Made by a program: the position numbers and the translations under genes
Part shown: positions 1-64,000 of the stretch, piece by piece
How the letters are laid out: every line of letters starts with the position of its first letter
Numbering within the stretch: position 1 is the first letter of the stretch
Notes under the pieces: generated by a model
Seen by the model: only the letters and a program-made list of their open reading frames with translations
Told to the model about the DNA's origin: nothing
The model's database searches: none
Source of the DNA: Escherichia coli
GTDB taxonomy: Bacteria; Pseudomonadota; Gammaproteobacteria; Enterobacterales; Enterobacteriaceae
Length of the DNA: 64,000 nt
Strand: one strand, 5' to 3'
NCBI RefSeq assembly: GCF_041248615.1
Contig: NZ_CP158426.1

Positions 1-1984
1 CCCGCTGTAAATGCTGCTCCAGCGTACCTGCCGCGCCTTCGTGCGGCTGCATCTCCGGCGCATCCATGATATTGGCATCGCCAGAACTACCCGGTTCGTC
101 ATACTCCAGTCGCTGCTGACAACGCTGAATGGCGATTTCACAAGACTGTAAATACTCTTGTGCCAGTTCAGATGGCAATGCCCGGTGTTCCCGCGCCAGC
201 GTGGTCATGGCATTAATATGCTCAACAATAAACTGGCTGTGCGTTACCCACAGTTTCATATCTGCCAGATAATGGCTGTTAAACGCCGGTTCCTGCATCG
301 CCTGATTCAATGAGTTATACAGAGTGTTATGCGCCTGATTTACCCGCATTCGCTGCCAGGCCAGTGGCGTAGGTTGCGGGTCCTCGCTCAGAATCAAGCG
401 AATCGCTTCCTGATAGGCTTCTAAAGCGTCATGGGCGTTCTTACGCAATAACCCGCTCTGCCACTGCGGCCACAGCCAGACAGTACCGCCGAAAGCAATT
501 AAACAACCAATAATGGTATCGATAAGACGTGGAAGGATGTACTGCTCACCGTTCAGCCACAACAGTTGCAGGGTATACACTGCGGTAATGGTAAAACCGA
601 CCGTCGCCCAGCCGTAGTTTTTGCGCAATATCAGGTAGCTGGCGAGGGTGGTAATCAGCATCAAGGTCAGGGTGTAACCTTCGGGAATTTTAAAGTGCAG
701 CGCCACGCCCGCAATGATTAACCCAACCACGGTTCCCACGGAGCGATTCACAATCCTCAGACGGGTTGCGCCATAGCCATTTTGCGTCACCAGCAATACC
801 GTCATCAGGATCCAGTACGACTTCGGCAGATGTAGCGCGGTGCCCATCAGGCTGGCAACGCTTAACATCACACTGAGTCGTCCGGCATTGCGTAGCGCCG
901 GAGACTTTAGTGACAGATAACTTTTCAGCGCCGGAAGTAACGGCATTCGCCGCTGTTTATCGGCCAGTAAGTCACGCGCATAGAGCGGTTTTTGGGTGCG
1001 CAGCACGCGGGCAATGCGGCTGAAGTGCCAATAGCAGAATTGCCCAACCGGATTATCCGGATGCTGGCGGGCGATTTTTTCCAGTGCGCCAATTTGCTTT
1101 TCCATCGTAAAACGCGTCGGCAGGCGATGGTAAAGAATGTCATCAGCCAGCACGCGCAGGCGAGCGGCGACGGTTTGCGCATTCCAGCGGATAACTTCCT
1201 CCGCATGGCTACGCTCGACCAGTTTTTGCACCTCTTCCGGCTGATGCAAACTGACCGAAATATGTTCCTGCAAATCCAGCGCCTCCTGGAAAATACGCAG
1301 CATCCGCTTGTAATCGGTATTATTTTGCGCGGAAAGCATATGCATTTGCTGATAGCACTGGGTAATTAGATCGACCGCTTTTTGCTGGCGCACCAGCAGC
1401 GGCGGCAGCGCTTTTTCAGGGTCGGTGTGCTGGGTAAGCAGGCTGTATTTGGCTTCACAATAATCTGCCAGTTCACGGTACAGCAGACTTAGTGACTCGC
1501 GCAGCGGTTGTTCGCGCCAGATCCAGAACCAAAACCAGTTAAACAATCCGTACCAGAGAGTGCCCAACGCATAGATGAGCAACGGTTCCCAGACCGGCAT
1601 GTATCCCGCCAGACTGAGGGTAAAAATGGCGGCGAGCAGCGATGCGGGAAGCAATTTTGCGTGCAATGGCCCCAGCTCAGCAGTGACGCCAAGTACCAGC
1701 GTTAATCCGGTCAGCAAAAAGGGCAGAGGAACATCTTTTGCCAGTAGTAGCTGTGTCAGCAAGCTACAGGTGGCAAACAGCGACGCACCAATGATTAAGC
1801 GTTTGAAAAAACGTTTATGAGGCGTATCAAGGCCCGCAATATTGCAACAAGCAGGAACGAGGGAGAAGAGCAGACCGAATCGTAATTCGCCAAGCATTAA
1901 CCCAACGGCCACGGGCAAACATAGCACCAGCGTTTGTCGAAGTGCATAGTTGATATCGGGGTGATAAATCAGTCTGCGCCACAT
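1..1984 (-). CDS. yhfK: YhfK inner-membrane protein, partial (C-terminal ~35 aa beyond window start)
   Basis: Reverse-strand translation from ATG at 1982..1984 gives MWRRLIYHPDINYALRQT...; reading frame is still open at position 1. Absent from the ORF track because the stop lies outside the window. Confidence 0.8.
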   Translation of the reverse strand, partial: MWRRLIYHPDINYALRQTLVLCLPVAVGLMLGELRFGLLFSLVPACCNIAGLDTPHKRFFKRLIIGASLFATCSLLTQLLLAKDVPLPFLLTGLTLVLGVTAELGPLHAKLLPASLLAAIFTLSLAGYMPVWEPLLIYALGTLWYGLFNWFWFWIWREQPLRESLSLLYRELADYCEAKYSLLTQHTDPEKALPPLLVRQQKAVDLITQCYQQMHMLSAQNNTDYKRMLRIFQEALDLQEHISVSLHQPEEVQKLVERSHAEEVIRWNAQTVAARLRVLADDILYHRLPTRFTMEKQIGALEKIARQHPDNPVGQFCYWHFSRIARVLRTQKPLYARDLLADKQRRMPLLPALKSYLSLKSPALRNAGRLSVMLSVASLMGTALHLPKSYWILMTVLLVTQNGYGATRLRIVNRSVGTVVGLIIAGVALHFKIPEGYTLTLMLITTLASYLILRKNYGWATVGFTITAVYTLQLLWLNGEQYILPRLIDTIIGCLIAFGGTVWLWPQWQSGLLRKNAHDALEAYQEAIRLILSEDPQPTPLAWQRMRVNQAHNTLYNSLNQAMQEPAFNSHYLADMKLWVTHSQFIVEHINAMTTLAREHRALPSELAQEYLQSCEIAIQRCQQRLEYDEPGSSGDANIMDAPEMQPHEGAAGTLEQHLQR

Positions 1985-2034
1985 CGGGGGAAACAAAATG
2001 GCGCGCTACCAGGTAACGCGCCACTCCGACGGGA

Positions 2035-2667
2035 TTAACGAGTGCCGTAAACGACGATGGTTTTACCGTGTGCGGAGATCAGGTTCTGATCTTCCAGCAT
2101 CTTCAGAATGCGTCCCACGGTTTCACGAGAACAGCCGACAATCTGACCAATTTCCTGACGGGTAATTTTGATTTGCATACCGTCCGGGTGAGTCATAGCA
2201 TCCGGTTGTTTTGCCAGGTTCAGCAGAGTCTGTGCAATGCGGCCCGTCACGTCGAGGAACGCCAGGTTGCCCACTTTCTCTGAAGTGACTTGCAGGCGAC
2301 GCGCCATCTGTGCAGACAGACGCATCAGAATGTCCGGGTTTACCTGAATCAATTGGCGAAATTTTTTGTACGAAATTTCAGCCACTTCACAGGCGGTTTT
2401 CGCACGTACCCATGCGCTACGTTCCTGGCCCTCTTCAAACAGGCCCAGTTCGCCAATAAAATCACCCTGATTCAGATAGGAGAGGATCATTTCTTTACCC
2501 TCTTCGTCTTTGATCAGCACTGCCACAGAGCCTTTAACGATGTAGTACAGCGTTTCCGCTTTTTCACCCTGGTGAATAAGCGTGCTCTTGGATGGGTACT
2601 TATGAATGTGGCAATGAGACAAGAACCATTCGAGAGTCGGGTCTGTTTGCGGTTTGCCAAGCACCAT
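2035..2667 (-). CDS. crp: cAMP receptor protein CRP (global transcription regulator)
   Basis: 210-aa [63 protein letters not shown]... matches CRP over its full length. Confidence 0.98.
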
Positions 2668-2968
2668 GCGCGGTTATCCTCTGTTATAAGCTTTCTCCAG
2701 AGCCAGATAACGCCGCTGTCTCTGGATTGCCGAAATATGCTTCCCGCTACCTGGGAAGGGGCTATCAACTGTACTGCACGGTAATGTGACGTCCTTTGCA
2801 TACATGCAGTACATCAATGTATTACTGTAGCATCCTGACTGTTTTAGCATAGCTTTCGCTTTGTGTCTCCTGGTGTCTCGCTTCAGCATGACCCAGGTCG
2901 CCTTCCGTTGCGCGATTTGGTTAGTACGCGTACTCTGTCAGGAAAATTGACGCAGTGGAGTAGCAAAA

Positions 2969-3373
2969 ATGCAAGCGCGAGTGAAGTGGGTCGAAGGGTT
3001 AACTTTTCTGGGCGAATCCGCCTCTGGTCACCAGATTTTAATGGACGGCAACTCAGGCGATAAAGCACCAAGTCCGATGGAAATGGTGTTGATGGCGGCG
3101 GGGGGTTGCAGTGCCATCGATGTGGTTTCTATTCTGCAAAAAGGGCGTCAGGATGTGGTCGATTGTGAAGTAAAATTGACCTCTGAACGCCGCGAAGAGG
3201 CACCACGCCTGTTTACGCACATTAATCTGCATTTTATCGTCACCGGTCGCGGCCTGAAAGACGCAGCGGTTGCGCGTGCGGTTGATCTCTCTGCCGAGAA
3301 ATATTGTTCAGTAGCGTTGATGCTGGAAAAAGCGGTGAATATTACTCACTCGTATGAAGTGGTTGCCGCGTGA
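2969..3373 (+). CDS. yhfA: OsmC-family protein YhfA
   Basis: 134-aa ORF divergent from crp; OsmC/Ohr-like size and conserved Cys pair; expected neighbour of crp. Confidence 0.85.
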   Translation: MQARVKWVEGLTFLGESASGHQILMDGNSGDKAPSPMEMVLMAAGGCSAIDVVSILQKGRQDVVDCEVKLTSERREEAPRLFTHINLHFIVTGRGLKDAAVARAVDLSAEKYCSVALMLEKAVNITHSYEVVAA

Positions 3374-3427
3374 TTTAACTATCCCGTTGTGAAGCCGGAT
3401 AGTATTTTATCCGGCGTAATCGCAGAG

Positions 3428-4297
3428 TTACTCGATTTTCTTTCCCTCCATCAATCGTTGCACCAGTGGCAGCATAATTAATTCCATTGCCAGACCCATT
3501 TTGCCGCCGGGCACCACTAACGTATTGATGTGGGAAATGAATGAGCCTTGCAACATCGCCAGTAGCCAGGGGAAATCGATCCCTTCCAGATTACGAAAAT
3601 GGATCACCACAAAGCTTTCATCCAGCGACGGGATAGCTTTTGCCGCGAACGGGTTTGAAGTGTCAACGGTGGGGACGCGCTGGAAGTTAAGATGGGTGCG
3701 GGAAAACTGCGGTGTGATGTAGTTGATATAGTCTTCCATTGAGCGCACTACTGAGTCCATCACTGCTTCTCGTGAGTGCCCGCGCTCGCTGGTGTCGCGG
3801 ATCAGTTTTTGAATCCACTCAAGGTTAACGATAGGCACCACGCCAACCAGTAAATCCACATGCTGCGCAACGTTATGCTGTGGCGTGACTACGCCGCCGT
3901 GTAAACCTTCATAAAACAGTACATCCGTGGGTTCCGGTAAAGGTTGCCAGGGGGTGAATGTCCCCGGTACCTGATTCCACGGTACGGCTTCATCGTAGGT
4001 ATGCAGATATTTGCGAGATTTCCCTTTGCCGCTCTGACCATATTCAATGAAGGTTTGTTCCAGCAGGCCAAAGTCGTTCGCTTCGGGGCCGAAGTAGCTG
4101 ATATGCCGCCCGGCGTCGCGCGCTTTGCGGATCGCCATGTCCATTTCCGGGCGGGTGTAACGGTGAAAACTGTCGCCTTCCACCTCAGCTGCATGCAGAT
4201 TTAACTGCGCGAATATTTTACGAAACGCGAGGCTGGTGGTGGTGGTCCCCGCGCCGCTGGATCCTGTTACCGCAATGACCGGATGTTTGGCAGACAT
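3428..4297 (-). CDS. prkB: phosphoribulokinase homolog PrkB
   Basis: 289-aa ORF with N-terminal P-loop AVTGSSGAGTTT; PRK/uridine-kinase family; conserved synteny. Confidence 0.9.
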   Translation of the reverse strand: MSAKHPVIAVTGSSGAGTTTTSLAFRKIFAQLNLHAAEVEGDSFHRYTRPEMDMAIRKARDAGRHISYFGPEANDFGLLEQTFIEYGQSGKGKSRKYLHTYDEAVPWNQVPGTFTPWQPLPEPTDVLFYEGLHGGVVTPQHNVAQHVDLLVGVVPIVNLEWIQKLIRDTSERGHSREAVMDSVVRSMEDYINYITPQFSRTHLNFQRVPTVDTSNPFAAKAIPSLDESFVVIHFRNLEGIDFPWLLAMLQGSFISHINTLVVPGGKMGLAMELIMLPLVQRLMEGKKIE

Positions 4298-4350
4298 AGT
4301 AACTCCATGACTTAGCTATCATTATTATCTCGTCCGCCGACGGTTGCAGG

Positions 4351-4569
4351 TTATTCGCGAAACTGACTGCGCGGCATAATATTGACCGTTTCGTGCAGCT
4401 CCGACCATACCAGCACCGCTTCTCCGCACTGTAGCTGGCGTTTGACGTCGGCGACTTTCTGTTCAAGTGTACGCTCATGTTCACCATAATCGGTGCCTTC
4501 ACGTAACACAAAGCTTTCAATTAAATTTTCCAGCGTTTCGGGGAAGAGGTCTTGCCACGGAATCAACAT
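4351..4569 (-). CDS. yheU: UPF0270 small protein YheU
   Basis: 72-aa [35 protein letters not shown]..., overlapping start of yheT by 7 nt. Confidence 0.85.
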
Positions 4570-5585
4570 GATTTCGCCTCCAGATACGTTGTTAACCAGT
4601 CAGGAATGCGTGACTCCAGCCACATTTGCGGATGAAGTAATGTACCGCCAATAAAGCCAACATGACCGCCATGTTCAGTCAGCTGATACTCCACCTGCGG
4701 GGGGAGACTTTCCGGTTTCGGGATCACCTGATGATCCATAAACGGATCGTCTTTGGCGTGAATAATCAGCGTCGGTTTGGCTATCCGATTGAGCATCGGC
4801 ATGGCGCTACACTGACGATAATAGTCGATAGCGTCAGCGTAGCCGTGAATTCTGGCGGTGATTAGATCGTCAAATTCACGGATGCGACGTACCGATTTTA
4901 ACTGCGCGAGATTAATCGGCAGTGTTCCGGGGTAGGCTGCCAGCTTGCGCGCGGCATTGGCTTTTAACAGGTTCAGCAAGTAACGCTGATAAACGCGGGA
5001 AAAGCCCTTTTCCATATGGTAACTACAGGCCTCCAGCATAAACGGCGCAGAGACAATCACCGCGGCATCAACCGGGAGATCATTGCCTTCTTTTGCCAGC
5101 AAACAGGCCAGCATATTACCGCCGAGCGAATAGCCGACAGCAGCCGTTGGCGCATGACCAAATTCGCGTTGCAGCCAGCGTAAAAACCAACTTGCGTCTT
5201 CGGTTTCGCCCGAATGGTAAATGCGGTGCATACGGTTTGGTTCACCGCTGCATCCGCGAAAATGCATCACCACACCCAGCCAGCCGCGCTTTTGCGCCGC
5301 CTCAACCAGACCGTGGGCGTAAGGGCTATTGAGACTGCCTTCCAGCCCGTGAAACACCACTAAACGCGGTTTATGACGCGCCTGTGCAGGGTCTTCACTC
5401 CACGCGAGATCGACAAAATCGCCGTCGGGCAACTCCAGTCGCTGCCAGTGCGGGGTGAATTTCACCTTGCGACGAAACAGACGCGGCAGCATAGTTTGTA
5501 GATGACAATTGCTAAAGCCGCGCATAGGGATGAATTCAGCACTGCTGCTGAATTCATTGGCATTGGTCGTCGTTATCTGCGCCAT
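4563..5585 (-). CDS. yheT: alpha/beta-fold hydrolase YheT
   Basis: 340-aa ORF with GYSLGG nucleophile-elbow motif; overlaps yheS stop. Confidence 0.9.
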
Positions 5586-7498
5586 CAGTTGCTTTGGCCT
5601 TCCAGCAGCATCTGCTCAAGCTGCTCCTGGGCTTCCAGCCACGCCATTTCGCACTCTTCCAGGCCGGATTTGGCGCTGGCTTGCTGTTGCAGGCAGGCGG
5701 TCAGTTCTGCTTTACGGCTTTGATCGTACAGTTCGCTGTCACCGAGTTTCTCTTCCGCCTGCGCCAGCTGTGCGTTCAGCTTTTCCATCTCTTTTTCCAG
5801 ACGGGCAATCTCTTTACGCAGTGGCTGGGTTTGCGCACGCAGCTCCGCTTCCCGACGCTTCTGATCTTTACGTGCCTGGGCGCTGTTCGCGTTCTCTTTT
5901 GGCGCTTCGTCGGTCTGGTTTTCCTGCTTTTGTACGTCGCTCAACCACTGTTGATAATCTTCCAGATCGCCGTCGAACGGTTCGACTTTACGATCGTGAA
6001 CCAGGTAGAGATCGTCAGTGGTGGAACGCAGCAAATGACGGTCGTGCGAGACGACAACCAGCGCGCCTTCGAACTCGATCAATGCTTCGGTGAGTGCCTG
6101 ACGCATGTCGAGGTCAAGGTGGTTAGTCGGTTCGTCGAGCAGCAGCAGATTCGGACGCTGCCAGACGATTAATGCCAGCACCAGGCGGGCTTTTTCCCCA
6201 CCGGAAAAGCGGCGCGTTTCTTCCGTCACTTTATCGCCCTGGAAACCAAAGCCGCCGAGGTAGTCACGCAGTTTTTGTTCCAGTTCCTGCGGCGCTAAAC
6301 GTGCCAGATGTTGAATAGGCGATTCGTCGGCGCGCAGGTATTCCAGTTGATGCTGGGCGAAGTAGCCGAGCTTGATCCCTTTCGCCAGACCAATTTCACC
6401 GCTGACTGGCGCAAGTTCACCGGCTAACAGTTTGATTAATGTCGATTTACCCGCGCCGTTGCGGCCTAGCAAACCAATGCGCGAGCCGGGGACCAGATTC
6501 AGTTTAATCGAGTCGAGAATAATGCGATCACCATAGCCTGCGCTGACTTTTTCCATCTTTAATAACGGATTAGGCAGGCTTTCCGGCGCGCGGAAGCTAA
6601 AACGAAACGGGTTGTCAACGTGCGCCGGGGCAATCAGCTCCATACGCTCGAGCATCTTAATGCGGCTCTGGGCCTGCTTCGCTTTGGTGGCTTTGGCACG
6701 GAAACGGTCGATATAACTTTGCAGATGCGCCACGCGTTCCTGCTGGCTTTCGTACATCGCTTGTTGCTGCGCCAGACGGGTGGCGCGCTGTACTTCAAAC
6801 GAACTGTAGTTGCCGGTGTACTCGAACATGCTTTGTTGTTCGATATGAATAATTTTATCGACGATCGGATCGAGGAAATCGCGGTCGTGAGAGATCAGGA
6901 TCAGCGTGCCCTGATAGCTCTTCAGCCATTTTTCCAGCCAGATAACGGCATCGAGATCGAGGTGGTTAGTCGGTTCGTCGAGCAGCAGCAAGTCTGAACG
7001 GCAAATCAGCGCCTGGGCAAGGTTAAGACGCATACGCCAGCCACCGGAGAAATCACTTACCGGACGCTCGAGTTGTTCATTGCTGAAACCGAGGCCGTGC
7101 AACAGACTTGCGGCGCGGGAGCGAATACTCCATGCGTCAATAGCATCCAGCTTGCCATGAATGGTCGCAATGGCGTGCCCGTCGTTACGTTCGTTGGCGT
7201 CGCGTAGCTGCGCTTCCAGTTGGCGATATTCACGGTCGCCGTCAATGACATATTCCAGCGCTGCTTGCGGTAACGCCGGCGTTTCCTGATTCACCCACGC
7301 CAGTTGCCAGCTTCCCGGAAAGGTGTAGCTGCCGCCGTCGGCGCTGAGTTCATTTTTCAGCAATGCCAGCAGGGTAGATTTACCACAGCCGTTTTTACCC
7401 ACCAGGCCGACTTTCTGCCCGGGGTTGATGGTGGCGGTGGCATTATCCAGCAGGACGCGCACGCCGCGACGAATTTGTAACGAGGAGAAAACAATCAT
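5585..7498 (-). CDS. yheS: ABC-F family ATPase YheS (two tandem ABC domains, no membrane domain)
   Basis: 637-aa ORF with two Walker A motifs (GKNGCGKST, GRNGAGKST), two LSGG signatures and a C-terminal coiled-coil tail. Confidence 0.92.
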   Translation of the reverse strand: MIVFSSLQIRRGVRVLLDNATATINPGQKVGLVGKNGCGKSTLLALLKNELSADGGSYTFPGSWQLAWVNQETPALPQAALEYVIDGDREYRQLEAQLRDANERNDGHAIATIHGKLDAIDAWSIRSRAASLLHGLGFSNEQLERPVSDFSGGWRMRLNLAQALICRSDLLLLDEPTNHLDLDAVIWLEKWLKSYQGTLILISHDRDFLDPIVDKIIHIEQQSMFEYTGNYSSFEVQRATRLAQQQAMYESQQERVAHLQSYIDRFRAKATKAKQAQSRIKMLERMELIAPAHVDNPFRFSFRAPESLPNPLLKMEKVSAGYGDRIILDSIKLNLVPGSRIGLLGRNGAGKSTLIKLLAGELAPVSGEIGLAKGIKLGYFAQHQLEYLRADESPIQHLARLAPQELEQKLRDYLGGFGFQGDKVTEETRRFSGGEKARLVLALIVWQRPNLLLLDEPTNHLDLDMRQALTEALIEFEGALVVVSHDRHLLRSTTDDLYLVHDRKVEPFDGDLEDYQQWLSDVQKQENQTDEAPKENANSAQARKDQKRREAELRAQTQPLRKEIARLEKEMEKLNAQLAQAEEKLGDSELYDQSRKAELTACLQQQASAKSGLEECEMAWLEAQEQLEQMLLEGQSN

Positions 7499-7625
7499 AA
7501 GGTGCCGTATGTTCAGACTATGTTAACTTATCATTATGATAATGTAATGTATGGGCGAGCTGCCGCACCGGGCGCAATGGTAGCCCAAAACAGCGACTAT
7601 ACACAAAAACCATACCGGGAGGGGG

Positions 7626-8180
7626 ATGATGTCTCAGCCAGCGAAAGTTTTGCTGCTGTATGCCCATCCGGAATCTCAGGACTCGGTGGCAAACCGGGTA
7701 CTGCTTAAACCGGCCACGCAGCTCAGCAATGTTACCGTGCACGACCTTTACGCGCACTATCCCGATTTTTTTATTGATATCCCCCGTGAGCAGGCATTAC
7801 TGCGCGAGCACGAGGTGATTGTCTTTCAGCATCCTCTTTATACCTATAGCTGCCCGGCGCTACTGAAAGAGTGGCTGGACCGGGTATTAAGCCGTGGTTT
7901 TGCCAGCGGGCCGGGAGGAAACCAACTGGCGGGAAAGTACTGGCGTAGCGTGATTACCACCGGCGAGCCGGAAAGTGCTTACCGTTATGACGCCTTGAAT
8001 CGCTACCCGATGAGCGATGTTCTGCGCCCCTTTGAACTAGCGGCGGGCATGTGCCGGATGCATTGGTTGAGTCCCATCATTATTTACTGGGCGAGACGGC
8101 AAAGCGCACAGGAGCTGGCGAGTCACGCCAGAGCCTACGGTGACTGGCTGGCAAATCCGCTGTCTCCAGGAGGCCGCTGA
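7626..8180 (+). CDS. kefG: KefG, quinone-oxidoreductase-like ancillary subunit of KefB
   Basis: 184-aa [23 protein letters not shown]..., stop overlaps kefB start (ATGA). Confidence 0.92.
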
Positions 8181-9985
8181 TGGAAGGTTCCGATTTTTTA
8201 CTCGCAGGAGTGTTGTTTCTCTTCGCGGCGGTGGCTGCGGTGCCGCTGGCATCGCGGCTGGGTATTGGCGCTGTGTTGGGATATTTGCTGGCAGGGATTG
8301 CAATTGGCCCGTGGGGGCTGGGTTTTATTAGCGACGTCGATGAGATCCTCCACTTTTCGGAACTCGGCGTGGTGTTCCTGATGTTTATCATCGGCCTGGA
8401 GTTGAATCCCTCCAAGCTTTGGCAATTGCGGCGTTCGATTTTTGGCGTAGGTGCGGCACAGGTGCTGTTAAGCGCGGCGTTGCTGGCGGGATTATTGATG
8501 CTGACGGATTTCGCCTGGCAGGCGGCGGTGGTCGGTGGTATTGGCCTTGCGATGTCCTCAACCGCAATGGCGTTGCAACTGATGCGTGAGAAAGGGATGA
8601 ATCGCAGCGAATCCGGCCAGCTCGGGTTTTCGGTTCTGCTGTTTCAGGATCTGGCAGTGATCCCGGCACTGGCGTTAGTGCCGTTGTTGGCGGGTTCGGC
8701 AGACGAACATTTCGACTGGATGAAGATCGGCATGAAGGTGCTGGCGTTTGTCGGCATGCTGATTGGCGGGCGCTATTTACTGCGTCCGGTATTCCGCTTT
8801 ATTGCAGCTTCTGGCGTGCGGGAAGTGTTCACCGCCGCGACGTTGCTGCTGGTGTTGGGTTCCGCATTGTTTATGGATGCGCTGGGGCTGTCGATGGCGC
8901 TCGGTACGTTTATTGCGGGCGTGTTGCTGGCAGAAAGCGAATATCGCCACGAACTGGAAACAGCTATCGACCCGTTTAAGGGGTTGCTGCTCGGGCTATT
9001 TTTTATCTCGGTCGGAATGTCGCTCAACCTCGGGGTGCTTTATACCCATCTGTTGTGGGTGGTGTTAAGCGTTATTGTGCTGGTGGCAGTGAAAATTCTC
9101 GTGCTGTATCTGCTGGCGCGATTGTATGGCGTGCGTAGCTCAGAGCGGATGCAGTTTGCTGGCGTGTTGAGTCAGGGCGGTGAGTTTGCCTTTGTGCTCT
9201 TTTCTACTGCTTCTTCGCAACGGTTGTTTCAGGGCGACCAGATGGCGCTATTGCTGGTGACGGTAACGCTTTCCATGATGACCACGCCGCTGCTGATGAA
9301 GCTGGTGGATAAATGGCTATCCCGCCAGTTTAACGGACCGGAAGAAGAAGACGAAAAACCGTGGGTCAACGATGATAAACCGCAGGTCATTGTCGTGGGC
9401 TTCGGGCGTTTTGGGCAGGTGATTGGTCGTTTGCTGATGGCAAATAAAATGCGCATTACTGTGCTGGAGCGGGATATCAGCGCCGTTAACCTGATGCGCA
9501 AATATGGCTACAAAGTTTATTACGGCGACGCCACGCAGGTCGATCTTTTACGTTCTGCGGGTGCAGAGGCCGCTGAGTCTATCGTCATTACCTGTAACGA
9601 GCCGGAAGACACCATGAAGCTGGTGGAAATATGCCAGCAGCACTTTCCGCATTTGCATATTCTTGCGCGAGCGCGCGGACGTGTGGAAGCGCATGAGTTA
9701 TTACAGGCAGGGGTGACGCAGTTTTCCCGTGAAACATTCTCCAGTGCGTTAGAGCTGGGGCGCAAGACGCTGGTCACGCTTGGCATGCATCCGCATCAGG
9801 CACAGCGGGCGCAACTGCATTTTCGCCGCCTGGATATGCGGATGCTGCGAGAGCTCATCCCAATGCATGCCGATACCGTACAAATTTCTCGCGCCAGGGA
9901 AGCCCGACGCGAACTGGAAGAGATTTTCCAGCGTGAAATGCAACAAGAACGACGCCAGCTGGACGGCTGGGATGAATTTGAGTAG
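8180..9985 (+). CDS. kefB: glutathione-gated K+ efflux system KefB
   Basis: 601-aa ORF: N-terminal Na+/H+-exchanger-like membrane domain plus C-terminal KTN/RCK domain ([10 protein letters not shown]). Confidence 0.95.
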
Positions 9986-9994
9986 AGGGTAAAG

Positions 9995-10195
9995 ATGGCA
10001 ATCCGAAAACGTTTTATTGCGGGCGCAAAATGCCCGGCCTGTCAGGCGCAGGATTCAATGGCGATGTGGCGCGAAAATAATATTGATATTGTTGAATGTG
10101 TTAAGTGCGGACATCAGATGCGAGAAGCAGACAAAGAAGCCCGCGATCACGTTCGCAAAGATGAGCAAGTGATCGGGATTTTTCATCCGGACTAG
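9995..10195 (+). CDS. yheV: zinc-ribbon small protein YheV
   Basis: 66-aa ORF with CPAC...CVKCGH motifs immediately after kefB. Confidence 0.8.
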   Translation: MAIRKRFIAGAKCPACQAQDSMAMWRENNIDIVECVKCGHQMREADKEARDHVRKDEQVIGIFHPD

Positions 10196-10289
10196 CGATA
10201 TGCGCCGAGTTTTTTTAAGCTAGTGAGTACACGGCTGCAGAATTCCGCTACAATCTGCGCCACTATTCTTCCCATGCTCAGGAGATATC

Positions 10290-10880
10290 ATGAAAGTAGC
10301 AAAAGACCTGGTGGTCAGCCTGGCCTATCAGGTACGTACAGAAGACGGTGTGTTGGTTGATGAGTCTCCGGTGAGTGCGCCGCTGGACTACCTGCATGGT
10401 CACGGTTCCCTGATCTCTGGCCTGGAAACGGCGCTGGAAGGTCACGAAGTTGGCGACAAATTTGATGTCGCTGTTGGCGCGAACGACGCTTACGGTCAGT
10501 ACGACGAAAACCTGGTGCAACGCGTTCCTAAAGACGTATTTATGGGCGTTGATGAACTGCAGGTAGGTATGCGTTTCCTGGCTGAAACCGACCAGGGTCC
10601 GGTACCGGTTGAAATCACTGCGGTTGAAGACGATCACGTCGTGGTTGATGGTAACCACATGCTGGCCGGTCAGAACCTGAAATTCAACGTTGAAGTTGTG
10701 GCGATTCGCGAAGCGACTGAAGAAGAACTGGCTCATGGCCACGTTCACGGTGCGCACGATCATCACCACGATCACGACCACGACGGTTGCTGCGGTGGTC
10801 ATGGCCACGATCACGGTCATGAACACGGTGGCGAAGGCTGCTGCGGCGGTAAAGGTAACGGCGGTTGCGGTTGCCACTAA
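10290..10880 (+). CDS. slyD: FKBP-type peptidyl-prolyl isomerase SlyD with His/Cys-rich metal-binding tail
   Basis: 196-aa ORF MKVAKDLVVSLAYQVRTEDGVLVDESP...; C-terminus HGHVHGAHDHHHDHDHDGCCGGHGHDHGHEHGGEGCCGG. Confidence 0.96.
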   Translation: MKVAKDLVVSLAYQVRTEDGVLVDESPVSAPLDYLHGHGSLISGLETALEGHEVGDKFDVAVGANDAYGQYDENLVQRVPKDVFMGVDELQVGMRFLAETDQGPVPVEITAVEDDHVVVDGNHMLAGQNLKFNVEVVAIREATEEELAHGHVHGAHDHHHDHDHDGCCGGHGHDHGHEHGGEGCCGGKGNGGCGCH

Positions 10881-10898
10881 TACCGAAAAAGTGACAAA

Positions 10899-10923
10899 AA
10901 AGCGGGGAATCCCCGCTTTTTTT
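10899..10923. terminator. bidirectional rho-independent terminator between convergent slyD and slyX
   Basis: aaaagcggggaatccccgctttttt: GC stem flanked by A and T runs on both sides. Confidence 0.7.
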
Positions 10924-10928
10924 ACGCC

Positions 10929-11147
10929 TCAATAATGTGGCGGTGGCGTTTCTTCAGCCTGCGACGCGATGTTCGACGGCTGGCTGGCTTTTAGCTTCTC
11001 GGTCAGCAGACGCAGATGATCGCGCAGTTTCGCCATCTCCATTTCATGAGCGGTCACCGTGACGTTCAGTTCTTCAATGGTGATTTCCTGAAAAGCCAGT
11101 CGGCTCTCCAGCTCTGCCAGGCGTGCTTCCAATGATAAATCCTGCAT
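10929..11147 (-). CDS. slyX: SlyX small coiled-coil protein
   Basis: 72-aa [32 protein letters not shown]... Confidence 0.88.
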
Positions 11148-11367
11148 GATTCACCTCTTTTGTCGAATGGTCGCCGCGGATTCTACTTAACTTTGCTGCC
11201 CGAGACAGCACTCATTTCGCGGTCATCGAAACTAATTTAAACAAAAAGAGTCTGAAAATAGATGATAATAGGGCGTGTCTGTATGTAGATTTGTTCGACA
11301 ACGCTTTATAGTACCCTTCTGATAATAGTTAACCCTGGGGTGAGATGCCCCGATCCTGGAGATATGG

Positions 11368-12180
11368 ATGAAATCACTGTTTAAAGTAACGCTGCTGGCG
11401 ACCACAATGGCCGTTGCCCTGCATGCACCGATCACTTTTGCTGCTGAAGCTGCAAAACCTGCTACAACTGCTGACAGCAAAGCAGCGTTCAAAAATGACG
11501 ATCAGAAATCAGCTTATGCACTGGGTGCTTCGCTGGGTCGTTACATGGAAAACTCTCTTAAAGAACAAGAAAAACTGGGCATCAAACTGGATAAAGATCA
11601 GCTGATCGCTGGTGTTCAGGATGCATTTGCTGATAAGAGCAAACTCTCCGACCAAGAGATCGAACAGACACTGCAAGCATTCGAAGCTCGCGTGAAGTCT
11701 TCTGCTCAGGCGAAGATGGAAAAAGACGCGGCAGATAACGAAGCGAAAGGTAAAGAGTACCGCGAGAAATTTGCCAAAGAGAAAGGTGTGAAAACCTCTT
11801 CAACTGGTCTGGTTTATCAGGTAGTCGAAGCCGGTAAAGGCGAAGCACCGAAAGACAGCGATACTGTTGTCGTGAACTACAAAGGTACGCTGATCGACGG
11901 TAAAGAGTTCGACAACTCTTACACCCGTGGTGAACCGCTCTCTTTCCGTCTGGACGGTGTTATTCCGGGGTGGACAGAAGGTCTGAAGAACATCAAGAAA
12001 GGCGGTAAGATCAAACTGGTTATTCCACCAGAACTGGCTTACGGCAAAGCGGGTGTTCCGGGGATCCCACCGAATTCTACCCTGGTGTTTGACGTAGAGC
12101 TGCTGGATGTGAAACCAGCGCCGAAGGCTGATGCAAAGCCGGAAGCTGATGCGAAAGCCGCAGATTCTGCTAAAAAATAA
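11368..12180 (+). CDS. fkpA: periplasmic FKBP-type peptidyl-prolyl isomerase/chaperone FkpA
   Basis: 270-aa ORF with signal peptide MKSLFKVTLLATTMAVALHAPITFA and C-terminal FKBP domain. Confidence 0.96.
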   Translation: MKSLFKVTLLATTMAVALHAPITFAAEAAKPATTADSKAAFKNDDQKSAYALGASLGRYMENSLKEQEKLGIKLDKDQLIAGVQDAFADKSKLSDQEIEQTLQAFEARVKSSAQAKMEKDAADNEAKGKEYREKFAKEKGVKTSSTGLVYQVVEAGKGEAPKDSDTVVVNYKGTLIDGKEFDNSYTRGEPLSFRLDGVIPGWTEGLKNIKKGGKIKLVIPPELAYGKAGVPGIPPNSTLVFDVELLDVKPAPKADAKPEADAKAADSAKK

Positions 12181-12190
12181 GCATTAAGAA

Positions 12191-12220
12191 CCGCCGCCTG
12201 ACCAGGCGGCGGTTTTTTTA
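12191..12220 (+). terminator. fkpA rho-independent terminator
   Basis: ccgccgcctgaccaggcggcgg hairpin followed by T7 run. Confidence 0.75.
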
Positions 12221-12346
12221 TTACAGGCCGGATATAATTAGTGCTGGAAAGCGGAACCTCCGCTGTATTAATTTAGTTACCCGCATCATTAATGAGCCTG
12301 CCCTGAAAAGTTAACGACAGGCTCCTGAAAAGGAGTGTTTTTTTTC

Positions 12347-13454
<1,108 letters not shown>

Positions 13455-13455
<1 letters not shown>

Positions 13456-13814
13456 TGAAACGAATTGCGTTTGTTTTTTCTACTGCGCCTCATGGTACAG
13501 CTGCTGGTCGGGAAGGTTTAGATGCTTTACTGGCAACTTCCGCATTAACTGACGATCTGGCCGTCTTCTTTATTGCTGATGGCGTTTTTCAGCTGCTGCC
13601 AGGACAAAAGCCCGATGCAGTGCTGGCGCGTGATTACATTGCCACTTTTAAATTGTTGGGTCTGTACGACATTGAACAGTGCTGGGTTTGTGCGGCTTCA
13701 CTGCGCGAACGCGGGTTAGATCCGCAGACACCCTTTGTTGTCGAAGCCACGCCGCTCGAAGCAGATGCCTTACGCCGCGAACTCGCCAACTACGATGTTA
13801 TTTTGAGGTTTTGA
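13455..13814 (+). CDS. tusC: sulfurtransferase complex subunit TusC
   Basis: 119-aa [29 protein letters not shown]... Confidence 0.95.
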
Positions 13815-13821
13815 GGCGTTT

Positions 13822-14109
13822 ATGCTGCACACATTACATCGTTCACCCTGGCTGACGGATTTTGCTGCGCTGCTGCGTCTGCTCAGTGAAGGCGACGAAC
13901 TGCTATTATTGCAAGATGGCGTAACTGCCGCAGTTGACGGTAACCGCTACCTTGAAAGTCTGCGTAATGCCCCCATTAAGGTCTATGCCCTGAACGAAGA
14001 CCTTATTGCCCGCGGTTTGACTGGTCAAATTTCGAACGACATCATTCCCATTGACTATACTGATTTCGTCAGACTTACGGTTAAGCACTCCAGCCAGATG
14101 GCCTGGTGA
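13822..14109 (+). CDS. tusB: sulfurtransferase complex subunit TusB
   Basis: 95-aa [36 protein letters not shown]... Confidence 0.95.
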
Positions 14110-14131
14110 TGGCGGGATCGTTGTATATTTC

Positions 14132-14609
<478 letters not shown>

Positions 14610-14690
14610 TGGTTCTCCGTTAAGTAAGGCCAAACGTTTTAACTTAAATGTCAAACTAAACTCGTAGAGTTTTGGACAATCCTGAATTAA

Positions 14691-15176
<486 letters not shown>

Positions 15177-15260
15177 TCCCTTCGGAGTTTTAGTCACCAG
15201 GCGGGCGCTTCCAGTAAGCAGCCCGCTTTGGGCTACTTAAATTGAACGCCTAAAAGATAA

Positions 15261-17387
<2,127 letters not shown>

Positions 17388-17400
17388 GCCTAAGGGTTAA

Positions 17401-18642
<1,242 letters not shown>

Positions 18643-18668
18643 TTACACGTTAATTAGTTTCGAATTAA

Positions 18669-18693
18669 AAAGGGCGCTTCGGCGCCCTTTTTG
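18669..18693 (+). terminator. tufA rho-independent terminator
   Basis: agggcgcttcggcgccct hairpin plus T run. Confidence 0.75.
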
Positions 18694-18824
18694 CTGCCCG
18701 TAATTTGAGCTCGAAATATTTAGTCGTAATTTCACTCGCTGAACTATGGCGCAAATAAAACTGTGCTATTGTAATCACAACCATTCTCATTTACACTTTG
18801 CGCAGAATTTGAACGGGAGCAATC

Positions 18825-19019
18825 ATGTACGTTTGTTTGTGTAATGGTGTAAGTGACAAAAAAATTCGCCAGGCAGTCCGTCAGTTTCATCCGCAATCTT
18901 TCCAACAATTGCGTAAGTTTATTCCTGTGGGAAATCAATGCGGTAAGTGCATTCGCGCCGCGCGCGAAGTGATGCAGGACGAGTTGATGCAGATGCCAGA
19001 ATTTAAAGAGATTGCCTGA
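18825..19019 (+). CDS. bfd: bacterioferritin-associated [2Fe-2S] ferredoxin
   Basis: 64-aa ORF MYVCLCNGVSDKKIRQAVRQF...CGKC with four Cys. Confidence 0.95.
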   Translation: MYVCLCNGVSDKKIRQAVRQFHPQSFQQLRKFIPVGNQCGKCIRAAREVMQDELMQMPEFKEIA

Positions 19020-19091
19020 AGCCCACGCTTATTTTTTGACATCCCGCTAGCCCCATCTACGCTCTAATAGTGGAAGCGGAGGGACTATAAA

Positions 19092-19568
19092 ATGAAAGGT
19101 GATGTTAAAATCATAAATTATCTCAATAAACTATTGGGAAATGAGCTTGTCGCAATCAATCAGTATTTTCTCCATGCCCGGATGTTTAAAAACTGGGGCC
19201 TGATGCGTCTCAATGACGTCGAATACCATGAATCTATCGATGAGATGAAACACGCTGATAAATATATCGAGCGTATTTTGTTTTTAGAAGGAATCCCCAA
19301 CTTACAGGATTTAGGCAAACTGGGGATTGGTGAAGATGTCGAGGAGATGCTGCAATCCGACCTGCGATTAGAACTGGATGGCGCTAAGGATCTCCGTGAG
19401 GCTATCGCGTATGCCGACAGCGTTCATGACTATGTTAGCCGTGATATGATGATCGAGATCCTTGCTGATGAAGAAGGTCATATTGACTGGCTCGAAACTG
19501 AGCTGGATCTCATCGGTAAAATCGGTCTACAAAATTACCTGCAATCACAAATAAAAGTTAAAGATTAA
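19092..19568 (+). CDS. bfr: bacterioferritin
   Basis: 158-aa [40 protein letters not shown]... Confidence 0.97.
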
Positions 19569-20032
19569 CGGCCTGCCAGCAAACTATCCCAGCCTACAAC
19601 GAAACCCGCAGCCGCCAGAAATGGCCCAAACGGCAGCGGGTTTTTTAATGACTCTTTTCCTCTCATGAGCAGACCAATAACTACGGCTCCGCAAGCGAAT
19701 GAGGCAGCAAGGAAAACCAGTCGTGGCAAGAAGGTCCATGTATGCCAGGCACCAAGGGCGGCGAGAAACTTCACATCACCATAGCCTAATCCTTCTTTAT
19801 GACGTAGTATGCGATACCCCCAGTAAATGACAGCGAATGTGCCGTAACCAATAATCGCCCCCCATAACGCATCGGCTAAACCGTCAGGATTACAAACTTG
19901 ATAGAACAAAAGACCTGACCAGAGTAACGGGCACGTAAATCTGTCAGGTAACAAGCCATGCTTTGCATCCCAGAAAAAAAGTAGGGCTGATAAACAAGCG
20001 TACAAAATCAGAAAGGGAAGGGTAGCGTCCAT
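19565..20032 (-). CDS. hopD: short type IV prepilin (leader) peptidase, A24 family, HopD-like
   Basis: 155-aa polytopic membrane ORF with conserved [14 protein letters not shown] aspartyl-protease motif; lacks the N-terminal Cys-rich methyltransferase domain of GspO/PilD. Confidence 0.75.
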
Positions 20033-20205
20033 AAAACATCCTCTGTAATTGGAGTATCACCATCGAATAACTCCGGATGCTCAGCAACAGAGAAATCGCT
20101 GATTTGTTAACTTGGTTCCGGTGAAAAACGCTATCTTCACAACTTTACAAATTTCGTGGAATACAGCTCGCAATCTGCGCGTTGCGATTAATTTCTACCC
20201 GATGC

Positions 20206-20722
<517 letters not shown>

Positions 20723-20742
20723 TCAGGTCATTGAGCGATTGA

Positions 20743-23138
<2,396 letters not shown>

Positions 23139-23151
23139 TTTTAGAGGATAA

Positions 23152-23433
<282 letters not shown>

Positions 23434-23438
23434 GGTAG

Positions 23439-25367
<1,929 letters not shown>

Positions 25368-25391
25368 TACAGTACACTCTCTCGATACGAA

Positions 25392-25422
25392 TAAACGGCT
25401 CAGAAATGAGCCGTTTATTTTT
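25392..25422 (+). terminator. S10 operon terminator
   Basis: aaacggctcagaaatgagccgttt hairpin followed by T run. Confidence 0.7.
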
Positions 25423-26782
<1,360 letters not shown>

Positions 26783-26793
26783 GGTAGGGTTAC

Positions 26794-27102
<309 letters not shown>

Positions 27103-27129
27103 TTGTCACCAATTGAATCACGGGAGTAA

Positions 27130-28437
<1,308 letters not shown>

Positions 28438-28442
28438 GGTAG

Positions 28443-29576
<1,134 letters not shown>

Positions 29577-29583
29577 GTAGCAG

Positions 29584-31063
<1,480 letters not shown>

Positions 31064-31200
31064 TTTTTTCGCATATTTTTCTTGCAAAGTTGGGTTGAGC
31101 TGGCTAGATTAGCCAGCCAATCTTTTGTATGTCTGTGCGTTTCCATTTGAGTATCCTGAAAACGGGCTTTTCAGCATGGAACGTACATATTAAATAGTAG

Positions 31201-31566
<366 letters not shown>

Positions 31567-31579
31567 TCGGGGTGATTGA

Positions 31580-32626
<1,047 letters not shown>

Positions 32627-32651
32627 AGCTTAGTACCAAAGAGAGGACACA

Positions 32652-33641
32652 ATGCAGGGTTCTGTGACAGAGTTTCTAAAACCGCGCCTGGTTGATATCG
32701 AGCAAGTGAGTTCGACGCACGCCAAGGTGACCCTTGAGCCTTTAGAGCGTGGCTTTGGCCATACTCTGGGTAACGCACTGCGCCGTATTCTGCTCTCATC
32801 GATGCCGGGTTGCGCGGTGACCGAGGTTGAGATTGATGGTGTACTACATGAGTACAGCACCAAAGAAGGCGTTCAGGAAGATATCCTGGAAATCCTGCTC
32901 AACCTGAAAGGGCTGGCGGTGAGAGTTCAGGGCAAAGATGAAGTTATTCTTACCTTGAATAAATCTGGCATTGGCCCTGTGACTGCAGCCGATATCACCC
33001 ACGACGGTGATGTCGAAATCGTCAAGCCGCAGCACGTGATCTGCCACCTGACCGATGAGAACGCGTCTATTAGCATGCGTATCAAAGTTCAGCGCGGTCG
33101 TGGTTATGTGCCGGCTTCTACCCGAATTCATTCGGAAGAAGATGAGCGCCCAATCGGCCGTCTGCTGGTCGACGCATGCTACAGCCCTGTGGAGCGTATT
33201 GCCTACAATGTTGAAGCAGCGCGTGTAGAACAGCGTACCGACCTGGACAAGCTGGTCATCGAAATGGAAACCAACGGCACAATCGATCCTGAAGAGGCGA
33301 TTCGTCGTGCGGCAACCATTCTGGCTGAACAACTGGAAGCTTTCGTTGATTTACGTGATGTACGTCAGCCTGAAGTGAAAGAAGAGAAACCAGAGTTCGA
33401 TCCGATCCTGCTGCGCCCTGTTGACGATCTGGAATTGACTGTCCGCTCTGCTAACTGCCTTAAAGCAGAAGCTATCCACTATATCGGTGATCTGGTACAG
33501 CGTACCGAGGTTGAGCTCCTTAAAACGCCTAACCTTGGTAAAAAATCTCTTACTGAGATTAAAGACGTGCTGGCTTCCCGTGGACTGTCTCTGGGCATGC
33601 GCCTGGAAAACTGGCCACCGGCAAGCATCGCTGACGAGTAA
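32652..33641 (+). CDS. rpoA: DNA-directed RNA polymerase alpha subunit
   Basis: 329-aa [56 protein letters not shown]... Confidence 0.98.
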
Positions 33642-33657
33642 CCGGATCACAGGTTAA

Positions 33658-34065
<408 letters not shown>

Positions 34066-34080
34066 TCTGAAGCAACGTAA

Positions 34081-34107
34081 AAAAACCCGCCCCGGCGGGT
34101 TTTTTTA
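34081..34107 (+). terminator. alpha operon rho-independent terminator
   Basis: aaaaacccgccccggcgggttttttt immediately after rplQ. Confidence 0.8.
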
Positions 34108-34171
34108 TACCCGTAGTATCCCCACTTATCTACAATAGCTGTACTCTTTTTGTTCATCCCCTGGAGTATTT

Positions 34172-34540
34172 ATGTGGTTACTTGACCAGTGGGCAGAGCG
34201 TCATATTACTGAGGCACAATCCAAAGGTGAGTTTGATAATCTTCCGGGAAGTGGCGAGCCATTGATTCTGGATGATGATTCACACGTGCCACCAGAATTA
34301 CGTGCGGGGTATCGCTTGCTGAAGAATGCTGGTTGCTTACCGCCAGAACTTGAGCAGCGGAGGGAAGCAATTCAGCTTCTGGATATCCTCAAAGGTATCC
34401 GTCACGATGATCCGCAATATCAAGAGGTTAGTCGTCGATTGTCATTACTGGAATTGAAGCTGCGACAAGCTGGATTGAGTACCGATTTTTTACGCGGCGA
34501 TTATGCTGACAAGTTGTTGAACAAAATCAACGATAACTAG
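34172..34540 (+). CDS. yhdN: DUF1992-family protein YhdN
   Basis: 122-aa ORF MWLLDQWAERHITEAQSKGEFDNLPGSGEPL... Confidence 0.85.
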   Translation: MWLLDQWAERHITEAQSKGEFDNLPGSGEPLILDDDSHVPPELRAGYRLLKNAGCLPPELEQRREAIQLLDILKGIRHDDPQYQEVSRRLSLLELKLRQAGLSTDFLRGDYADKLLNKINDN

Positions 34541-34550
34541 TGGAGTATGT

Positions 34551-34976
34551 ATGTATCGCATTGGTGAGCTGGCAAAAATGGCGGATGTAACACCCGACAC
34601 GATTCGTTATTACGAAAAGCAGCAGATGATGGAGCATGAAGTACGCACCGAAGGTGGGTTTCGCCTGTATACCGAAAGCGATCTCCAGCGATTGAAATTT
34701 ATCCGCCATGCCAGACAACTTGGTTTCAGTCTGGAGTCGATCCGCGAGTTGCTGTCGATCCGTATCGATCCTGAACACCATACCTGTCAGGAGTCAAAAG
34801 GCATTGTGCAGGAAAGATTGCAGGAAGTCGAAGCACGGATAGCCGAGTTGCAGAGTATGCAGCGTTCCCTCCAACGCCTTAACGATGCCTGTTGTGGGAC
34901 CGCCCATAGCAGTGTTTATTGCTCGATTCTTGAAGCTCTTGAACAAGGGGCGAGTGGCGTTAAGAGTGGCTGTTGA
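34551..34976 (+). CDS. zntR: MerR-family Zn(II)-responsive regulator ZntR
   Basis: 141-aa ORF MYRIGELAKMADVTPDTIRYYEKQQMMEHE... with C-terminal Cys/His metal-binding residues. Confidence 0.95.
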   Translation: MYRIGELAKMADVTPDTIRYYEKQQMMEHEVRTEGGFRLYTESDLQRLKFIRHARQLGFSLESIRELLSIRIDPEHHTCQESKGIVQERLQEVEARIAELQSMQRSLQRLNDACCGTAHSSVYCSILEALEQGASGVKSGC

Positions 34977-35031
34977 TTTTTTACACTGGCAGGATTACAC
35001 TCGCGCCGTTAAATAACCAACTGGAGTTTTT

Positions 35032-35250
35032 ATGAGCCGATATCAGCATACTAAAGGGCAGATAAAGGATAATGCGATAGAAGCATTACTACATGATCCC
35101 TTATTCCGACAGCGCGTAGAGAAAAATAAGAAGGGGAAAGGCAGTTACATGCGAAAAGGAAAACATGGCAATCGGGGGAACTGGGAGGCCAGTGGCAAGA
35201 AAGTAAATCACTTTTTTACCACTGGCCTTCTGCTTTCAGGCGCTTGTTAA
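35032..35250 (+). CDS. arfA: alternative ribosome-rescue factor ArfA
   Basis: 72-aa [60 protein letters not shown]...; contains internal hairpin (35187..35227). Confidence 0.9.
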
Positions 35251-35657
35251 GAGCGGTTATTCTGCTCTTTCAGCAAATCACGAATTTCTGTCAGTAATAC
35301 TTCTTCTTTAGTTGGTGCAGGCGCGGCTGCTGGTTCTTCTTTTTTCCGATTCAGTTTGTTGATTAGCTTAATCGCCATAAAGATGGCAAAGGCTACAATC
35401 AGAAAATCAAAGACGTTTTGAATGAAGACACCGTAATGCATCACAACAGCAGGGATATCCCCCTGCGCATCGCGTAGCGTGACAGCAAACTGTTTGAAAT
35501 CGATCCCGCCAATTAATAACCCCAGAGGTGGCATAATGATATCGGCAACCAGTGAAGATACAATCTTCCCGAATGCCGCACCGATAATGACACCCACCGC
35601 CAAATCCACCACGTTCCCGCGCATCGCAAATTCGCGAAATTCTTTAATAATGCTCAT
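35247..35657 (-). CDS. mscL: large-conductance mechanosensitive channel MscL
   Basis: 136-aa [54 protein letters not shown]... Confidence 0.97.
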
Positions 35658-35786
35658 GTTATTCTCCCTATGAAGCCGACAATCATAAGTCTAACAAATG
35701 TTAAGCTATTTTCCTGCCAGGAGTGAATTTAATTAATCCCTGATAATCAAAGGGAAATAATAAGGCGTCATTAGACGCCTTATTAA

Positions 35787-37163
35787 TTACAAGAAGAAAG
35801 GACTTGGCTGGAAGAGTCTTTCGACGTCGGTAATAAACTTTTTATCTGTGAGGAACATAATTACGTGATCGCCTTGCTCAATGCGCAGATTGTCATTGGC
35901 AATCATCACGTCGTTTCCACGTACCACCGCTCCAATAATCGTTCCTGGCGGTAGCTTGATTTCATCAATGACTCTGCCGACAACGCGTGAGGTACTTTCA
36001 TCACCGTGAGCAACGGCTTCAATAGCTTCTGCTACGCCGCGGCGCAATGAGGAAACACCAACAATATCTGCTTTTCGCACATGGCTAAGCAACGCGGAAA
36101 TCGTTGCTTGTTGCGGTGAAATCGCAATATCGATCACGCTCCCCTGAACCAGATCCACATAAGCGCGACGCTGGATCAATACCATCACCTTTTTCGCACC
36201 CATACGTTTGGCGAGCATGGCTGACATGATATTGGCCTCGTCATCGTTGGTGACGGCAATAAACAGATCAACTTGATCGATATGTTCTTCGGCCAGCAGT
36301 TCTTGATCCGACGCATCACCAAAAAAGACGATCGTATTCTGCAACTTTTCCGCCAGTTCGGCAGCGCGCTGCTGATTACGTTCGATGAGTTTGACGCTGT
36401 AATCTTTTTCCAGACGACGCGCCAGCCCTGCACCGATATTACCACCACCAACCAGCATGATCCGCTTATACGGTTTTTCCAGTCGCTGTAATTCACTCAT
36501 CACCGCGCGGATATGCTGTGAAGCGGCAATAAAGAACACTTCATCACCCGCTTCAACAATGGTCGAACCTTGCGGACGAATGGGGCGATCATGGCGGAAA
36601 ATTGCTGCCACACGAGTATCGATATGTGGCATATGCTCGCGCATGGTCGAAAGTGCATTACCAATCAGCGGGCCGCCATAATAGGCTTTAACCACAGCCA
36701 GGCTGACTTTACCCTCAGCGAAGTTCACCACCTGCAATGCGCCGGGATATTCAATCAGTCGGTAAATATTATCGATAACCAACTGCTCTGGTGCGATCAG
36801 ATGATCAATCGGTACAGCATCTGAATGAAATAGCTTATCGGCATCGCGCACGTAGTCTGGTGAGCGGATACGAGCGATGCGATTAGGGGTGTTGAAAAGT
36901 GAGTAGGCTACCTGGCAGGCAACCATATTGGTTTCATCTGAACTGGTTACAGCAACCAGCATATCGGCGTCGTCGGCACCTGCCTCCCGCAATACGCGTG
37001 GATGAGAGCCATGCCCCTGCACGACTCGCAGGTCAAATTTATCCTGCAAGGTCCGCAGACGCTCACCGTTGGTATCGACAACAGTAATATCGTTGTTCTC
37101 GCCAACCAGGTTTTCCGCCAGTGTGCCGCCAACCTGGCCGGCACCCAGAATGATAATTTTCAT
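35787..37163 (-). CDS. trkA: K+ uptake regulatory protein TrkA (two NAD-binding RCK domains)
   Basis: 458-aa [22 protein letters not shown]... with second GxGxxG (VGGGNIGAG). Confidence 0.97.
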
Positions 37164-37184
37164 CAGTCGCGACCCGTTATCTCA

Positions 37185-38474
37185 TCACTTTTTGATTAGC
37201 TTAGCGTAAAAGAAGCCGTCGCCCTCTTCGGCACCAGGCAGATTTTGTTTACCCGGTTGCTCTGGTGTTCCTGTTTCGCAAAGTTCGGCATCAGCGGTAC
37301 GTTGCAAAAAGGCTTTAATCTGCAGGCTATTCTCTTCCGGTAACACCGAACAGGTGGCATAGACCAGGGTTCCACCGGATTTTAAATGCGGCCAAATGGC
37401 GTCGAGAATTTCAGACTGCAATTGCGCGAGTTCTGGGATATCGCGATCGCGACGTAACCATTTAATATCCGGATGGCGACGAATCACACCGGTTGCTGAA
37501 CAAGGCGCATCTAATAAAATGCGATCAAACTGTTGCTCGCCACACCATTGGGAAGGGTAACGGCCATCACCTTGTTTCACGGTTGCCTTCATACCAAGGC
37601 GTTTTAAATTGTCGTAAACGCGAGAGAGGCGCTGTTCGTCAATATCAACCGCAACAACCTGCGCTTCTGGTGCCACCTCAAGGATATGCGTTGTTTTACC
37701 GCCGGGGGCGGCACAAAGATCCAGGATGTGTTCACCGTTTTGTGGCGCAAGCCAGGTCATGCAACCTTGTGCTGATGCATCCTGAACGGTAACCCATCCG
37801 TCTTCAAAACCAGGTAGCGCATGAACAGGTGCAGGTGTTTCCAGACGTACAGCATCAGGGTAATCCGCATGCGGGAAACCTTTCATTCCTGCTTCATCCA
37901 GCAATGCAAGCCAGCTGTCGCGGGAATGATGCGTACGATTAACGCGCAGCCACATTGGCGGACGCTGGTTATTGGCTTCGACGATGGATTGCCACTGCTC
38001 TGGATACGCTTTTTGCAGACGCTTCAGCAACCAGGAAGGATGCAGATAACGTGCATCACTGGCATTAAACTCGGCTAATAACTCTTCTTGCTGACGCTGG
38101 AACTGGCGTAATACACCGTTTATCAACCCTTTAAGTTGCGGGCGCTTAATTGCGATAGCGCCTTCAACCGTTTCAGCCAGCGCAGCATGAGGTGGTATGC
38201 GGGTATAAAGCAGTTGATACAAACCAACCATAATCAGGTAATGCACAGTGCGCTGTTTGCCGGTCATCGGACGGGCCATTAACTTATTAATCAGCCAGTC
38301 TAACTGTGAAAGCGTACGCAGTACGCCAAAGCACAACTCTTGAAGAAGTGCTTTGTCTTTATCGGAAACTTTTTGCTGGAGCGGTGGCAGAATGTTGCTT
38401 AATGATTGCCCTTGCTCGACGACTTGTTCAACGGCCTGTGCCGCCATGCTACGTAAATTACGTTGTTTTTTCAT
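37185..38474 (-). CDS. rsmB: 16S rRNA m5C967 methyltransferase RsmB
   Basis: Conserved N-terminus [25 protein letters not shown] starts at 38474 (429 aa); ORF-track start 38495 is an extension. Confidence 0.95.
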
Positions 38475-38519
38475 AAGTATAAAAATGCCCGGCAAGACCG
38501 GGCTTAGAAGAGTGGACTA

Positions 38520-39467
38520 TCAGACCAGACGGTTGCCCGGAACAAACCATTCCCGACGAGAATTCAGGAGGTCTTGCGCGCTCATCGCTTTCTTACCCGC
38601 AGGTTGTAACGAGAGCAGGTTCAGGATGCCATCACCAGTCGCAACCTGAATGCCTTGTTTATTGGCTTCAAGGATCGTTCCTGGTGCAGCGTTGGTTGCC
38701 GTATCAATGACCGACGCTTTCCAGACTTTAACCGGCTGTCCTTCAATTTCCAGCCAGCTCATTGGCCATGGATTGAAAGCGCGAATGCAGCGTTCAAGCT
38801 GCGCTGCCGAAAGCGACCAGTCAATACGCGCTTCTTCTTTACTCAACTTTTCGGCGTAAGTGACAAGAGTTTCGTCCTGAACTTCTGGTTTCGCCGTGCC
38901 GTCTGCCAGTTGTTTCAATGTGGTGATAAGCCCTTGTGGGCCAAGCTCTGCCAGCTTGTCGTACAGCATACCACTGGTATCTTCTGTAGTAATCGGGCAG
39001 GAGAGCTTATAGAGCATGTCACCGGTGTCTAAACCAACATCCATTTGCATAATGGTCACACCAGTTTCTGCATCACCCGCCCATAGTGAGCGTTGGATTG
39101 GTGCAGCACCGCGCCAGCGTGGCAACAGTGAACCATGAACGTTGATACAGCCAAGACGCGGCATCTCCAGCACAGCTTTCGGCAGAATTAAACCATAGGC
39201 GACGACGACCATAACATCAGCCTGCAGATCGGCGACCAGTTGCTGGTTTTCTTGTGGACGCAGGGAAACAGGTTGAAAAACGGGCAGACCTTTTTCCTCA
39301 GCCAGAACTTTAACCGGGCTGGGCATCAGTTTTTTACCGCGTCCTGCCGGTCGGTCTGGCTGGGTGAACACGCCAACGACGTTATGACCAGAAGACAACA
39401 GCGCGTCGAGATGACGCGCTGCAAAGTCAGGTGTACCCGCAAAAATAATACGTAGTGATTCTGACAC
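38520..39467 (-). CDS. fmt: methionyl-tRNA formyltransferase
   Basis: 315-aa [49 protein letters not shown]... Confidence 0.97.
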
Positions 39468-39481
39468 GTTAATTCTTATCC

Positions 39482-39991
39482 TTAAGCCCGGGCTTTCAGA
39501 CGATCCAGTTTTTCAACTTTCTGACGAATACGTTGTTGTTTCAGCGGTGACAGATAATCCATAAACAGTTTGCCGACCAGGTGATCCATCTCATGCTGAA
39601 TACAGATGGCTAACAGACCGTCTGCTTCCAGTTCAAATGGTTTACCGTCGCGGTCCAGGGCGCGAATTTTAACTTTCTCTGCGCGTGGCACTAAAGCACG
39701 TTGTTCAGGGATCGACAGGCAACCTTCTTCAATGCCTGTTTCGCCGCTTTTTTCTAAAAGCTCCGGATTGATTAACACCAGCCGTTCGTCACGGTTTTCC
39801 GAAACATCAATAACAATGATACGTTGATGGATATCAACCTGGGTTGCCGCCAGGCCAATACCTTCTTCTGCGTACATCGTCTCGAACATATCATCGACGA
39901 TACGCTGAATTTCTGCATTCACTTCTTCTACCGGTTTAGCAACTTTGCGAAGCCGCTCGTCCGGAATATGTAACACTTGCAAAACTGACAT
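39482..39991 (-). CDS. def: peptide deformylase
   Basis: 169-aa [55 protein letters not shown]... with HEMDH motif. Confidence 0.97.
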
Positions 39992-40120
39992 AAATCTCCA
40001 GAGATGTGTTCAGGAGTTAGAAAGATTATTTCTTCTATTCTAGACAAATCCCCCTCTGATTGACAGCATCACTGACCAATCGCAAAGATTGCTAAGGCTG
40101 CTTATGGCAGGGAGATAAGG

Positions 40121-41245
40121 ATGGTCGATACAGAAATTTGGCTGCGTTTAATGAGCATCAGCAGCTTGTACGGCGATGATATGGTCCGTATAGCTCACTG
40201 GCTGGCAAAACAGTCGCATATTGATGCGGTTGTATTGCAGCAAACTGGGCTTACATTGCGGCAGGCACAACGCTTTCTTTCATTTCCGCGAAAGAGTATC
40301 GAAAGCTCACTTTCTTGGTTGGAGCAACCCAACCATCATTTAATTCCTGCGGAAAGCGAGTTTTATCCTCCTCAACTTCTTGCGACGACAGATTACCCCG
40401 GCGCACTGTTTGTTGAAGGAGAACTGCACGCGCTGCATTCATTTCAGCTTGCCGTAGTGGGGAGTCGGGCGCATTCATGGTATGGCGAGCGATGGGGACG
40501 ATTATTTTGCGAAACTCTGGCGACGCGTGGAGTGACAATTACGAGTGGACTGGCGCGTGGAATCGATGGTGTGGCGCATAAAGCGGCCTTACAGGTAAAT
40601 GGCGTCAGCATTGCTGTATTAGGGAATGGACTTAATACCATTCATCCGCGTCGCCATGCCCGACTGGCTACCAGTTTGCTTGAACATGGTGGGGCTCTTG
40701 TCTCGGAATTTCCCCTCGATGTTCCTCCCCTTGCTTACAATTTCCCACGAAGAAATCGCATTATCAGTGGTCTAAGTAAAGGTGTACTGGTGGTGGAAGC
40801 GGCTTTGCGCAGTGGTTCGCTGGTGACAGCACGTTGTGCGCTTGAGCAGGGGCGTGAAGTTTTTGCCTTGCCGGGTCCATTAGGGAATCCGGGAAGCGAA
40901 GGGCCTCACTGGTTAATAAAACAAGGTGCGATTCTTGTGACGGAACCGGAAGAAATTCTGGAAAACTTGCAATTTGGATTGCACTGGTTGCCAGACGCCC
41001 CTGAAAATTCATTTTATTCACCAGATCAGGAAGACGTGGCATTGCCATTTCCTGAGCTTCTGGCTAACGTAGGAGATGAGGTAACACCTGTTGACGTCGT
41101 CGCTGAACGTGCCGGCCAACCTGTGCCAGAGGTAGTAACTCAACTACTCGAACTGGAGTTAGCAGGATGGATCGCAGCTGTACCCGGCGGCTATGTCCGA
41201 TTGAGGAGGGCATGCCATGTTCGACGTACTAATGTATTTGTTTGA
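40121..41245 (+). CDS. dprA: DNA-processing protein DprA/Smf
   Basis: 374-aa [31 protein letters not shown]..., divergent from def. Confidence 0.9.

Positions 41246-64000: not shown

Follow-up and report, generated by a model that had tools for sequence, protein, structure and literature searches.

Two forms of ribosomal protein S7 that differ in length are known from Escherichia coli. In E. coli B and almost every other E. coli, S7 (S7B; WP_001138043.1, a MULTISPECIES Enterobacteriaceae entry) consists of 156 residues, whereas that of K-12 (S7K; b3341, NP_417800.1; UniProt RS7_ECOLI) consists of 179. The K versus B polymorphism is established textbook material and is present in the literature; no paper with an explicit comparison of the K and B lengths of S7 was returned by our literature search. 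Both kinds of sequence, of 179/178 and of 156 residues, are found among the PDB depositions. A passage on K-12 ancestry places the C-terminal extension of rpsG, together with prfB Thr246, among mutations that became fixed in the ancestor shared by EMG2, MG1655 and W3110 (PMC9997739). The same passage, citing Schaub & Hayes (2011), describes these K-12 mutations as affecting translation, with poor termination at UGA, a weak RF2 (Thr246) and SsrA tagging of S7 (PMC9997739). In their passages on the str operon, reviews describe the translation of fusA as coupled to that of rpsG and locate the S7 repressor site in the rpsL–rpsG spacer (PMC10931766; PMC3616713).

Here, we analysed the rpsG locus in a stretch of 64,000 nucleotides from E. 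coli (NCBI RefSeq assembly GCF_041248615.1, contig NZ_CP158426.1), referred to throughout as the window. The window carries the normal form of the gene. Its S7 is identical to S7B, and the two loci share the TAA at the same codon and a 96-nt spacer to fusA, with no differences. Residues 1–156 of S7K are also identical to those of the window protein; S7K differs in having Leu157 and a 23-residue tail, a UGA located 27 nt before fusA and a mass of 20.0 kDa compared with 17.6 kDa. We conclude, with a probability of about 97%, that the window contains the wild-type ancestral rpsG, in which UAA follows Trp156, that the 179-residue S7 of K-12 is a derived form produced by an A-to-T stop-loss, and that the allele marks a non-K-12 strain and nothing more specific.

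The rpsG allele and its stop codon

The features of the locus that are referred to in the text are as follows.

14235..14609, + strand: rpsL (S12), the upstream gene of the str operon, from annotation; 0 SNPs compared with K-12
14706..15176, + strand: rpsG, 30S ribosomal protein S7/uS7, 156 aa plus TAA, from the open reading frame (ORF) list and Pfam PF00177
15174..15176, + strand: TAA stop, codon 157; diagnostic base 15175 is A here and T in K-12; context TAAT
15177..15245, + strand: stretch untranslated here and translated in K-12, 22 codons plus the K-12 TGA at 15243–15245, from translation and alignment
15191..15235, + strand: predicted stable RNA hairpin in the rpsG–fusA spacer; MFE −23.7 kcal/mol, z = −3.6 against shuffled sequences
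15273..17387, + strand: fusA (EF-G), the next gene of the str operon, from the ORF list and annotation

The position of rpsG in the str operon order rpsL–rpsG–fusA–tufA was evident from both the ORFs and the annotation. The encoded protein was matched to the Ribosomal_S7 profile (PF00177) with E = 2e-63 and a score of 212.8 bits (gathering cut-off 24), residues 2–149 being aligned with profile positions 1–148 of 148, and it is a member of the uS7 family. Its C-terminus, KAFAHYRW, is followed directly by TAA at 15174–15176, as read from the sequence and from the ORF list. The original prediction, made from the letters of the window, had placed the end of rpsG at 15176 after AFAHYRW with a 156-residue S7, and the ORF at 14706..15176 bears this out. 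The stop immediately after Trp156 and the identity of the protein to the reference short form define the short ('B-type' or wild-type) allele. In the matching record NZ_LT599825.1 rpsG is annotated as WP_001138043.1, and the calculated mass of the 156-residue protein is 17.6 kDa; with Met removed, the calculated values are 17,473 Da for this form and 19,888 Da for that of K-12. The start codon of fusA lies 96 nt past the rpsG TAA in the window and 27 nt past the TGA in K-12.

Upstream of the operon, a promoter-like sigma-70 site was noted at 14132–14160 (TTGACA, 17 nt, TAAAAT; near-consensus, with 11 of 12 bases matching). It lies approximately 75 nt upstream of rpsL, overlaps the 3' end of tusB and is presumably the str operon promoter.

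Comparison with K-12 and E. coli B

The locus was compared base by base with that of K-12 MG1655 (NC_000913.3) over the 1,038 nt that separate the rpsL and fusA starts. A single difference was found, at 15175, where the window has A and MG1655 has T; the rpsL–rpsG spacer is identical in the two. In MG1655 codon 157 is accordingly TTA (Leu), and rpsG (b3341) is 540 bp in length and encodes 179 residues, which confirms the extended K-12 form assumed in the original prediction. A TAA at this codon in the K-12 reference had been named there as the result that would overturn the proposal; MG1655 has TTA. The frame in K-12 runs for 23 codons past codon 156 and reaches TGA at the equivalent of window positions 15243–15245. 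The window allele does not have the TTA at codon 157 or the continuation to this TGA that characterize the 179-residue allele.

The alignment of the rpsG 3' end with K-12 and B alleles that had been suggested as a check gave the expected result. Four sequences were aligned over 171 nt, with one variable column: the window, MG1655, a K-12 strain of type O16:H48 and the E. coli B derivative B-DolR. Codon 157 is TAA in the window and in the B derivative, in which rpsG is 471 bp in length and encodes WP_001138043.1, and TTA in both K-12 strains.

The stretch 15177–15245 has the same nucleotide sequence as in K-12, with no SNPs in the spacer. When the window frame is read past the TAA it yields 22 residues, which are those of the K-12 tail minus its first residue. 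The claim that the frame would continue as the K-12 tail if the stop were read through was therefore right as to the sequence downstream but not as to the leading Leu, for which the mutated stop codon (TTA) codes and not the sequence that follows. Similarly, the interval given for the difference, 15174–15240, starts correctly but ends 5 nt too early, since the K-12-equivalent TGA occupies 15243–15245 and the end is at 15245. No Pfam domain was matched by the S7 tail of K-12.

In the proposed mechanism, translation of S7 from the window allele ends at the UAA after Trp156 to give a protein of 156 residues, and the next 96 nt remain untranslated before fusA. In K-12, the single A-to-T change converts the stop to TTA (Leu), and ribosomes continue for 23 codons into the spacer as far as a UGA 27 nt before fusA.

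The rpsG of the O16:H48 K-12 strain (NZ_CP043189.1; 367–834 of the extracted locus, corresponding to window positions 14706–15173) is recorded as a pseudogene by the NCBI automatic annotation. It is labelled 'incomplete; missing C-terminus' and was ended at codon 156; the curated MG1655 record gives 179 residues. The pseudogene call is an annotation artefact of the K-12 stop-loss, and the essential gene is intact.

Census among complete E. coli genomes

The rpsG locus was found at at least 99% identity in 5,425 of 5,426 complete E. coli genomes. Exact matches to a 61-mer around the stop were then counted in these 5,425: the TAA form was present in 5,062 and the TTA form in 348, while the remaining 15 matched neither 61-mer exactly and carried some other difference. 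The TTA form was also searched for using a 55-mer for which megablast seeding is possible only with the TTA base, and exactly 348 chromosomes were matched. The difference at codon 157 is not a chance pattern but a fixed single-nucleotide polymorphism, with a clean division in the census (5,062 TAA, 348 TTA).

An evenly spaced sample of 60 of the 348 TTA carriers was inspected by name. Most were named K-12 laboratory strains, and all 60 had K-12-sized chromosomes of 4.46–4.74 Mb. The named carriers include MG1655, W3110-type strains, BW25113, DH1, DH5alpha, NEB 5-alpha, HMS174 and J53, as well as AB1157, HB101, MC4100, TG1 and C600-type transconjugant recipients. A few of the 60 carried source labels of a field type (coffee plant, chicken, pig); judged from their names and sizes, these look like K-12 recipients or contaminants. 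The proposal that the stop marks a non-K-12 background is upheld by these counts (TTA in 348 of 5,425 genomes, those sampled being mostly K-12) and by the 277 SNPs that separate the flanks of the locus from K-12.

Two records were anomalous. One complete genome among the 5,426 gave no match to the rpsG region, and in one genome the locus sits on a plasmid-labelled record; both are probably problems of assembly or labelling.

Ancestral state of the allele

The exact S7 of the window is a MULTISPECIES Enterobacteriaceae sequence of 156 residues. Its 90% cluster contains members of 156 residues in Salmonella, Enterobacter, Pantoea, Xenorhabdus, Arsenophonus and Gilliamella, and the 179-residue S7 (UniProt RS7_ECOLI) falls in a small separate cluster. 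Enterobacterial outgroup loci were obtained by look-ups with the exact protein. The rpsG–fusA junctions of Salmonella enterica and Enterobacter resemble that of the window: S7 has 156 residues, its stop is likewise TAA at codon 157, the spacer is 96 nt long and the predicted hairpin recurs; approximately 12% of the spacer positions differ from the window.

The position of the stop was also checked over a wider range by scanning a genome collection with a degenerate KAFAHYRW pattern, a motif that proved to be very widely conserved. Among the matches listed were 120 genomes from many phyla, and in 120 of these 120 the stop follows directly after the terminal Trp (72 TAA, 40 TAG and 8 TGA). From the TAA in the Salmonella and Enterobacter loci and the stop after Trp in all of the genomes sampled, we infer that the window allele is ancestral and that the K-12 form is a derived stop-loss. 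The 156-residue form is the default for E. coli and for bacteria generally; it excludes K-12 and identifies no lineage, and the name 'B-strain allele' has historical meaning only.

As the window and K-12 differ by one base at this locus, a sequencing or assembly error at 15175 that conceals a true TTA allele might be considered. However, 5,062 independent complete genomes match the same 61-mer exactly and Salmonella and Enterobacter share the base, and the probability of such an error is vanishingly small.

Genomic background of the window

Over its first 25 kb the window matches NZ_LT599825.1 (E. coli NRZ14408, chromosome of 5.34 Mb) at 100% identity, with window position 1 corresponding to position 512001 of that record. 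Relative to MG1655, the initial 18.7 kb carry 277 substitutions (98.5% identity), and identity is 97–99% elsewhere. A K-12 background would show itself in surroundings of the locus that are nearly identical to those of MG1655 and collinear with them, and this was not observed. The other K-12 markers named in the passage on K-12 ancestry, prfB Thr246, rph-1, rfb-50 and the ilvG frameshift (PMC9997739), are at loci outside the 64-kb window.

Several differences in gene content from K-12 were recorded. At 18694–20227 the window lacks chiA (in the tufA/bfd interval) and the whole of the cryptic gspA–gspO type II secretion cluster. In the bfd–bfr segment at 18825–19552 identity to K-12 is as low as 79%, and bfr is followed by a prepilin peptidase gene that is shortened. 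An insertion of 7.3 kb relative to K-12 is located at 50436–57707, just past the 5S–tRNA-Thr–5S end of the rRNA operon. It contains an IS1414 (IS256-like) transposase (50505–51713), a PhoX family protein (53399–55378), ABC-transporter genes with frameshifts and fragments of decayed transposases.

The str region is a classical selection marker. A short rpsG could have been restored in a K-12 derivative, either by reversion of TTA to TAA or through the transfer of a B-type or wild str region by transduction or conjugation, and hybrid laboratory strains do exist, HB101 (a K-12 × B hybrid) being in the census. For the window this origin is extremely improbable: descent from K-12 with reversion or transduction of the str region is ruled out by the divergence of the flanks (277 substitutions in 18.7 kb and 97–99% identity elsewhere), by the gene content (chiA and the gsp operon missing, 7.3 kb inserted) and by the 100% identity of all 25 kb compared to the 5.34 Mb non-K-12 chromosome of NRZ14408.

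The rpsG–fusA spacer and its predicted hairpin

The spacer between rpsG and fusA is conserved among enterobacteria, with a mean column identity of 88%. In four sequences, which include Salmonella, Enterobacter and one other enterobacterial contig, the stem of the predicted hairpin is kept; the changes within it are of the G-C/G-U kind only, with no double compensatory change. An Rfam scan of 14000–15500 at a permissive threshold gave no match, and neither the S7-binding leader between rpsL and rpsG nor the spacer hairpin was covered. A terminator scan returned no terminator-like site in the rpsG–fusA spacer.

Between the rpsG TAA and the next in-frame stop there are 22 sense codons in E. coli (ending at TGA) and 27 in Enterobacter (ending at TAA), and in the Salmonella locus the frame is open into fusA, with no in-frame stop before the ATG. 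A 1-nt indel shifts the post-stop frame among these relatives. Since the frame is not kept as a frame and the conserved part coincides with the predicted hairpin, the comparison argues for conservation of the spacer at the level of RNA and not as a hidden coding extension.

These observations also bear on whether the UAA might be leaky or subject to programmed read-through, such that part of the S7 of non-K-12 cells would be extended and the frame downstream would be a real, conserved coding extension. The 22 open codons and the high conservation of the spacer speak for such a reading. The stop, however, stands in the context UAAU, the signal at which E. coli terminates translation most efficiently, the length and phase of the frame vary among relatives as given above, the conserved part is the part predicted to fold, and S7 across bacteria ends at the same Trp. 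Read-through is very improbable on this evidence, and termination at Trp156 in a wild-type allele is the reading that we retain.

In the Salmonella enterica record DAAMUV010000040.1 (1969–2070 of the extracted locus, compare window 15174–15275), rpsG and fusA are in the same frame, with 99 nt from the stop to the ATG. A stop-loss of the K-12 kind in that locus would fuse S7 to EF-G.

The predicted hairpin was also considered as an attenuator within the operon. This role is unsupported, only UUU being present after the hairpin with no terminator-like site.

The hairpin at 15191–15235 lies in the part of the spacer that K-12 ribosomes must translate through and that ribosomes on the window allele do not enter. 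It may be a functional cis-element, for example in the stability or processing of the mRNA or in the degree of translational coupling between rpsG and fusA, that would be folded in wild-type E. coli and unwound by ribosomes in K-12. We regard this model as doubtful.

Implications

Position 15175 (A or T) provides a quick single-base check of whether a sequence is of K-12 type or not. The polymorphism also illustrates a reference bias, in that the K-12 reference genome and the UniProt entry for S7 (179 residues) represent the exception, and automatic annotation sometimes flags the rpsG of K-12 as a pseudogene. If the predicted hairpin were indeed a cis-element, the K-12 stop-loss would shift the balance of expression between S7 and EF-G as well as altering S7 itself, and decades of work on how the str operon is regulated in K-12 would describe an atypical state.

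Follow-up and report, generated by a model that had tools for sequence, protein, structure and literature searches.

The segment at 35177-35237 on the plus strand very probably is the intragenic stem-loop of Escherichia coli arfA, at which RNase III generates a non-stop mRNA and by which ArfA, a backup ribosome-rescue protein, is tied to tmRNA capacity. It lies in a stretch of 64,000 nucleotides of E. coli DNA, which in its entirety is referred to here as the window. The gene makes a deliberately stop-less message, and its protein appears only when the main system for dealing with such messages fails. The element is already known and has been experimentally characterised since 2011, so its rediscovery adds nothing new; an earlier sequence-only reading of the window is confirmed in its observation, with a corrected extent, and supported in its interpretation. 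The comparative analysis gives clear evidence of selection on the arfA-strand RNA, which comes from frozen synonymous sites, a 3' arm preserved independently of reading frame, and an asymmetry of wobble pairs between the two strands. Among the folding, comparative and identity results, we found no data that contradict this explanation.

Locus, architecture and stability of the hairpin

The hairpin lies in an open reading frame of 72 codons plus TAA (35032-35250, plus strand) that matches the Pfam ArfA family (PF03889, E = 9e-26) over residues 4-45, the conserved ArfA domain (35041-35166), and that corresponds to arfA in the RefSeq annotation of identical E. coli DNA. On the same strand lie rplQ (33682-34065), a DnaJ-like ORF (34172-34540) and zntR (34551-34976). 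The mscL ORF (35247-35657, minus strand; Pfam MscL, E = 2e-47), which like arfA is in the program-made ORF list, is convergent with arfA and overlaps it by 4 nt (35247-35250); trkA (35787-37163) is also on the minus strand. The DNA of the arfA region matches, at 100% identity, E. coli chromosomes whose annotation reads zntR-arfA-mscL. Of 5426 complete E. coli genomes, 5425 carry this segment, the median being one copy per genome. Only 546 of the 5425 genomes carry the 501-bp zntR-arfA-mscL segment at 99% identity or above, and hairpin DNA identity among E. coli genomes is 96-100%. The window thus belongs to one of the less common E. coli lineages, in which the hairpin sequence itself is essentially unchanged.

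Several variants and unusual placements were seen. Over 35150-35260, most of the sampled genomes show a single-base difference from the window, not necessarily always at position 35226. In strains DETEC-P80 and SCPM-O-B-8794, C35226T converts a hairpin G-C pair to G·U, and in strain N96 one upper-stem pair is lost through A35202C. One record in the E. coli collection has a plasmid-borne zntR-arfA-mscL segment, a few genomes hold two copies, and annotation places one ArfA of Enterobacter hormaechei on a plasmid.

The sequence-only reading had described two perfectly pairing 9-nt arms across a short loop in the last third of arfA. The arms, GGCCAGTGG at 35187-35195 and CCACTGGCC at 35219-35227, are indeed exact reverse complements, and the uninterrupted Watson-Crick run around them extends to 10 bp (35186-35195 with 35219-35228). 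As the first base of the hairpin falls in codon 49 of 72, the placement in the last third was also correct. The short loop did not hold up: the 23 nt between the arms are mostly paired, forming an 8-bp upper stem and a 5-nt loop.

As drawn by the MFE and centroid folds, the whole regulatory stem-loop occupies 35177-35237 on the plus strand, which is its published extent (arfA nt 146-206; PMC10070815). The 14-bp lower stem, which includes G·U pairs, is formed by a 5' arm at 35182-35195, encoding W51-E-A-S-G55 and containing GGCCAGTGG, and a 3' arm at 35219-35232 containing CCACTGGCC; the 5' arm is near-invariant in 82 aligned sequences. A 1x1 C/A mismatch follows, between C35196, the third base of the G55 codon, and A35218. 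The 8-bp upper stem, backed by covariation as well as by the fold, pairs 35197-35204 with 35210-35217 and is capped by the apical loop AAAUC (35205-35209). An outer 4-bp helix (35177-35180 with 35234-35237) is present in the MFE and centroid folds and is weakly supported: it is poorly kept among relatives, with alignment columns 7/67 unpaired in 59 of the 82 sequences, and it is missing from the RNAalifold consensus of the 82-sequence alignment. Rather than a 9-bp stem with a loop, the arfA stem-loop is a long duplex, imperfect and 22-26 bp in length. At about two helical turns (14 bp, the 1x1 mismatch, 8 bp and the 4 outer pairs), the duplex is of the type that serves as an RNase III substrate. 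It remained the dominant structure when the whole arfA gene and its flanks were folded, and its onset (codon 49, 35177) is downstream of the Pfam ArfA domain.

Folding of the region had been proposed as a check on the sequence-only reading. When run on 35170-35245, it returned a stable hairpin with an MFE of -34.1 kcal/mol, against -19.6 +/- 2.8 kcal/mol in 200 dinucleotide-shuffled sequences, not one of which was as stable (z = -5.1). We also folded 25,578 windows of 60 nt from both strands and merged those that overlapped; the arfA hairpin ranked fourth in stability among the merged sites of the 64-kb window, rRNA operon included. Perfect 9-bp inverted repeats with a loop of 30 nt or less occur at 22 sites in the 64-kb window, where about 7 are expected at random (64000 x 28 / 4^9). 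The bare 9-bp inverted repeat is not rare, and the complete hairpin is far beyond chance.

A search of the whole window against Rfam at gathering thresholds gave no family over the hairpin. At a permissive E-value, only sub-threshold look-alikes of miRNA precursors were returned there (35183-35231; 18-19 bits against thresholds of 72-96). As the arfA element has no Rfam family, there is no curated model against which it could be scored. A consensus terminator scan likewise did not flag the hairpin at 35177-35237, so that a terminator role receives no support from sequence alone. The GC-rich core is followed by UUCUGCUUUC, which is U-rich but interrupted and lies partly within the stem, and no clean U-tract is present 3' of the full stem on the arfA strand. 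We ruled out a REP- or BIME-like repeated element, as the hairpin occurs at a median of one place per E. coli genome and is inside an ORF.

Conservation and selection in Enterobacterales

Relatives were collected by searching one genome per species with an ArfA profile built from a 13-sequence alignment, which yielded 80 Enterobacterales loci; covariation was assessed in an alignment of 82 distinct Enterobacterales sequences. The same hairpin folds in every one of the related Enterobacterales sequences. Across the 82 sequences, 91.2% of cells were paired, compared to 42-61% when the 3' partners were slid by 1-3 columns. Changes on both sides of a pair were found at 11 pairs (69 cells), as against 5-8 pairs (13-28 cells) in the slid controls, and none of 500 shuffles matched the observed values on any of five measures. 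RNAalifold, unaided, recovered 20 of the hairpin pairs. Most of the covariation is in the upper stem; at its closing pair (alignment columns 33/41), 44 sequences have CG, 26 have UA and 5 have UG. Being nearly invariant, the lower stem yields little covariation signal, with two clean compensatory changes in Brenneria. Taken alone, the conservation of the lower stem could also stem from WEASG coding or from the mscL UTR on the opposite strand.

An unusual arrangement was seen in Prodigiosinella confusarubida (L069:1647-1720), where the 3' arm of the hairpin is duplicated in tandem. The string TTTACCACTGGCCTTCTG occurs twice, with the translation FTTGLLFTTGLL, and the 5' arm has two alternative 3' partners as a result.

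Codon usage separates the paired positions from the remainder of the gene. The 5' arm, GGAGGCCAGUGG, is almost invariant across Enterobacterales, and its synonymous sites are frozen: E52 is GAG in 74/74 sequences, A53 is GCC in 72/72 and S54 is AGT in 73/74. In codons 2-49, by comparison, each conserved residue is encoded by 2-6 synonymous codons across the set. The third base of the G55 codon (C35196), the sole unpaired synonymous site in the arm, varies freely (GGC 56, GGT 18). The 3' arm is kept as a nucleotide string, ACCACUGGCCUUCUG, whose translation is TTGLL in 71 loci; in 12 loci from Serratia, Yersinia, Pectobacterium and others, the frame is offset by one base and gives LPLAF. Protein-level conservation of a TTGLL tail was rejected on the grounds that the 3' arm is read in two frames. 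Between the hairpin and the arfA stop codon there are 0-150 nt, so that ORF length ranges from 66 to 116 aa, and the ArfA tails beyond the hairpin are not alignable as protein; cryo-EM structures of ArfA resolve only 46-48 residues (PMC8012679). Selection thus acts on the arfA-sense RNA and not on the encoded peptide, and the sequence past the hairpin evolves unlike coding sequence. The structure of the hairpin, its strength, its conservation, its covariation and the arfA-sense selection are results of the present analysis.

The longest of these frames, 116 codons, is in Serratia marcescens 1001295B_180824_A7, where the mscL stop is 377 nt past the hairpin; this layout suggests an insertion between arfA and mscL.

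Single changes that would preserve pairing are absent from the 5' arm. The synonymous change GCC to GCU, which would give a U·G pair, was found in 0/72 sequences, and C-to-U intermediates occur in the 3' arm at two pairs (10 and 3 sequences) while the matching G-to-A change in the 5' arm was never seen. The sequence of the lower stem is thus kept more strictly than its pairing alone demands. Tentatively, this might reflect a constraint beyond base pairing, although we consider this the less probable case. Candidate constraints may include sequence-specific positioning of RNase III and a need for Watson-Crick pairs on both strands (arfA RNA and the mscL 3' UTR). The codons or nucleotides at the 3' end of the non-stop mRNA may also steer the choice between tmRNA tagging and ArfA/RF2 release.

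The non-stop arfA message and competing explanations

RNase III cleavage, termination, tmRNA tagging and the antisense effect on mscL rest on published E. coli work. The primary descriptions of the E. coli stem-loop date from 2011 (Mol Microbiol 80:1204; Chadani et al. 2011, Genes Genet Syst 86:151) and are cited here as relayed in PMC3989581, PMC8012679 and PMC10070815; the early primary papers on E. coli and proteobacterial arfA named in such accounts are Garza-Sanchez 2011, Chadani 2011 and Schaub 2012. According to the account in PMC10070815, the arfA regulatory stem-loop spans nt 146-206 and has two RNase III sites. The fold obtained here agrees exactly with that extent (35032 + 145 = 35177; 35032 + 205 = 35237). 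In the same account, RNase III cuts release a 54-nt piece that is then divided into a 24-nt fragment (nt 166-189) and a 30-nt fragment (nt 190 to the stop). The fragments reported in this secondary source place the 5' cut at nt 165|166, or 35196|35197, just 3' of C35196, which leaves a 55-codon mRNA, and the second cut at nt 189|190, near 35220|35221 (PMC10070815). A 55-codon mRNA agrees with the report that mature ArfA lacks its last 17-18 residues (PMC8012679).

According to published work, cleavage by RNase III produces a non-stop arfA mRNA, and the protein made from it receives a tmRNA tag and is degraded (PMC3989581; PMC8012679). The level of arfA mRNA rises when rnc is lost or when synonymous mutations weaken the stem, and the cut was mapped within the stem at a place that fits the C-termini of both tagged and untagged ArfA (PMC3989581). 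The arfA site was detected again in vivo, with 2-nt overhangs, in a transcriptome-wide map of RNase III cleavage (PMC6212723). Cells without RNase III still contain a truncated arfA transcript, which ends just past the repeat and was attributed to premature termination (PMC3989581; also PMC8012679); the non-stop outcome therefore does not depend on RNase III alone.

In its gene, its nt 146-206 extent, its architecture and its sequence, strain polymorphisms aside, the hairpin of the window is the published E. coli element, and we noted no difference of substance. This identity upholds the mechanism proposed in the sequence-only reading, namely that RNase III cleaves arfA mRNA to a non-stop transcript and that ArfA is made only when tmRNA rescue is limiting. 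Structure, location and mechanism had been correctly read from the raw sequence; what has to be amended is the extent, which is that of a larger duplex, and what has to be added is premature termination and the link to mscL.

The combined evidence suggests the following sequence of events. RNase III would cut the two arms close to the C/A mismatch that separates the lower from the upper stem, and where RNase III is inactive RNA polymerase would terminate at the hairpin. By either route the arfA mRNA would end at about codon 55 with no stop codon, and translating ribosomes would stall at its 3' end. If tmRNA-SmpB is available, nascent ArfA would be tagged and degraded; where trans-translation is overloaded or lacking, ArfA(1-54/55) would be released untagged, recruit RF2 and rescue stalled ribosomes. 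Because the message has no stop codon and removal of its product depends on tmRNA, the hairpin would make ArfA synthesis report tmRNA capacity. The excised 24- and 30-nt fragments, being complementary to the mscL 3' UTR, would secondarily lower mscL mRNA.

Related systems differ in instructive ways. Proteobacterial arfA genes are expressed from non-stop mRNAs, according to Schaub et al. 2012 (J Biol Chem 287:29765) as relayed in PMC8012679 and PMC10070815, and the present element shares with them a hairpin in the 3' part of the ORF and truncation of the message; we saw such a hairpin in the 82 Enterobacterales sequences and in three distant homologues. The three distant ArfA genes (35-53% identity) have strong hairpins of unrelated sequence with an onset at nearly the same position, nt 139-160 of the gene, and at least one of these is a plain intrinsic terminator (U6, inside the ORF) and not a long RNase III-type duplex. 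Other E. coli RNase III sites lie in or next to mRNAs, for example the coding-region sites of nirB and mltD (PMC5371410), and the arfA site resembles such sites in being a long imperfect intramolecular duplex that is cut in both arms with 2-nt overhangs (PMC6212723). Cleavage of the nirB and mltD type inactivates or destabilises the mRNA, whereas cleaved arfA mRNA is a productive template and its missing stop codon is the signal.

Three other explanations were weighed against the arfA RNase III element. The hairpin might mainly be an intrinsic (Rho-independent) terminator within the ORF, with polymerase stopping after the 3' arm to leave a non-stop mRNA and RNase III playing a secondary part. 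The GC-rich core stem followed by UUCUGCUUUC is in keeping with this, as are the truncated transcript past the repeat in cells without RNase III (PMC3989581; PMC8012679) and a distant ArfA gene (L085) in which a 17-bp stem with a U6 tract forms a textbook terminator from nt 139, the same position in the gene. We nevertheless regard it as improbable as the main function. The consensus scan raised no flag, a clean U-tract is absent after the full stem, and a duplex of at least 22 bp with an internal mismatch exceeds what a terminator needs and suits an RNase III substrate; in addition, rnc deletion raises arfA mRNA and the cuts are mapped inside the stem (PMC3989581; PMC6212723). Termination is a complement to the RNase III explanation and not an alternative to it. 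That the palindrome arose by chance, or as a by-product of the encoded amino acids with no RNA function, draws on the 22 perfect 9-bp inverted repeats in the window and is next to impossible given the z-score of -5.1 for the full hairpin, covariation above all controls, a synonymous freeze confined to paired positions and a 3' arm kept as nucleotides across two reading frames. We excluded it on the covariation, the two-frame 3' arm and the frozen synonymous sites.

The remaining explanation concerns the opposite strand, where the same DNA forms a mirror hairpin within the mscL 3' UTR (35186-35228, minus strand). The element could primarily serve mscL by ending or stabilising its transcript, the hairpin on the arfA strand being a mirror image. 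The minus strand folds well (-29.5 kcal/mol, z = -4.6), and the published mscL 3' UTR (+1 to +64, or about 35246 down to 35183) reaches the base of the hairpin and is reported to be cleaved by RNase III in vitro (PMC10070815). The 24- and 30-nt arfA-derived fragments are complementary to this UTR and lower mscL mRNA (PMC10070815), and mscL is convergent with arfA in all 83 of the related loci. Against this stands the wobble asymmetry: at the 22 core pairs, relatives show 254 instances of G·U and 21 of A·C, and as a G·U pair on the arfA strand is an A·C mismatch on the mscL strand, it is the arfA-sense RNA that has been kept paired. The arfA hairpin is also fully retained in about 16 loci (Serratia, Yersinia, Erwinia, Pantoea and others) in which the mscL stop is 46-377 nt beyond it; in those of these loci whose folds were read, the gap holds a separate terminator consisting of an A-run, a hairpin and a U-run. 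Two distant arfA genes (L085 and L087) have called neighbours with non-MscL Pfam domains and a hairpin at a similar position in the gene, and on the minus strand no U-tract follows the mirror hairpin. A primary role in mscL is accordingly quite unlikely, and the wobble asymmetry, together with the persistence of the hairpin in loci with a separate mscL terminator, favours the arfA strand as primary. A secondary role of the hairpin in mscL regulation is likely.

Other hairpins in the window

A smaller second hairpin, AAGAGCGG / CUGCUCUU at about 35249-35269 (region 35241-35275, plus strand), spans the overlapping arfA and mscL stops. The terminator scan marked 35241-35255 as terminator-like, and a comparable hairpin was present in the folds of many relatives. 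Located in the last mscL codons, this predicted structure could act as a terminator for arfA transcripts that read through the main hairpin.

Two further terminator-like hairpins flank the neighbouring genes. Just past rplQ, a perfect 13-bp hairpin (34078-34107) is flanked by an A-run and a T-run and has weak sub-threshold Rfam matches to sRNA and leader families; its sequence resembles that of a bidirectional terminator closing the alpha operon. Between trkA and mscL, a hairpin on the minus strand (35758-35785) consists of 12 pairs followed by TTTCCCTTTG, and a promoter-like match overlaps it.

The window also contains a complete rRNA operon (44918-50315) with 16S, tRNA-Ile, tRNA-Ala, 23S, 5S, tRNA-Thr and a second 5S. 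This operon is followed by the window's most stable 60-nt hairpin (50256-50315, -32.1 kcal/mol), which presumably is its terminator. Rfam matches included StyR-44 (46790-46889) and the alpha-operon ribosome binding site (31131-31242). Other very stable hairpins comparable to that of arfA, at -30 to -32 kcal/mol per 60 nt, were found on the plus strand at 8221-8280 and 4831-4890, and on the minus strand at 9786-9845, 61846-61905 and 58791-58850.
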